Below, in pieces: positions 1-64,000 of a stretch of 64,000 bases of DNA (its first letter is position 1; every line of letters starts with the position of its first letter). The stretch is taken from the IMG/VR virus record IMGVR_UViG_3300008448_000004, positions 64,001-128,000 of that record. One strand, written 5' to 3'. The stretch is from a virus. A program made the translations under genes and the position numbers. The notes below the pieces were generated by a model that was not told where the DNA came from, searched no databases, and worked only from the letters and a program-made list of their open reading frames with translations.

Positions 1-575
1 TTAATCCTATCTAAAACATCTCTATCTAAATCCCAATCTACGGGAACTGTTTTATGCTTAGCTGCTCCAAAATCTTCTAGAAGTCTCTGCTCTCGACTTG
101 TAAATATATCTCCTACGTGAAGATAGTAGCAATTGTAGCAAAGTAATTCTAAATTCTCCAATCGCCAATCACTCTTAATACCGCTCTTAAAATTTAAAAG
201 CAAAGGTACTTTAAAGTCTATAACTCTCTTTTCGTTAAAGCCACATTTACAACATTCATTAGATAGGTATCCCTCTACTAGTAGTCGATGCTTTAGCTTA
301 TTAATATTGTAGGACTCTATACTCATACCTTCCTGAAGTAATTTATGAAGGTGAGGTTCTTTAGAAAGAGAGTTAAATTTAGGAATACCTTTACCGGCTT
401 TATTCTTATGAAGATCAAATAAAGTTAATCCAGATTTTTCATCTCTATACAATTTAGAGTAAAGTCTATAGGTAGGAAAAGAAACATTCAAGAATCTTGC
501 TGCACCGCGATTACTTTGAGTACGAGACATTGCGTACCTGATCTGCTGTTCAGTCAAAAGTACTGCTTTCGGCAT
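1..575 (-). CDS. HNH-like Zn-binding endonuclease-fold protein with N-terminal HTH-like segment (partial, runs off window start)
   Basis: Not in the ORF track; translated by hand from ATG at 575: MPKAVLLTEQQIRYAM...NECCKCGF...VPLLLNFKSG..DWRLENLELLCYNCY. The CxxC...NLxLLCxNC pattern is typical of HNH proteins. Confidence 0.65.
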   Translation of the reverse strand, partial: MPKAVLLTEQQIRYAMSRTQSNRGAARFLNVSFPTYRLYSKLYRDEKSGLTLFDLHKNKAGKGIPKFNSLSKEPHLHKLLQEGMSIESYNINKLKHRLLVEGYLSNECCKCGFNEKRVIDFKVPLLLNFKSGIKSDWRLENLELLCYNCYYLHVGDIFTSREQRLLEDFGAAKHKTVPVDWDLDRDVLDRI

Positions 576-576
576 A

Positions 577-996
577 TCACTTTTCTAATTTAGGATTGAC
601 TCTTAACATCAGGTTCCATAGATCGAGAGGAGTCTCTAGAGTAATCTCGTTTCCGTCCGTACCTATTAATGTGTTTAAGCTCTGGTCTGGGTTTGTTCTC
701 TCCCAGAGATAAAATGTTATTAATTCAAAGCATTCTTTTCCATATTTAGCTAGTAGTAGCATATCTATAATTTCAAGAAAGCCTTCATCGTAGGTTCCGA
801 AATCTACTTTTAAATCTGCATATAGTAGAGTGCTGCGGGTTGATACAGCTTCTAAGTGTTGTATTACTTGCAGGAAAAGTTCTCTTTGTTTATCAAATTC
901 TTTCTTCGTTCTGCGCTTTAAGTTGGAATTTACATTCAAAATTTGATCTACTGCTTGTCTAACTATCTCTAACCCTTTTTGTTCATTACTGTCCAT
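577..996 (-). CDS. hypothetical protein
   Basis: 139-aa ORF tiling with its neighbours; no recognised motif. Confidence 0.6.
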   Translation of the reverse strand: MDSNEQKGLEIVRQAVDQILNVNSNLKRRTKKEFDKQRELFLQVIQHLEAVSTRSTLLYADLKVDFGTYDEGFLEIIDMLLLAKYGKECFELITFYLWERTNPDQSLNTLIGTDGNEITLETPLDLWNLMLRVNPKLEK

Positions 997-1369
997 TCCT
1001 TTTACTTTTAGAACTTTTATTTCGGATTGTTGTAGGTATCTTATTGTACTGGTCTAGCTTTGAAAGTACTTCTTTTATCTCTATACATTTCTCAAAATCT
1101 TCTTCATCTGTATAGTACTCCATGCATGCATTTAAAGCATTCTTCCAAAACTTATAAGGTATTTCAATACAGTACCCGGAGTTATTAACCTCCATTATGG
1201 TTGCATCTTGCTTATTAGTCTCAATAGCTCTCTGTATACCTTTAGGAGTTTCTTTACGTACCAAGTCTAAAATTGGTTCATACTCCATTAACTCTTCTAC
1301 ACTAATCCCTTTTAGTGGAGTTATAACCAAGTTAGGTACTTTATTATTTAGCCCTACTCTTTTTTTCAT
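986..1369 (-). CDS. hypothetical protein with C-terminal UVR-like helix (EDFEKCIEIKEVL)
   Basis: 127-aa ORF; weak resemblance to the UvrB/C interaction motif. Confidence 0.5.
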   Translation of the reverse strand: MKKRVGLNNKVPNLVITPLKGISVEELMEYEPILDLVRKETPKGIQRAIETNKQDATIMEVNNSGYCIEIPYKFWKNALNACMEYYTDEEDFEKCIEIKEVLSKLDQYNKIPTTIRNKSSKSKRNGQ

Positions 1370-1370
1370 A

Positions 1371-1700
1371 TTAAGCTCCTTTAATGACTCTGTTCATTAC
1401 AAAGTTAGCGATCGAGGCTAAAGGTAGCATAAAACCGATAACCGTTGGATCTTGAACTTCAGTGTCTCTATCTATTTGCAATCCCTGCTCGGCAAATTTC
1501 TTCTGTAGAATTACAGCTATCTTATTTGCTAGATCATTTAGCTTTCTAATATCTAACTGCTGCTCTGATTGAGGGTAGAATCTAATCTTAACTCCTCTCT
1601 TAGTTTCGTTGATATTAGTATCAAATTGAACTGCGAAAGATACTCCTTCGAGTTTAACTTTATACTGCGGTTTTGGAATTATAGCGGCTTCTTTAATCAT
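1371..1700 (-). CDS. hypothetical protein (start MIKEAA preferred)
   Basis: The ORF-track start overlaps the upstream gene; ATG at 1700 follows a TATTTATTA motif. Confidence 0.55.
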   Translation of the reverse strand: MIKEAAIIPKPQYKVKLEGVSFAVQFDTNINETKRGVKIRFYPQSEQQLDIRKLNDLANKIAVILQKKFAEQGLQIDRDTEVQDPTVIGFMLPLASIANFVMNRVIKGA

Positions 1701-1717
1701 CGTTTTATAATAAATAT

Positions 1718-2932
1718 CTAGAAAATATTTTTGAACCAAGGTTGAATCATTTCTCGAGAATCAAGACTATCTACTCTTATGATAAATCTATCCCAATTAT
1801 AAACTCCGGGTTCTGCGGTTTGTTCAATTACAAAGGGTATATTCTGAATAAAATCAGTATAGTGTCTAGGGGTGAAAGAAGTTCCGTCGAATAGTATCGT
1901 TATAGCTGTTTTAGGAAGTCCGCTGCCAAGTTCGTGAAACTTACCGCTTAGATCAAACAAAGTCTTTTTTTGTTCAGAGACTAAATACTCCTCGTATGAG
2001 CAATCCACCCACATTTCATCACACCACGGTTCTAATAAATATATAAGCTCTTGATCACAGTTGGTAATTATAAAAGCAGTTTCATACCTCTTAGTTACAA
2101 TAGGGAGCAACTCTTCGTTATGTAGGACATTAATCTTCCACTTCCTCCACCACTCTCTAAATTTATTCTTTCTAAGCTGAGTATACTCTTCCGAGTCTTC
2201 TGGTTTAAGCCATACGTTTCCTTCTCCTAGATTTATTTTATTCTGTATCTTTACTCCATCTTTAAACCTACTTCCTCTACAAGTCATATGGTACACAAAA
2301 GCATCTCTAGCTTGTACAAATTTATATCCGGCTAAAAACATCCTATTAAAGAGATCCGAGTCTTCAAGCTCCATTGGAGCAAATAACTTATCATGACCTC
2401 CTATTTTTATAAAATCTTCTTTATACATAATCCACGGAGCAAAAACACCTTCGGTTATCCTTCCTTGCTCTTGCTCTGAAGTTTGTTTGGCAAAAACTTC
2501 AAACTCCTCGAATTTAAAATCTTCTGGTTCTAGTCCGAAATCCTTTACTATCTTTTCAGGTCCCGGTGGATGGAGGGGAGGTTCTATCCTAGTTAAAGAA
2601 ACAACAGTGCCTGGCTTTACATGCTTAGTAGCATTAATATAAGTTTCAGACATTACCATATCGGCATGAAATATAGCAAAGACTTCGTTAGAGCAAAGCT
2701 TAACTCCTTGATCATATAACACAGTATGTCCTACTCTCTCTTCTTCAAAGTTTCTATAAATCTCTACATTAGGATCTCTAGTCCTTATAACTTGTAGCCA
2801 CTCCCAGGTACCGTCTGTTGAAGCATCGTCTAGTAGTACTATCTGGCTGCTCCAATATTTTCGAATGCTATGATAGGCTTGTTTTAAATACTTAAGGTTA
2901 TTCCTACTTGGTATAATAAAGCTTATGTCCAT
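1718..2932 (-). CDS. GT2-family glycosyltransferase
   Basis: ISFIIPSRNN..LDDASTDGT..FHADM..GGHD..ELEDSD..FVYH GT-A motifs. Confidence 0.85.
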   Translation of the reverse strand: MDISFIIPSRNNLKYLKQAYHSIRKYWSSQIVLLDDASTDGTWEWLQVIRTRDPNVEIYRNFEEERVGHTVLYDQGVKLCSNEVFAIFHADMVMSETYINATKHVKPGTVVSLTRIEPPLHPPGPEKIVKDFGLEPEDFKFEEFEVFAKQTSEQEQGRITEGVFAPWIMYKEDFIKIGGHDKLFAPMELEDSDLFNRMFLAGYKFVQARDAFVYHMTCRGSRFKDGVKIQNKINLGEGNVWLKPEDSEEYTQLRKNKFREWWRKWKINVLHNEELLPIVTKRYETAFIITNCDQELIYLLEPWCDEMWVDCSYEEYLVSEQKKTLFDLSGKFHELGSGLPKTAITILFDGTSFTPRHYTDFIQNIPFVIEQTAEPGVYNWDRFIIRVDSLDSREMIQPWFKNIF

Positions 2933-2936
2933 ATAT

Positions 2937-2967
2937 TAAAGATATACTATTTTATTCTTATAACCAA
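2937..2967 (-). promoter_or_regulatory. Bacteroidota-type sigmaA promoter (TTG-N20-TATCTTTA)
   Basis: Matches the -33 TTG / -7 TAnnTTTG consensus with 20-nt spacing, just upstream of the GT2 start at 2932. Confidence 0.6.
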
Positions 2968-3750
2968 CTATATCACTATCCAATCAGAGCAGTAAATATC
3001 TCTAGTATCCCAACTTGCATATGCTGGTCCAAACCATTTCTTAGGTGCTACAACAATCTTATTCTTATTCTCATTTAACCATGCTGCCCACCAGCTAAAT
3101 GTTGAGTTAACTATTATGTTATGGGTACAGCAGCTCATTAAAAGCAGGTCATCTGAGTCTTTATTTCCTTCTACAAAGAAGAAATTATCTCCTTGGAAAG
3201 TATACTTACACCACTCTATATCATCTGAGAAGATTAGATATTTTGTATCAGCAGGCATATTGCTCATTGCTTGATAATAGTATTCTAAAGGCTGAATAGG
3301 GTGGTGTTGCTGCCTGCTTAGGTAGTCTCCTCTTCTTACGTGTAGGGAGCATAGAGTCATACCTTCGTAATGCTTAAAAAGCTGCAGAGCTTCTTCTTTC
3401 TTAGTAGGTGTAAATAAATCTCTTATAAACTGCTCACAGTGTTTAAAGTATTTTTCACTTTGGAAATAACCGTCTAGCAGTATACTATTTTCGTAAACAG
3501 GTATTTCCTCATAATTAAAACTAGGTTCTTTATATCTTTGAAATTCTTGCAGAGGTAGGTTTACTGGGATTATTTTCTCGAAAAGATCTTCTCTATAAGT
3601 GTTAAAAGAATTATGTACAGGAAAAGTATCTTGTAGGGTTATTATAGGAGTATGTCCATTTTTAAGAGCATACCCGTATACAGCTGCTATCTGAAACATA
3701 AAGTTTCCTAATCCTCCTACTAGCTTAGTCGTTACTATTTTACTTGTCAT
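2968..3750 (-). CDS. GT11 alpha-1,2-fucosyl/colitosyl-transferase
   Basis: GGLGNFMFQ, GYFQSEKYF, LHVRRGDY, FSDDIEWC, HNIIVNSTFSWWAAWL are GT11 signatures. Confidence 0.9.
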   Translation of the reverse strand: MTSKIVTTKLVGGLGNFMFQIAAVYGYALKNGHTPIITLQDTFPVHNSFNTYREDLFEKIIPVNLPLQEFQRYKEPSFNYEEIPVYENSILLDGYFQSEKYFKHCEQFIRDLFTPTKKEEALQLFKHYEGMTLCSLHVRRGDYLSRQQHHPIQPLEYYYQAMSNMPADTKYLIFSDDIEWCKYTFQGDNFFFVEGNKDSDDLLLMSCCTHNIIVNSTFSWWAAWLNENKNKIVVAPKKWFGPAYASWDTRDIYCSDWIVI

Positions 3751-4369
3751 AGTTTTTATTTTCCCAACATTCCCATATAAACTCGTATTCGTATCTTAGT
3801 TTAAATCCAAGAGATGTTAAACCTTGTTGTATTAAGTTTCTCCTTTCAGTACAGTTCTCTATAAAGCTATGAAACTGTACTTGTACAAATCTAAATCTTT
3901 TTAGAATATCACTTTGTATCCATTTTTCAAAAAGAGGATATTCTTCTCCTTCTATATTAACCTGTATTAGGTCGACTCTACCTATGTTGTACTTCTCTAA
4001 AAGAGCTTCTAAAGTTATACATTGAACATCATACTCTACTCCGAAAGAGCTATACGCTGTAGATGCATCTCCTGATGCATACAGTTTTATTACTTTAGGC
4101 TCGGTGCTTATTGCGATATTCTCTACAGAAATCTTTTCTTCGTAGTTTGGTATATTTGTAGTAAGTCTAGATACCATTCTGTTGTAAAAGCTAGGTATTG
4201 GCTCTACTGCTACAACTCTACAGTTATATCTTCGTACTATATTCTCTGTCCATAGCCCTTCGTATCCGCCTAACTCTAGAACTATAGAATTCTCAGTTAG
4301 AGGATAATCTAAGATGTGAGTATTGTCGCCATCACCCTTATTCCATTTCTTATGTGCTTCTGTTAACAT
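3740..4369 (-). CDS. FkbM-family SAM-dependent methyltransferase
   Basis: VLELGGYEG, VAVEP, IDLIQVNIEGEEY-like motif, QVQFH. Confidence 0.8.
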   Translation of the reverse strand: MLTEAHKKWNKGDGDNTHILDYPLTENSIVLELGGYEGLWTENIVRRYNCRVVAVEPIPSFYNRMVSRLTTNIPNYEEKISVENIAISTEPKVIKLYASGDASTAYSSFGVEYDVQCITLEALLEKYNIGRVDLIQVNIEGEEYPLFEKWIQSDILKRFRFVQVQFHSFIENCTERRNLIQQGLTSLGFKLRYEYEFIWECWENKNYDK

Positions 4370-5172
4370 TATGCTCTACTTAATATGTTATCCACTACCT
4401 GTTTAAGTCTATCTAACAAAGTCATATAGGGTTTAGCTGCAAAATAATTTCTTTGTACAGAATCTAACCTATCAAAATAATCTTCTACTCTGAGATTATT
4501 TACTGTTGTGATCGCTTCATCTGCGGACTGTACGATGAAGAAGCCTTTTGTATCAAAAAAATCACATATATTACTGCAACCGTAATATACGGGAATTGTC
4601 TTAGTTATCAAACAGTCTATGATTTTTTCTGTAAAACAATTCTTCTGTGCCGTATTTTCAATACAGAGGTGAAACATAGAATTAAACATAGGTGTTTTTG
4701 TATCTCCTAAAACTTTATTTCCATATAGATTAGGAACACCGCCGTGTCTACTTATATAAAAATCTGTAGGTATCTGTATTTCAGGTTGCCTAAAATAAAT
4801 TTCTTTTCGTAGTCTGTGACCGTAGGTTATTTCTTTAAACCCTGTTAAATGAGATACTTGAAATTTTTTCTGGGTTGTTAGGTCATAATCCCATACCCAG
4901 GCTGTACCGAAAGCCATAAACCAGGCGTTAGGACAGTTTTGAAGAATTTCTTCATCGTACGTGATAATAGCGTCAAATAGCTTCGCATAGCTAATAGCTG
5001 TCTGCTTAAACCTGCTTATTTCTTCGACTTCTTTTACCCAGAGTATATTAAAGGTATCTGAGAATATTTCAACATTTTCTACTGTATCTACGAACAAGCG
5101 TACCGGTCTTTCAAATTCTATTTCTATTTCAGGCCAGGTATTATCAGTTGTACTATATAAGATTTGTTTCAT
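4369..5172 (-). CDS. GT10-like (alpha-1,3-fucosyltransferase family) glycosyltransferase
   Basis: FHLCIEN...CFTEKIIDCLITKTIPVYYG is the GT10 motif. Confidence 0.8.
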   Translation of the reverse strand: MKQILYSTTDNTWPEIEIEFERPVRLFVDTVENVEIFSDTFNILWVKEVEEISRFKQTAISYAKLFDAIITYDEEILQNCPNAWFMAFGTAWVWDYDLTTQKKFQVSHLTGFKEITYGHRLRKEIYFRQPEIQIPTDFYISRHGGVPNLYGNKVLGDTKTPMFNSMFHLCIENTAQKNCFTEKIIDCLITKTIPVYYGCSNICDFFDTKGFFIVQSADEAITTVNNLRVEDYFDRLDSVQRNYFAAKPYMTLLDRLKQVVDNILSRA

Positions 5173-6040
5173 GTAGAACTTCTTTTAGTTTTACTAACTT
5201 CTCTTCATCTATATTAATATCCGGTATATGTCGGTTGTAAAATAGTTTGTAGTATAGTGCAAACCTTTCTAATGCCCATTTTCCATACCCGGGATTAGTA
5301 TCTTGCATTCCTTTATTATATATTCTCATACCGGTACCTATACCTGCAAAATGAAACAGTAGCTCCCCAAAGTCCATATCGCTATTTAAATAGGAGTACT
5401 TATTTACCCTACCTCTTTCGTTACTTATACCTCCGACTAAGTCTTCGTTTAATATAGCAATCTTACCTCCGTTATGTAAAATATCAAAAGCGACTGGATC
5501 AAAGAAATCTAAAACAGGATGATTAAGAGGGTTGTAAATACCTTCTATCATTAAGGATAGTACTTCTGGTTTAAGATCAGATATCTTGTTCTTGTTAAAG
5601 CCGAAAAAATATGTCTGAGTAACATCTGAATATCCTCGTATGTTATCTATTCCGTTTAAATTATTTTTATAGCAACGGACTGGGCCAATAAGGTCGTACC
5701 CTTCTTCGATCTTATCGTAAATAAGACTTAAAGCTTCTTTTCTAAAAATAACATCACTGTCAATATGAATAATGTAATCATATTCTTTTGCATATTCTTT
5801 TATTACCTGAGTCCATATATAAGCTGTGCCTGCGTGTCCTCTAGAGTAATGAAAATGGACTGAGGGGTCGAGTACATGGTAGTCTGCGTTGGAAAAAATA
5901 CCAACTTCATTAAAATCAGTATTTATACCAAAAACATTAATTTTAGTTTTAGGGTGATACTTGTAGAAAGACTCTAAACATTTTCGAGCTACAAAACCAC
6001 AGCTGTAAGCTTCTGTGAAAAGAAATATTTTTTTATCCAT
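5153..6040 (-). CDS. GT-A-fold nucleotide-sugar transferase
   Basis: IHIDSDV DxD motif; start MDKKIF at 6040 overlaps the upstream stop. Confidence 0.6.
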   Translation of the reverse strand: MDKKIFLFTEAYSCGFVARKCLESFYKYHPKTKINVFGINTDFNEVGIFSNADYHVLDPSVHFHYSRGHAGTAYIWTQVIKEYAKEYDYIIHIDSDVIFRKEALSLIYDKIEEGYDLIGPVRCYKNNLNGIDNIRGYSDVTQTYFFGFNKNKISDLKPEVLSLMIEGIYNPLNHPVLDFFDPVAFDILHNGGKIAILNEDLVGGISNERGRVNKYSYLNSDMDFGELLFHFAGIGTGMRIYNKGMQDTNPGYGKWALERFALYYKLFYNRHIPDINIDEEKLVKLKEVLHETNLI

Positions 6041-6935
6041 TTTTAAACAGATCGCTTTTATACTTAAGAAATGCAAGACGGTCTTCTAGCGGTAGAGATT
6101 GGTAGTAATGCCAAACTTCTCTCATAGCTCCTTCTAATGGATTGCTATTCCATACAGGGTCGTGATACATATGAAATACATCGATATGAGGATTATCTGC
6201 ATATTCAATATGTCCAATTTCATCAAGTACCTTACTCCAAAACATCTGATCCTCTACCGCGTAGCCCCAGAATATCTCAGGATCAAAACCTCCTACTCTA
6301 GTGAAAGCTTCTTTAGTTATTAAAATAGAGCCTCCTTTAGATCCTTTGAGCTGCGGTTCTGAAACCCAAGGAGGGTTATTTTGTAGTTCGTTATGATCTA
6401 GAGTAGCTTCCAGTAATCTTTCAGTCCACGACGGGTTTACATATAGCACGCATCTGCCACCAAAAGGTTGTAAGCATTGTACTTCTGGGTTTAAGTTTTT
6501 TTCTAATCTAAGAAAGAAGTCTTTCTTAACTATTATATCTAAATCATGTAGAAGATAGTACTTTGCTTTATTTGAATACTTAACTCCGAAGTTATAAGCA
6601 AAGCTGCGGCTATAAGTTGCGCGTACGTTACCGGGAGTGTAAATGTAATTAACATCACCAGTAAGCTTTTCTTCACTGTAAGGTGCAATATCGTGTTCAA
6701 CAAAAGTTAAAAGTATGTTAGTAAACCTATTACTTTCTGTTTTATTATCAAAGTAATATCTTATAGCTTCTTTGAAAGTTCTAACTGTTGTATCTAAAAA
6801 GTTATACCTTCCTTGAAAACCTACTATGACGTTTATGTCGCAATCTTCGTCACTGAGGAGTTTAATCTTTGAAAGAGTTTGTATCTCTGCATAATCAATT
6901 CTATTCTGATCTACTACTCTGTATAGTTCATTCAT
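6033..6935 (-). CDS. glycosyltransferase, GT2/GT7-C-like
   Basis: LLHDLD, GGFDPEIFWGYAVED, FHMYH. Confidence 0.75.
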   Translation of the reverse strand: MNELYRVVDQNRIDYAEIQTLSKIKLLSDEDCDINVIVGFQGRYNFLDTTVRTFKEAIRYYFDNKTESNRFTNILLTFVEHDIAPYSEEKLTGDVNYIYTPGNVRATYSRSFAYNFGVKYSNKAKYYLLHDLDIIVKKDFFLRLEKNLNPEVQCLQPFGGRCVLYVNPSWTERLLEATLDHNELQNNPPWVSEPQLKGSKGGSILITKEAFTRVGGFDPEIFWGYAVEDQMFWSKVLDEIGHIEYADNPHIDVFHMYHDPVWNSNPLEGAMREVWHYYQSLPLEDRLAFLKYKSDLFKNG

Positions 6936-7689
6936 CTTCGTATAATTTTTCTAAAGGAGTATATACAGGCATATTCTGAATAACACGATCTACTCTCTTT
7001 ATCTCTTCCTGTAGATACTTTGATTCATTATAAGGATTTTCTACATTGTAGACATACAGTATCTCGGGAATATATTGACTTTTATCTATACCGCACATCT
7101 CTAACATAGGATATTGAAATACTCTATCTCCAGATAATGCGAAATGTTCTCCAGTATCCGGATCTATAAAGTCTTCAGATTTTATCTTTAAAAATAACTC
7201 TCGTTTGAAAGTCCTTAAGTGTGATCCTAACCAGGTATATGTTCTAAATGTTCTTAACGCCCTAACTGTTAAAGGATACTCTCTATAGTGGTATGTTACA
7301 TCTCTATAAGGATATTCTTCGTACGTGCCGTAAGTCATCCAACACCCGGTTTCTACATACTCTTTATTTACTCTCTGTAAAACTCCTGAATGCGGAAACC
7401 AGTCATCACCATCTAAAGTAACAATTATAGATCTAGCAGGTGCTAACTCGACTGCTAGACGGTAATTCTCTACTTGGTACTTTCGAGTCTCGTTACGTAT
7501 TACTCTTAGATTTTTATTTCTAGATTCAAACTCTTTGACTATTTCAAAGCTTCCATCGTCTGAGCAGGCGTCTATGTACAATATATTAAACGACGGGTAG
7601 TCTTGCTCTAATGCGCTAGTTAAAGATTTTTTTACATAACCGATTACATTTCGAGCTGCTATAACAATAGTCACGTGGTTATATGTCAT
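6928..7689 (-). CDS. GT2-family glycosyltransferase
   Basis: IVIAARN..IDACSDDGS..TLDGDDW. Confidence 0.85.
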   Translation of the reverse strand: MTYNHVTIVIAARNVIGYVKKSLTSALEQDYPSFNILYIDACSDDGSFEIVKEFESRNKNLRVIRNETRKYQVENYRLAVELAPARSIIVTLDGDDWFPHSGVLQRVNKEYVETGCWMTYGTYEEYPYRDVTYHYREYPLTVRALRTFRTYTWLGSHLRTFKRELFLKIKSEDFIDPDTGEHFALSGDRVFQYPMLEMCGIDKSQYIPEILYVYNVENPYNESKYLQEEIKRVDRVIQNMPVYTPLEKLYEDE

Positions 7690-8647
7690 ACTGCCAGTAT
7701 TCGATCATTTCCTGCAACATCGTTTCAAAAGTATACTTAGGCTTCCAACCTGTCCGCTCTCTTAGTTTTGTTGCGTCACCTTTTAGGTTATTCAGTTCTT
7801 CCGGTCTTAAAAACTTTTCATGCGTTACAACATACTCTCTATAATCAAGACCTAATTCGCTAAATACAAAATCGCACAGCTCGGCTACTGAATGAGATAT
7901 TCCGGTAGCACATACAAAGTCGTCTGGCTGGTCTAGTTGTAGAATTGAATGCATAGCTTCCACGTAATCTTTAGCATGTCCCCAATCTCGGGTTGCTTGT
8001 AAGTTACCTAGTACTAACTTATCTGATTTACCTTGTTTAATCCTGACAGCTTCTTTGCATACTTTATTTGTAACAAAATTTGTACCGCGGCGAGGCGATT
8101 CGTGGTTAAACAGTATACCGTTTGAGATATACATGCCGTAAGAATTTCTATAATTTCTAGCTATGTTATAGCCAAATACCTTAGCACAGCCGTAAGGAGA
8201 TACTGGATGCAAAGGGGTAGTTTCTCTCTGGTATCCATCAGCATCAATTGAGTTGCCGAACATTTCTGAGGAGGATGCTTGGTATATTTTTATCTTAGGG
8301 TTAATTTCTTTTACTGCTTCTAATAGATTTAAAACGCTTAGTCCTGTTGCATTAGCTGTATAAAGGGGCTGGTCAAAAGAGATACGTACGTGAGACTGAG
8401 CAGCTAGATTATAAATTTCATCAGGCTGTACTTTATTTATTACTCTATACAAAGAAGCGATATCAGTCATATCAGCGTAATGCAGTCTAATAAGTCCGAA
8501 AACTTTATCGAGTCTTGCTGTTTGATTCTCAGCTACAGAATTTCTCTTAAGTATTCCGTGAACGTGGTATCCTAATTCAAGCAAATACTCTGCAAGGTAA
8601 GAACCATCCTGTCCGTTTATTCCTGTAATTAAAGCTGTTTTATTCAT
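7679..8647 (-). CDS. gmd: GDP-mannose 4,6-dehydratase
   Basis: ITGINGQDGSYLAE, YNLAAQSHV, QASSSEMFG, YGCAK, GILFNHESPRRG, RDWGHAKDY. Confidence 0.96.
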   Translation of the reverse strand: MNKTALITGINGQDGSYLAEYLLELGYHVHGILKRNSVAENQTARLDKVFGLIRLHYADMTDIASLYRVINKVQPDEIYNLAAQSHVRISFDQPLYTANATGLSVLNLLEAVKEINPKIKIYQASSSEMFGNSIDADGYQRETTPLHPVSPYGCAKVFGYNIARNYRNSYGMYISNGILFNHESPRRGTNFVTNKVCKEAVRIKQGKSDKLVLGNLQATRDWGHAKDYVEAMHSILQLDQPDDFVCATGISHSVAELCDFVFSELGLDYREYVVTHEKFLRPEELNNLKGDATKLRERTGWKPKYTFETMLQEMIEYWQYDI

Positions 8648-9800
8648 TATCGTTAACTATTTTAGATATTAACTCAATCTCCTGTTCTGATAGATCTTGA
8701 TGATTAGGTAAGTAAAAGCCTTGTTGGTGTAGTAATTCACAGTTAGGAAGATCTACTGGTTGGTAGTATGATTTCCAGAAAGGCTGTCTAGCCATTGAGC
8801 CAGCAATAAGGGGTCTTACTTCTATCTTAGCTTCTCTCAATGCCTGTACTATCTTCTCTCGGCTAGGACTGACTACCGGATAGGCAAAATTAGAAATTAA
8901 ATCACTATCTTGTACTTCTAAGGATAGTTTATTGTGTCTGATTAAATGCTTGTAGTATCTGAAATTTCTCTGTCTTTTAACTTTTATATCATCTAGTTTA
9001 CCTATTTGACGTAGTCCTAAGAAAGCTTGTAGGTCTGTTGCTCTAAGGTTAAAACCCGGGTAGTAGAAAGTGTATTGAGCATCAAAATCGGAAATGTTAT
9101 GTCCGTTTCTTAAATGTGCTTGTTCAGAAGGTTCTAAATCTCTATCCCATCCGTGATTTCTCATCATTAAAGATACCCCGGCTAAGAATCTATTATTTGT
9201 ACATACAAAACCTCCTTCTATGGTGGACAGGTGGTGGCCGTAGTATAAACTAAATACAGACATTTCACCAAAGGTTCCTAGCTTTTTGCCTTTGTATTCC
9301 GATCCCATTGATTCGCAAACATCTTCTAATAGCACTACATCGTGTTTTTTACATAGAGCTAGAATAGCATCCATATCAGGAACAAATCCTAAAACGTGTA
9401 CTAGTATAAATGCTGCAGGTTTATGTGTTTTAAATAATTTTTCTAGGTGAGTTAAGTCTACAGCTAAGTTTTCAAGATTACAATCACATAGTATAGGGCG
9501 AAGTCCTAGTTGAGTACAGGAAGTTACATCTGTTATCCAAGACAAGCCTGGAACTATGATCTTATCGTTCTTTAACTTTGCAGTATGTTTTAAGACTGAT
9601 AGCATCAACAACAAGGCTGATGAGCCAGAGTTTACATACGTTGTGTATTTTACTCCTAGGTACTCGGACCATTCTGCTTCTAATTGTCTAGTTAAAGGTC
9701 CTTTAGTTAATTGAGGTGTAGGATTTTGCTGTAGCCATCCTACTAAAGCATCTATATCGCTTCTATCTATAGTATCTGAGACTAGTTTAACTGGTTGCAT
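8640..9800 (-). CDS. colD: GDP-4-keto-6-deoxymannose 3-dehydratase (ColD type; DegT fold with His in place of the PLP Lys)
   Basis: EDVCESMG, FSLYYGHHLSTIEGG (HH rather than xK), MRNHGWDR; 386 aa; adjacent to gmd. Confidence 0.8.
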   Translation of the reverse strand: MQPVKLVSDTIDRSDIDALVGWLQQNPTPQLTKGPLTRQLEAEWSEYLGVKYTTYVNSGSSALLLMLSVLKHTAKLKNDKIIVPGLSWITDVTSCTQLGLRPILCDCNLENLAVDLTHLEKLFKTHKPAAFILVHVLGFVPDMDAILALCKKHDVVLLEDVCESMGSEYKGKKLGTFGEMSVFSLYYGHHLSTIEGGFVCTNNRFLAGVSLMMRNHGWDRDLEPSEQAHLRNGHNISDFDAQYTFYYPGFNLRATDLQAFLGLRQIGKLDDIKVKRQRNFRYYKHLIRHNKLSLEVQDSDLISNFAYPVVSPSREKIVQALREAKIEVRPLIAGSMARQPFWKSYYQPVDLPNCELLHQQGFYLPNHQDLSEQEIELISKIVNDNE

Positions 9801-9811
9801 ATAAAGTTTAT

Positions 9812-10480
9812 TTAGTACTTTAGTAAATGTCTACTATCTGTTACTTTCATTTCTATATCAGAATAGTCAGCTTTTTGCCAAGCTAATGCTGGGTAGAAGG
9901 AGTATGTAGGTACTACTGAATGTAGTAATGCTAGCCATACATCGGCGCTAACTACGTTAGTGTATGTAATAGGAGGAGTCATCTCGAGAATTCTGAGTAG
10001 GTGGTATTCTAAATTGTAATGTATGTACTCAAAAGCTTCTTTCCTGTAGCCTATTGCATGAGTAGATAAACTACTTTTACACCTTAAAATATTAGGGTGT
10101 TCTGTTGTATACACTCCGTTGCTGTGATTACCTCCGAAATATAACATACCCCAGTCGCCGGGTACTTGTTCGATATACTCAGCGAAACGTTGGTTAAAGT
10201 CTTCCGGAAATTCAACATCATCTTCTAAGAGCAGTACATTGCCTGCGCCCTCTGCAATTAGCTTATTAAAGAAGCCGACAAAACTATCTAGGTGAGCTAC
10301 ATTAGCTCTATATCTCTGCTCATACTCCGTATCAATAAAAATATCTTTCCAATCGGTAGCTGAATATCTTTCAACTAAGAGATTGTGTTTTTTAAAAACC
10401 TCTTGGGAAGTTTCCCATCTATCTGTTCTCCTATCTAGATTAAGGCAGTATGTTTTATCAAAAAACTGATTAGGTGTCAT
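9812..10480 (-). CDS. GT25-family glycosyltransferase
   Basis: CLNLDRRTDR, LLLEDDV, MLYFGG, STHAIGY. Confidence 0.8.
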   Translation of the reverse strand: MTPNQFFDKTYCLNLDRRTDRWETSQEVFKKHNLLVERYSATDWKDIFIDTEYEQRYRANVAHLDSFVGFFNKLIAEGAGNVLLLEDDVEFPEDFNQRFAEYIEQVPGDWGMLYFGGNHSNGVYTTEHPNILRCKSSLSTHAIGYRKEAFEYIHYNLEYHLLRILEMTPPITYTNVVSADVWLALLHSVVPTYSFYPALAWQKADYSDIEMKVTDSRHLLKY

Positions 10481-11112
10481 AACGTGCTGTATAGTTCGTT
10501 CTGTTTTTCTTGGCGTTCAATAGTCTTAGGATGTATTAAATCATACCCTTCTGGAAGGTAGCTTGCTTCTCTTGCTCCGACTATACGTTCATGCACTTTA
10601 TTTACCCAGCCAATCTCAGAAGTATTCTTAAGTATACGTGTCTGATAATCAGGGTAGTTAACCCATCCATTTTCATTAACATACCATCTCCACTTCAGTA
10701 TATGTTCTTGAGTCAATCCTTCTACTGTATTAATTCTAGGAACAGCATAGAGTTCAACACTAGGGTTAAGTTCCAGTATCTCTGGCAAGGCCGTTAATAG
10801 CTCTTCGGAAGGGTATTCATCAGCGTCTATTTGAAAAATGTAATCTTTAGTACAGCGTCTTTTTAGGTTATTTTTATATGCTGAAAAGTCTTTATTTAAA
10901 GGATAGAAAGTTAGCTTTACGTTGCTGTAGATATTATCTCTAGAATCAGCTAACTGTTTCATAACTTTCTGAACTTCAACAGTAGTGTTCTTTTCATCTG
11001 CTTGTACGACAAGTTCATCTTCTTCTCTCAAAAAGGGTAGGAGTATTTTTCCTAACCTCTCTAATTCCCTATGTTCATTACAAACGGTTACTGCGTAGGA
11101 GATACTAGGCAT
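10477..11112 (-). CDS. GT2-family glycosyltransferase
   Basis: SYAVTVCNE, FQIDADE, PDYQTR, VHER. Confidence 0.8.
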   Translation of the reverse strand: MPSISYAVTVCNEHRELERLGKILLPFLREEDELVVQADEKNTTVEVQKVMKQLADSRDNIYSNVKLTFYPLNKDFSAYKNNLKRRCTKDYIFQIDADEYPSEELLTALPEILELNPSVELYAVPRINTVEGLTQEHILKWRWYVNENGWVNYPDYQTRILKNTSEIGWVNKVHERIVGAREASYLPEGYDLIHPKTIERQEKQNELYSTL

Positions 11113-11115
11113 CTT

Positions 11116-11568
11116 TTAAGGTTTGAAGTTGAAAACACCCACATAATCGCAAGCTTCTATAAAGTCTGTTCCGAAAAGCTTAAGCGTTTTTGTATCGCTT
11201 AAGTGTGTTATGTTCTTCTTAGCGTACTTTTCTTTTTCTTCTGCGGTTAATTCTCTAACCAATATACCTGCCCACTGCCAGTCTTCTGAATTAACTCCGT
11301 TAATAAACACTGTTCCTTTTTCCGGAATATTAATAGTAGACGGATACCATTTGCGTCCATCAGAGTCGATCTTTGCTAGGTCCTTATAAAGCTCTGGGTA
11401 TCCGATTTCGAGTTCCTCAAAGTCGAATTCTCCTACTCTCATTAAATCTGTTGTGTTATAACCACACCCCCAGCAAAAATAGCTATTAGCAAATTCACTA
11501 ATGGGAGCTATATAACATGCATCGCATTCGCATAGAGGACAGTGTCCTAAATTATCTCTACTTGTCAT
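11116..11568 (-). CDS. hypothetical Zn-ribbon protein
   Basis: CPLC..C and CWGCG. Confidence 0.6.
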   Translation of the reverse strand: MTSRDNLGHCPLCECDACYIAPISEFANSYFCWGCGYNTTDLMRVGEFDFEELEIGYPELYKDLAKIDSDGRKWYPSTINIPEKGTVFINGVNSEDWQWAGILVRELTAEEKEKYAKKNITHLSDTKTLKLFGTDFIEACDYVGVFNFKP

Positions 11569-11786
11569 AGTATTCTTTCTTCTGTTGTTGTATAACTATT
11601 AAATACAGGAATTTCTGTGTGATTTACAACTCCTGCGGGGTACCCTGGTATATAAGGAATGTTGCTAGGAGTGCTTATTTCATTGAGTTCCTCCATTATT
11701 AGTTCCCAATCCTCGGTACTAATTTCACCTTCTCGCTTAGCTGCTGCGAAGCCTTTAAGCCATGTTACGAATTCACTACTTGTCAT
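11565..11786 (-). CDS. hypothetical protein
   Basis: 73-aa ORF with ATGA-type overlaps on both sides. Confidence 0.55.
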   Translation of the reverse strand: MTSSEFVTWLKGFAAAKREGEISTEDWELIMEELNEISTPSNIPYIPGYPAGVVNHTEIPVFNSYTTTEERIL

Positions 11787-13098
11787 TGCTTGTTGCTTTT
11801 GTAAGTTTTGGAATATTGAGTGTTGGCATTTTAGGGAGAACTAAAGCTTGAAACTTCGGAGCTTTCTCGTTCAAGAACTTATTTAAGAGCTCCGACATTG
11901 CATCAAAGCTAAACTCTTTTTTTGCTTTATAGGCTTGTCGTTTAGCTAGGTCCAAGTACTTATCGTAGTTTTCATATAGTTCTAACATCATTTGATTAGT
12001 CTGAAGAGGGTCTGGTGCAAACCAGGATGCTTCGGCTATAATGGTGTTTTCTACGACTGCGCTTGGATGTACTTTAGTTAAACTACCGGACAATAGAAAA
12101 GTAAATTTAGGGTCTAGAAAATCTGTATGACCAGACCAACCGCTTGCTATAATAGGTTTTTTAACTTGAGTAAATTCAAGAAGGGGTCTTCCAAATCCTT
12201 CCCCTTTTGTGAAGTTAAGCATTGCTTTGACTTTAGGGTGGTTGTAGAGGTAATTAATCTCCTCCTCAGGCAGGTCTCCATATAGTAAATATATTCTAGG
12301 CAAATCTCCCTGTACTACATTTTGAATTTCAGAAAGTCTGCTAAGTATAACGTCTCTGTCAACAATGCTTGCACCGCTCATAGCAGTTTTCAAAATCAAG
12401 GCTGGTTTGTTCTTTCTATTTTTAAAAGTTTCTAAGAAAGCTTTTACCATGTAGCCTACATTTTTTCTATCCTCGTTTATGGAACCGGGTAGCCAATGCC
12501 CGACGAATAGGTAGCAGAAATCTTCTTCGATACTGTCTAAATCCTCTATTAATTCTGTTGCAGGGAGATCTGCATCCTCTATGGAGTAGTATTTATTAAG
12601 ATCAACTCCTTCAAATAAAACTTCAACTGGGACTTTTAATTCGATAACACCTGTGGTCTGATCTTGTTTATTTCTGATTTCTGCTCTAGAATTTACAAAA
12701 ACATTCTTAGCATGATTAGAAGAAACCAATACTAGGTTCATTCTATTACAACCTTCTATCCAAGAAGGATGACATATGTTAGTTTCAATCCCTGCCGTGA
12801 CTCCACAGTTCCATTTGCCTACAGGTTGAAACTCAGTCGGAATTGTAATTTGAAACCAGTAGTCCGGCTGTTTAGGAAGTTGGTTACCTGCCAACATATA
12901 CTTTTTCATCCATCCCCATTCTTGTTCGTGGTCTGATAAGTATCCGAAAGGTAAAGCACCCCATCTTTGAGACATGATTTTAATTTCCCATTCTTCTCCT
13001 TTCTCTTTTATTAGAGCTTTAATAAAATCTCTAGCACGAGCTCCATATCCGGAGTACGTATCTGGTGGAGCAGAAACTACGCATAACGGTTTATTCAT
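11776..13098 (-). CDS. GT4-like (GT-B) glycosyltransferase
   Basis: SGYGARAR, DRKNVG, KGEGFGRPLLE, SGHTDF. Confidence 0.85.
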   Translation of the reverse strand: MNKPLCVVSAPPDTYSGYGARARDFIKALIKEKGEEWEIKIMSQRWGALPFGYLSDHEQEWGWMKKYMLAGNQLPKQPDYWFQITIPTEFQPVGKWNCGVTAGIETNICHPSWIEGCNRMNLVLVSSNHAKNVFVNSRAEIRNKQDQTTGVIELKVPVEVLFEGVDLNKYYSIEDADLPATELIEDLDSIEEDFCYLFVGHWLPGSINEDRKNVGYMVKAFLETFKNRKNKPALILKTAMSGASIVDRDVILSRLSEIQNVVQGDLPRIYLLYGDLPEEEINYLYNHPKVKAMLNFTKGEGFGRPLLEFTQVKKPIIASGWSGHTDFLDPKFTFLLSGSLTKVHPSAVVENTIIAEASWFAPDPLQTNQMMLELYENYDKYLDLAKRQAYKAKKEFSFDAMSELLNKFLNEKAPKFQALVLPKMPTLNIPKLTKATSNDK

Positions 13099-13099
13099 A

Positions 13100-14542
13100 T
13101 TAGTAAATTAATTTGTGTGTTAGTTTTTTTCGAGGTAATTTAGCAGCATGTATAAGTTCATGTTGCTTTCTAGGTTTCCATGTCTTTAATGTTTCTTCTA
13201 CTCCTTCTATAATATTCTCTCCCATAAGCTCACCTGACATCATAGCTTCTCTAGAGGTAGCCCATTCACGGCCTTTTAAACCTCTTCTTACTCTTTCTTC
13301 AGAGTCAAGGTTGTAACACTCCTCCATTGCTTGTGCTAAGTCTCTAAAGTCAGCCCTATCGTCCCAAATGTAGGGTGTTGCTAGAGATCCCACCATTGAA
13401 GAGTTAGAAGGAAATACCGGTATAGCCCATTCACCACATTCCTTATACGTACCGAAATGGTTAGAGCAAAAATTCTCATTAAAGTCAATCCACTTACCAT
13501 TCTCATCAACAAACCTCATCTGGTCTTGCATACCACCTGTTACAGTTGCTATAAACATCTTACCGCACATCATCGCTTCAGTTAAAGAGAGACCCCATCC
13601 TTCGTTACTAGAAGGAAGACAGACAGCATCGACGCTGTTGTATAGGTACTTCATGTCTGCAGGAGCGTATTTCGCCGGTGTAAATTCTACATTAGTGTGT
13701 TCTGGGTCGCAAAGTAATTCTTTAACTGCTAGGAGGTCTGTACCGTTTTGATCTAGAGGGTCTGTGTGTAGTAGGAGTAAACATTTTTTTGCTTTCTCTT
13801 TTCCTATCTTTTCGCAGAAGACAGTGTAGCCAGCTATAAGATCTGAGGGACTCTTTCTTCTAATATTTCTAGAATTGTATAAAAATACGAAATCGTATTG
13901 CTTATCTTTAAAAAGATTCTTTTTGAATTCTTCAAGCTTTTTAAACTCTTCTTCGTTGTTCTGGTCAATAGGGATAAACATCTTAGAATTTATACCGTGA
14001 GGTACATACTTCAACACTTTATCCTTTGTTTTCTCTCCTAAGACTAGCTTGTTTATATTTAAAGTTTGCTTTGATATAGCAAATAAAGCGTCGCAGGATT
14101 CGTAAAAAGATTTATTATATAGCGGAGCAGGCAGATCATCCCAGATGTTTAAGTACATCATCGGAATTTTCTTTCTAATTTCGCTCTCTATTGCAAATAA
14201 CCAACCCCAGTATCTAGGATCTGTAAAAAAGATTATACCGTCTGGTCTTTCTCTATCGATAAGAAATCGTATCAGATCTGCGTTGCCATATCCATTAGTC
14301 GGGTATATAAGACCTGATGCGTCTGGAATGTTAGCGTTTTGACTTAAGTCCTGAGATATATCAATTACTTTTTGCTTATCTGGATGCTCTATCGCAGCAC
14401 CTAGTTGAACCCAGTTAAAACGGTGACAGGTTTGAACTACTAGCTCTCGAGACATAGTAGCAATTCCTGAATGAAGTCTTAGATCGTCTGATAAAAGTAG
14501 TAGTTTCTTTCTTTTTTCTTTTGGAATGTAACCTTCTCTCAT
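13100..14542 (-). CDS. GT4-like (GT-B) glycosyltransferase
   Basis: HSGIATMSR, SRNIRRK, SNEGWGLSLTEAM, TGGMQDQ. Confidence 0.85.
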   Translation of the reverse strand: MREGYIPKEKRKKLLLLSDDLRLHSGIATMSRELVVQTCHRFNWVQLGAAIEHPDKQKVIDISQDLSQNANIPDASGLIYPTNGYGNADLIRFLIDRERPDGIIFFTDPRYWGWLFAIESEIRKKIPMMYLNIWDDLPAPLYNKSFYESCDALFAISKQTLNINKLVLGEKTKDKVLKYVPHGINSKMFIPIDQNNEEEFKKLEEFKKNLFKDKQYDFVFLYNSRNIRRKSPSDLIAGYTVFCEKIGKEKAKKCLLLLHTDPLDQNGTDLLAVKELLCDPEHTNVEFTPAKYAPADMKYLYNSVDAVCLPSSNEGWGLSLTEAMMCGKMFIATVTGGMQDQMRFVDENGKWIDFNENFCSNHFGTYKECGEWAIPVFPSNSSMVGSLATPYIWDDRADFRDLAQAMEECYNLDSEERVRRGLKGREWATSREAMMSGELMGENIIEGVEETLKTWKPRKQHELIHAAKLPRKKLTHKLIY

Positions 14543-14554
14543 AAACTAATTTAA

Positions 14555-14758
14555 TTACTTAACTTTTGATTCTTGTGGAAGCTGTAAATGATTGTGTGTT
14601 AATATTTGTTTTCTGAATTCTTCATCTGTTAAAAATAAATGTATACACCTGTCTGTTAATTTCTGAAGTGAAAATTTATGGCGTATGCAGAGTATTTTAA
14701 ATTCTTGAAATAAATCAGCGTCAACTTTAACACTGGTTAATTGTTGTTTCGTACTCAT
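14555..14758 (-). CDS. small ribbon-helix-helix-like DNA-binding protein
   Basis: LTSVKVDADLFQEFKILC...SLQKL beta-helix-helix pattern; start MSTKQQ follows two TATTTATA motifs. Confidence 0.5.
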   Translation of the reverse strand: MSTKQQLTSVKVDADLFQEFKILCIRHKFSLQKLTDRCIHLFLTDEEFRKQILTHNHLQLPQESKVK

Positions 14759-14804
14759 ATACTTGTTTATAAATAAATATATAAATACAGAGAAAAACAA
14801 TCAA

Positions 14805-15695
14805 CTATTGAGTATTATTTTTTTTATCACAAATATCGGGTCTATCATTAAAAGGACAAAACTTACAAGAATCCCCAACATTTTTATAATATTCTTTTTC
14901 TACATAAGCTCCTTCAGAAGTAAAGCACTCTGTGATAAAAGATTGAAAATCTTCATAAGCTTTCTTTACTTTAGTCTTTCCGTGAGCTGGTTTGAATTCT
15001 TGCACTCTGTGAATAGGAAACTCTGCTATTTCGGGAACTTTTCTTTTTACAATAAAAAAGGTAACATCTACATCTTCTTCCGATACTTGATTCATATCTG
15101 CAAAAAATCTCTTATAGAGTAGTACCTGATTTACTTTTTTCTCGTCTTTCTTATCTTGATCGGTCCATCCTCTTGTAGATGTTTTTATATCGTATATACT
15201 GTATCTCTTAAGTTTTTTATCGTATAAGATAAAGTCGATAGCACCTTTGAGTGTAACATTGTCTATTCCCTTATTAGCTTGGGTTAAAACAGGTATCTCT
15301 ATACCTATAAGGTCTACATCACGTACAGAAAAATACCTGCTTCTCTTCTTTCTAACCCAGTCTAAGATAGCTAACCCATCTAGGTAGAACTCTTGCAATT
15401 CTTCTTTACTGGAAAAATGCTCGCCGTTATATTCTTGTACTCTTTTTTTATACTCCTCTATAAACCTTTGTTTAAAGTCTAAACAGAGATCCATTTTATC
15501 TGCTGCGGAAGCAGATTGGGTGTACATGACTTTAAGCCATAGCTGTAGTGTCTCGTGAATACTTGTACCGAAGACTAGATGTATCGAAGGTTTAAAATTA
15601 TAGAGACCTTTTACATACTGGGAATACCATAGATAAGGACAAGTCTTATAGAGAGAATACTGTGAGTAAGAAACAGTTTTTTTCTTTCTAGCCAT
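14805..15695 (-). CDS. PD-(D/E)XK exonuclease, Cas4/RecB-like, with probable Fe-S cysteines
   Basis: SYSQ..TCP, GTSIH, GAID, YDIKTS, QVLLY, CKFCP..C. Confidence 0.85.
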   Translation of the reverse strand: MARKKKTVSYSQYSLYKTCPYLWYSQYVKGLYNFKPSIHLVFGTSIHETLQLWLKVMYTQSASAADKMDLCLDFKQRFIEEYKKRVQEYNGEHFSSKEELQEFYLDGLAILDWVRKKRSRYFSVRDVDLIGIEIPVLTQANKGIDNVTLKGAIDFILYDKKLKRYSIYDIKTSTRGWTDQDKKDEKKVNQVLLYKRFFADMNQVSEEDVDVTFFIVKRKVPEIAEFPIHRVQEFKPAHGKTKVKKAYEDFQSFITECFTSEGAYVEKEYYKNVGDSCKFCPFNDRPDICDKKNNTQ

Positions 15696-15903
15696 TTGTT
15701 TTGTTCTTCAGCTCCTGCTCTATTCGAGTAATATATAGAAGCCCGTCCATCAACTCTTCTCTAAAGTGCTGGATCCAGTCAAGCAATTCAAGGTCTGTTC
15801 TATCTAAATCAGTACCGTATTTAGCTTTGCCTTTCTTAGCTCTTTCAAGAAACATTTCTCTAACATTCTGAACGATAGAGTCTGGTTGGAAGTTATTCTC
15901 CAT
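15688..15903 (-). CDS. small all-helical protein, possible MazG-like NTP pyrophosphatase
   Basis: KYGTDLDR..WIQHFREELMD acidic EExxD helix; start MENNFQ at 15903. Confidence 0.4.
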   Translation of the reverse strand: MENNFQPDSIVQNVREMFLERAKKGKAKYGTDLDRTDLELLDWIQHFREELMDGLLYITRIEQELKNKTNG

Positions 15904-16129
15904 CTTGTACTCCTTTAAGTGGTTCAGGGATGAACTCTTCGTTAACGTGACTGCATTTAGAGCAGGCAAAAGTGGGTATAGGTAGAACAGAATCTCTGCT
16001 TGAGGCTGTTAGAAATTTAGAAACCTTTCTCAGATATAATACCTCTTTGAAAGTATCGTTGGAGCATTCTTCACATACGATAGGAAGTGTTTTTTCTATC
16101 TGTAAATTAATCTGACCTTGTTCTTGCAT
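15893..16129 (-). CDS. hypothetical Zn-ribbon protein
   Basis: CEEC and CSKC. Confidence 0.6.
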   Translation of the reverse strand: MQEQGQINLQIEKTLPIVCEECSNDTFKEVLYLRKVSKFLTASSRDSVLPIPTFACSKCSHVNEEFIPEPLKGVQDGE

Positions 16130-16141
16130 AATTGTTTATTT

Positions 16142-16171
16142 TAAAAATAAGAATTTAATATTAATGAGCAA
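16142..16171 (-). promoter_or_regulatory. Bacteroidota-type promoter (TTTG-N19-TATTTTTA)
   Basis: Spacing and consensus match; upstream of 16129. Confidence 0.5.
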
Positions 16172-16177
16172 ACTTTT

Positions 16178-18487
16178 TTAGTGACCATCTCTAAGATTAT
16201 GTGCTAGCTCCGGTGGTGCTTTTAAGGTAATACCGGAAGGTTGAGTTGTTGTCTCCATTAAGTGTTTGACAATTTTAGCAGCTTCTTGTGCTTGTTCTTC
16301 TTTAACTAAAATTACTAGCTGGTCATGTATCTGGGCAACAACTTGTCCGTCCCAACCCTTCTCTCTAAACGCTCTGTTAATGGCTAGAGCAGCTCGGTTA
16401 ACTACTGATGCAGCGTAAGACTGGATCTGAAAGTTTAGTACGTTATTTAGTCCGTTACGGTAATCTCTATATAGATTCATAACTACTTCTTTGCCGTATT
16501 CAGTCTCTAATTCTTTTCGCACTCTCCAGTCCATTATCCTATCTTGCATACTCTCATAGACCTCTTTCACAACAGGTAAATGTCTGATGCGACCAACTGC
16601 ATTTTTAATATAGCCGTTTTCTTTAACAAACTCCCTAGATTTATTAATCCAGTTTGCAACTCCCGGGAATCCTTCTAGATAAGCAGCGTGAAGTCTTTCT
16701 CCTTCTTTCTGCGGTACTCCTAGTGACATTGCAAGAGCGTAAGGAGACATACCATAAGCAATACCCAGTGAGTAAGCTTTAGCTTTATTACGCTTAGGTG
16801 CATCTAGCTTCTTAAGAAAGTTAGGTGCTTTCTTATCTGCAGAGACTCCTTCTAGTTTTTCAGTCTTAATAGCCACGTAAGAATAGAAATCATATCCAGT
16901 ATCGAATATCTCTTGCAAGTTTTTATCATCCGATATAGATGCAAAAAGATGCGGTTCCAAGGATTCGTAGTCACAATCAATAAAAAGATATCCTGGATCT
17001 GATACAAAGAATGCTCGTATCTGGTTTGTATATTTGATGATAATTTCAGCAGCTTCGCCATCTTCCTTCGGTCTTGGCAGCTGTTGAAGGTCAGATCCGT
17101 ATCGTCCTGATACAGTTCCGTTTTGTTTAAAGTAGGGGTAAAATCTTCCATCTTCTGCGCTAGTTAAAAACCTATCTACATAGGCAGATTTAATCTTCAA
17201 AAGCTTATTATAAATACGTAAATTTTCTGCCCAGGTGTGTTTATCTGAGATAGCTTGGATCATATCGTCGTCAAATTGCGGCTTGCCTTTTGTTGTTTCG
17301 GATAAAGGTTTAATACCTAGTACATCAAAAGCTATCTTACCCATTTGATCTTTTGACTGTATATTAAAGTAATCCCCGTTAGACTCTCTCCACAACTTCA
17401 AGCTAATCCTGGCGATCTCGGTTATATCTAGAAAAGACTTGTCTCCTGTTAAAAGAAAAAACTTAAGGTTACTATCAGGTAGTATAGATATTACTGCTTT
17501 ATTTAAAGTATACTTTCCGGATTTATCCGATTTAGGTAGGTTAAGTTTGTGATGCTCTACAAGAGCTTGAGCAAAGCCTCCTTTGTGTGAGGGAGGGTAT
17601 TCGGCTGTTGCCTGGTCTATAATCCACTTTCGTATTTTAGTATTAGCTAGAAGTTCATCTGTGACTGCTTTTTTATAAGCTTCTAGATCTTTCTCAATTT
17701 CATTCTTAGTTGCTTGTATAAGAGGTATGTCTAACATAATACCTTTTTCCTCCATCGGAATAGTTACTTCTCTATAAAGAGGCATTACTTCGTCTTCAAA
17801 GAAAAACTTATGTAGTCCTTCCTCGACAAGCTTTGTCATAAAGTGGTTGTATATCCTCAAAGTTAAGTCAGTATCGGCTGCAGCGTATTCTGAGAGTATG
17901 TTTAGGTCTGCTTTGTAGATCTCGTAATTATCTTTAGTGGTTGAACCTCCATTCTTCTTAATGCTATCTTTGAGTGCAACCTGCTCTTTGTTAGCTCTCT
18001 CCTCTACATCTAATCCAATCTCTTTCTGTACCATAATTGCAATCTCTTTCAATCCGAAAGGTTTACCTCCGAATCCAAAAGCGCCTTCTTCCCTAACGGT
18101 ATGTACGAGTAATGCAGTATCAGCATGGAGAGAAGGTAGTAGGTCTACTCCATAAAAGTTTTTCGTGAATCGAACGTCGAAAGAGGCATTGTGCATAACA
18201 AGCTTCTTACCTACTAGCATTTCAATAATCTTTCTAGCTAAGGTATGTGCACCAGTCCCTTCTATAATGACTTCTTCTAGAGCTTGCTTATCAGAATTCC
18301 AGACCATAACAGGAAAGTAAAAACCTATTCCTATTTCTCCTGAGACTGAGAATCCAATTACTTTTCCTTTTCTTACGTTAAGACTGTTAGTCTCAGTATC
18401 GAAGGCAATATACTCTGAGTCTTTAATATGCTGGTAGAGTAGCTTTAAAGATTCTTTGTCTGTAACTGTATAGTACTTTTTTTCCAT
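16178..18487 (-). CDS. polA: family A DNA polymerase with 3'-5' exonuclease
   Basis: FDTET exo I; TVSGRY..DLQQLP; DYESLEP (motif A); KAKAYSLGIAYG (motif B, Leu at the 762-equivalent); QIHDQL (motif C). Confidence 0.95.
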   Translation of the reverse strand: MEKKYYTVTDKESLKLLYQHIKDSEYIAFDTETNSLNVRKGKVIGFSVSGEIGIGFYFPVMVWNSDKQALEEVIIEGTGAHTLARKIIEMLVGKKLVMHNASFDVRFTKNFYGVDLLPSLHADTALLVHTVREEGAFGFGGKPFGLKEIAIMVQKEIGLDVEERANKEQVALKDSIKKNGGSTTKDNYEIYKADLNILSEYAAADTDLTLRIYNHFMTKLVEEGLHKFFFEDEVMPLYREVTIPMEEKGIMLDIPLIQATKNEIEKDLEAYKKAVTDELLANTKIRKWIIDQATAEYPPSHKGGFAQALVEHHKLNLPKSDKSGKYTLNKAVISILPDSNLKFFLLTGDKSFLDITEIARISLKLWRESNGDYFNIQSKDQMGKIAFDVLGIKPLSETTKGKPQFDDDMIQAISDKHTWAENLRIYNKLLKIKSAYVDRFLTSAEDGRFYPYFKQNGTVSGRYGSDLQQLPRPKEDGEAAEIIIKYTNQIRAFFVSDPGYLFIDCDYESLEPHLFASISDDKNLQEIFDTGYDFYSYVAIKTEKLEGVSADKKAPNFLKKLDAPKRNKAKAYSLGIAYGMSPYALAMSLGVPQKEGERLHAAYLEGFPGVANWINKSREFVKENGYIKNAVGRIRHLPVVKEVYESMQDRIMDWRVRKELETEYGKEVVMNLYRDYRNGLNNVLNFQIQSYAASVVNRAALAINRAFREKGWDGQVVAQIHDQLVILVKEEQAQEAAKIVKHLMETTTQPSGITLKAPPELAHNLRDGH

Positions 18488-18491
18488 ACAG

Positions 18492-18521
18492 TAAATATAA
18501 GGAATTTATAGCGTTATTCAA
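18492..18521 (-). promoter_or_regulatory. Bacteroidota-type promoter (TTG-N19-TATATTTA) for polA
   Basis: Consensus match 4 nt upstream of the polA ATG. Confidence 0.6.
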
Positions 18522-18522
18522 A

Positions 18523-19302
18523 CTATAAAATGTTCTTAGAGCTTCTCTCAAGTCTCTGTTGTTCATCTTGGAACCACCTCCATTTTATATATCTCCAGTC
18601 TGATAACACTCTACTACCGGGGTGTCCTTCTCTTGCGTTTTGAGAATTCCTCATTAGCTCTTTAGTACTTTCAACTTCTCGATATCCCTTTTCCCAGCCT
18701 ATTTTTTCTATTAATTTTAGAGCTTCTGGTGAGTGGGTTGTTCCGTAATGTATATATCGGTAAGTAGAGTCTTTTGGTGCTCTTATTTCCGGGAAATACT
18801 GGGCGATACCGTGCATGTAACCGTCGAAGTATAGTATATCTCCGAATAAGCCGGATGAAGTATTGTTACCGTGTTTCTGCTCTATCCATTCGTATATACT
18901 ACGGTGTGTTGCAGGAAACCAGCAATAGGGTGCTGAGAATATAAAAGAAGGTATTTCGTAGTACTCTTCGAGTCTGTATTTTAAATCTCCCGGATCTGTT
19001 AGTATTGCATCATCATTCCAGATCTGTAAATAGCGCCCTGTAGCTACTCCGTAGAGAGAGTTGTGGTACTCCGGAAGATCCATATAACCTCGTCCTTGCG
19101 GGGATACGATAACTTTCAAATCCGGGCCAGCTAATTTTCTCAAAGCCTCAAAACTAGCAATATCATCGTCATCGATTTTCACACATATCTCTATTGACAT
19201 ATGTTGTCCAAATCCGTTTCGTAGACTTGAAATACATTGATCTAATATTTCAGCTCGGTTTCGAGTAGGGAATAAAATACTGAGCAGAGGGGTGTTGTTC
19301 AT
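18523..19302 (-). CDS. GT2-like glycosyltransferase (paralog 1)
   Basis: LLSILFPTRNR..CVKIDDDD..WNDDA. Confidence 0.6.
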   Translation of the reverse strand: MNNTPLLSILFPTRNRAEILDQCISSLRNGFGQHMSIEICVKIDDDDIASFEALRKLAGPDLKVIVSPQGRGYMDLPEYHNSLYGVATGRYLQIWNDDAILTDPGDLKYRLEEYYEIPSFIFSAPYCWFPATHRSIYEWIEQKHGNNTSSGLFGDILYFDGYMHGIAQYFPEIRAPKDSTYRYIHYGTTHSPEALKLIEKIGWEKGYREVESTKELMRNSQNAREGHPGSRVLSDWRYIKWRWFQDEQQRLERSSKNIL

Positions 19303-20294
19303 AGTATATTCTCTTTTTTAAGTAATTCAAATAGATCACAGACTTCTGCTTGATATGCCTTCTTTAGCGTAGGCCTCTTTTTTAAAAAACTTAACTTCTG
19401 CTCAAGGGTAAGCTGTGTGTATTGGTACCAGTTAAAAAATACTAAGTCTAATATACTCCATTCGTCGTATGTTCTTCTAGCGCTAGGATGGTACATTAGC
19501 CCGGGGTCATTGCGATTTATACTACTTTTATCTTCTATTACCGGTTGCCATCCGGCTTCCCATCCTACCTCTGCTATTAATGCAGATACATCTTCTGATT
19601 TATATTCGTTGTGGGAGTTTATAATCCTATCACCTTCCCAGTGAGAATATTCGTAAGTTGCGATATCTTCAAACTGAAGGAGTTCATACTCTTCCGGGCT
19701 TATGTGTCCTTTGACAGAAACTTTTACGTGGTCTGCGAAGTAGACATCCACAAAGACCATACCTTCGAAGATATGTCTATCCCCTCTATACCCGTGTGTT
19801 TCTCTTAAACGTTCCCATATACCCCAGTGTATAATTCTAAAGTAACATTTTTCTCCTCGAGCCTCAGATCTAATAATACACGGTAGGTCTTTATTCCTGT
19901 TAAGGAGTATTTGCGCTAAATTACCGGGAGTATCCAACCAGGCATCGTCGTTCCACAACATAAGGTAGGTTCCGTTACTTATACTGGCTAAATCATTCCA
20001 GTACTTGCCCATAGACCCATATCCTTCTCCTCGTTCTGATATTATATAACGAACGTTTGGGTATTTAATTTTTGAGATCGCTTGAATTGTTTCATGGTCG
20101 TCTGTGTCTACTTTAATGCAAATTTCAATAGGTATTTGCTCTCCTATAGTATCTCTAAGTCTATCGATGTTTTTTTTGAGTATCTTACTTCTATAACGAG
20201 TGGGGTACATTATAGAAAGAAGCGGTATGTTTTCCGGACGTTTATAATTGCAATGCTCCCAAAAAGGAAAGCTATGTATGTACTCTCTAATCAT
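19299..20294 (-). CDS. GT2-like glycosyltransferase (paralog 2)
   Basis: LLSIMYPTRYR..CIKVDTDD..WNDDA; clearly paralogous to the neighbouring gene. Confidence 0.6.
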   Translation of the reverse strand: MIREYIHSFPFWEHCNYKRPENIPLLSIMYPTRYRSKILKKNIDRLRDTIGEQIPIEICIKVDTDDHETIQAISKIKYPNVRYIISERGEGYGSMGKYWNDLASISNGTYLMLWNDDAWLDTPGNLAQILLNRNKDLPCIIRSEARGEKCYFRIIHWGIWERLRETHGYRGDRHIFEGMVFVDVYFADHVKVSVKGHISPEEYELLQFEDIATYEYSHWEGDRIINSHNEYKSEDVSALIAEVGWEAGWQPVIEDKSSINRNDPGLMYHPSARRTYDEWSILDLVFFNWYQYTQLTLEQKLSFLKKRPTLKKAYQAEVCDLFELLKKENIL

Positions 20295-20985
20295 AATTAT
20301 AAAAATATTTTACTAAATTCTCATAAGACTTACTTCTGTATGTGGAGTCTAAATCAAAGATAGGATTTTTGTAGTTAGACATGCTATTAGTGTATAAATC
20401 TACTCCTAGTTCTATAGTTGAATTAAAATAACGTTTTACTTCTTTTAGTTCAATAATATCCTCAGATACAAAATCAATAACACCGCTATAGTGTTTATAA
20501 TCTCCTGTTGTAATAAATCTGAGGATATCTTGCATTAGTATGTAGTTGAAAGTAGACTCTCCACTAATACCAATTCGTCCTATGTTTGCTTTTAGTTTTG
20601 TAGCGTGATTAGGTTTCATAGTATCTCCGAACATCATAGGACACCTTAAGATCAAGTCATAGCTATCTAATAGACTTTCCGCAAAGCGTTTAAAAAGAGC
20701 ATAGACAGTCGGAGAAGTTTGGTATACGTCAACTGTTGATATATAGACAAAATATTTATGCGGTAAAGCTTTTAGCTTTTGAGTCAAGAAGATATTATCT
20801 TCCATATACTTCTTGTAGTCTGTTATAGGATACTCCTTATTAAAAGCGCAGTGTATTATTGTATTGTAACCTTCTTCTGAAAGACTATCAAAATTAACTC
20901 TACTCAATCCCTGAGATCCTGGGATGTTTATATGTAAGTATTTACCGAGACCGCTTCTGATGCCTGTAATAAGAAAATCATTCAC
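20287..20985 (-). CDS. short NAD(P)-dependent epimerase/reductase (extended SDR)
   Basis: LITGIRSGLG, YISTVDVY, YALFK (YxxxK). Confidence 0.75.
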   Translation of the reverse strand: MNDFLITGIRSGLGKYLHINIPGSQGLSRVNFDSLSEEGYNTIIHCAFNKEYPITDYKKYMEDNIFLTQKLKALPHKYFVYISTVDVYQTSPTVYALFKRFAESLLDSYDLILRCPMMFGDTMKPNHATKLKANIGRIGISGESTFNYILMQDILRFITTGDYKHYSGVIDFVSEDIIELKEVKRYFNSTIELGVDLYTNSMSNYKNPIFDLDSTYRSKSYENLVKYFYNYD

Positions 20986-20991
20986 AGTATT

Positions 20992-21528
20992 TTATTTTGT
21001 ATTATAGTACTCTGTGTGTTCTATAACCAAAGTTGACTTGGTATCTGAACGTAAGTATGCATGTTGGTAAGCGGATATTGCTTGGTCAGGTTCGGTTAGT
21101 TCAATAACATCTACGTCTGTTAACATTTGCTTTATAGCTTCTGTGTGATTTTGTGAATGTTGGGGTCCTGAATGTAGTGGTGTTTTTGCTCCGATTCCTA
21201 CTCGTATAATAACTTTAGGTGTTAAAATTCCTTTAGACATCTCATTCATCTTATCTAGATGATTTACGAGTTGATTCATAGCTAAAATAAAAAAATCAAA
21301 ACGAGGGTAGCAAGTGATCGGTACGAAGCCTTCTAATGCAAGGCCTGTCGACATTCCCATCTGAGTTTCTTCAAATACAGGAAGTTCTATTCTCTTCTCT
21401 AGAGGAACATTCACCAATGTGCTAGATAAAGCGTGGCCACTTACCTTTACTGCTTGTCCTAAAAAGACTGTATTAGGTTGATTCCCTAACCAGTTCATTG
21501 CTTCTATAATTGCTTCTCTATATTTCAT
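20992..21528 (-). CDS. ThDP-dependent dehydrogenase E1-beta / transketolase pyrimidine-binding domain (truncated)
   Basis: FLGQAV, ELPVFEETQMG..GLAL.G, PRFDF..AMNQLVN, GPQHSQ; 178 aa, lacking the C-terminal domain. Confidence 0.85.
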   Translation of the reverse strand: MKYREAIIEAMNWLGNQPNTVFLGQAVKVSGHALSSTLVNVPLEKRIELPVFEETQMGMSTGLALEGFVPITCYPRFDFFILAMNQLVNHLDKMNEMSKGILTPKVIIRVGIGAKTPLHSGPQHSQNHTEAIKQMLTDVDVIELTEPDQAISAYQHAYLRSDTKSTLVIEHTEYYNTK

Positions 21529-22160
21529 TAGAAGTTAACCCATTTACCTGTTCCGTGATGTGGATATTTCATTTCATAAGTATAATATATAACTTTATTA
21601 GGAATTACACATCGCTTACCCCAGGCTGATTCTGTATTTGTATGTACACTATTGTTGTTATCTTCTACAACAAACTGCAAAGGTAGATCGAAGTTTTGAG
21701 AATACTTATAAGCTTCCCAAAATACACCTGTTTCAAAAGTCATATCTCCAATAAAGCACCAGACTTTATCTTTTGAATTCTTTAGCTTGAGTCCTTGTGC
21801 TACTCCTAAAGCAATAGGTATGATGCCTCCTACAATTGAAGATGTGTAGAAGTTAGGATCTGAGTTTATTATACCCATGCTTCTACCTTCTATGATCCAA
21901 TCGCGTAATTTACCGGGATTAACTCCGTGAAGTAATGCATGGTAGTGGTTTCTCCATGCAGAGAATACCCAGTCGGTAGGGGAGATATACTGAAAGAGTT
22001 TGATAAGTTCTGGTTCGTTATTGCCGGATAGGTGTATTGGACCTTTTATTTGCCCTTGCTCGTATAAAGCTTTTATATTATCTTCGAAAGAAGATAGATC
22101 TTCGGCAGTTAGTATAACGTCCCTTCTCTTTTCAAAACTAAAATTAACCGGAAAATGCAT
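21528..22160 (-). CDS. ThDP-dependent dehydrogenase E1-alpha (short)
   Basis: GPIHLSG, RNHYHAL, SIVGG, GDMTFETG..(N24)..EDNN ThDP motif. Confidence 0.85.
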   Translation of the reverse strand: MHFPVNFSFEKRRDVILTAEDLSSFEDNIKALYEQGQIKGPIHLSGNNEPELIKLFQYISPTDWVFSAWRNHYHALLHGVNPGKLRDWIIEGRSMGIINSDPNFYTSSIVGGIIPIALGVAQGLKLKNSKDKVWCFIGDMTFETGVFWEAYKYSQNFDLPLQFVVEDNNNSVHTNTESAWGKRCVIPNKVIYYTYEMKYPHHGTGKWVNF

Positions 22161-22197
22161 TTGATGCTTTTATATAAATATGCATCAATCTAAAAAG

Positions 22198-22284
22198 TAC
22201 CTAGGGCGGGAATCGAACCCGCACGACCTTTTTCGGGTCAAAGGATTTTAAGTCCTTCGTGTCTACCTGTTCCACCACCTAGGC
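22198..22284 (-). tRNA. tRNA-Leu(UAA)
   Basis: GCCTAGG/CCTAGGT acceptor, AAGGA-CT-TAA-AA-TCCTT anticodon arm, long variable arm, TTCGATT T-loop. Confidence 0.95.
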
Positions 22285-22288
22285 ATAC

Positions 22289-22661
22289 GCTACTGTTCTT
22301 TGACGTTTTTTATTTTATCCTTTTAAAATTTGTTTACTGCTCGATAACTTACTTTCAAGCTTATCACAGCGTGAATCTATTGTTCTGTAAATATCCTGTG
22401 CGATATCATCAGTCTGTTTTTGAACTTCGTTAATTCGCTGAAAGATATTTCCAGATTCGGTACTTATTGATCGGTAGATATGATCAGTGTTCTCATGTAA
22501 AACCTGTCTTAGGTCTCTGATCTGTGTGTTTAAATTGTTTACCCTAACGAAAGCATAAACAGCAACTGCTGCAATAGCAACAACCGCCACGAATGCTATC
22601 CCTAAACTAAATGATAATAGTTCCATAATTTGTTTCTCCTTATATGTCAAAGAACAGTAGC
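22289..22661. repeat. 16-bp perfect inverted repeat (GCTACTGTTCTTTGAC at 22289-22304 / complement at 22646-22661) flanking an ORF between two tRNA-Leu genes
   Basis: Read directly from the sequence; the arm contains a boxA-like GTTCTTTGAC. Confidence 0.85.
22315..22626 (-). CDS. small membrane protein, N-terminal TM helix plus coiled coil
   Basis: True start MELLSF at 22626 (the ORF-track start lies inside a tRNA); hydrophobic N-terminus; C-terminal IDSRCDK. Confidence 0.7.
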   Translation of the reverse strand: MELLSFSLGIAFVAVVAIAAVAVYAFVRVNNLNTQIRDLRQVLHENTDHIYRSISTESGNIFQRINEVQKQTDDIAQDIYRTIDSRCDKLESKLSSSKQILKG

Positions 22662-22663
22662 TG

Positions 22664-22745
22664 TGCTCCATGAGAGACTCGAACTCTCAAGCCTTGCGGC
22701 ACCAGATCCTAAGTCTGGCGTGTCTACCAATTTCACCAACGGAGC
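22664..22745 (-). tRNA. tRNA-Leu(UAG)
   Basis: GCTCCGT/ATGGAGC acceptor, CCAGA-CT-TAG-GA-TCTGG arm, variable arm, T-loop. Confidence 0.95.
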
Positions 22746-22750
22746 GGTGC

Positions 22751-22828
22751 GTCCCAGTTTGAACAGATAATGTGCTGTTCTCTCATTGCTCCCGTATACG
22801 ACACCTGCGTACCTCGTAGGAGTGGGAC
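22751..22828 (-). ncRNA. unassigned structured RNA element upstream of tRNA-Leu(UAG)
   Basis: Closing stem GTCCCA/TGGGAC encloses CTCC/GGAG plus TACGA/TCGTA and GAACAG/CTGTTC hairpins. Confidence 0.5.
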
Positions 22829-22845
22829 TACAACATCAACGAGCG

Positions 22846-23388
22846 TTAATAGAGAATATTGGTTACTCCTGCTATTAACTGACCTTGTTTTTGAAAAGCA
22901 TCTTCTTCCCAAGGCCTCTTTTCATAGGTAACATTTTCTAAATTAAATTCTTCGCCTTTCCAGTATACAATTCCTGTATTTTGGTCATAGGAGATGTCGC
23001 CGTCTTGGTATTGTGTGAGATGTATTGTTTCGTGGGAAAGTACTTCGATAGCATCTTCTCTATCTAGCTCTGCAATAAACAGGTAGTATATGCCATTGAA
23101 AGACCTAATATGAGCTTTAAGTTCGCCGTCAAACTGCGACTTTGCTTGGTCTGAGAGAGGGTTAATAACAACGGTGATGCCTGTTAGTCCGGCTTGGTCT
23201 AGAGCTATGCTTAGAGCAGTGTCGTAGTAAGTAGGCATACTGTTATTTACTACAGAATTGTTAAACGGTAATTCGACTTGCTTATAAGGCTCTTCTTGAG
23301 TGAAGTTGTTAGCCATCAATATTCCCGCTACTATTAGCAGTGTAACTACTCCGGTAGCTATTCCAATTTTTTTCCAGTTTGATTTCAT
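22846..23388 (-). CDS. membrane-anchored zincin-like metallopeptidase
   Basis: N-terminal TM helix; HETIH (HExxH) followed by downstream E in PWEEDA. Confidence 0.65.
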   Translation of the reverse strand: MKSNWKKIGIATGVVTLLIVAGILMANNFTQEEPYKQVELPFNNSVVNNSMPTYYDTALSIALDQAGLTGITVVINPLSDQAKSQFDGELKAHIRSFNGIYYLFIAELDREDAIEVLSHETIHLTQYQDGDISYDQNTGIVYWKGEEFNLENVTYEKRPWEEDAFQKQGQLIAGVTNILY

Positions 23389-23404
23389 TGTTGATAATTT
23401 TTAG

Positions 23405-23510
23405 CAGCCAGGGGAGGAATCGAACCTCCACGCTTAAATTAAGCGGACACTAAAAGTGCCTGTGTATATCCTTCGGTAGTCATATGCCTACACGTTTTCA
23501 CCACCTAGCT
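23405..23510 (-). tRNA. aberrant class II tRNA-like gene (enlarged D region, ambiguous anticodon UUU or UUA, G73)
   Basis: AGCTAGG/CCTGGCT acceptor, GGAGG-TTCGATT-CCTCC T arm, GCTTA/TAAGC variable arm, ~20 extra nt in the D region. Confidence 0.7.
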
Positions 23511-23523
23511 TTTTATGCCTTTA

Positions 23524-23733
23524 TTACTTGATAGCTTGGTCGTGAGCAGATTTACCACCACCTACGGAGACGGTATCTTCACTACCTGAAATTTTAGCTA
23601 CAGTACTATCTGTTGCGACAACTGAGCTGTCTGCTACAGCGGTGCTATCAGCGCCGGTGTTTTCGGTTGAAGCGGATCCTCCGCAGGACATCATGGCAAA
23701 CATAACGGCAATTGCAAGAATTGTCTTTTTCAT
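23524..23733 (-). CDS. small Ser/Thr-rich lipoprotein
   Basis: MKK-hydrophobic-MMSC lipobox; ADSTA, ADSSV, TDSTV repeats. Confidence 0.75.
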   Translation of the reverse strand: MKKTILAIAVMFAMMSCGGSASTENTGADSTAVADSSVVATDSTVAKISGSEDTVSVGGGKSAHDQAIK

Positions 23734-23771
23734 ACTTTTTTTTTAATTTTGATTTGTTAATAATTGTAGAA

Positions 23772-23802
23772 TAAATATAGAATAAAAACTTCAGACTTCC
23801 AA
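23772..23802 (-). promoter_or_regulatory. Bacteroidota-type promoter (TTG-N20-TATATTTA)
   Basis: Consensus match upstream of the lipoprotein gene. Confidence 0.6.
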
Positions 23803-24711
23803 CTAAAGGCGGGCTCCTACCTTATTTTTTATAATTAACGTATCATTCTGTATATCTGTACAAGCTGTAGGGGTTGGTCCTATCCACCAGGATGCTAAAC
23901 AACTACTGCCAATAGAACCCATAATAGGACCTGTTAGACCGTTACATGGTTTGTATGTGTAAAGTAAATTACAATTAGCATCCCATTGGGCCTGGTGTAG
24001 TAAACCAACAGTATGTCCTGCTTCATGAGATACGCATACTCTAGTTCGTAAAGCATTGTAGCTTAGTGTATTAGTAAATACAAAACACGGAGTATCACTT
24101 CCCCAAAACATACTCCCTACATATGCTACACCTGCTACTCCTGGATATATTTCATTAGAAGTGGTAATTACTACTCTCATTCTTTTTGTTATACTAGCTT
24201 TAAGGTATACGCTTTCATCTGTAGTAACAATTACATTAAATTTAACATAGTCTTTAGATACACTATCTAATATTGTCTGTATATCTGCAGGGTATAATCC
24301 ACTTGGTAAGAGCTGTTTCGGTATACCGTTATTCCAAGATGGGCTGTTTAAGTAGTATCCATCGAAATCTAATAATATAACTGAGCTAGCACCCGGGTTA
24401 TTCCCGTACGGGTATGGATCACAGGCATTACCTATACCATCACCATCAGAATCTAATTGAGTTGAATTTGAAACTTTAGGACAGTTATCATTTATATCAG
24501 GGATACCATCTTTATCAAAATCTCTTAATTTGGTCGATCCTCCGACTCGAGCCATTTCAAACTCTATTCTAGTTTTGAATGAACTATTATCTAGAGGGCC
24601 AAAATCACAAATTTCAACTTTAGGATTACTTGGTTGATTAATTTTCTCTTTAGTACAGGTTGATAGCACTGCTATAAAAAGTATGCAGCAAAGCAATAAT
24701 CTAGTGTTCAT
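23803..24711 (-). CDS. secreted/lipoprotein metzincin protease with thrombospondin type-3 Ca-binding repeat
   Basis: Signal peptide ending in Cys; DFDKDGIPDINDNCP..DSDGDGIGNACD; HEAGHTVGLLH; Met-turn PIMG. Confidence 0.8.
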   Translation of the reverse strand: MNTRLLLCCILFIAVLSTCTKEKINQPSNPKVEICDFGPLDNSSFKTRIEFEMARVGGSTKLRDFDKDGIPDINDNCPKVSNSTQLDSDGDGIGNACDPYPYGNNPGASSVILLDFDGYYLNSPSWNNGIPKQLLPSGLYPADIQTILDSVSKDYVKFNVIVTTDESVYLKASITKRMRVVITTSNEIYPGVAGVAYVGSMFWGSDTPCFVFTNTLSYNALRTRVCVSHEAGHTVGLLHQAQWDANCNLLYTYKPCNGLTGPIMGSIGSSCLASWWIGPTPTACTDIQNDTLIIKNKVGARL

Positions 24712-24761
24712 TATAGTAAGGTTGTACTTATAATTAGTTTACAGCCTTAGCAGGACGTCGA

Positions 24762-25223
24762 TTATTTTTTGCATACTGAATCTGCAGCATAAGTCATCAG
24801 GGGGGAATTTCCTTTGTGTCTCACCTTATACCCCATCCCGGTTACTATACCTACTGCTGAAGTGAGAGCTTGGTTTGATTGGTATTTTGGGTCGGGATTA
24901 ATATCAATATCAATCCAGGTTGCTTTAATGTTTAATTCTGATCTTAGCAGTTCTGCTATTTCAACTGAAAACCAAACTTCGTTTAGTAGCCTTGGTGTGT
25001 TTTCTCTTTCTCTACCTGTGTTAAATTTTGAGAAAAGAACATGAGCTCCTTTTCCGGGCTTGTACAGCCCCACTACCAGGGCGTATACTGTTGTGAGTAA
25101 TCTATTTTGAGAATCGCATCCAATTAAAACTTCAACTCCGGGGTTCCTTTCTGTGTAATCTTTTACGTATTTAACTAGGTCTACTCTCTGCTTAGTGGAG
25201 AGTGTTTTAAACTCTCTTTCCAT
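24762..25223 (-). CDS. RNase H-like protein, YkuK family
   Basis: IGCDSQ, RLLNEVWFS, IDIDIN, ADS acidic residues. Confidence 0.75.
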   Translation of the reverse strand: MEREFKTLSTKQRVDLVKYVKDYTERNPGVEVLIGCDSQNRLLTTVYALVVGLYKPGKGAHVLFSKFNTGRERENTPRLLNEVWFSVEIAELLRSELNIKATWIDIDINPDPKYQSNQALTSAVGIVTGMGYKVRHKGNSPLMTYAADSVCKK

Positions 25224-25253
25224 AGTCTTTAATTTTTACGTTTTACCAATCAG

Positions 25254-25325
25254 TAGTCTCACCAAGAATCGAACTTGGATCCACTGCTTAGAAGGCAGTT
25301 GTTCTATCCGTTGAACTATGAGACC
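25254..25325 (-). tRNA. tRNA-Arg(UCU)
   Basis: GGTCTCA/TGAGACT acceptor; ACTGC-CT-TCT-AA-GCAGT. Confidence 0.95.
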
Positions 25326-25331
25326 AAAAAG

Positions 25332-25460
25332 GAAGAGTTGCTAACGAGCTTTGAATCTTACCTACGCACTGTGAGGTATCTCGTCTTCTTTGTTCGCATT
25401 GCCTGTTCATGGTGCACCAATTCCAGGTTGCCGTGCGTGTCAGTGTTATAACAACTCTTC
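25332..25460 (-). ncRNA. unassigned structured RNA element upstream of tRNA-Arg(UCU)
   Basis: 12-bp closing stem GAAGAGTTGTTA/TAGCAACTCTTC; inner ACGCAC/GTGCGT. Confidence 0.5.
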
Positions 25461-25479
25461 AAATCGTTTCGTTATATTC

Positions 25480-25782
25480 TTATCTATTTTGATCTCCTGC
25501 TTTTTTAATAGCAAGGATTGCTTTATCTACTCTTGAATCAACTTTCTTAGAGAGTTCTTGAATTTTTTGATCTGTACTTTTTGATACACTTCCTAGAGTT
25601 TCTGTTATATCTCTTATATCTTCTCTAAATGCTCTAACTTCATCTCTCATCTTTCTATGATCTATAACTACGTATATAACCGTAACAATCATTATACCTA
25701 AAAGAAACATTGAGATTGGGTGTGGTAGTGATGATACTACTACTTCATCAGAAAAACCAGGAAGTGTTTGTAACAGATACAT
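25480..25782 (-). CDS. small membrane protein, TM helix plus coiled coil
   Basis: TM segment FLLGIMIVTVIYVVI; C-terminal VDSRVDK resembles 22315..22626. Confidence 0.65.
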   Translation of the reverse strand: MYLLQTLPGFSDEVVVSSLPHPISMFLLGIMIVTVIYVVIDHRKMRDEVRAFREDIRDITETLGSVSKSTDQKIQELSKKVDSRVDKAILAIKKAGDQNR

Positions 25783-25803
25783 AATCTTTAATTTTTGGTT
25801 TAT

Positions 25804-25902
25804 AAAAAGGTATAGTACACTCTTAATATTGACTCCGACTCTTTTTCAAGCCAGCACCTCCGAAATGACGCTGACGTTGGGATAGGAGAGTCTAACCTTT
25901 TT
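25804..25902 (-). ncRNA. unassigned structured element (5' leader of 25782 or independent RNA)
   Basis: Nested stems AAAAAGGT/ACCTTTTT, GACTCT/AGAGTC, GTCAGC/GCTGGC. Confidence 0.4.
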
Positions 25903-25961
25903 TCAAAGTTAAACAATAGAATTGAACTATAACACAACTCTATATCGAAAGCATACTATTG

Positions 25962-26032
25962 TGGATGATACTGGAATCGAACCAGCGCTTCAAGAGTCGG
26001 AGTCTCGCGTCCTGCCATTAGACGAATCACCC
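25962..26032 (-). tRNA. tRNA with CCG anticodon (nominally Arg) on a Glu/Gln-like body
   Basis: GGGTGAT/ATCATCC acceptor; CGAGA-CT-CCG-AC-TCTTG; D arm GTCTAATGGCAGGAC. Confidence 0.85.
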
Positions 26033-26057
26033 ATCAGATCTGAAAAGATCTTTTCTG

Positions 26058-26131
26058 TTGACCCTGCTGGACTCGAACCAGCTACCCGCAGATTATGAGT
26101 CTGCTGCTCTAACCTGGTGAGCTAAGGGTCA
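26058..26131 (-). tRNA. tRNA(CAU), probably Ile2 (lysidine type), otherwise Met
   Basis: TGACCCT/AGGGTCA acceptor; GCAGA-CT-CAT-AA-TCTGC. Confidence 0.85.
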
Positions 26132-26208
26132 CTGTTAATATTTTAAATATAGTGACTATTTATAAATATACAAACGGTTTCAGTATCTTTAACTTAAATT
26201 TTTAAAAC

Positions 26209-26376
26209 ATGAAAGAACAAGTATTAGGCCTAGTAAGACACGCTTTAACTTTTGTCGGCGGTATTATCGTCGCTAAAGGACTTCTTGACGAGGCTCTTTT
26301 TCAAGAAGTACTCGGCGGAGTTATGACTCTAGTCGGTGCTGTTTGGTCAATTGCTTCTAAGAAGAAAGCAGCTTAA
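26209..26376 (+). CDS. 55-aa two-TM holin-like membrane protein; the only plus-strand gene
   Basis: Missed by the ORF track: MKEQVLGLVRHALTFVGGIIVAKGLLDEALFQEVLGGVMTLVGAVWSIASKKKAA; followed by its own terminator. Confidence 0.75.
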   Translation: MKEQVLGLVRHALTFVGGIIVAKGLLDEALFQEVLGGVMTLVGAVWSIASKKKAA

Positions 26377-26400
26377 TCTAACTGTTCTCACTTTTTAATG

Positions 26401-26426
26401 AGCCGGCTTTATGCCGGCTTTTTTTT
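26401..26426 (+). terminator. intrinsic terminator
   Basis: AGCCGGC-TTTAT-GCCGGCT followed by a T7 run. Confidence 0.85.
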
Positions 26427-26427
26427 G

Positions 26428-26499
26428 TACTCGGTACGGGAATCGAACCCGTATCTTATCCGTGAAAGGGATACGTCCTAACCGTTAGACGAACTGAGC
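26428..26499 (-). tRNA. tRNA-Glu(UUC)
   Basis: TATCC-CT-TTC-AC-GGATA; one acceptor mismatch. Confidence 0.92.
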
Positions 26500-26502
26500 G
26501 TG

Positions 26503-26573
26503 TTACTCCGACTGGGCTCGAACCAGGAACTGCAGAATCAAAATCTGTCGTGTTACCATTACACCACGGAGCA
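26503..26573 (-). tRNA. tRNA-Gln(UUG)
   Basis: TGCTCCG/CGGAGTA acceptor; loop TT-TTG-AT. Confidence 0.92.
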
Positions 26574-26579
26574 ATGTAG

Positions 26580-26651
26580 TAGAGTAGACAGGGCTCGAAC
26601 CTGCACGCACTTGCTCCCAAAGCAAGGGACCTACCATTGGTCAACTACTCT
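26580..26651 (-). tRNA. tRNA-Pro(UGG)
   Basis: AGAGTAG/CTACTCT acceptor (A1-U72); CTTGC-TT-TGG-GA-GCAAG. Confidence 0.92.
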
Positions 26652-26656
26652 ATTAG

Positions 26657-26728
26657 AGCTCCCATCCGGAATCGAACCGAATTATCTTGATTACAAGTCA
26701 AGTGCATCGCCTGCAATGCTTTGGGAGC
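26657..26728 (-). tRNA. tRNA-Thr(UGU)
   Basis: GCTCCCA/TGGGAGC acceptor; CTTGA-CT-TGT-AA-TCAAG. Confidence 0.95.
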
Positions 26729-26734
26729 TGTTAG

Positions 26735-26807
26735 CGCGGATGGTAGGACTCGAACCTACAACCTTCGGTTTTGGAGACCGCAACTCTACCAATTGAGCTA
26801 CACCCAC
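26735..26807 (-). tRNA. tRNA-Trp(CCA)
   Basis: GTGGGTG/CATCCGC acceptor; CGGT-CT-CCA-AA-ACCG. Confidence 0.93.
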
Positions 26808-26811
26808 GTTT

Positions 26812-27315
26812 CTACTTATTCAATATGTCAATGATCTTCTTCTTTATACCAGCTTCTTTCAGACCCTGGTTATCTTTAGTTCTAACAAACTTATCCCTTG
26901 CATCTCCCTTGTCTAATAGGTCTTTTAAGTCTAAGTCGTCTAGAATAACAAACTGTTTTAAATCAAAGTGATTAATGAAATCCAGCACTTCATTTGCTCG
27001 GTTTTTTTCGAGCCAAGAAAAGCTTACAGGTTTATTCTTTGTAACAGATCTTGGCATTTTATTAATACCGTTATGCTTAAAGATTTCAGCTAACTGAACT
27101 AATCCCCAATGGTGCCTCCAATCAGAACTTACTACAATCTCTGCTTCTGTTTCTTCTACTATTTCGTTTAGGATCTTAACGCATTTCTCATCGAAAGGAT
27201 AAGGTACTCCGAGTTCTTTTGCCCATTCGTATTTTTTCCAAAAGTTAACTCTATTCCTCATAAATTGCTCTTCTGTTGCTACTACTCCGTCGATGTCTAA
27301 AAAAATTACTTTCAT
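26812..27315 (-). CDS. HAD-superfamily phosphatase ('Swiss-army-knife' RNA-repair-associated HAD type)
   Basis: IFLDIDGV, SSDWR, RANEV, FVILDD. Confidence 0.8.
   Translation of the reverse strand: MKVIFLDIDGVVATEEQFMRNRVNFWKKYEWAKELGVPYPFDEKCVKILNEIVEETEAEIVVSSDWRHHWGLVQLAEIFKHNGINKMPRSVTKNKPVSFSWLEKNRANEVLDFINHFDLKQFVILDDLDLKDLLDKGDARDKFVRTKDNQGLKEAGIKKKIIDILNK
26824..26838 (-). promoter_or_regulatory. boxA-like antitermination element AAGATCATTGACATA
   Basis: Resembles the rRNA-operon boxA; lies directly before the five-tRNA run. Confidence 0.55.
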
Positions 27316-27328
27316 ATACTTCAGTTAA

Positions 27329-27360
27329 TAAAAAAGCCCCAGATTTTTATATCCAGGGCT
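27329..27360 (-). terminator. intrinsic terminator (attenuator)
   Basis: AGCCCTGGAT-ATAAAA-ATCTGGGGCT followed by a T run, 13 nt before the HAD ATG. Confidence 0.85.
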
Positions 27361-27387
27361 CTTTGTAAATTCTTATATTGGTAAAAG

Positions 27388-27468
27388 TTATCTTACAATA
27401 CATGCCCTGTTGCTTACTGGTTCTTGCCAGCTAGTCGTGGGGGTTGTGTATGTGTTAGATATCTTCAT
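27388..27468 (-). CDS. 26-aa leader peptide MKISNTYTTPTTSWQEPVSNRACIVR
   Basis: ATG..TAA with TATTTATA 14 nt upstream; its 3' part can pair with the terminator arm. Confidence 0.65.
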   Translation of the reverse strand: MKISNTYTTPTTSWQEPVSNRACIVR

Positions 27469-27509
27469 ATGATTGTTACTTGTATAAATACACTTGATAA
27501 ATAAAAAAC

Positions 27510-28378
27510 GACCTGAGACTACAGTCTTTATGTTAACTCTTTTGCAGCATTATTGATTCTCTGCTTGTCCAGTACCTTTTGAGCACTATGTTAACAATGC
27601 CGGTTGTTAGGTCAACCACCCCTTGAGGTGCTTTTATTGTGGTCTACTCTCTTCTTACTCTAACCGTTCTACCCTGCCGGGCAGATAAGTCCTTGCGGGA
27701 CTACGATCTTTTCATAAGAATCATTATTGGCTTGCGACCTTTAATGGCAATGGACAACCCATTACTGTGTAGGCATCTTTCGACCGCACCTGGCAAGCGC
27801 TTAAGCTTATTATGTTATTGTAATTTTGCAATCCAATGCAAATAAGTTTGACTTGTGGATTATAGAAGTAGTGGCTTGCCCTGAGCCTGCTCAGCTTTTG
27901 GCCGAGTTGATACTCAACTACTCCTTGAGATGTCCCCATCTCGGTTAACTTTAGACTACTTCATTACAACACCTTGGTAGGTAATCGTAAAGGATATTAG
28001 CAGCACCACCTGTTCTACATCTTACCTTTCGGTTTTAAGTACCCTTTCAGTTCTGGGCGTCGCAATAATATGGTTGGATAAACTATATGTCTTGCATGCA
28101 CCCTTCGGGTTAATCTTATTGCTCTTCCGAGCTCAACCAAACGACCCACATCGCTTAGTCTACCAACCACTTTCCCTACAGTGTTACCCTCAGTACTAAA
28201 GGTCAGTAGATATCCCGATTGCATACTCGAGCTCCTTCCGAAAGGAGCCGCAGATCCACTCAGTCAAATGAATCCACTTTATACCGGTTTCCCGGTTTAT
28301 TTAACGACTATATGCCGCCGACTGCTATTTACTACCGATCTTACTCTCGCAAGCGATTTCAGACCTTCGAAGGGATAA
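27510..28378 (-). ncRNA. large (~870 nt) highly structured ncRNA, GOLLD-like
   Basis: No credible ORF; more than 10 hairpins with GNRA/UUCG-type loops; terminal helix GGTCTGA/TCAGGTC; own promoter and boxA; next to tRNAs in a phage. The family name rests on size and context, not a covariance search. Confidence 0.6.
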
Positions 28379-28380
28379 CA

Positions 28381-28396
28381 GTATGTCAAAGAACTT
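28381..28396 (-). promoter_or_regulatory. boxA-like element AAGTTCTTTGACATAC
   Basis: Lies between the promoter and the large ncRNA 5' end. Confidence 0.6.
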
Positions 28397-28422
28397 CTGT
28401 TGTTATCTTCTTATCTATAAAT

Positions 28423-28453
28423 TAAAGATAGCTTCTTTAATTCAGACTAACAA
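28423..28453 (-). promoter_or_regulatory. Bacteroidota-type promoter (TTG-N20-TATCTTTA) for the large ncRNA
   Basis: Consensus match in the groL downstream spacer. Confidence 0.6.
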
Positions 28454-28472
28454 CTTTTTTTTAATTTTTTTT

Positions 28473-30119
28473 TTAAAAACCCATTCCCATATCCATCATC
28501 CCAGATCCTTCCTTCTTTTCTTCTTTCTTGTTAAAGATTACGGATTCGGTTGTAAGGATCGTACCAGCCACAGAAGCAGCATTCTCGATCGCAATACGCA
28601 CTACCTTGGTCGGATCAAGCAATCCAGCTTCGAAAGCATCGACTACTTTACCAGCTTTGGCATCGTAGGTGCTGTTACTTAATCCGGACTGCATTACTTC
28701 TGTTGCAATTTCATGCCAGTTCTCAATACCTGCGTTAGCAAGGATTCTAACAAAAGGAGCTTTACATGCTCTTAGTAGAATTTGTTTACCGATATCTTCA
28801 CTGTAATCGCTACCAAGAGTAATATTGTCAACAGCTTTATTAACTGCTTTATACAGAGCAATACCTCCGCCTGATACGATTCCTTCATCAAGAGCTGCTC
28901 GGGTAGCAAATAGTGCATCCTCTACTCTATCTTTCTTTTCTTTTATTTCAAGTTCACTATTACCTCCAACTGAGATTACTGCTACACCTCCGACAAGCTT
29001 TCCGAGCCTCTCTTGTAGTTTTTCTTTGTCGTAGAAGGAAGCTGCTTTTTCGATCTGATCTTTAATGTCTAAAGCTCTTTGCTGAATAGCTTCTTTACTT
29101 CCAACTCCATCAACAATTGTTGTTTTTTCTTTTTCAACTGTTACAGTTCTAGCTTTACCTAAATACTGTTCAAGTACATTGGCGTTAATTTTATCTAGCT
29201 TATGTCCTTTATCTTTAGACAGTACTTGACCGCCTGTAATGATTGCTAGATCTTCAAGTGCTAAGGTTCTTCTTTCTCCGAACTCCGGTGCTTTTACTGC
29301 AACACCTCTTACAATACCTCTTGCTTTATTCACAATTAGGGTAGCTAGAGCTTCTCCGTCTATGTCTTCCGCAACAATTAAGAGAGGTTTATTCTCTGCA
29401 TTAGCTTTAGTCATTACAGGGAGTAATTCAGCTGCTGTTGTAATACGGCCGTCGTACATAAAAATATACGCATCTTCAAGAACAGCTTGCATAGTGTTAT
29501 TGTTCGTCACAAAGTAAGGAGATTTGTATCCTCTATCAAATTGCATACCTTCTACTGTCTCTAATTCAGTTTCACCGGTCTTACTCTCCTCGATAGCAAC
29601 TACTCCATCACGTCCAACTTTTTCAAGAGCTGTTGCGATTAAGTTTCCAATCATCTCATCGTTATTACCTGAGATAGTTGCAACTTGTTTAATCTGCTCT
29701 TCGGTATCTAGTTCTTTAGAGACTTCTTTTAGTGCAGCTACAATCTCTTTTACTGCTTTATCTATACCTCTTTTAACTGCAACAGGACTTACTCCCTGGT
29801 TAATTGCTTTCAAACCTTCTTCTACAATAGTTGCGGCAAGGAGAGTAGAAGTTGTTGTACCGTCTCCAGCTTCATTAGCTGACTTGATGGATACTTGTTT
29901 AACAAGTTGAGCACCGATATTTTCAACCTCGTCTTCGATTTGCGAGAAAGCCTTCGCAACAGTAACGCCGTCTTTAGTAACTTTAATTCCATTTACGTTA
30001 TCTTCAATTAATACTGTTCTACCACCAGGTCCTAGTGTTGATGAAACACTGTTGTTTAATTTCTGGATTCCTTTTAGTAGTTTGTTTTTTAATTCAATTC
30101 CAAATAAGCTGTCAACCAT
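28473..30119 (-). CDS. groL: chaperonin GroEL
   Basis: TLGPGGR, TKDGVTVA, GDGTTT, EGMQFDRGY, KAPEFGERR, Gly/Met tail. Confidence 0.97.
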   Translation of the reverse strand: MVDSLFGIELKNKLLKGIQKLNNSVSSTLGPGGRTVLIEDNVNGIKVTKDGVTVAKAFSQIEDEVENIGAQLVKQVSIKSANEAGDGTTTSTLLAATIVEEGLKAINQGVSPVAVKRGIDKAVKEIVAALKEVSKELDTEEQIKQVATISGNNDEMIGNLIATALEKVGRDGVVAIEESKTGETELETVEGMQFDRGYKSPYFVTNNNTMQAVLEDAYIFMYDGRITTAAELLPVMTKANAENKPLLIVAEDIDGEALATLIVNKARGIVRGVAVKAPEFGERRTLALEDLAIITGGQVLSKDKGHKLDKINANVLEQYLGKARTVTVEKEKTTIVDGVGSKEAIQQRALDIKDQIEKAASFYDKEKLQERLGKLVGGVAVISVGGNSELEIKEKKDRVEDALFATRAALDEGIVSGGGIALYKAVNKAVDNITLGSDYSEDIGKQILLRACKAPFVRILANAGIENWHEIATEVMQSGLSNSTYDAKAGKVVDAFEAGLLDPTKVVRIAIENAASVAGTILTTESVIFNKKEEKKEGSGMMDMGMGF

Positions 30120-30131
30120 TTTTTATAAATT

Positions 30132-30428
30132 TTAATTTTCTGAAACAATGCCGATTACTTCTACAGTTTTACAGAGGAAATACTCATCACCTCCTAGTGT
30201 AACTCTCATACTACCTACTTTAGGAATAAGCAATTTGTCACCTACGTCGAACTTTGTTTGAACAAATTGACCGGTTTGAAAGTTATAAAAATCACTATAC
30301 GCGATTACTTCGCCAATAGCTGGTTTTTCTTTTCCTAGATCAGGAATAATAATGTTGCCTGCAAGGATCTCTTCCTCTTCTACAGGCTTGAGCAAAACGT
30401 ATCCGTTTAGCGGTTTTAATACACTCAT
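30132..30428 (-). CDS. groS: co-chaperonin GroES
   Basis: LKPLNGYVLL, GNIIIPD, VGDKLL. Confidence 0.9.
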   Translation of the reverse strand: MSVLKPLNGYVLLKPVEEEEILAGNIIIPDLGKEKPAIGEVIAYSDFYNFQTGQFVQTKFDVGDKLLIPKVGSMRVTLGGDEYFLCKTVEVIGIVSEN

Positions 30429-30452
30429 ACTTTTATTTTTAATATAGTAAAA

Positions 30453-30644
30453 TTATTTCAGTTCTTCAACTATTTCTAACTCGGGAATAAGCTCTACAAA
30501 GTATATCATATCTTCCTTTCTCAAAGCCACGTCAGCACCTGTAAAGTATTTCCAGGCTTCAATATTAGGGTTATACTCTGCTTTAACTTTCTTTTTAAGA
30601 ATGTAGAGCTTGTCGTCGAACTTTATAAACTCGTTTCTAAACAT
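30453..30644 (-). CDS. hypothetical protein
   Basis: 63-aa ORF in the gene run. Confidence 0.5.
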   Translation of the reverse strand: MFRNEFIKFDDKLYILKKKVKAEYNPNIEAWKYFTGADVALRKEDMIYFVELIPELEIVEELK

Positions 30645-30674
30645 AGAGATAATGACAGGTCTTTTATGTGTAAC

Positions 30675-31076
30675 TTATTGTATTTGTACTTTCTTAGGTG
30701 CTCTCTCTTCAGCAAAAGGAATAGTTAATGTTAATAATCCTTTCTCTAGCTTTGCTTCAATTTTGCCAAGATCAAATTTAGTAGCTATTTTCCAAGCTAG
30801 GTCAAAAGAGCTTTTTTTAATTCCTCTGTAAATAGCAGTTTTTTCGTCGTCGGGTTTTTTATACCTAATACGGAGAATATCTCCTTCAGTTAAAATTTCA
30901 ATTTCCTCTTTATCGAGGCCTACTGCTGCTACTTCAATTGCAATACCTGTCGGTGTTTCGTAGATGTCTGTGGGATGGGAAACTTTCTGGTTAATTCCAG
31001 AAAAGTGGTTTGAGTCTTTAAACAGATCCTTCCATAGAAGGTCGAATTCGTCCAGTGTGAATGGTTTAAACGTCAT
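30675..31076 (-). CDS. small heat-shock protein (Hsp20/alpha-crystallin)
   Basis: PTDIYE, AAVG, RGIKKSSF, AKLEKGLLTLTIP. Confidence 0.92.
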   Translation of the reverse strand: MTFKPFTLDEFDLLWKDLFKDSNHFSGINQKVSHPTDIYETPTGIAIEVAAVGLDKEEIEILTEGDILRIRYKKPDDEKTAIYRGIKKSSFDLAWKIATKFDLGKIEAKLEKGLLTLTIPFAEERAPKKVQIQ

Positions 31077-31191
31077 AGTTTTAAATTTGTGCTCCCCTTA
31101 GGTGAGCGAGTTAATAAATATGTAACCGAGACCTGTCAAGTATCTCTTGCTTATATAAATATACGTAGTAAAAAAAAGAAAGCCAACTTTT

Positions 31192-31809
31192 TTAGCGGCT
31201 TTTCAAATAGTTTGTAATCACTCCTCCGAGAACTGCTGCCTCTACTTCTAACTCTCCAATTTCACTTCGAGTTAACTCTCGTTTCTTTTTAGTGTATTCG
31301 ACTCCGAGAGTACCAATGAGTTTATTCTCAATACAGAAAATTGCAAATCCATAGTAGCTTTTACATCCGGTTTCATCAGCTAAGTATTTCATTCCGTAGT
31401 TTTCAGTATCAGGGTCTTTAAAATCTGGAACCGCTAAGTACCCTTTATCGTATACCTCGGCTGTTGTTTTTGCAAACAGAGAAACTGGTATATTCTGAAA
31501 CATCATCTTAGTAGGAGGGATATCTGGTGCTGTTACTTCGTAGAAGATAGAAAACTTCTGAATAGATTTACCTGTTGGTGCGTAGTGTCCTCCGTTATGA
31601 AATTGAGTAATCCAAACTCGATCAGCTTGGTACCTGTCTTTGATTTCTTCTATTTTATGATCAATCGCTCTAGAGAAATTAATCTCTTCAGCAACAGTGT
31701 CTTTTTTCTGAGATTGTCTTGCTTTTATCCACTGTACGGCTATTGGCCCAGCGACACCTGTTAAAAAAGCTCCTAAAATAGTTGCTACTACTTCTTGATT
31801 CCAAGTCAT
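31192..31809 (-). CDS. N-terminal TM plus GAF-like domain protein
   Basis: One TM helix; DRVWITQFHNGG..; terminal IGTLGVEY strand typical of GAF. Confidence 0.55.
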   Translation of the reverse strand: MTWNQEVVATILGAFLTGVAGPIAVQWIKARQSQKKDTVAEEINFSRAIDHKIEEIKDRYQADRVWITQFHNGGHYAPTGKSIQKFSIFYEVTAPDIPPTKMMFQNIPVSLFAKTTAEVYDKGYLAVPDFKDPDTENYGMKYLADETGCKSYYGFAIFCIENKLIGTLGVEYTKKKRELTRSEIGELEVEAAVLGGVITNYLKSR

Positions 31810-31865
31810 TATAAGTACGGGATTTACAGTTTTTAATACTAATAAATAGTATAATTTTTCCGTAT

Positions 31866-32921
31866 TTAAAAAGTACTCTGCTTTTCGAATAAACTTAAAG
31901 CTTTCTCATACTCTACGTTGTAAACCTTCTTATTTTTTTGACCTGATATGATTTCAAGTTCGCTACATAAAGCAAGGAATTCGTTAATATCCTTTAAAGT
32001 ACACTGTACTTTTGCGTTGGATGCTAAAGCTTTTAGCTTTGCATTAGAGATAACGGATTCACCTTCTTTTTTTCTTCCGTTTTGAAAATATAAACGAAGT
32101 AATGTTAGATTTAGTTCTAGTTGTTTATATTTAGGAGTTGCTAAGACTTGCTTCATTTCTGAATAAGAAGTCCATTTATAGTATGCGCTAAAAGCTACTC
32201 CAATCAGTATAATAAGTTCTAGAAAAAAGACCATCACGGCAAATGCCAAACTATTCTGTTGAATCTTATCTTCTTGCTTTGTTAACTTACTACCTGTTTT
32301 TTGCTCAAGAATAGCAATACGGGAATCTCTTTCTTGCTCGTATTTCTTAACATCTGCTTCTAACTGCTTAACGGTATTTTGTTGTCGTCTACTAAGCACA
32401 CCATCTTCGTCGTTTTGTTGTATTGCTTGTATTTGCTGTTCTTTTAAAGCTATACGCTGCTGGTATACTGCAGTTATAGAGTCTGCTCCTCTAGTCTGTA
32501 TTGTATCTAGTTTAGACTCTACTGTAGCACTTGTATCAATCAACCTATGTGCTCCGTTTAAAGATAGATAGAAAGATCCAGCAACTAAAGTAAGACATAC
32601 TATAATACCCGATGCTATGTTTACTGTTAATCTTTTTAGACGTAGTATAGTTGCTGTAAGCTGTTCAAAAGCAAATCTCTTAAACAACTCATACCCTGTC
32701 ATAAAGAGTATAATAAAAACGGAAAAGAATAGATCTTGTCCGGAAAATAAGCTAGGTATACTATTGGTTACATCCTTAATAAAAAAGTAACTAAATAGTA
32801 TTAGAAAAATATTTCCTAGAAAAGAAAAGTAATACAGAGTACTACTTAGGGGCTTGAAGTTTTTTTCGAAGTTAAAAGTTTCTAGGTCTGTTTTTAACTT
32901 GTTATACTTATCTAGTTTCAT
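31866..32921 (-). CDS. multi-TM membrane protein with coiled coil
   Basis: Four hydrophobic segments flanking a Gln-rich coil. Confidence 0.65.
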   Translation of the reverse strand: MKLDKYNKLKTDLETFNFEKNFKPLSSTLYYFSFLGNIFLILFSYFFIKDVTNSIPSLFSGQDLFFSVFIILFMTGYELFKRFAFEQLTATILRLKRLTVNIASGIIVCLTLVAGSFYLSLNGAHRLIDTSATVESKLDTIQTRGADSITAVYQQRIALKEQQIQAIQQNDEDGVLSRRQQNTVKQLEADVKKYEQERDSRIAILEQKTGSKLTKQEDKIQQNSLAFAVMVFFLELIILIGVAFSAYYKWTSYSEMKQVLATPKYKQLELNLTLLRLYFQNGRKKEGESVISNAKLKALASNAKVQCTLKDINEFLALCSELEIISGQKNKKVYNVEYEKALSLFEKQSTF

Positions 32922-32925
32922 AATT

Positions 32926-33096
32926 TTAGAATTCTTCTATGATTCCTAATATTTCAGCGCCAACCAGTAATCCTCCTGCTGCATTAAAATACCACTGATC
33001 GGCATACATAAATGCGAAGCCAGCAAATACTCTAACAATGGATTTAGCTATGCTGATTCTAAAATGCCAGGTTGATTTACTTTCTTTCGGTTGCAT
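32926..33096 (-). CDS. 56-aa membrane protein
   Basis: Missed by the track: MQPKESKSTWHFRISIAKSIVRVFAGFAF...LGIIEEF fills the gap exactly. Confidence 0.6.
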   Translation of the reverse strand: MQPKESKSTWHFRISIAKSIVRVFAGFAFMYADQWYFNAAGGLLVGAEILGIIEEF

Positions 33097-33590
33097 TAGT
33101 AGTTGGTTTTATTTTGAAACTGTCCGTTATATAGTTCTGCAGGAGTTGGATTTTTAATCATATAAAGCTGACACACTCTAGCATTCTCTTCAATGAAAAT
33201 TGTATCCGATTCTACAAACATTGTTGTTCCCATTGTTTCAGTTTCGAAACCTGGATCCCAGATAGGACTGTTTATCTTAGCTCCTCCTCTGTAGATAGAA
33301 GATCTAGATGTGATAAAACCAGTTGCATTAGCAGGAATCTTAATACCTTCGTTAAAGGTTAATGCGTAGGGACCTTTTGTAAGTCTCCACACTTTCCTCC
33401 CGTCTATATTCTGAAGAGGTACTCTATCAAAACTTTCTGGTTTGACAATGGTTTTTTCTTTTAATACCATGATTCCTCCGAGTATTCTTTCAATCTTCTG
33501 AACGGATAAATCTATACCGACCTGATTGACTTTATGCAAGCTCTGTGGGGCTACTAGATGTGCTAGTACTTCTTCTCCTGTTAGTAACAT
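33096..33590 (-). CDS. trimeric dUTPase / dCTP deaminase family
   Basis: GIDLS, SRSSIYRGG, WDPGF, RVCQL, YNGQF. Confidence 0.85.
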   Translation of the reverse strand: MLLTGEEVLAHLVAPQSLHKVNQVGIDLSVQKIERILGGIMVLKEKTIVKPESFDRVPLQNIDGRKVWRLTKGPYALTFNEGIKIPANATGFITSRSSIYRGGAKINSPIWDPGFETETMGTTMFVESDTIFIEENARVCQLYMIKNPTPAELYNGQFQNKTNY

Positions 33591-33596
33591 ATTAGT

Positions 33597-33989
33597 TTAA
33601 ATTGGCTCTATAGAATGTGATTGCAATAAGTTTTGTAGATGTATGTAGTAAACATCCCGGGTTGTTGATTCTAAAATATCTCCTACTTCAAACTTCTTTT
33701 CAAAATCTCCTGATTTGAGTAGGAAAGGACTGAGTACTCTAAATTGTCTAGTTCCTTCGTAGACATACTGTGATTCTAATACAGGAGTGGGGATTGTCGG
33801 AGGTGTAGTCTGTGCATAAGGAAATACTTTGTTAAGTACTTGACGTCTTTTATTACATCCACAGTCTTCTTTGCCCATAGCTCGAGCTACACCTTCTGCT
33901 ACTTTATCTATTCCTATTGCATGAGTAATTTTTGCAATAGTATCTCCTAAACCTTCGCTAGGATTTTGAGGGTTAAAATCTTGTGACAT
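33597..33989 (-). CDS. hypothetical protein (GLGDTIAK..DCGC)
   Basis: 130-aa ORF; TATTTATA directly upstream. Confidence 0.6.
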   Translation of the reverse strand: MSQDFNPQNPSEGLGDTIAKITHAIGIDKVAEGVARAMGKEDCGCNKRRQVLNKVFPYAQTTPPTIPTPVLESQYVYEGTRQFRVLSPFLLKSGDFEKKFEVGDILESTTRDVYYIHLQNLLQSHSIEPI

Positions 33990-34007
33990 ATCTATAAATA
34001 GTTAAAA

Positions 34008-34730
34008 TTAGCATTTATTTACTGCGTTTCTTACGTACATATAGAACTCCTCACGGCATTCTGGCTCGTTAAGGAATGCTCCGGAAAGCTTAGCTGTCTG
34101 CATAGAAGCACCTTGATGCTTAACTCCGCGGCATGATACACAACTATGTTTACTGTCTACAACCACCGCTACTCCTAGGTTATCTGGTATAACAGTATTC
34201 AGGGTATCAAAGATCTGCATAGTTAAATCTTCTTGAATCTGACCTCTTCTAGAATACTGTTCTACTATTCTGTTTAATTTAGAGAGTCCCATTACTTGCT
34301 TAGATTCTCCTGGTATGTAACCTACGTGACATACACCTAAAATCTGCTGATGGTGATGTGCGCATTGAGAGAATACCGGAATATTAGTCTCTACAATAAT
34401 ACCGTCGTAGTTCGAAGGAAAGGTTGTAATCTCACTCATAAGATCGTACCTACCTTTCCAGAGATCATTTACATAGGCCTTAGCTACGCGCTTAGGTGTA
34501 TTCTCACTATTCGGATCACTTTGCCAATTAACACCGAGGGCGTTTAGGAACTTACCGTAGTGGTGTGCTGCTTCAGTAATAATAGCATCTTTTTCTTCTG
34601 AGTTTAGAGAGCGATGCTCTCCTTTGTAAATTAAGTTTGCTAATTGAGTAGAAACTCCGTTAGCAAAACCTACTGTAGACTCTTCGAGTTTTTCAATATT
34701 AACTGTTAACGGTTTTTGCTTGTTGCTCAT
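34008..34730 (-). CDS. folE: GTP cyclohydrolase I
   Basis: TPKRVAK, CAHH, GLSKLNR, GQIQE, HSCVSCRGV. Confidence 0.96.
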   Translation of the reverse strand: MSNKQKPLTVNIEKLEESTVGFANGVSTQLANLIYKGEHRSLNSEEKDAIITEAAHHYGKFLNALGVNWQSDPNSENTPKRVAKAYVNDLWKGRYDLMSEITTFPSNYDGIIVETNIPVFSQCAHHHQQILGVCHVGYIPGESKQVMGLSKLNRIVEQYSRRGQIQEDLTMQIFDTLNTVIPDNLGVAVVVDSKHSCVSCRGVKHQGASMQTAKLSGAFLNEPECREEFYMYVRNAVNKC

Positions 34731-34917
34731 ATTTCTTTAATTGTTCTTTTAATTTATCGATTTGTTCTTGAAGTTCCAACGTTTTTTGGGAATGCAAAGT
34801 AATTAATCCTACAATATTAACACTCACTACAGTTTCAAACTGAGTGAATCTGAACCATACGTAGGCTTGTGCACCACAGAGTGTTAGCAGTACTATTGTG
34901 AAGATGTCAAAGCTCAT
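34699..34917 (-). CDS. small TM plus coiled-coil protein
   Basis: 72-aa ORF with hydrophobic N-terminus. Confidence 0.5.
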   Translation of the reverse strand: MSFDIFTIVLLTLCGAQAYVWFRFTQFETVVSVNIVGLITLHSQKTLELQEQIDKLKEQLKKYEQQAKTVNS

Positions 34918-34927
34918 TTATTTTGTT

Positions 34928-35299
34928 TTAATTTTTATCGTAACATTCTTTACATAATTGTCCTGCTCCTTCAACGTACCCGTACCTGAAGTTAATATTA
35001 ACATCGTAAGTGTAAGGAGTTTCTTTGCCGCAGATAATGCAATGCTCTATACTGTTAGAGTTTAACTCTCCTGGAACTTCAATACCCCAGCAGTTTGGGC
35101 CGCCGTCGTAAGTCATTCTCTTACTCCAAAGGTCCGGTGCTTTTCTCATAAAATAACCTAGGTCGTAGTTATTAGGAAGCAGTAGTGTAAGTCGTCTTAG
35201 AACCTCGTAGACATCTTCTGGTGTTTTAGCTTTTTTAAGCTTTTCTTCTAGGTTTGTAATAGCATTAAGAGTGTGCTGGTTAAAGGTGGGAGTATTCAT
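34928..35299 (-). CDS. hypothetical protein with C-terminal Zn finger
   Basis: CIIC..CKEC. Confidence 0.55.
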   Translation of the reverse strand: MNTPTFNQHTLNAITNLEEKLKKAKTPEDVYEVLRRLTLLLPNNYDLGYFMRKAPDLWSKRMTYDGGPNCWGIEVPGELNSNSIEHCIICGKETPYTYDVNINFRYGYVEGAGQLCKECYDKN

Positions 35300-35309
35300 A
35301 ATTAAACAT

Positions 35310-36173
35310 TTACTTTTCTAATTGTTGTATGTAGTTTAATAATCTGTCTTTAGGTGCCCATCCTAATCTTTCTACAGCATCACTATTAACACGTAAAGTC
35401 TTTCTATAATTACCTTGTTGCTCTGGGATGTTTATTGTTTCACATCCGAATTTATCGCAGAACATTTTAGCTACTTCGTTTACAGAGTAGTTACATCCTG
35501 TACCTAGCTCCCAAGCATCTTCATGCTTCTCATCAGACTCGGCAACTCTTATAAGCCCATCTACGATATCTTGAACGTGTGTGAAATCTCTACGTTGCTC
35601 TCCATCACCTACAATCGTCAGTTTCTCATTATTCTGAAGCTGTTTTCTCCACACCCCGATTACTGCAGCCATATGACTGTCTACTAGCTCACCAGGACCG
35701 TATACATTATAGAATCTAACGATTTCTGCGTTAAGCCCAAAACATTTAGTGCTCATCTTTATCCACTGCTCTCCCATGTACTTTGTCATAGCGTAGGGGG
35801 ATAATTCTGGGTTGTGGTGTTTAGATGATGATCCTGCGTATATAAGTTTAGCGCTTACTTTCAAAGCGTAATCAACTACCTGTCTAGTTCCCTCTACATT
35901 AGAGGTAAAAGTTTGTCTAGGTTGTGCAAAAGAAGGTTGAATTCTACTTAACGCGGCAAGATGAAAAATATACTTATAATTCTTTAAAGCAACATTTTCC
36001 ATGGCTCTTACATCACCTCCTAGGAAATTTGCACCTATCAGGTCAACATCCTTGGCTTCTTTTCCTATACTTAAATTATCTATTACATCGACATTATAGC
36101 CTCTGAGTAGAAGCTCTTTAGTTAGGGCATATCCTACAAAGCCACATCCTCCGGTTACTAGTACATTTTCCAT
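35310..36173 (-). CDS. NAD-dependent nucleotide-sugar epimerase/dehydratase
   Basis: TGGCGFVG, HLAA, YAMTK, RFYNVYGP, RDFTHV. Confidence 0.9.
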   Translation of the reverse strand: MENVLVTGGCGFVGYALTKELLLRGYNVDVIDNLSIGKEAKDVDLIGANFLGGDVRAMENVALKNYKYIFHLAALSRIQPSFAQPRQTFTSNVEGTRQVVDYALKVSAKLIYAGSSSKHHNPELSPYAMTKYMGEQWIKMSTKCFGLNAEIVRFYNVYGPGELVDSHMAAVIGVWRKQLQNNEKLTIVGDGEQRRDFTHVQDIVDGLIRVAESDEKHEDAWELGTGCNYSVNEVAKMFCDKFGCETINIPEQQGNYRKTLRVNSDAVERLGWAPKDRLLNYIQQLEK

Positions 36174-36176
36174 AGT

Positions 36177-37013
36177 TTATACATTTAATGTTTTATTCCA
36201 AGCTGCAATATGCAAACGAGTTAATCCTCTAAAGCGGTATTTTTTAGCCATTTCAAGACAGAACTGAGTGCGTTCTTCAAAATCAGCTACATCGTCTAAT
36301 CCAGGCATACAAACTATATTCTTAAGAGGAATATTTAACGGAGTTACAAATTCTTCAAATATCTCCTTAACATCTTCTTCGGTACTGATAACGAATTTAA
36401 ACTGGTAGTTTTTATGCTCCATAATACGCTTAAGAGCTGCTTCATTAAAGCGTTGTGATTTAGTCATCCCCGAGTTTGCTAGCTTAGGAGAGCAATTAAT
36501 CTGGTCGAGCATTTTAAAGAGAGGTTCGTCAATATAGACTGTGCCGTTGGTTTCAATCTCGTAATACGGTCTGACAGTGTTATCGAGGTGTCTTGCAAGC
36601 CAGTAATTGGTAAAGTTAACGATTGATTGTTGATGTCCTTTTATTGTCGGTTCGCCGCCAGTCCAAATAATATGAACATTGCCATCTAGAATATCCTCGT
36701 AAACACCTTCTTCTTTCCATCGGTTAATTAGGTATTCGAATTCTTTATCTTCTCCTCTCCACAACCACTGGCTTGTACTATCACAAGTCCAGGTTGCTTT
36801 ACCTTCAGCATGTAAGTCTCCTATAAAGATTTCTCCATCTTCTAGCTTCTGCTCTTTAGCTAACATATTAGTGAATACTCTACTCATACCGCAAGTAAGG
36901 TTGCAGATACCTAAACGAACAAAGTAAGAAGGTATTCCCGAAGAGATGCCTTCACCTTGTATTGAGTAGAAGTCAGAGCTGATTAATAATTTTTTTGGAT
37001 CTATTTTACTCAT
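36177..37013 (-). CDS. queE: 7-carboxy-7-deazaguanine synthase (radical SAM)
   Basis: FYSIQGEG, FVRL, CNLTC-x35-C, TGGEP, ETNGT, CSPKL, KFV, RLH. Confidence 0.88.
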   Translation of the reverse strand: MSKIDPKKLLISSDFYSIQGEGISSGIPSYFVRLGICNLTCGMSRVFTNMLAKEQKLEDGEIFIGDLHAEGKATWTCDSTSQWLWRGEDKEFEYLINRWKEEGVYEDILDGNVHIIWTGGEPTIKGHQQSIVNFTNYWLARHLDNTVRPYYEIETNGTVYIDEPLFKMLDQINCSPKLANSGMTKSQRFNEAALKRIMEHKNYQFKFVISTEEDVKEIFEEFVTPLNIPLKNIVCMPGLDDVADFEERTQFCLEMAKKYRFRGLTRLHIAAWNKTLNV

Positions 37014-37261
37014 AATTTACTTTTTTGTTCTTGTATAAATTGAAGATAAGGAATCCATTTTACATATGTAAGTTCTTCGTCTGGGAATCCTAATAGTATA
37101 TTGCCGGTTTCGTCTTTTGCTATCATAGTAAATCCGAAGCCTTCACATATCATATGAATTCCGTATTCAGGTTCTAGAGCTTCTGCTTCTTTTTCGATAT
37201 CGAAATCCCAAGGAAATTCCGGGTCATTTATTTCGCAGTATTGTTTACTAAACTCTGCCAT
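37010..37261 (-). CDS. hypothetical protein
   Basis: 83-aa ORF with overlapping ends. Confidence 0.55.
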   Translation of the reverse strand: MAEFSKQYCEINDPEFPWDFDIEKEAEALEPEYGIHMICEGFGFTMIAKDETGNILLGFPDEELTYVKWIPYLQFIQEQKSKL

Positions 37262-37391
37262 TTGTAATCGTTTTTATATAATTTAAAACAAAACTAACAT
37301 TAGGCCATTCGGTTACTGCTGCAAAAAAACTAAGGTGTTTTTCTCCGCAGAGGCCTATTGCATGTTCTAAAGCGTGCAATACTTCGCTCAT
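37248..37391 (-). CDS. 47-aa hypothetical protein
   Basis: Missed by the track: MSEVLHALEHAIGLCGEKHLSFF...GRV fills the gap. Confidence 0.45.
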   Translation of the reverse strand: MSEVLHALEHAIGLCGEKHLSFFAAVTEWPNVSFVLNYIKTITNGRV

Positions 37392-37618
37392 CAGTCTTGT
37401 CTTTGTTTTTCTTTAATCTGCTTTCTACGAGCAGCTTTCTTAGAGATAGTCTTTTCTTTCTTCTGCTCTTGAACTTCTTGCTGTTCAGTTTTTTCTCGAG
37501 TTAAAGCTTTCCATTCGGATTTAGCTACATACTGCCATTCTCTGCCTACCATGTTGTAAGCTTGTTGATCTGTAACACGGATAATGTTTCCGGTCTTTTC
37601 GCTTTTTAAACACTTCAT
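37391..37618 (-). CDS. hypothetical basic protein
   Basis: 75-aa ORF. Confidence 0.55.
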   Translation of the reverse strand: MKCLKSEKTGNIIRVTDQQAYNMVGREWQYVAKSEWKALTREKTEQQEVQEQKKEKTISKKAARRKQIKEKQRQD

Positions 37619-37641
37619 TGGTTATTCCTCCATGTTTTAGG

Positions 37642-38160
37642 TTATAGAAATTTTGAAATTTGACTTAGACGCTCTTCTACCGTGCCTCTTAGTACCACTA
37701 CTTTTTCTTCTGGGATATGTTGCTTTATAAATTGTATGATAATATCGTCAATCTTACTTTGTAATTCTTGCCAAGCTCCACCGGGCCTACCTTCATCTAT
37801 AACATAACCAAACTCAATAGGTATGTAAAAAAAGTACTCTACCCGGTCTTTAGTTTCCTCAAACAAATTTATAATTCCTTCAACATCTACATCGGGTGCT
37901 AGTATTTGAGAGTATATAATACAGTCAATTACGCTTCGAGTACTAATTACGTTCTTATGAGTAAGGTAATTCTGATATGCCCAAGCAGAAAGTTCGTTAA
38001 TTACGTATTGCTGTTCGTCGAGAGAAAAATCTAACGATTTAGCAATCTTAGTTACCGGCCTTGAAAATCCATCTGTAACATAGTAATCTGGATAGTGCTT
38101 AGCAACTTCCTTAAGCAGAGTACTTTTGCCTACTCCGTGAGCTCCTAGTAGTATTTTCAT
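37642..38160 (-). CDS. P-loop nucleoside monophosphate kinase-like protein
   Basis: GAHGVGKST Walker A, RSVID (thymidylate/deoxynucleoside-kinase-like), GTVEER. Confidence 0.75.
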   Translation of the reverse strand: MKILLGAHGVGKSTLLKEVAKHYPDYYVTDGFSRPVTKIAKSLDFSLDEQQYVINELSAWAYQNYLTHKNVISTRSVIDCIIYSQILAPDVDVEGIINLFEETKDRVEYFFYIPIEFGYVIDEGRPGGAWQELQSKIDDIIIQFIKQHIPEEKVVVLRGTVEERLSQISKFL

Positions 38161-38187
38161 TAAGTCTTTTGTTAAAGATAAGCTTTA

Positions 38188-38790
38188 TTATTGGAACTGC
38201 CAAACTTTAGTAAAGAAATATTTCCAAGATTCTAAGGAAGTTCTCCTCAGTAATGCATAAGCATGATCCGCATTAATAGTTATATTCTTTGTCCTAACCT
38301 CAGCTACTACTCTACCGGAATCTAATTGTGGGATTACTTCATGTATAACACTACCGCAGTCCGGATAGTCTGCTTGCTTTCCAGCAATTGCTTCTTGCAT
38401 ATTAAATCCTTTTAACTCAGGATACTTAGTTATAAGAGCAGGATGTCCATTGTAGATACTACCTGCGTATCGACCAAAAAACCCTGCTGGAATTATTCTC
38501 AAGTAACCGTGTAGTGTTATAAGTTTCTTGCTCAACAAAGTTTTACTTAGGTAGTCTTCTAAGACAGGCTTAAACGGTATAATCATTATGTCTACCTCAT
38601 TCTGCTTAAATATCTCCAGGTTTTCTGCTGTTATCTTACCTAGGTTATTGGTTACAACAAGACTGGGGAGATACCCAATCTCTTTACTTATAGCTATTAC
38701 TTCAGATCCAGTTTGAGAAATAAGTACTCCCCAGCTTTCTTGCTTTTTCATATTACTGTCCCATTGCTTTTTTAGTGTATACTTTTGCAT
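38188..38790 (-). CDS. dpdN: PurN-like formyltransferase; DpdN-type dPreQ1 formyltransferase by context
   Basis: LHGYLRI, YNGHPAL, GSVIHEV, LDSG formyltransferase motifs; directly downstream of queF and dpdA. Confidence 0.75.
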   Translation of the reverse strand: MQKYTLKKQWDSNMKKQESWGVLISQTGSEVIAISKEIGYLPSLVVTNNLGKITAENLEIFKQNEVDIMIIPFKPVLEDYLSKTLLSKKLITLHGYLRIIPAGFFGRYAGSIYNGHPALITKYPELKGFNMQEAIAGKQADYPDCGSVIHEVIPQLDSGRVVAEVRTKNITINADHAYALLRRTSLESWKYFFTKVWQFQ

Positions 38791-39667
38791 CGATTAATGC
38801 TTGTGGTATTAAATCCAGCCTAGTAGCACGTACAGGGTTGATATCTAAAGATCCTCTTCTAGAATACAGTAACATTACAACACAATCTTTTACTTGAGGA
38901 ACACTCGTTAGAGCTGTAAACAGCTTTTCACTACAAAATTCATGAAACTCATTAACTTCCCTCAAGGCTATAACCTCTTTTAATAAGGATTGTAAATCTA
39001 AAATACCACCCTCAGTTTTAATGTGAAAATAAGCTGCTCCAGTATCTTTCTGCTTAGTATGTCGACATCTAGAACGTAGTGCGTTAGTGAAAACTTTAAA
39101 CTCACTGCCATGCCCTTCTTTTATTTTAAAATGAAAATTCTCGGCAGTATAGTCTGTTATCTCCATTTTCTCTAGCTTTTCATCGCCGATATAACCTTCC
39201 AGTAGCCTGTATCCTGAAGCTGGATCTGCTTCTACTAGTACGTCAAGCTCATCACCAGGTCTAAAGAATCCAACTTCAACCGGAGCTTGAATAGCTTCTG
39301 AAATATCATGTTTAACTTGAGCTTCATATGCTGCGATTGCTTCTTTAATGGTACCTCCCATCTTACACATATCAAAAGTATTCAAGTAAAGTTTAAAAGA
39401 TTTAGACTCTACCATAAACTCTGATGATGCAGGATATACAATTTTTAAAGTTCCAGCTACAGGAAGTCCGTTGTTAAGTAGGAAAGTAGCTTCGTGACAA
39501 TGCCATGTATCGTATCCTACAAACTCGTCCCCTTTAATGCCCCAATCTTCTCTAGCTAGCTTTCTAGGCATCGGCACTAGGAAAGAAGAATCAAATTTAT
39601 CTGTTGTGATTGCGTAACTGCCCTGTTGACCTAGGTGCTTACTTGCAATGTCGTTCATTCCACTCAT
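38753..39667 (-). CDS. queF: NADPH-dependent preQ0 reductase (bimodular)
   Basis: VESKSFKLYLNTF QueF motif; SRCRHT (catalytic Cys), QKD, EFHE, RRGSLDINP. Confidence 0.9.
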   Translation of the reverse strand: MSGMNDIASKHLGQQGSYAITTDKFDSSFLVPMPRKLAREDWGIKGDEFVGYDTWHCHEATFLLNNGLPVAGTLKIVYPASSEFMVESKSFKLYLNTFDMCKMGGTIKEAIAAYEAQVKHDISEAIQAPVEVGFFRPGDELDVLVEADPASGYRLLEGYIGDEKLEKMEITDYTAENFHFKIKEGHGSEFKVFTNALRSRCRHTKQKDTGAAYFHIKTEGGILDLQSLLKEVIALREVNEFHEFCSEKLFTALTSVPQVKDCVVMLLYSRRGSLDINPVRATRLDLIPQALIDAKVYTKKAMGQ

Positions 39668-40473
39668 AGTTTTTTTCCTTTTATAATTTGACGAATAGTT
39701 AAGACGTTATGTGAGATAGATCTCATTTGATCTGGAGTTATTGTTCTATCCAGGTTATCGGCAAGCTTCTCTTTAGGTTTAGGTTTGTCTGTTCCTCCCC
39801 AGCTAAAGTTAATATCGTTCCAGCCGTATACAATAGGTGCAGAAGAATCTACAGAGTAGATAAGTTCTTTATCCTCTTTTGTATAGAGTACATACTCGGA
39901 ATAATTTTGAAGACCTAAGAGATGCACCTGTAAGTGATTATCCTTCAATACGTTCTTCATATGCTGAAAGACAATATAACGTATGTTATGGTAGTCTGTG
40001 CCTGGAATGGTATCGTAAGGCATAGCTACGATCTCAATTGCTGGGCATTGTCTTTTCCAGTAGGTAATCTCGTTAAGAGATTTGTATAGCTCTCCCATAT
40101 TGGTACCTTGTATAACAGCAATAAGCTTGAAAGGTATTCTATGTAAGCTTCCATATCTGTTTTCTAAAATCGAAAGGAATGCTTTTAAGAACTCGATAGT
40201 TTTATCACAATCGTTAACCCAGTCGGGAACTACTACATGGGTAGGTTTAACGCGTTCTGCTGCTTCAATTAAGATTTCAAAATCAACAGATTTTCCTAAT
40301 TCAAAAGCACTATTATCTAAAATAGAAAAAGTTGCATTTTTACACTTTCTAATATAGAAGTCTGTATACTCTTGATCTTGTCCAATCAAGTGAGCTAGCA
40401 CATAAGGGTAGTCGTTAATAAGGTCGTGAATAGGAAATAACTGCTTTGGAATTTCGTGGCTAATTAAGGTCAT
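39664..40473 (-). CDS. dpdA: TGT-fold DNA guanine transglycosylase, DpdA (DpdA3-like by context)
   Basis: ILDNSAFE, VVPD, AVIQG, VHLLG, SVDSS; lies between queC and queF. Confidence 0.75.
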   Translation of the reverse strand: MTLISHEIPKQLFPIHDLINDYPYVLAHLIGQDQEYTDFYIRKCKNATFSILDNSAFELGKSVDFEILIEAAERVKPTHVVVPDWVNDCDKTIEFLKAFLSILENRYGSLHRIPFKLIAVIQGTNMGELYKSLNEITYWKRQCPAIEIVAMPYDTIPGTDYHNIRYIVFQHMKNVLKDNHLQVHLLGLQNYSEYVLYTKEDKELIYSVDSSAPIVYGWNDINFSWGGTDKPKPKEKLADNLDRTITPDQMRSISHNVLTIRQIIKGKKL

Positions 40474-40479
40474 TTTATT

Positions 40480-41340
40480 TTATTTTTGATATTCTGCTAA
40501 TACTTTTTCAACATGCTCTTTAGCTACAGTCCATTTTACAGGCCCAGTTTCGTCAGCATAAGCTACAGGATCAGGACGACCTAGCTTAATAAATGCTTCA
40601 ATACGCTCTACTGATGCTGCTGATTTATAGTCTGAATACCAGTCTAATTCAGTACTAGCATTTGTTGCGAAAGAGATCGGCTTGTAGCTGGTATTAGTAC
40701 GTTTATATACTTCGTTAAAATCTAAACCTAGTGCTTCGCAGCATTCTTCTCCATCTTTTAAAATATCAAATTTATTTAGTTCAAGATAAGGAGTATAGTG
40801 TGATACTAAATGCGAATCCCAATTACCAATTTTAAATGCTTCAAAATCAGCATCACGAAACTCTTGTCTACAATCAGGATAAATTGCATGATCGCCGGCA
40901 TGTATTCCCATTGCAATAACTACCTCTTGACCTACAGCACAATCATCTGTAATCGTTTTTGTTGCAATTGAAAGTGCTACTGCTTGAATAAGTGAAGCAA
41001 AGATTTTATTACGGTTAGGAACAACGGTATCTTTCATATTGTCCTGCTCATAATGTCCTTCTGGAACATCCCATCCTCCTTCTACGAGAGCAGAATTAAG
41101 GAGTTTTGTTATTCCGTCAATTTTAATAACCTGATGTCTTACAAAATTGTCTGTTTTTGTAAAAAACATTTTATCGTTAATATAACCCACTAGGGATTTA
41201 GCTCTTTCTAATTCGACTTTATGCTTTTGGCCATAGTCAAAACTAAGAGCTGTTACTTCGTAGCCGTTAGCTAGAAGGTGTAAAAGGAGAGTAGAGGAAT
41301 CCATTCCTCCTGAAAGGCTGAGAACTGCTTGCTTTTTCAT
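40480..41340 (-). CDS. queC: 7-cyano-7-deazaguanine synthase
   Basis: LSLSGGMDS, FDYGQKH, VVPNRN, HAGDHAIYPDCR; C-terminal Zn cysteines absent. Confidence 0.92.
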   Translation of the reverse strand: MKKQAVLSLSGGMDSSTLLLHLLANGYEVTALSFDYGQKHKVELERAKSLVGYINDKMFFTKTDNFVRHQVIKIDGITKLLNSALVEGGWDVPEGHYEQDNMKDTVVPNRNKIFASLIQAVALSIATKTITDDCAVGQEVVIAMGIHAGDHAIYPDCRQEFRDADFEAFKIGNWDSHLVSHYTPYLELNKFDILKDGEECCEALGLDFNEVYKRTNTSYKPISFATNASTELDWYSDYKSAASVERIEAFIKLGRPDPVAYADETGPVKWTVAKEHVEKVLAEYQK

Positions 41341-41384
41341 CTTTTAAAGTATATTGTTTGAGGAAGTATTTACTTATTAAACGC

Positions 41385-41585
41385 TTACTCCTCGTTCAAG
41401 CGTTGCATTTTATCTTTAAATTCTTCTTCTGTTAAATCTCTATAAGTAGGTCCTAAACCGTAATCCATATCTACAAGCACCCAGTCATTCTGAATTAAAA
41501 ACCGGTCGTTGTGTTTTTCGTTCCATTCATATTCTACAAAAACTAAATACTCTTCGTAAGTCTTAAAAGGAAGTTGTTGTGTCAT
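41385..41585 (-). CDS. hypothetical protein
   Basis: 66-aa ORF. Confidence 0.5.
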   Translation of the reverse strand: MTQQLPFKTYEEYLVFVEYEWNEKHNDRFLIQNDWVLVDMDYGLGPTYRDLTEEEFKDKMQRLNEE

Positions 41586-41586
41586 A

Positions 41587-42093
41587 TTAGAATAATTGTC
41601 TTATAAGATAATTACTATTTACCGGTAAAGCAAATAAATCTTTATTTTTACCACATAGTTTAAAGTTTCGACCTTTAACGTAGTTTCTCATTTCGTTAAG
41701 ATCGTAAATGTAGCAATGATTATTGTCTAGATCGTAGGTAAGTATGCTATCGGCCTTGGAGGTATAAAACCATCCGAGAGTACCGGTTGGGTGTTTAATT
41801 ACTTCTAAGAAAGTAAATCCGTTCCTAATGTTAGTTTTAATATCTGCACGATCCCATTCTTGGGTACGTTTATTAAAAACTTCTACGTCAAAACCTTTCT
41901 TTTGCTTAAACTTATACTCTTGGTAATCGGTATAGTCTTTTAGTTCTATACCTCTCTCTAAAAGCTGTTCAATAACATTAACTTCACCTGCTCTACCTTT
42001 TTTGTAAGCTTGGGTACTTTCAAACTTATTCATAACTGTTTTATTTTTAATTTTCGTAAGTAGCGCTATTTCTTTCGTTTTCTCTAAACTCAA
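41587..42093 (-). CDS. PD-(D/E)XK restriction-endonuclease-like protein
   Basis: GRAGE, GFDVEV, DIKT, FLE, WFY pattern. Confidence 0.6.
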   Translation of the reverse strand: MSLEKTKEIALLTKIKNKTVMNKFESTQAYKKGRAGEVNVIEQLLERGIELKDYTDYQEYKFKQKKGFDVEVFNKRTQEWDRADIKTNIRNGFTFLEVIKHPTGTLGWFYTSKADSILTYDLDNNHCYIYDLNEMRNYVKGRNFKLCGKNKDLFALPVNSNYLIRQLF

Positions 42094-42511
42094 CCTTTAC
42101 TACCTTAACTCTACCTTCTGTTTCTTCTTGTACGAAAGCATTTACTTTTTCAAAAACAAATTTAGCAAATTGCTCTGCTCCTACAGCAGGAAGCTCTCTC
42201 AGCTGTATAACTCCTAAATGATCCATAGTTCTAAATCCGTTAATACCCGGGTCATCTTGTGCTACCAATGTTGTATGGTCAAACATATAATCCATCCAAA
42301 CTTTAGGATTTTTACCATCTATAGTTCCTTTAGCTCGCTTCATGCCTCCAAAATCCCAAACCCAATTACGCTCATCTAATTCACCTTCGAACCAAATCTT
42401 AAAAGATACTCCATATCCATGTAAATACTTACAGTGCGTTCCTTCTGCTTTCCACTGCCTGAATACACAGCTATATCCGTCGAATACTTTTGCTGATGAA
42501 AACTTTGCCAT
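42047..42511 (-). CDS. queD: 6-carboxy-5,6,7,8-tetrahydropterin synthase
   Basis: HCKYLHGY, VWDFG, FDHTTL, GAEQFA, RENERN. Confidence 0.92.
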   Translation of the reverse strand: MAKFSSAKVFDGYSCVFRQWKAEGTHCKYLHGYGVSFKIWFEGELDERNWVWDFGGMKRAKGTIDGKNPKVWMDYMFDHTTLVAQDDPGINGFRTMDHLGVIQLRELPAVGAEQFAKFVFEKVNAFVQEETEGRVKVVKVEFRENERNSATYEN

Positions 42512-42531
42512 ATATTTTACTTTATTTTAAT

Positions 42532-43068
42532 TTAAGACTTTAATGTCAAATCTTCAACTCCTCTCTCCTCCTCAAAACTAACAGGGTAGTTCTTTACTAA
42601 ATGTGAAGGAGGAGCTTGCCGGACAGGTGTGTATTGAGAAGATATCTGCTGATATAAATCTAAAAGCGTACCATCGAAGTCTTCCATGAGTTGCTCTAGT
42701 ACTTCTTTAGCTATTCTAGTCGACTTGGTTACTTGCTTTTTAAAGTCTTCAAGACGAGTAGCTTCATCTTTATGATAATCTTCCATAAGCCTTCTATACT
42801 TTTCCATGTAAAGGCTTTCTATCTCTCTTCGTTTTTCTAAATCCTGCACCCCTACCTGCCTATCTTCTAACTCATACAAAGCGTATTGAGCCATCCAATA
42901 ATATGGAGAGTGGTCAAAATCACCGTTTTTTATCTTATCAGGAATAGGAGCGTAAGGATGTAAGGTATCCTTAACTTTGCAGTTTCGCCACCATTGAAAA
43001 CGGTTATACTTTATCCGAACAAGTTCAGATAGTTTTTGCTCGATAAAAGGTCTTGGATGACGTATCAT
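42532..43068 (-). CDS. hypothetical protein
   Basis: 178-aa ORF with its own promoter (43072-43102). Confidence 0.6.
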   Translation of the reverse strand: MIRHPRPFIEQKLSELVRIKYNRFQWWRNCKVKDTLHPYAPIPDKIKNGDFDHSPYYWMAQYALYELEDRQVGVQDLEKRREIESLYMEKYRRLMEDYHKDEATRLEDFKKQVTKSTRIAKEVLEQLMEDFDGTLLDLYQQISSQYTPVRQAPPSHLVKNYPVSFEEERGVEDLTLKS

Positions 43069-43084
43069 ACCTAAATATAACTAC

Positions 43085-45113
<2,029 letters not shown>

Positions 45114-45157
45114 TTTTAGCGATATTTTTTAAATTTTAGGAATAGAATAACCTTCTA

Positions 45158-45188
45158 CAAATATATGTAGATTAAACCATAAAACCAA
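45158..45188 (-). promoter_or_regulatory. Bacteroidota promoter, perfect TTG-N20-TATATTTG
   Basis: Exact -7 TAnnTTTG consensus upstream of nrdJ. Confidence 0.7.
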
Positions 45189-45225
45189 TTTTTATTGAAA
45201 AAGTTATAAAGTTTTTCTACACTAC

Positions 45226-45537
45226 TTACGCAGACGGTGTAGGCGTCGGACTTGGCGTGGCAGCCGGGGTGGCGCTGATGCTTGGGGTTGGAGGAGGGAC
45301 GTCAGCGGCGATTCTTCCGCCATTACCTCCGGGAGATCCTCCTACTATTGTATCTTGAGAGGATTGTACAGATTGTACGTATGTATTTGCTCTCTTCTGT
45401 AGATCAGAAGACGGAGCAGCGGCCTGTTTAACTTGCTTTTCAAATTGCTGTTTTAGCAAATTATTTGCTGATAGTTGATTTATTTTGTCTAGTTGTGTTT
45501 TAGACTCTTTTTCGTACTTGTCCTGTAAACTGGCCAT
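45226..45537 (-). CDS. hypothetical protein with Pro/Thr/Ala-rich tail
   Basis: 103 aa; TATTTATA upstream (45558-45565). Confidence 0.55.
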   Translation of the reverse strand: MASLQDKYEKESKTQLDKINQLSANNLLKQQFEKQVKQAAAPSSDLQKRANTYVQSVQSSQDTIVGGSPGGNGGRIAADVPPPTPSISATPAATPSPTPTPSA

Positions 45538-45573
45538 TATTTGTAGTTTAGATCTATTATAAATATCTAAGCG

Positions 45574-46962
45574 TTACTGAGATGGTCCTTGTAACTCAAA
45601 AAATTTCTTACTTAGAAAATCTCTCTCATCTTTGTTAAAGAGCATCGGATTACCGGATCCTGATTGAGTACTGCCAGATGGGAAGATAACATCGTCTCCT
45701 AACTCCTTATCTTGTATATCTATCGCTCCGGTAGAGGTATCCACTACTGCAGGATAGGTCATTCCATCCATACCGTATCTATTTTTCATAATATGAAAGC
45801 GACCTGTACCTCCAACTTTGTCTTGACGCTTTCTAGAAAGAGACATTGCAAAGTCAGCAATCATAATCTTATCGTATGAACCTGCTGCTTTATCTCCCTC
45901 GATAATTTCGTCTTTTGCACCTGCGCGATTAACTTGAGATACGGTCCAGATCGGTATTTTTAGTTCTCTAGCAAGTCCTTTTGAAGCGGTATATACGTCG
46001 TCAATCTCGTCTTTTCTCTCTGAGATTTTTCTAGGTGATCTTAGAAGATCAACATAGTCGATAATTACTAAGTCAGGCTTATACCCTAGATCGGTACATT
46101 TACGTATGTGCGATTCTATAGTGTTTATCGTAGCTTTACCCATAGGGTATTCTTTAATAATTAACTTCCCTGGTAAGGACTGTATAGTCTGTGCTACTTG
46201 TTCTCTATGTAAGTCTATTTGATCGACGGGTATCTTAGTGAAGAAAGCATCGTAACGTTTACCGACATATGATTGTGAAAGCTCTAGGGTGTAGTGTACT
46301 ACTACTAATCCCATTTGTACAGCAGATGCTCCCATATGTACAAGCGACCAGCTCTTACCTCCTCCTGGATTACCGAATATCAATCCGAAATCGCCAGAAC
46401 CTAGTCCTCCAGCTAGTAGTCTATCTACAACAGGCCATCCTGTAGCTACCGGACTTCTTTCTTCACCTCTATACCTTGTTTCGATATCTTTAAGGTACTC
46501 ATGTCCTATATTCTTATCCTGACCTGCTTTTAGAGCTGAGTCGACAAGTACTCGAATTTCATCGTAATTGCCTATATTTAAAAGGTCGACTGAAGAGAGG
46601 AGTGCTTTCTTTAGCTGTTGATTCTTACAGAAGTTCGAGAATTCTTGTTCTACATACTCTTGATCATCGTAGGTAGCTTTATAAGCTTCCTTCAATTGCT
46701 CGACGACAGTGGTCTTAAGTACTTCGTTATCTATCTTCTTAACTTCAATCTTAAGGGAATCTAGCGTAGGAGTTGTATTGTACTTATAGTAGTATCTTAA
46801 TAACTCTTTGACTACCCACTTGTGACTTGGATTATCGAAGTAGTCTTCGTCTAAGACATCGTGAATATTTTGTAGAAATTCTTTATGTTTCAGCAGTGAG
46901 GCTATAACCTTTATTTGAAACGAATTTCCATAACTTGATAACTGGTGGAGTGCTGTTGGCAT
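45574..46962 (-). CDS. DnaB/gp41-like replicative helicase
   Basis: GNPGGGKS, TLELS, IIDYVD, SQVNR, KNRYG. Confidence 0.92.
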   Translation of the reverse strand: MPTALHQLSSYGNSFQIKVIASLLKHKEFLQNIHDVLDEDYFDNPSHKWVVKELLRYYYKYNTTPTLDSLKIEVKKIDNEVLKTTVVEQLKEAYKATYDDQEYVEQEFSNFCKNQQLKKALLSSVDLLNIGNYDEIRVLVDSALKAGQDKNIGHEYLKDIETRYRGEERSPVATGWPVVDRLLAGGLGSGDFGLIFGNPGGGKSWSLVHMGASAVQMGLVVVHYTLELSQSYVGKRYDAFFTKIPVDQIDLHREQVAQTIQSLPGKLIIKEYPMGKATINTIESHIRKCTDLGYKPDLVIIDYVDLLRSPRKISERKDEIDDVYTASKGLARELKIPIWTVSQVNRAGAKDEIIEGDKAAGSYDKIMIADFAMSLSRKRQDKVGGTGRFHIMKNRYGMDGMTYPAVVDTSTGAIDIQDKELGDDVIFPSGSTQSGSGNPMLFNKDERDFLSKKFFELQGPSQ

Positions 46963-46975
46963 ATTTTATTTTAGA

Positions 46976-47170
46976 TTATTCAAAAAGAACAAAAGTGAGG
47001 CCGAGAGGTAGAATGGACTTAAATTTGTCATCTGAATGGATCTCTATAATCTGTTCAGGGTAGAAGAATTTAACTTCTGCGTTTCTGTAGAGAGTAGCTT
47101 TACTGTCAGGGTCATTGTAGTTAGTAATAGAAACTCTTTTCTGATCTACGTTGTAAACTAATTTAAACAT
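46976..47170 (-). CDS. hypothetical protein
   Basis: 64-aa ORF. Confidence 0.5.
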   Translation of the reverse strand: MFKLVYNVDQKRVSITNYNDPDSKATLYRNAEVKFFYPEQIIEIHSDDKFKSILPLGLTFVLFE

Positions 47171-47216
47171 ATAGCTTTTATTTTTTCTGTAATTTAAAAT
47201 AACTAATTCTATTCAA

Positions 47217-48299
47217 TTATCCAACTTTCTTCTTGTAGGCTTTTAGGTAAGTGAAGGTATCATGTAACCACATTTGGGGATTAGCAATACTCCCTCCTAG
47301 CATATCTTCATTGTACATCCTCAAGAAAGCGGCGTTGTTCATATCCTGTTGAGGGTCGTCTAGAACACTTCTTATAAGTTCTTTATTTTCTTCTGAAATT
47401 AAAGGTTCGTGTAGGTTCATTAGAGTCTCGTTTATCTCTAACTGCTTCCTGTATTGAAGTATGCTACCGTAGAGTTTATTTTGCTCTAATCGCTCTTCTG
47501 ATGCTTCTAGTATGTGAGGTAGTGTGTACCTTGTTGACTGTTTAAACTCTGGAAAAAGTTTAAGTATCTTTTTTGCTTGAAGGCCTCTAATACCGGGTAC
47601 ATTATCTGATTGATCTCCTGCAAGTATTTTATAGTTTAAGTAATTTTGAGGAGTAATACCTAATTCATCTACCACTGCTTTAGGAGAGTAGAATTTCTTC
47701 TTTATAGGACTGTACAGCGTTACTCTGTCGTTGACAAGCTGTAAGTAGTCTTTATCGGAAGATACGATGTATACTTCTTCTTCTAACTGTTTAGATAAAT
47801 ACCCGATTACATCGTCTGCTTCTACCTTATCTACTATAAGTAAATCAACAGGGAGTTGTCTTAGGTAGTCTATCAGCCTTACAATCTGGTTTGTTATAGC
47901 TTCTGATTCTTCTTCCTTCGTATCAAACCCGTCCCAGTTGGTAACTCTGGTTAACTTTCTATTAGCTTTGTATTCAGGGTAGAGGTTTCGTTTTGCTGTA
48001 GATCCTCCTAGTCCATCGAATACTAAAATAACTCGAGTTGGTTTTATAGTTCGGATAACAAATCCTATAGACTTTAAGTACCCGGTTAGACCTCCTATAT
48101 GGTGACCGTGAGCATTCAAATGCTTCACCATTACAAAGGATCTTAAAAAGGTGTTCATGCTATCGATTAAGAGAACCCTGCTATGTAAATGCAGGGTCTC
48201 TTGTTTCGATTCTTTTAGGCTATTAAATATAGCTTGGTATTCTTTATTCACTGTCGGATGCTTCAAATATGTCTTTAATATCTTCTTCTGTCTCTTCAA
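47217..48299 (-). CDS. 5'-3' exonuclease / flap endonuclease (T4 RNase H-like)
   Basis: LIDSMN, VFDG, YKANR, EADD, SSDKD, GDQSDNVPG. Confidence 0.92.
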   Translation of the reverse strand: MKRQKKILKTYLKHPTVNKEYQAIFNSLKESKQETLHLHSRVLLIDSMNTFLRSFVMVKHLNAHGHHIGGLTGYLKSIGFVIRTIKPTRVILVFDGLGGSTAKRNLYPEYKANRKLTRVTNWDGFDTKEEESEAITNQIVRLIDYLRQLPVDLLIVDKVEADDVIGYLSKQLEEEVYIVSSDKDYLQLVNDRVTLYSPIKKKFYSPKAVVDELGITPQNYLNYKILAGDQSDNVPGIRGLQAKKILKLFPEFKQSTRYTLPHILEASEERLEQNKLYGSILQYRKQLEINETLMNLHEPLISEENKELIRSVLDDPQQDMNNAAFLRMYNEDMLGGSIANPQMWLHDTFTYLKAYKKKVG

Positions 48300-49320
48300 C
48301 TACGTCAAAATCTTTACTGCCTAGTATCTGCAGCCATTCCTTTGAGTGTTCTTTTTTATAATTATCAATCGCTTTCTTATCATCAGGAATAAACCCGTGT
48401 ACAGTCATGATAATTCTACCTTCAGTTGTTACACCGGTAATATGGTTCTTATCACAGCTAACTTTTGTTCTCTTAGCAAACTCAACGTTCTTACCGTTTT
48501 TAGTTGCTTTGATCTTATTAGTACCACTGTTAGATACATTACCGAATGTAATAATAAGTGAAGCGTCGAAGAACATGGTATCACCTCCTTTATTCTTCAT
48601 CTTAGGTTGCTCCATCGGACTTCCGGGTTTTGCAACCCAGATCTTATTTACAGCAAGTAAGGTGTTAGTAAAAGGTTGAGATTCTTTTCTGGATAGTACA
48701 ATCTTCTGATTGATAAAGTTCCCGAATTGTTGAGACATTGCTCCGGCGTTCCATTCGTTATTGTTCTTGTTGGATTCAACCGAAAGTCGGGATGGTATAC
48801 TTCCTACAGAGTCCCATAAGAATAACAGGTCGTAAGGTAGGTTACCTTTCTTCTGCTCATCTAAAAGATCTGCGATAAAAGCTGCTACATCCTCGATAGT
48901 ATTTAAGGATGATCTATCCACATAGATAAAGAATCCTTTATAGTCTACAACTTCGCCAGTATCGGGGTCTGCAATTTCATCTACTTGAAAGCCCATCTGT
49001 TTAGCATGTTCCCAAGACCATTTCATCTCGGTTATAATGAATACAGGTAAGATACCTTTCTTCTGTGCAGACACTGCTGCTTCTAGAAGGGCGGTTGTCT
49101 TACCTGTATCAGAATGTCCTCTAAGTAGTGTAATATGGCCCATCGGTATTCCTGGGATAGATAGAACGTCTTGGTAAGATTGGGATAGTTCAATCCACTT
49201 ATCTTCTTTAAACTTTACATTCCCTACTAGGAATTTATTTTTCTTGAAACCTTCTAAATCAAATCCGCCTTTGATAGCTTTTGAAATAGTCGTATTTAAC
49301 GATTCTTTAGCTTTTGCCAT
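48244..49320 (-). CDS. RecA/UvsX-like recombinase
   Basis: GHSDTGKT, WDSVGS, NKIW, GGDTM. Confidence 0.8.
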   Translation of the reverse strand: MAKAKESLNTTISKAIKGGFDLEGFKKNKFLVGNVKFKEDKWIELSQSYQDVLSIPGIPMGHITLLRGHSDTGKTTALLEAAVSAQKKGILPVFIITEMKWSWEHAKQMGFQVDEIADPDTGEVVDYKGFFIYVDRSSLNTIEDVAAFIADLLDEQKKGNLPYDLLFLWDSVGSIPSRLSVESNKNNNEWNAGAMSQQFGNFINQKIVLSRKESQPFTNTLLAVNKIWVAKPGSPMEQPKMKNKGGDTMFFDASLIITFGNVSNSGTNKIKATKNGKNVEFAKRTKVSCDKNHITGVTTEGRIIMTVHGFIPDDKKAIDNYKKEHSKEWLQILGSKDFDVVEETEEDIKDIFEASDSE

Positions 49321-49332
49321 ATTTTGTTTTTA

Positions 49333-50181
49333 TTAGAACGGAAGGTCATTACCGGGAGTATCTTCTTTAAAAAGATCATCGAACTCTTTATCGATATCCG
49401 GCTTTTGTTTTACGTTTAGAGAATACTTACTGTTCTTAGGAGCAGCAGGCTGTGCTGTTGCTGGAGCTGGTGTTTCAGTCTCTTCCTCTTCTTCTGTAGC
49501 TTCAGTACTACCGGGGTTCAACCATTCGTAAAGACCTTGCTTAAGTTCTTCGTATGTCGGCTTTCTGTACAGCTCAATCGGATCTGGTTGTGTTTCAAGC
49601 CAGACTTTAAGCTGTTTAGCATCTTCAGAAGCAGGAGTTTGTTTAGTCTTAACACGAACTGAAGTCTTGTTAAACTGACGTCCGCTCTGATCAGGACCTA
49701 CTGTCTCTACGATAAGATCGCGACCTTGGTAAGTATCGGTGTAATCTCCTACATCTTCGTCTTCTGCTACAGCAAGAAGCTCCATATAAACCTCTTTACC
49801 GAATTCCCAAAGACGTACGCCCTTGTCTTCTTCGCCTCTAACGATAACTGGTGCAAATACTCTCATCTTCGGTTCTAGCTTTTTAGCTAGTTTAAAATTC
49901 TCAACCGTGTAAGTTTGCTTTTTCAAGCTTTCTGAAAACTCTACGATTGGGTCTTTCTCTCCGAAGTTAACAAGAGAGATCATAGTACGGTTGTTAATAC
50001 CGTAGTGGAAAAAGACTTCCTTAAAAGGATTTTCTTTATTCCATTTGGCAGGAAGCATCCTTACCTGGAATTTGCCAATTGGCGCTTTCCAAATTGACTC
50101 AGCGATCTTGCTTTTGCCACCGCCACCGCGGGTTTGCAAGCTGGCCAATTTTTGCTTAATTAAACTTACGTTCATAGCCAT
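49333..50181 (-). CDS. single-stranded DNA-binding protein (T4 gp32-like)
   Basis: WK..G...VR.LP..NPF, DPI.E, LWEFGKEVY, GRD; acidic tail DDLF..DLPF. Confidence 0.8.
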   Translation of the reverse strand: MAMNVSLIKQKLASLQTRGGGGKSKIAESIWKAPIGKFQVRMLPAKWNKENPFKEVFFHYGINNRTMISLVNFGEKDPIVEFSESLKKQTYTVENFKLAKKLEPKMRVFAPVIVRGEEDKGVRLWEFGKEVYMELLAVAEDEDVGDYTDTYQGRDLIVETVGPDQSGRQFNKTSVRVKTKQTPASEDAKQLKVWLETQPDPIELYRKPTYEELKQGLYEWLNPGSTEATEEEEETETPAPATAQPAAPKNSKYSLNVKQKPDIDKEFDDLFKEDTPGNDLPF

Positions 50182-50259
50182 TTTGATGTATTTTAAAATT
50201 AAAAGTGAACATATATCTTAAACTAAGATAATGAAAAAAATGATAACAGCCAACTTTTT

Positions 50260-50682
50260 TTAGAGGCTAATTATCTTATGTATCTTAGTGCTTAGGAGGC
50301 GGATATCATCTCCCTGTGTTAGTAGTACTGTATTTTTATAATCCGCCCATGAAATTCTATAGCTTGTATCTAGAATCCCTTCGTTTAACTGCCTTATTAG
50401 AATGTTTAAGGCATTAATAGTATACAGTGTGTTTGATTCTTTCTTTCTGTGAAGAAGGATCGTATTGTTGAGAATATAAGGAGTTGTATTTTCTGTATCA
50501 ATATTATATGTGCAGAGCAAATCCGTACAATCCTTAGACTCTAATACAAATATTTTATTGTACAGAATCTTATAGTGGGATTTAATCTGATCGAGAGTAG
50601 TGTCTAAACTCTCCTTTGATGTGAATGTACAAAACAGTCTATTCATATAATCAATACCGCTGTAGTCGAAATTATCTATCAT
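50260..50682 (-). CDS. hypothetical protein
   Basis: 140-aa ORF. Confidence 0.6.
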   Translation of the reverse strand: MIDNFDYSGIDYMNRLFCTFTSKESLDTTLDQIKSHYKILYNKIFVLESKDCTDLLCTYNIDTENTTPYILNNTILLHRKKESNTLYTINALNILIRQLNEGILDTSYRISWADYKNTVLLTQGDDIRLLSTKIHKIISL

Positions 50683-52010
50683 AAATAGTTGGTTTTCATT
50701 AAAGAATCGTAATCCTTACCGTACTTTGCTTTTACCGGATATTTACTTTCTCGCAAGAGGCTAACAATCTCTAGCAGGAGTTCTTTTCCGTCCTCTACGT
50801 TAAAATCTAATAAGAAAGAGTCGTATACTACTAGGCTTATAAAACTCTTCTTCCCTTCTAATATAGCTTGAAGTTTTGTCAGTAATTCTACGTTTGTTTT
50901 AGTTTCTAAATTTTGTATAAAGTAATTAAATAGTTTGAGTAAGTATATGTCTTCGGATACTTGTAAGGTTCGTCCAGTCGGTAATTGAACTCCTTTCCCG
51001 TACTGGTATGTATTCCAAAGATCATCAAGGTAGGTGCTTAGAGCTTTGTAGAAAGGAATCTCTCTATACTCTTCTTTAATGCCTCCGTATATGTTTTGGA
51101 AGGTTATTTGCTTAGCTTCCTTATATTCTTCTTCTGTGATAGTATCTCTGTTAAAGTACTGTTTTGCAAAATATGTATGAATCGATTGATCTTCTGGTAA
51201 TTCGAAGTTAATCAAATTAGCAATAAGTCTTACGTGGTATGCATCAAAATCAAACTCGACAAAGTAATGGTTCTGAGGTATGAAGCATTTTCTAGAGTGG
51301 TTTTCTTTATTTAGGGCTAGAAAGTTAATACCGTTGAATGCATTTGTAGGTCTCGCAGTTACATTGTACAGGTTATAGTTTGTATATATTATCTGATCTT
51401 CGTAAGAATCTGTTATACTGTGCGGAGTAAAAAATTCTCCAAAGCATTGAGTATCTATTTTAAGTCCTGCTTCTTCTACCTTTTTATAAACTTTTTCGTA
51501 TTGAGAATAAAATTCTAGATCTAAACGAAAAGTCTTAATACAGGTCTCAACTTTAATATAAAGCTCTTCCCAGTATTCGTAGAGTTTCGATATCGGTATA
51601 ACTCTGTTTATATCTTTGTAAACACCGGTGTATCGTTGATAGTAGATGTTTATAAGGGGTGAATCTCCCCTATTCTCCATAGGTTTCTCCCCTCTTTCTA
51701 AAAAACAATAATTGAGGTCTATTAAAGAAAGATCTAAGTAATATGAATGGTATTTACTGTTTAAACAGTATATCTTACTAGCTTTCGATAGTACCTTAAC
51801 TACTTCGAGTATATTAAGTGAAAAGCCTTCCGAATGATCTAGAACTACAATATATCCTTTGTTTTCCGATACGGGACGTATGTAAAGTAGAGAAGGTTTT
51901 GCTAGACGGGGATGCTGATTATCGTTATTAGAGATTAGATTTATGAAGCATGAATCTAGCTTCTCTCCTAACTTTTCTAACTGTTCTTGAGTTTCTACTA
52001 TGTAGTGCAT
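50679..52010 (-). CDS. second, divergent family A polymerase-like protein
   Basis: TARP, DFDAYHVRLIA (A), EAKQITFQNIYGG (B), NYFIQ, VYDSFL (C); no clear exonuclease motifs. Confidence 0.75.
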   Translation of the reverse strand: MHYIVETQEQLEKLGEKLDSCFINLISNNDNQHPRLAKPSLLYIRPVSENKGYIVVLDHSEGFSLNILEVVKVLSKASKIYCLNSKYHSYYLDLSLIDLNYCFLERGEKPMENRGDSPLINIYYQRYTGVYKDINRVIPISKLYEYWEELYIKVETCIKTFRLDLEFYSQYEKVYKKVEEAGLKIDTQCFGEFFTPHSITDSYEDQIIYTNYNLYNVTARPTNAFNGINFLALNKENHSRKCFIPQNHYFVEFDFDAYHVRLIANLINFELPEDQSIHTYFAKQYFNRDTITEEEYKEAKQITFQNIYGGIKEEYREIPFYKALSTYLDDLWNTYQYGKGVQLPTGRTLQVSEDIYLLKLFNYFIQNLETKTNVELLTKLQAILEGKKSFISLVVYDSFLLDFNVEDGKELLLEIVSLLRESKYPVKAKYGKDYDSLMKTNYL

Positions 52011-52053
52011 TAACCTTTATTTACAATAAAAATATAGAAGTTATTTCTACTTA

Positions 52054-52716
52054 TCAACTTTTACTTGGTACCGCAAACTTGCTATACTCTTCACCGATAT
52101 AAGTCTTTAATCCAGGAAAAGTTTTATCTTTAGTCTCCACAAGTCTTTTATTCGTATCTACGATACCAGCAACAGGGTATTGCTTATTTACTCTATCGTC
52201 CTTTAGAGGTCCTGTTAGCTTCCAAAATAAGTCTATAACTTGATAAAGATAATCTTGTAGTCTAGACTTTCTATTCCTCATAGTATCATAATTCTCTTTT
52301 GAAATCTCTATAATGTTAGAAGATTCATTTACTTTTTTTGCAAAGTACCTTAAAAAATAACCTCGTTCATAATCCTCCTGGGTGGGTTGTGGGTAGTAGG
52401 GAGTCAACTCTCTTAAGACAACTCCATAAGCGTCTGTATCAGGCTCTCCTTGTGCGAGAGAAACATTTTTAATTTGTTCGTAGCTCAATACAGCGTCTAG
52501 GTCAAACTTACCAGTGCTAACTGATAAATTAGAGGCGGTTTCTATCGGTGTAAGTTTTACATTAGCGTTACTATCAAAAGGATCTGATCCTGTAAAAAAT
52601 TTTCCATCAAAAGTCTTATAATAAGAACCTCTGTATTCTTCTCCTTTTATTGTAAATTCACCTCCGGTTGTTACCTGGTTTGTTATTATTCTGTTTTTAG
52701 GATAATATCTAATCAT
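52054..52716 (-). CDS. conserved phage protein, probable baseplate-associated
   Basis: Position at the end of the baseplate run; no enzyme motif. Confidence 0.45.
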   Translation of the reverse strand: MIRYYPKNRIITNQVTTGGEFTIKGEEYRGSYYKTFDGKFFTGSDPFDSNANVKLTPIETASNLSVSTGKFDLDAVLSYEQIKNVSLAQGEPDTDAYGVVLRELTPYYPQPTQEDYERGYFLRYFAKKVNESSNIIEISKENYDTMRNRKSRLQDYLYQVIDLFWKLTGPLKDDRVNKQYPVAGIVDTNKRLVETKDKTFPGLKTYIGEEYSKFAVPSKS

Positions 52717-52729
52717 ACTACATTTAGTT

Positions 52730-55700
52730 TTAACCAGTCCAGTTTATAGAAGGTAGAGTATCTTTTTTTCCACTTGCTGCAATAACATCTAGTTCTGATA
52801 GCATATCCAGTAAATTGCTTTGAGGCATCGTATCTATCTTTCTGCTAGGGTCTTGTCCTGTACCGTGTGTTACAACACAAGGTTTAGGCGCTGTTCGTAA
52901 ACCTTTATCTGGGAATAATATATCATAGCCGGGATTAAATTTGAATCCAGGAGCTAAGATACCGTCCTTGATAAAGGTTAGTAGTAGATTAGCTAATGCT
53001 GATATTTGAACGCTTGTTAGAGATTGCCATAAGTTATGTCCTCGATAAACCGGATAAGAGAGATGACACTCATCGTAAGGTATGGCTCGCTCGCCGCTAT
53101 AATTTAATATTTGACCGCTAGAAGTACACAGCAAGGCAGGACCGTAAGATTCCATTTCAATTCCTATACTATTAGCATTCATACTAGGAGATGCACCCCA
53201 AGTCGGATCACCGTAGTGGTTAGATTTCCATTTTTTAAATCCTCTAAATCCAGCTATCTTTCCTGTTCGTCCGATAGTAAAATCAGCACTGGCAGGGTTT
53301 ACATCTACGGATCTATTCCAGGTGTTTTGATAGTGTGTTAGCGGATTGTCGTAACTCGATACCGTGTAGTGTATGGTTACATATTTAAAGATGCCGCTGG
53401 CATTACCTTTTGCTGCTCTGGTCCAAGTCTTTCCATCGGTAATAGATGCCATTTGGAAAGCAAAAGGTTGATTATTATAGTCTGATGCTTTTTCTTTACA
53501 GTTGAGTACGGCTTGAACTGGAACTCCTTGAGCAGCTGTTCTTAGAGGAAAAGTTTTCTTTACATCAGCCCATTTCTTAACACCGATTTTTCCACGTTCT
53601 GCTGCGGGAACATACTTATTAATATCCTCCAGGGTTGCAATTTTAAGAGCTTTGCCGGAACATTTAGCTGCTTTCTTTGTTGTACTGTAAGTCGGCGTAC
53701 CTACTACTTCTTGCTTTTCAGGTGGTTTGTAAGCTCCTTTCTTTATAGACTGGTTTAAGACAGATGCTGCTACCTTAACATTTTTAGGTAGATTAATCAT
53801 AGATCCCTTTATGGTAGTATTCCATGCGTTATTAGAAATATCATGTGTTATTCCGGATACAATAAATCCTACTTTAGGGAGTCCGTTAGTTTTGTACTTT
53901 GAAGGAAGTCTATCTCCTGGAATGCAAAATCCTTCATACAGCACCAGGTTACTTATTCCTGCCATAGTCAAGTTGATTGATATCGGCATAATACCGTTAG
54001 CACTTACTCCCATAGTCGCTCCTCCTGCTTCACCGGGGTTCGATTTAAGAAGAGTTGCAGCAGTAATGTAGTAGTTCTTAGCAGCGTCCAGATTTTGAAT
54101 TTTAACCTCTCTAGGAGCTGCTAAGGAGTTAGCAGAGTAGAATCGAAACATAAACTCATTAAAGCTTTGAGCTTCTTGTAGCACTCCAGCATTATCTACC
54201 GGTTGAACCGGCCCTGATTTTTGCTCGGTTTTTTGACCGGCATCAGTAGTTTTATTTTTCATAAGTCTGTCTACTACACCGGCATTAAACTCGGCAAAAG
54301 TAGAACCGTCTTTATTAAGGGTTGATACCTGATTGCCGGGGTCCATTGCTGTGATTGCAAGCATAGATCCTAGCTTGGTGCTAAATTCAGTATTAAGGGA
54401 GAAGCTCTTAGCAACCGAAGGTAGTCCTGTAACAGGTATTCCTTGGTATATACTCGACTCTTTACCTTTTGGGTTTGCATCTAATATCTGGTCGTCGTAT
54501 ATTGTAAGAGTATTGCTGTCGTCGTCATATCCTACTCTAAATTCATTAACATTACCTAAACTTTTTTGTACATCTGTTAGAATTTGCTCTAAAAAAGCTG
54601 CTAGAGTAACGTTAAAATTTCTATCACTATCTGTAAAATTTCTTATAACTCCTAGAAGGTAATCTACATTCAAATAGATCTCCATTATTCTTCCTTCGGT
54701 ATCACTTGCTTTATACTTGCAGTTTTTTAAAAAAGAAGAACCGAAAGGACTTCCCGTTGGTGAAAAGAGCTCTGCTGTGTTTACAGCTGTATTAGGTACA
54801 CTACCTGGGCTTACTTTGTTAATTGTGAAAAGCTTTCCGTAATCAGCATCTGATGCATCTAAGGGTACTATGCAGACTGTAGGATCGGCAGAAAACTGGT
54901 GATTAGTTCTATAACAGAGGTTATTGTTAGGATTAAAGTTTAAGTAGATTAAGGGTTTTTTCTGATTAGCGCTTTTGTTAAACTCGTAAATCATGGCCGA
55001 GTTATGTATGTAGGCTAATAGCAATCCTAGTTTGATATAGCAGTAGAGAGATTGAGAGGTGGTTGCTTCATCTCCGGTATCTCCAGATACTGAACTGAAA
55101 GGTACTAGTAGAACGCTATCTAATCCAGCAAGAGCGTTTCCGCCTGTTGATTTTCCTGTTAGTAAATATTCAGGGTCGTTTCCGTTTTGAAAAGCACTCA
55201 CTACCTCGGGTGCTGCTGTCGAACCACCAGACCATAGTCCTAACCCTGGTGCAAAGTAAGTAGTCGCAATATCCGGAATTGTTGTCTCCACAGGGGTGGG
55301 GTCAGCAGCCGTTAACGTAGTTGTTGCGATAGGTTCAGAAAGAGATCCGGTAGATCCAAATCTTAGTTTCATATCTACTAAGAATCCTTCTAGAGCAGAA
55401 GCCGGTGCAGATCTACCATCTAATAAAGCTTGGTATTGGGATACTGCATCAGCAGCCTCTCCGTTACCGGCTGAAGGAGCTCCTTCTCCGCCGCTATTTG
55501 ATCCGGCGTTTGCACTTGCTAGTAGTTGTTTTCCAATTTTTGAATCAGGGAAAGAAGATATGTTATTTATCTTCAAAGAATCTGTAACGCTACCTATACC
55601 TGTTAATTTTAAAGTACAGTCGTAACTACCATCCGGACCAACACTCCAGTTGAAGTTAGTTACTGTTCCTAACATACCGTCGTAGTTGCCGTCTGTCTTT

Positions 55701-56317
55701 CTTCTAATCTGGTAAATCTTTCTTAGAAGATCTTCTTTAGAAAGGTCTTCATCTTTAAAGACGTCCACCGTGATTGAATCATCTGCTGTATCGAAAGTGT
55801 CATTGTTCTTAATGTATGAACTATGTCCCCACTCTAATAAACAGGTAAATCCGGTTCTAAAAAATAAAGCATCTATAACATCTAACTGAGCTAGGTTATT
55901 GACTCTAAATTTAACATCAGCTACTTTAAGAGATCCTAGGGTACCTACTGTATTTATTGTTGCTGATGTGATGCCGGGCATAGGTCTGTATCCGAATTCA
56001 TCTAAAGCTTTTACTCCTATGTTGTAGGAAGCATCCCAAGATCTCAACCTAGATCCTCCACCAGCAGTCTCAATTGCTGTACCTCCAAACAGTACCCATT
56101 TTCTAGCAAGATTTACTCCACCTTCACCGAGACTTTTTACTAAGTCGCCACCAATAACGGATGCTAGAGAAGTAAGTTTGATCCAGCAGTTATTATCGGA
56201 TATAAATTCTATGTTTTTATTATCCCTAGCTTCGGTCTTAACTAGTTGTCTACTTCTAGCAAAGATCTGCCCTATAGCTTCGTTATTTATCGGAGAACCT
56301 ATTAAATTTTTTGCCAT
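52730..56317 (-). CDS. baseplate hub / tail-associated protein with C-terminal N-acetylmuramoyl-L-alanine amidase
   Basis: RPMPGIT..LEWGH..YDGMLG hub-like N-terminus; TIHYT, SIGIEM, THG, KID amidase_2 motifs. Confidence 0.7.
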   Translation of the reverse strand: MAKNLIGSPINNEAIGQIFARSRQLVKTEARDNKNIEFISDNNCWIKLTSLASVIGGDLVKSLGEGGVNLARKWVLFGGTAIETAGGGSRLRSWDASYNIGVKALDEFGYRPMPGITSATINTVGTLGSLKVADVKFRVNNLAQLDVIDALFFRTGFTCLLEWGHSSYIKNNDTFDTADDSITVDVFKDEDLSKEDLLRKIYQIRRKTDGNYDGMLGTVTNFNWSVGPDGSYDCTLKLTGIGSVTDSLKINNISSFPDSKIGKQLLASANAGSNSGGEGAPSAGNGEAADAVSQYQALLDGRSAPASALEGFLVDMKLRFGSTGSLSEPIATTTLTAADPTPVETTIPDIATTYFAPGLGLWSGGSTAAPEVVSAFQNGNDPEYLLTGKSTGGNALAGLDSVLLVPFSSVSGDTGDEATTSQSLYCYIKLGLLLAYIHNSAMIYEFNKSANQKKPLIYLNFNPNNNLCYRTNHQFSADPTVCIVPLDASDADYGKLFTINKVSPGSVPNTAVNTAELFSPTGSPFGSSFLKNCKYKASDTEGRIMEIYLNVDYLLGVIRNFTDSDRNFNVTLAAFLEQILTDVQKSLGNVNEFRVGYDDDSNTLTIYDDQILDANPKGKESSIYQGIPVTGLPSVAKSFSLNTEFSTKLGSMLAITAMDPGNQVSTLNKDGSTFAEFNAGVVDRLMKNKTTDAGQKTEQKSGPVQPVDNAGVLQEAQSFNEFMFRFYSANSLAAPREVKIQNLDAAKNYYITAATLLKSNPGEAGGATMGVSANGIMPISINLTMAGISNLVLYEGFCIPGDRLPSKYKTNGLPKVGFIVSGITHDISNNAWNTTIKGSMINLPKNVKVAASVLNQSIKKGAYKPPEKQEVVGTPTYSTTKKAAKCSGKALKIATLEDINKYVPAAERGKIGVKKWADVKKTFPLRTAAQGVPVQAVLNCKEKASDYNNQPFAFQMASITDGKTWTRAAKGNASGIFKYVTIHYTVSSYDNPLTHYQNTWNRSVDVNPASADFTIGRTGKIAGFRGFKKWKSNHYGDPTWGASPSMNANSIGIEMESYGPALLCTSSGQILNYSGERAIPYDECHLSYPVYRGHNLWQSLTSVQISALANLLLTFIKDGILAPGFKFNPGYDILFPDKGLRTAPKPCVVTHGTGQDPSRKIDTMPQSNLLDMLSELDVIAASGKKDTLPSINWTG

Positions 56318-56318
56318 A

Positions 56319-56621
56319 CTACTTTACGTTAAGCCTATTGTACTGTCTTAAGATAGCACTTACATCAACGGGTACTCTGAGCTGTATTCCCGGTTCTGGG
56401 AATAGAGTATCACAAGGTAGGTTGTTTGCTGTAGGTATAATCCACCATAGTGTCTTATCTCCGTAGTAGTTATGTGCTAGGAGATCGTACCTATCTTGTT
56501 GAGTTGATATAAGGTAAATATCGTTATTTGTTGGCGCAATATGCGGGTAGTAATTGGTTGTATAGAGCCTCTTACCTGAATCGCTTTTTACTACTTCTAT
56601 ATCTTGGTATCTGCGGTTCAT
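56319..56621 (-). CDS. LysM-like baseplate wedge / tail X-like protein
   Basis: DRYDLLAHNYYGD..LWWII..AN..LRVP. Confidence 0.75.
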   Translation of the reverse strand: MNRRYQDIEVVKSDSGKRLYTTNYYPHIAPTNNDIYLISTQQDRYDLLAHNYYGDKTLWWIIPTANNLPCDTLFPEPGIQLRVPVDVSAILRQYNRLNVK

Positions 56622-56625
56622 ACTT

Positions 56626-59340
56626 TTACGCTTTTAACTGTTGTTGGAAAGAAAGAGGTGTTATATTAGTAGCACTTGTACTACGGCGAGGTAAGAAGTC
56701 ATGTATAGGCGTAAACTGACAGCTAACATCTACTAGCTGAGGAGCTTCAAACATATCACCGTCTAGGTTAATTTCCCAAGGGTAACTGTCTGCAACTGTT
56801 ATATTCATACTAGTAAGAAATCCGGGTTGTTTATAAATATAATCACCTAGAGTCAATTTAACAACTGGGCTTCTCATAAATCCGCTAGATTGGTAATCTG
56901 GATATAGTTGTGATTGTAGGAAGTTCAACTTCTGATACATGGGTTTAAGTTCTTGCTTTGATTCTGCTGCAAGCTTAAAATTAAAAGAAAGAGTTCTTGA
57001 AAATCCATTGTATACGTAAAAGTTCTCACCTCTACCTACATATCTAAACGGTGATAATTCTGCAGTATTATTATCAGAGAAAGAAGTTAAATAGGCTCTA
57101 AAGAGGACAGGTATAACAGCTCCACTGTACATTAAGGCTTCAAATCTAAACTTAATAAGATCTGCAATAGATTTTTCCGGGTCATAGTCTTGCCCGACTG
57201 GTGCTGCTGTTACTTTATCAGATCGGCCAGGTCCTGCAATACCGATTCTACTCTGAAGATTGTTAGTAGTGTAATCTACAAGCTTGTAGCCTATTTTATC
57301 TGGAGAGAAAGAACCTGCTCCACCTGCTGCTCCTTCTATCGTACTTCTAAAATCAGTTAAGTTAGCATCAGTCCATTTTTTTCCAGATGCACCTAATACC
57401 GATTGTTTGTAGAGTAAGCTATAGTTAAAAGTTTTAGCCCCGTTATTAGAGTTGTTTGGGTCGCCTGGGTTAGCACTAGAGTTAAGGGTATCGGTTTTAT
57501 CTCCAGTATTTGTTTCTCTTTTTAGAATTACTTTATCACTAGGGCCGATTGGGTACTCATATATAACATTTGGATTAGAAGGATTAGTAGTTACCTTATC
57601 GTTTCCTTTTATAATTTGCTTATCGGAAAAATCAGCAGACTTGCCGATTAGTTTTCCTGCTAACACTGCTAACCTACTCTCGTTATTAACGTCTACGGTA
57701 TTGTTTGTTAAAGTTTGACCGTAAGGAACAGATCCGAAAAGACCTGCTTTAGCAACTGTTACAGTTTTGTCGACATACGCTGTTGTCTGTAAAAGTTCTT
57801 TTAATGTTTTATAGGTTCCGTTTTGATACAAAGGTATCGGCGGGTTTACGTCGTATAGCGGACTTGTATCAAAATCTGGATTTCTTTTTATAATGGTTTG
57901 GCCAATACCTCTCTTTGCTCCTGGACCTCCTTCATACTTTAGTAAGGTAAATCGATCTTCTGGAATAAAAAGGTTCTTATTAGCAGTTGTGGTTTGCTTA
58001 GTAAATATTTTAGCTTTTAAAAGAGCTACAAGTCTATTGTCTGTATCAGGTTTTGCTTTATTAGAAGTCTGAGTATATTTTACGTAGCCAGGAGCGTTAG
58101 CTTGTAGATCTTCTGGTTTGGTAATAAGAATATCCTGCAGTGTTGCATTTACTCCTTGAGCATTTGCGTAGAGAGATGTTGCAGGATTGGCTTTATATAG
58201 ATCAGAGTTATCTTGGTATCTCTGTATAGTAGTTGTTCCGAGACCTCTTTCAGAATTAGGGCCTCCCGGATACTGTATTAAGGTTGTTCTATCTTGAGGA
58301 ATGTACAGGTTCTTATTTGTTGTTGTTTCTGCACTATACATCTTAGAGCGGAGTAAAGCTACTAATCTGTTATCGGTATTAGGTCTTTCTAGATTCGACT
58401 GTTCTGTGTATTTGAGATAACCTGCTTTAGTTGACTTTAATCCTTCTTTTGTAAGTACGTATATATCCGCCAAAGTAGTAGTCTCTCCTTCTTGATTCTT
58501 ATAAAGAGAAGAAGCAGGATTTGTTCTCAGCAAATCTGAGTTATCAGCATATCTAGGGATGGTTGTTAATCCTATACCGTATACTGATCCAGGTCCGCCT
58601 GGGTATGAGAATAGTAGATTCTTGTTTGTTCTTGAAATACCTAGTCGCTGTAAATTTTCTAGATTAGAAGTACTAGATGTATCTGTTGCTCGAGTTGCTG
58701 GTAGTATTTTGGTATTTAAGAGAGTTACAAGTCTGTTATCTGCTCCTTGATTTGCTAAATTATAACTCTGTACGACTCTTTCGTAGGTTTGGGAAAAAGG
58801 GTTATAGGGCACAGTTCCATGTCTGTCTGCATGTATACCGCTACCTGCTAATCTTACTTGAGCTAAAGTGTTTAATCCACCGTTGTATACTCTTGTGTTT
58901 TCTATTAATCCAAAAAATCTAGCTGTTGTATTTCTTCCCGGGTTTAGGTTAGCTTGAGAGCCAACTTCCATTTTAGGATTAGTTAACTGTAATCCTATTT
59001 GCTTTGCTACAAAGGTATATCCTTTTGGAGAGGATTTTATAAATTTTTGAATCCTCTTAAAATCATATTCTGCAGCAGAAGGTACAATAAGTCCGTTACC
59101 GAGTCTTGTTAAACTACTACCTCTAACCGGGAAGTCTAAAGATGCTAAATTACCTGTATAGTATTGTCTAGTCTTTCCGTCTGCGTTTTCAGGGAAAGGC
59201 CATTGTATATACGGCTCATCACTACTTGCTCCAAATTGCTGGTCTCTTCCGTATTTTAAGCTCTTCTGTATAAAGTTACCGGTTCCTCCGTAGTAGTAGG
59301 GGAAGTTAGCGAGGTTATTTAATAAGTCGACTAATGGCAT
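56626..59340 (-). CDS. baseplate / tail-tube initiator-like protein with internal ~110-aa repeats
   Basis: C-terminal FRAYL..GRGE.FY.Y..F.R..SF.F..P...LTLGD domain; repeated DNRLVALL..YPGGP units. Confidence 0.65.
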   Translation of the reverse strand: MPLVDLLNNLANFPYYYGGTGNFIQKSLKYGRDQQFGASSDEPYIQWPFPENADGKTRQYYTGNLASLDFPVRGSSLTRLGNGLIVPSAAEYDFKRIQKFIKSSPKGYTFVAKQIGLQLTNPKMEVGSQANLNPGRNTTARFFGLIENTRVYNGGLNTLAQVRLAGSGIHADRHGTVPYNPFSQTYERVVQSYNLANQGADNRLVTLLNTKILPATRATDTSSTSNLENLQRLGISRTNKNLLFSYPGGPGSVYGIGLTTIPRYADNSDLLRTNPASSLYKNQEGETTTLADIYVLTKEGLKSTKAGYLKYTEQSNLERPNTDNRLVALLRSKMYSAETTTNKNLYIPQDRTTLIQYPGGPNSERGLGTTTIQRYQDNSDLYKANPATSLYANAQGVNATLQDILITKPEDLQANAPGYVKYTQTSNKAKPDTDNRLVALLKAKIFTKQTTTANKNLFIPEDRFTLLKYEGGPGAKRGIGQTIIKRNPDFDTSPLYDVNPPIPLYQNGTYKTLKELLQTTAYVDKTVTVAKAGLFGSVPYGQTLTNNTVDVNNESRLAVLAGKLIGKSADFSDKQIIKGNDKVTTNPSNPNVIYEYPIGPSDKVILKRETNTGDKTDTLNSSANPGDPNNSNNGAKTFNYSLLYKQSVLGASGKKWTDANLTDFRSTIEGAAGGAGSFSPDKIGYKLVDYTTNNLQSRIGIAGPGRSDKVTAAPVGQDYDPEKSIADLIKFRFEALMYSGAVIPVLFRAYLTSFSDNNTAELSPFRYVGRGENFYVYNGFSRTLSFNFKLAAESKQELKPMYQKLNFLQSQLYPDYQSSGFMRSPVVKLTLGDYIYKQPGFLTSMNITVADSYPWEINLDGDMFEAPQLVDVSCQFTPIHDFLPRRSTSATNITPLSFQQQLKA

Positions 59341-59347
59341 TTTAATA

Positions 59348-62300
59348 TTATCTTATACGTGAGTTAGAATTTAAAACATTGCCGTAACTTGTAACGGTTG
59401 CTTTAGAAGTTGCATAGGCTAGTTTATCTGCATCCACTGTAAGTTGTTTATCTCTAATTGCAGTTAAAATAGCTGTATGCTCTTTTAGAACTTTAACCAT
59501 TTCAACAATAGTATCGCGAGTATCTTTTCCTAAGAATACTTCTCCTTGGTCTACTTTTGCTACACCTGTAGTAGTTACTACGCCTCCGGTTGCTAATTTA
59601 GGTTCCTGAAGAGGAGTAGCTTCCTTGGATGGACCGGTTTTTCCTGCAGCTTTTAATTCATCTCCGTACATACCCAGTACAGCATCACCGATAGGTTTTG
59701 CTCCTACAAAGTCTGCAACCAATCCTCCTAGCCACCTACCAGCAACATCTCCTGCCATTGCACCTAAGATAGTACCTACGCCTGGGATAGGTATGAGAGA
59801 TCCTAAAGCGCCTCCTCCGATTGAGCCTAACACACCTCCTAATCCTTGCATCACTCTCGCACCGACTGCTTGTGATAGTTCAGGCCCTTTTTTATCACCT
59901 GCTATCATCTCCTTAATGTCGTTATTTGCAAATACACCTTCTATTAAGGTGCTAACAATAGGTATCTTAACTAATTTTTTTAAGAAACCTCCTATATTTG
60001 TTTTTAACCATCCTCCTATAGCCCCTTTAGGGTTAGCTACAGCAGAAGCTGTTGATTTTATACTGCTCCATATTCTACTAAAGAATCCACCTCCGCCGGT
60101 TTTAGCAACATTAGAGGCAGCGGCAGCTGTTGTCTGAGTTGCGGGTGCAGCTGCTTTAGCTTGTTTTAGAGCTTCTGCAGATGTCATACCGGGGTTAGCT
60201 GCTTTTATTTGAGCGGCTGTTTTAACATTCGCTGATACCGGTTTAGCACCGGGGGTGGTTGCTGCTGCAGGTGCACTAGCTGTAGCGCCTGCGCTTGCTC
60301 CGCCACCTGCGGCTCCACTCATAGCATCTGCTACACCTCCGTATCCTAAAGCTCCTAACAGTGGTGCAGCCTTTCCACCTATCTTTCCTAAAAACTTACC
60401 AGTACCGGCAAGGAATCTACCGAACTTGCCCATTTTAGCAAGCTTTCTTCCCATCTTAAACTTACTACCGGGTTTAGAGCCGCCTAGCATATCTGCTACA
60501 CCTCCTTCACCTTCACCTCCTCCTGCTCCTGCACCACCAGCACCCAGATTAGTTACTTCACTAAAAGTTGGATTACTGCGAGATGAACCTCTGGTAAAGT
60601 ATTTTGCAATACCTGATAATCCTTTTAACCCTATTATGATTGCTCCTATTGAAGCAAACTTCTTAAGCACGTCTCCCAGGATTGGAATATCTCCAATCTT
60701 ACCTATAAACTGTCCTACACCTTTTACTGCTAATACTATACCTCTAGTTATATCTGATACAAATTTAAAACCGTCTGCTAAAAGTTCTACAAATTGTCCC
60801 ATCGGCCCTTCTACTATGGAGGCTATAACATCTTTCATTTTTTCCATAGCTTCGGCAAACCTGGTCTGAGTGTCAACTTGCATTTTTGATACCTCAAAGC
60901 TCTTACCTTGGGCGATACCTTGTTCTATTTGATCCGCTAATTGACCTTTTCCTTCTGCTCTTAGTTTCTTTATCTCATCTTTTTGTGCAGCACTTAACTT
61001 ATTTAACTGAGCTTGTTTCTGTAACGAATTGGCTAACTCATCAGCAGACATGCCCATTGACTCAGCAATTGCCTGTTGTTGAATCCTATTTAATTTTTGG
61101 AAGTTGTTAATACCGCCGACTTGCTTTAACATCTCTTCAGCCGCTTCTGCTGTTTTTCCTTCAAGAGCTAAACTTCTAGCTCTACTTAACTCTAAATCAC
61201 GGCCTGTTAAAACTTCTGCTTCCATTTCTGCTGCAATAGAACTCTCAAAGTCTAACAGCTTATCTGTCATATTCTTTGTTTGTTCTAGAGTTAGTCCTAG
61301 CTTTTGAGCCTGTACTACAGCTTTTGCAATTAGAGCAGGATCGTTTTTATAGAATGCAGCTAATTGCCCTTCTGTCTTAAGTACTTCTGCAAGTACTTTT
61401 TTATTGCTAAATAATCCTTTGTTTTGTTTTCCAACATTTTTTACAAGATCTTCCTGAGTAGTGTTGTACTGCATTGCGTACATCGAAAGCTTAGAAGCTT
61501 CTTCCCCGCTAAGTCCTAAGTTTCTTGTAAGTAGTATTTGTCCTTCTGTTAACTTCTCTCCAAAGATGGCTGATGTACCAAAAGCTTCGTTAAGCTGTTG
61601 TTGAGCGGCAAGGGTATTCTTTTTAGTCATATACTCCTTACCGCTATGTACTGCCATTTCTTCAGCATAGTGGTAGAGGTCTTTTGCTGCATCAGCAGAT
61701 AAACCATACTGTTTACCGATATCGGCTACCTCTTTGTTGAACTCCATACCTAGATGGACTAGCTTAGTTACAAGACCGACAGCTAGTCCCATAAGTACCA
61801 GAGGATCTTTAAGGGCTGAACCAATACCTTTAAACACACCTTTAAGCCCTGCCATTGCAGTGCTCCATATGTTACCATGCTCAGCAGCATGTTCCATACT
61901 CTCTTCTATATCCTCAAAATATTTTGTATCGATACCAAACTTACCTAGAGCACCAGTTATACCGTGTATTAACTTTCCGGTTAATCCTAACTTCTTTTGA
62001 ATTTCTTCTTCATGCTTTAAACGAGTCTGGCTAAGCTTTACCAGGTCATTTAAGTAGTTACCTTCTTCTTGCTTTAATTTTCCGTTCTCATCTAGAATTC
62101 CGTTAATCTCTATAAGCTGTGCTTTCTCCTGTTCTGTAAGTGCTCTAGATTTTGCTAGTTCTTGTAATTCTTTTCTCGTCGAACTTAAAACCGATGTCTG
62201 TATTTTTATTTTTTCTTGAAGGGATAATATATCTTTTCTGTTAAGTTTAGATATACCTTCTTGGTCGTATTTAAACTTATCGGCTATTCCTCCTAACGCT

Positions 62301-62602
62301 CTAAAAGATTTAGTTATCTCTTTACTCGCAGTGTCAACTCCGGTTATATCTTTAACTACATTCTTAAAGGTATCGCTTACTTCTGAAAATCCTCTTTTCA
62401 TCCTATCTACTCTATCTTCTAAACCGGCTAGCGTTTGGTCTAGAGCAGTAGTATCTCGTTTAAGAGCGTCTAAAGTTACGCTTTTAAACTCTATATTAAG
62501 TTCACGAGCTAACTCTTTTAACCTTAAAATCTTAGCTTCTATTTGAGCTAATGATTCAGGGCTGGGAGTTTGATCGCCTGTAGGATTTGTTGCATCTACC
62601 AT
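59348..62602 (-). CDS. tape measure protein
   Basis: 1084 aa, helical, Ala/Gly-rich; SIAAEMEAEVLTGR; directly downstream of the frameshifted chaperone. Confidence 0.85.
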   Translation of the reverse strand: MVDATNPTGDQTPSPESLAQIEAKILRLKELARELNIEFKSVTLDALKRDTTALDQTLAGLEDRVDRMKRGFSEVSDTFKNVVKDITGVDTASKEITKSFRALGGIADKFKYDQEGISKLNRKDILSLQEKIKIQTSVLSSTRKELQELAKSRALTEQEKAQLIEINGILDENGKLKQEEGNYLNDLVKLSQTRLKHEEEIQKKLGLTGKLIHGITGALGKFGIDTKYFEDIEESMEHAAEHGNIWSTAMAGLKGVFKGIGSALKDPLVLMGLAVGLVTKLVHLGMEFNKEVADIGKQYGLSADAAKDLYHYAEEMAVHSGKEYMTKKNTLAAQQQLNEAFGTSAIFGEKLTEGQILLTRNLGLSGEEASKLSMYAMQYNTTQEDLVKNVGKQNKGLFSNKKVLAEVLKTEGQLAAFYKNDPALIAKAVVQAQKLGLTLEQTKNMTDKLLDFESSIAAEMEAEVLTGRDLELSRARSLALEGKTAEAAEEMLKQVGGINNFQKLNRIQQQAIAESMGMSADELANSLQKQAQLNKLSAAQKDEIKKLRAEGKGQLADQIEQGIAQGKSFEVSKMQVDTQTRFAEAMEKMKDVIASIVEGPMGQFVELLADGFKFVSDITRGIVLAVKGVGQFIGKIGDIPILGDVLKKFASIGAIIIGLKGLSGIAKYFTRGSSRSNPTFSEVTNLGAGGAGAGGGEGEGGVADMLGGSKPGSKFKMGRKLAKMGKFGRFLAGTGKFLGKIGGKAAPLLGALGYGGVADAMSGAAGGGASAGATASAPAAATTPGAKPVSANVKTAAQIKAANPGMTSAEALKQAKAAAPATQTTAAAASNVAKTGGGGFFSRIWSSIKSTASAVANPKGAIGGWLKTNIGGFLKKLVKIPIVSTLIEGVFANNDIKEMIAGDKKGPELSQAVGARVMQGLGGVLGSIGGGALGSLIPIPGVGTILGAMAGDVAGRWLGGLVADFVGAKPIGDAVLGMYGDELKAAGKTGPSKEATPLQEPKLATGGVVTTTGVAKVDQGEVFLGKDTRDTIVEMVKVLKEHTAILTAIRDKQLTVDADKLAYATSKATVTSYGNVLNSNSRIR

Positions 62603-62635
62603 AGTATCTCTAAATATATTATAAATAGGGAGTAC

Positions 62636-62899
62636 CTACTTTTTTGGAGCAGGTACTTTATAGGTAGGTTGTTTCTGAGCTATGTTTGGTTTGTAAATCT
62701 CTCTCTTATTATTAGTTGCGTCGTTTAGATCTTCTTCTCCTTTTTGCTTCTCGTACCAGTCTTTCATTTCATTAAAAGTGTATTTGCGAAGCCAAGTAGG
62801 CATTTCATATATATCTAACCAACTGTAACCTCCTTGTCCGTGAAATACTATTTCATGTATTTCTTTGAAAAGGTAGAGTCTATGCTCAGGACTTAGGCC
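62636..62899 (-). CDS. frameshift extension of the tail chaperone (GT-like; no own start)
   Basis: 88 open codons (GLSPEHRLYLFKEIHEIVFHGQGGYSW...PKK*) in the +1 frame after TTTTTTT. Confidence 0.7.
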   Translation of the reverse strand, partial: GLSPEHRLYLFKEIHEIVFHGQGGYSWLDIYEMPTWLRKYTFNEMKDWYEKQKGEEDLNDATNNKREIYKPNIAQKQPTYKVPAPKK

Positions 62900-63641
62900 A
62901 AAAAAATTCTGTTCCGATTGGAATCTCTACGCCCTCCTCAACGTGTGTATCAGATTCGTAGTCAAACGTAAGAAGTACTTCTGGTTGAATTTCGGTAATA
63001 TGTTTTCTTAGAGCTCTTGAATCGGGTGCTAACATAACATCGACAAAGCCTCTAATTGCTTTTGGATCTCTGTCTCCATTTATCGATGTGATAATCTTTT
63101 TGAACCTGGTAGTTACTTCGCTAGATCCGTTAGGATTGACTTTTTTCATACCTTGAAGTTCTCTCTCAATATCTTTCTCATCTTTATGAGTTAGTAGTTT
63201 GAAAGTGACAATATTGCCGGTAGTAGGTAGTTTAAATTCAAACTCATTCACACCGGGAGTCTTAACTAAACTTCTATCGAGTTTCTTTTCTTTTAACTTT
63301 GTTAAGTCGACGGTGACTTTTTCTGAAGTTCCTGTAATAGGATTGTAGTAGTTAAAACTGTAATCTTTACCGTATCCTAGAATTCTTGCAGCAATCAGCA
63401 AAGCATTCTTATCTGTTATTAGTAGATCGTCAAAATTAATCTTAGTGACGATTAGAGATTGTAGTAGTTTATCTAGAACCGTGTTATTATTAATTAGATT
63501 AGCATTAGTAAGGATATCTTCCTCTTTTGCTGTCATATACTTCATTTCCAGTTTACCGCTAGATAAAGGGTTATCTTGGGGATATAAGAGTCCTTCGGAC
63601 GGTAGTTCAACTGTTTCGGTCGGTAACTTAAATTCGCTCAT
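62886..63641 (-). CDS. tail assembly chaperone / baseplate-hub assembly protein
   Basis: LPSEG..Y, MKYMTAKEEDIL, ILGYG; ends FFWP at the T7 run. Confidence 0.7.
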   Translation of the reverse strand: MSEFKLPTETVELPSEGLLYPQDNPLSSGKLEMKYMTAKEEDILTNANLINNNTVLDKLLQSLIVTKINFDDLLITDKNALLIAARILGYGKDYSFNYYNPITGTSEKVTVDLTKLKEKKLDRSLVKTPGVNEFEFKLPTTGNIVTFKLLTHKDEKDIERELQGMKKVNPNGSSEVTTRFKKIITSINGDRDPKAIRGFVDVMLAPDSRALRKHITEIQPEVLLTFDYESDTHVEEGVEIPIGTEFFWPKS

Positions 63642-63698
63642 AGATTTTTATTTAGTAACTGTATTGTATATATAAATATGCCGGAGATTGATTTTCTA

Positions 63699-64000
63699 CT
63701 AGAAAACAGTCTTCAAGCTTCTAATAATTTTTTTATCCCATTTCTTAAGAACATTCTTGTAGAAGTAAGCTAAAGCATACGGTCCAGAATGTCCTAATTC
63801 TAAAGCAAAGCTCTTTATTTCAGCAGAGGTTAGTTCGATAAGAAGGATGTACTCGTCAAAAGTTGGATCGCCTTCTATATTATTTTTCTTATAATAGTCT
63901 CCTAAAGCTATTTCAGCAGTTAAGTCAAAGTATTTACCATTAGAAGAATTCCAAGCATGATCGAGAGGTACGTACCTGGAAGCTATTCCTTCGCAGTATT
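63699..64000 (-). CDS. partial hypothetical protein with YCEG..HAW..D motif (transglutaminase/papain-like)
   Basis: Hand translation YCEGIASRYVPLDHAWN...YFDLT...TVF*; the start lies beyond the window. Confidence 0.5.
   Translation of the reverse strand, partial: YCEGIASRYVPLDHAWNSSNGKYFDLTAEIALGDYYKKNNIEGDPTFDEYILLIELTSAEIKSFALELGHSGPYALAYFYKNVLKKWDKKIIRSLKTVF

Follow-up and report, generated by a model that had tools for sequence, protein, structure and literature searches.

A large freshwater phage carries a predicted HAD_SAK_2 phosphatase gene followed by a run of tRNA genes, and these lie a short distance downstream of a GOLLD RNA, which raises the question of how their transcription is controlled. 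The window analysed here is the whole stretch of 64,000 nucleotides corresponding to positions 64,001 to 128,000 of the IMG/VR record IMGVR_UViG_3300008448_000004. Between the GOLLD RNA and the HAD_SAK_2 and tRNA genes lies a cassette made of a promoter motif, a 26-codon mini-ORF, a hairpin spanning this ORF and a terminator (Table 1). We consider this cassette to be a candidate translation-coupled transcription attenuator of the leader-peptide type, with a probability of about 45%. The window, hereafter lineage A, was compared with the related loci L002 (lineage B), L113 (lineage D) and L110 (lineage E) and with the leaderless relatives C and C'; the comparison of leader-bearing loci covers three lineages only (A, B and D).

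Table 1. Features of the cassette and of the neighbouring genes in the window.
Feature	Coordinates	Strand	Basis or remark
GOLLD RNA, conserved 3' domain	27510..27925	-	Rfam RF02032; adjoins the cassette upstream
Promoter-like motif GTATTTATA	27483..27491	-	One mismatch from late-type ATATTTAT(A)
26-codon mini-ORF including stop codon, leader peptide candidate	27388..27468	-	ORF list
Hairpin 1:2	27384..27466	-	Minimum-energy fold; begins at the G of the ATG and ends just beyond the mini-ORF stop
Candidate antiterminator 5' arm CAGGGC	27404..27409	-	Masked nascent-RNA folds
Inner antiterminator helix of the original prediction	27363..27398	-	27398-27392 with 27369-27363
Intrinsic terminator, 14-bp hairpin and six-T run	27330..27364	-	Folding versus shuffles
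HAD_SAK_2 phosphatase gene (predicted)	26812..27315	-	PF18143
tRNA-Trp(cca), Thr(tgt), Pro(tgg), Gln(ttg), Glu(ttc)	26427..26807	-	tRNA prediction
Separate ATATTTAT promoter motif before tRNA(cat) and tRNA-Arg(ccg)	26162..26169	-	Outside the leader unit
Holin gene, opposite strand to the tRNAs	26209-26376		PF23987
Two-way hairpin	26400-26420		With the holin gene, separates the Glu-ending tRNA block from tRNA(cat)/Arg(ccg)

The GOLLD match scored 260.5 bits, above the gathering cut-off of 150, and covered the full Rfam model (1-416); the whole RNA begins at about 28370 on the minus strand. This neighbour is absent from the original prediction, whose own elements were all recovered at their given coordinates. 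GOLLD loci of phages have been described near tRNA islands (10.1101/2024.12.08.627333), and the present locus resembles them in that the cassette lies directly 3' of GOLLD and before tRNA genes. Likewise, at three other GOLLD loci (L092, L094 and L096) a tRNA-Leu gene lies within about 10 nt of the GOLLD 3' end. That study does not mention any mini-ORF or terminator separating GOLLD from the tRNAs. In lineage E, the cassette design occurs in the absence of GOLLD. Scans of viral contigs with a GOLLD 3' motif and a leader motif, and a scan of genome contigs, returned no further leader-bearing relatives, and a 16-mer of the GOLLD core retrieved 13 viral loci, none with GOLLD. Homologues of the HAD protein with at most 54% identity were found at 80 viral loci; GOLLD was present in none of the 19 of these scanned with Rfam, and neither terminator nor leader in any of the 21 upstream regions read.

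The late-type promoter motif in front of the mini-ORF, which the original prediction does not contain, lies 23 nt before the start codon, a spacing typical of the genes of this phage. On the gene strand, 17/34 copies of ATATTTAT had an ORF of 100 aa or more beginning 10-40 nt downstream, against 2/34 in the reverse orientation (about 2.5 expected), and the portal, baseplate hub and Hsp20 genes are among those preceded by the motif. Perfect copies occupy the matching position in lineages B (L002 352-359) and D (L113 2325-2332), and another precedes the lineage E ORF (L110 2045-2052). The variant found at the cassette itself, GTATTTAT, was gene-associated in 0/14 cases elsewhere in the genome.

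The terminator consists of a G/C core stem (27360-27351/27344-27335), a loop (27350-27345) and a T-run (27335-27330). With its A:U extension it forms 14 bp at -18.4 kcal/mol (z -4.9 versus shuffles); a simple terminator scan did not list it (27364-27330). It is retained in all lineages, including the leaderless C and C' and the GOLLD-less E, and its arms carry compensatory changes in E and C', which bears out the strong terminator originally proposed before the HAD and tRNA genes. Only 14 nt lie between the end of the T-run and the HAD start codon, which leaves no room for a promoter. Motif scans running downstream from the terminator detected no late-type motif as far as tRNA-Trp and no ATATTTAT-type motif or TAnnTTTG as far as the HAD start; between GOLLD and HAD, the gene strand had no Bacteroidota -7 box (TAnnTTTG). 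Because neither HAD nor tRNA-Trp has a promoter motif of its own downstream of the terminator, late transcription can reach them only by reading through this terminator, which stands directly before the genes presumed to be regulated, as in an attenuator. The HAD gene itself contains one gene-strand TAnnTTTG (26893-26886); it lies about 80 nt ahead of tRNA-Trp and has no clear -33 partner by eye. A boxA-like sequence, TTGACATA, was rejected as a promoter: it occurs in 10 copies versus 11.8 expected, and the copy before tRNA-Trp falls within conserved HAD codons.

A terminator-gated late operon is known from lambda PR'-tR', which is read through with the Q protein. The cassette is similar in having a strong terminator just after a late promoter (here a motif) and downstream genes that need read-through. 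It differs in that no antiterminator protein or RNA was identified at the cassette, and in that its mini-ORF overlaps RNA that could compete with the terminator.

Upstream of the terminator, the minimum-energy fold of hairpin 1:2 has a stability of -22.7 kcal/mol in A, -30.4 in B and -26.1 in D, matched by at most 1-4% of dinucleotide shuffles. Across lineages, 96.5% of the cells in its basal helix are paired, with four one-sided changes and one compensatory change. Beginning as it does at the G of the ATG, this hairpin could block initiation. Ordinary genes are seldom enclosed in a strong conserved hairpin, whereas region 1:2 of an attenuator typically has this arrangement.

The mini-ORF is retained in both leader-bearing relatives, with 28 codons and two in-frame 3-nt indels in B (L002 375-461) and with 26 codons in D (L113 2348-2428). 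Although its 81 nt have taken up 23-26 substitutions and 6 inserted nt, its start, stop and frame are intact. No Shine-Dalgarno sequence precedes the start codon, whose context is A-rich, as in the genes of this phage. As a predicted ORF, it provides the short reading frame upstream of a terminator, kept in relatives, that is expected of an attenuator.

The same segment could instead be a non-coding RNA element, either a phage small RNA of about 150 nt (promoter, long hairpin, A/U-rich linker and terminator) or a processing or insulating hairpin with a terminator that ends GOLLD and late transcripts before the HAD-tRNA module. The ORF would then be incidental and the downstream genes would be expressed by constitutive leaky read-through. 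Several observations are in favour of such an element: statistical support is robust only for hairpin 1:2 and the terminator and is lacking for the antiterminator, the terminator persists in C and C', which lack the leader, and in E, which lacks GOLLD, and substitutions between the A and B mini-ORFs show no third-position excess (counted by eye on the alignment), hence no peptide-level constraint. Against it, the mini-ORF frame is the only one open in A, B and D, the other two being closed, and both indels are multiples of three. Under random substitutions, the chance of retaining the ORF is 0.05 for D and 0.07 x 1/3 (about 0.025) for B; however, start and stop both lie within structurally conserved segments, and if they are held for structural reasons the value rises to about 0.44 per lineage. 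The 23-nt spacing from motif to ATG found before real genes and the synonymous-only change at codons 5-10, where A and D encode identical amino acids through three synonymous changes, also speak for a translated frame. On this evidence, we regard a purely non-coding element as somewhat unlikely.

A further possibility is an independent small late gene with its own promoter and terminator, encoding a 26-28 aa protein with no regulatory link to HAD. Promoter motif, conserved ORF and terminator are indeed all present, but the hairpin that encloses the entire ORF is worth -23 to -30 kcal/mol, codons 11-20 in the middle of the peptide are unconstrained, and the HAD and tRNA genes would be left without any other promoter motif. 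Moreover, the indel that removes the ORF in C and C' leaves the terminator outside. Lineage E has a 47-codon ORF before its terminator that is unrelated to the mini-ORF; as the sole such ORF long enough for a protein search, it yielded no protein homologues or family. A small gene of this kind is thus improbable. The lineage E ORF was rejected as a leader homologue, its local alignment being no better than that of shuffles, and it represents an analogous design and no independent confirmation of the leader. Because the leaderless C and C' retain both terminator and HAD, the leader is dispensable.

Coming back to the attenuator, the parts of the cassette, their conservation and the absence of a promoter motif before HAD lead us to infer translation of the mini-ORF, a switch and a signal that slows the ribosome. 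Transcripts starting from the ATATTTAT-like motif would run into the mini-ORF. With no ribosome loaded, the ORF would fold back on itself, its 5' half pairing with its 3' half (1:2); the terminator would form and transcription would stop before HAD. A ribosome reaching the stop codon (27390-27388) would cover region 2, and the terminator would form as well. A ribosome lingering at about codons 4-15 would free region 2, so that CAGGGC could pair with the 5' arm of the terminator; with this arm sequestered, RNA polymerase would continue into HAD_SAK_2 and tRNA-Trp, and here also into the Thr, Pro, Gln and Glu tRNA genes.

The folding models give a three-helix topology that is attenuator-like and recurs in the two diverged relatives B and D. 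The original prediction described a two-helix antiterminator excluding the terminator, and its complementary segments exist: CAGGGC is a perfect complement of GCCCTG (27359-27354), and TTGTAAG pairs with TTTACAA with one G:U. When the first 30-60 nt were masked, the predicted nascent-RNA fold shifted from 1:2 to pairing of CAGGGC with the terminator 5' arm in A, B and D, the switch being clean by a strict criterion in lineage A only. However, upstream pairing of 5 nt or more of the terminator 5' arm also arises in 58-60% of shuffled leaders, so that the antiterminator is no better than chance. At equilibrium, the terminator beats every alternative even with masking, and the attenuator model therefore rests on kinetics. 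The inner helix alone contributes -0.8 kcal/mol, and a nearer partner competes with it in the window. As for the compensatory changes expected in the antiterminator, B maintains the inner helix through two compensatory pairs, but D has two unpaired cells, and the covariation is marginal, the observed values being reached by 35/500 and 74/500 shuffles with three lineages.

Class I leader-peptide attenuators control enterobacterial amino-acid and synthetase operons (trpL, thrL, hisL, leuL, pheL, and pheM of pheST). Common to these and to the cassette are a short ORF before an intrinsic terminator, overlapping helices 1:2, 2:3 and 3:4 (predicted here), a stop codon inside region 2, and regulated genes that follow directly without a promoter. 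In contrast to them, the cassette has no tandem run of one regulatory codon matching the product, precedes phosphatase and tRNA genes of a phage and not biosynthetic genes, belongs to a Bacteroidota-like host type without Shine-Dalgarno sequences, and has an antiterminator without statistical support. Among 4227 Rfam families, the best two sub-threshold matches were His_leader (RF00514; 21.8 bits, cut-off 49) and Thr_leader (RF00506; 20.5 bits, cut-off 55), both far below their cut-offs, which lends weak support to an attenuator. T-box leaders, which recognise uncharged tRNA by direct binding and carry a specifier loop as well as a T-box sequence, would share with an attenuator at this locus the control of a terminator before translation-related genes by decoding or tRNA status. 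The Rfam scan gave no T-box match at the cassette and, to our knowledge, T-box leaders are not expected in this host type.

What signal could slow the ribosome? The original prediction proposed that the leader codons mirror the downstream tRNAs, sense their depletion or cleavage, and induce replacement tRNAs together with an end-healing phosphatase. The codons it lists are all confirmed: Thr occurs five times, Pro twice, and Trp, Gln and Glu once each, alongside ATA, AGG and AGA. Codons for the five amino acids thus make up 10/25 of the mini-ORF, with TGG-CAA-GAA-CCA consecutive, and are mildly enriched (1.5-2 fold) in A, B and D. In lineage A, however, this enrichment is not significant (P = 0.063 binomial, 0.077 empirical, 0.09 and 0.12 against shuffled leaders), so regulatory codons matched to the product are not enriched as they would be in a classical attenuator. 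The leader codons also do not co-vary with the downstream anticodon set. Lineage B keeps the composition with tRNA-Trp as its only downstream tRNA, the Thr-Pro-Gln-Glu block corresponding to a 308-nt indel; lineage D has TGG-CAG-ATT-AGT in place of TGG-CAA-GAA-CCA; and lineage E, with at least 10 tRNAs (Phe, Lys, Trp, Arg, Cys, Pro, Ala, Val, Gly and Asn), devotes 37% of the codons of its ORF to them versus a 46.6% background. The ACN codons can be explained by structure, since they form the CA-rich arm of the hairpin. The proposed match of ATA and AGG/AGA to tRNAs further downstream is irrelevant, because tRNA(cat) and tRNA-Arg(ccg) sit behind the opposite-strand holin gene and have their own promoter motif.

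The type of enzyme is in favour of the mirror model. The HAD product scored 91.8 bits against the PF18143 gathering threshold of 27.5, the aspartates D7 and D9 of its DxD motif show no variation among 45 homologues, and by sequence it belongs to an RNA-repair-associated family. This agrees with the phosphatase type originally proposed, while codon-matched control of it is unsupported. It is also known that tRNAs carried by phages counteract defences based on tRNA cleavage (PMC10264068, PMC11555353, PMC11464382). Taken with the codon results, a codon-by-codon mirror is very doubtful, and for this locus a plausible but unproven switch remains. A more likely signal would be the overall speed of decoding, or a small number of conserved codons (Asn5, Thr8, Pro10, Trp14 and Gln15).

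Our literature search found no description of leader-peptide control of phage tRNA genes and an RNA-repair-type enzyme. If true, classical leader-peptide logic would meter these genes instead of a biosynthetic operon, in a testable regulatory unit directly beside a GOLLD RNA. It would also offer an experimental handle on why phages carry tRNAs, be it codon supply or escape from tRNA-cleaving defences.

Two further attempts around tRNA-Trp were set aside. C and C' lack both the leader and tRNA-Trp, but this was not retained as evidence for the codon mirror, since the two fall in a single clade of the HAD tree. Host identification through contigs joined at tRNA-Trp was abandoned, as two joins led to different bacterial secE loci and are probably assembly chimeras. 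A narrower form of the attenuator would be a ribosome-stall sensor in which decoding speed at a few conserved codons sets late-promoter transcription of the tRNA-repair-type phosphatase and tRNA genes; as a specific proposal we consider it improbable. Its leading candidate would be the lone Trp codon, because tRNA-Trp is the sole tRNA found behind HAD in every leader-bearing lineage. It follows HAD immediately in each of them, and each leader has one Trp codon inside the stall window.

The IMG/VR virus record, of which the window represents bases 64001-128000, is 180,934 bp long with a GC content of 37.5%. All ten tRNA genes detected with ARAGORN lie within the window, and long ORFs number 165 on the minus strand vs 7 on the plus strand. 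Shine-Dalgarno cores were found at 3.8% of gene starts, against a background of 10%, and the upstream sequences are A-rich; these start contexts are the pattern of Bacteroidota-type translation initiation. The original prediction had proposed a leader attenuator with codons mirroring the downstream tRNAs. Its coordinates and pairings were all confirmed at the locus and every part that it named is present, but the upstream GOLLD RNA and a promoter motif had been missed. We consider this cassette to be a candidate translation-coupled attenuator, with a probability of about 45%.

Features of the tRNA locus and example copies of the candidate late promoter motif (window coordinates)
Feature	Position	Strand	Remark
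GroEL-like gene	30119-28473	-	first in minus-strand order
GOLLD RNA	27925-27510, variable 5' half to about 28370	-	Rfam RF02032, 260.5 bits (3' domain)
T-run	between GOLLD RNA and 26-codon ORF	-	
26-codon ORF (leader)	27468-27388	-	
Strong terminator	27364-27330	-	
HAD_SAK_2 gene (HAD)	27315-26812	-	
tRNA-Trp, Thr, Pro, Gln, Glu	26807-26427	-	
Holin gene	26209-26376	+ (opposite strand)	PF23987
Two-way hairpin	26400-26420		adjoins holin gene
tRNA(cat), tRNA-Arg(ccg), 100-aa ORF, tRNA-Arg(tct), RNase H-like gene	beyond holin, in this order	-	
ATATTTAT(A), example copies	26162-26169, 22174-22181, 31114-31121	-	

HAD homologues numbered 775 at E <= 0.001, and the neighbourhood was common to a small clade only, comprising several lineages of related loci. 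Lineage A consists of the window and near-identical contigs. Lineage B (L002, L003; HAD 89% identical) carries GOLLD, a 28-codon leader ORF, the terminator and HAD, with tRNA-Trp as the sole tRNA from HAD to the holin terminator. GOLLD, a 26-codon leader ORF, the terminator and HAD are also found in lineage D (L113-L117; HAD 75%), the contigs of which stop within tRNA-Trp. In lineages C (L004-L009, L120, L121) and C' (L119), about 50 nt separate GOLLD from the same terminator and HAD follows; there is no leader, and no tRNA from HAD to the holin gene. GOLLD is absent from lineage E (L110-L112; HAD 74%), where the order is a cREC_REC gene, a 47-codon ORF, a sequence-covaried terminator, tRNA-Phe, Lys and HAD, followed by tRNA-Trp, Arg, Cys, Pro, Ala, Val, Gly and Asn. 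Among more distant HAD loci, the Rfam scan detected GOLLD in 0 of 19, and a terminator or leader was seen in 0 of the 21 upstream regions read. The HAD tree splits the clade into (A,B), (D,E) and (C',C). Because of this last grouping, the joint absence of leader and tRNA-Trp is a single event with no statistical weight.

The motif ATATTTAT(A) is strongly orientation- and position-specific in this phage, making it a candidate late promoter. Of the 34 copies in the whole genome, 17 are followed after 10-40 nt by an ORF of at least 100 aa on the gene strand; with the motif reversed, 2 of 34 have such an ORF at that distance (about 2.5 expected by chance). It behaves as a late-type promoter, since it stands upstream of the portal, baseplate hub and Hsp20 genes, and several genes begin just 5-8 nt past it, suggesting very short 5' leaders. 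Lineages B and D have a perfect ATATTTAT copy 23 nt ahead of the leader ATG, and in lineage E one lies 13 nt ahead of the ORF; the window copy at the leader is the one-mismatch variant GTATTTATA (27491-27483). Both motif and ORF are missing from lineages C and C'. No copy was found from the terminator to tRNA-Trp, and the perfect copy at 26169-26162 putatively serves tRNA(cat) and tRNA-Arg(ccg). Given this placement, the unit comprises the promoter, the mini-ORF, the terminator, HAD and the first tRNA block, and the farther tRNAs lie outside it.

In lineages A, B and D, only the frame originally predicted is open. Compared with the lineage A leader, that of lineage B carries 23 substitutions and two 3-nt insertions, and that of lineage D 26 substitutions. 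Start, frame and stop survive random placement of the substitutions in 5-7% of trials, with a further factor of 1/3 for lineage B (net indel); if start and stop were held fixed for other reasons, retention would be about 44% per lineage. Codon changes between A and D comprise 7 synonymous and 10 non-synonymous ones; codons 5-10 keep the same amino acids through three synonymous changes, and codons 11-20 are free. A hand count from the alignment gave no third-position excess among A vs B substitutions. This pattern fits a leader peptide for which the act of translation would matter and the product would not, but may also reflect a non-coding hairpin. The open frame that has been kept, the promoter motif ahead of it and the requirement for read-through all speak against an incidental ORF on the GOLLD tail.

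Two elements make up the minimum-energy fold: the terminator and an extended hairpin that begins at the G of the ATG and closes shortly beyond the stop codon. Energies of this ORF-spanning hairpin are -22.7 kcal/mol (A), -30.4 kcal/mol (B) and -26.1 kcal/mol (D); its stability exceeds that of 96-100% of dinucleotide-shuffled sequences, and it is kept across lineages mostly by G:U-compatible changes. Since it encloses the ORF, an ordinary, independent small gene is improbable. To mimic a ribosome, the RNA was truncated at the terminator 5' arm and its first 30-60 nt were masked; CAGGG(C/U) then pairs with GCCCUG (-14 to -17 kcal/mol) in the top-ranked fold of lineages A, B and D. The predicted topology is that of classical attenuators, with three candidate helices, 1:2 (ORF-spanning hairpin), 2:3 (antiterminator) and 3:4 (terminator), and a stall at about codons 4-15 would free region 2. 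Several controls weaken the attenuator picture. Among shuffled leaders, 58-60% likewise form 5 or more pairs with the terminator 5' arm. The inner helix originally predicted reaches only -0.8 kcal/mol in the window, where a nearer partner competes; it shows two compensatory pairs in B and two mismatches in D, a covariation matched or exceeded by 35 of 500 shuffles. In equilibrium folding the terminator always wins, and the best sub-threshold Rfam matches, His_leader and Thr_leader (21-22 bits vs cut-offs of 49 and 55), are a resemblance only. The cassette might instead be a non-coding small RNA or a processing or insulating element, a reading for which the non-significant antiterminator and the existence of leaderless relatives leave room and which we hold possible but rather unlikely.

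Thr, Pro, Trp, Gln and Glu account for 24.5% of codons in the phage long ORFs and for 10 of 25 in the leader (binomial P 0.063), a count matched or exceeded in 7.7% of 25-codon gene windows. Mononucleotide-shuffled leaders, a check named beforehand, gave P 0.09 when amino acids were counted and 0.12 when exact cognate codons were, so the claim that the codons match the controlled tRNAs fails at the 5% level. Binomial P was 0.20 for lineage B, 0.135 for D and 0.59 for E. Lineage B keeps the codon composition, yet has tRNA-Trp alone downstream; tRNA content turns over much faster than the leader. TGG-CAG-ATT-AGT stands in lineage D where A has TGG-CAA-GAA-CCA, and in the lineage E ORF, codons for the ten tRNA specificities of that lineage make up 37% vs a 46.6% background. 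The CA-rich arm of the hairpin corresponds to the leader ACN codons. A codon-mirrored tRNA-depletion sensor, which overlaps the attenuator reading as a special case, is therefore very doubtful. In each leader-bearing lineage, HAD is immediately followed by tRNA-Trp, and the stall window holds just one Trp codon, with Gln next after it; this Trp link may be a weak surviving hint. A natural variant of lineage A (L102, L103) has ATG (Met) for ACG (Thr) at leader codon 11, losing one of five Thr codons with no obvious compensating change.

GOLLD RNAs occur near tRNA islands and rise during lysis (10.1101/2024.12.08.627333); that paper describes no mini-ORF or terminator unit. Phage tRNAs counter tRNA-targeting defences (PMC10264068, PMC11555353, PMC11464382), and literature searches turned up no account of phage tRNA genes being controlled by a leader peptide. 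The window GOLLD RNA (27510-28370, minus strand) lies directly 3' of the GroEL-like gene. In relatives, a cREC_REC (PF20274) gene absent from the window sits between GroEL and the GOLLD/leader position (L110 1590-2003; L005 660-1070). Lineage E, which lacks GOLLD, has a tRNA array that is far larger. The same GOLLD 3' end occurs in the related contigs L092, L094 and L096, where tRNA-Leu(taa) comes within about 10 nt and no terminator is present. In other contigs, phage tmRNA genes were found near HAD_SAK_2 or GOLLD loci (L017 350-773; L094 700-1127; L096 2808-3286; L090 9254-9521), and a group I intron on one GOLLD-motif contig.

The Thr-Pro-Gln-Glu block (window 26427-26733 vs L002 1119-1125) is a clean 308-nt presence/absence indel with flanks 84% identical. 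The holin gene inside the tRNA island is one of very few plus-strand genes. The scan called the adjoining hairpin a T-run terminator for the plus strand alone, yet on the minus strand it immediately follows tRNA-Glu, where the five-tRNA block ends; this arrangement is kept in lineages B, C and C'. In two independent metagenome contigs, L098 (from about 1320) and L105 (from about 1275), phage HAD and tRNA-Trp continue into a bacterial tRNA-Trp/secE locus, a different one in each contig, and the junction falls within tRNA-Trp. These joins probably reflect assembly chimerism through the near-identity of this tRNA-Trp with its bacterial counterparts, or may alternatively mark an attachment site.
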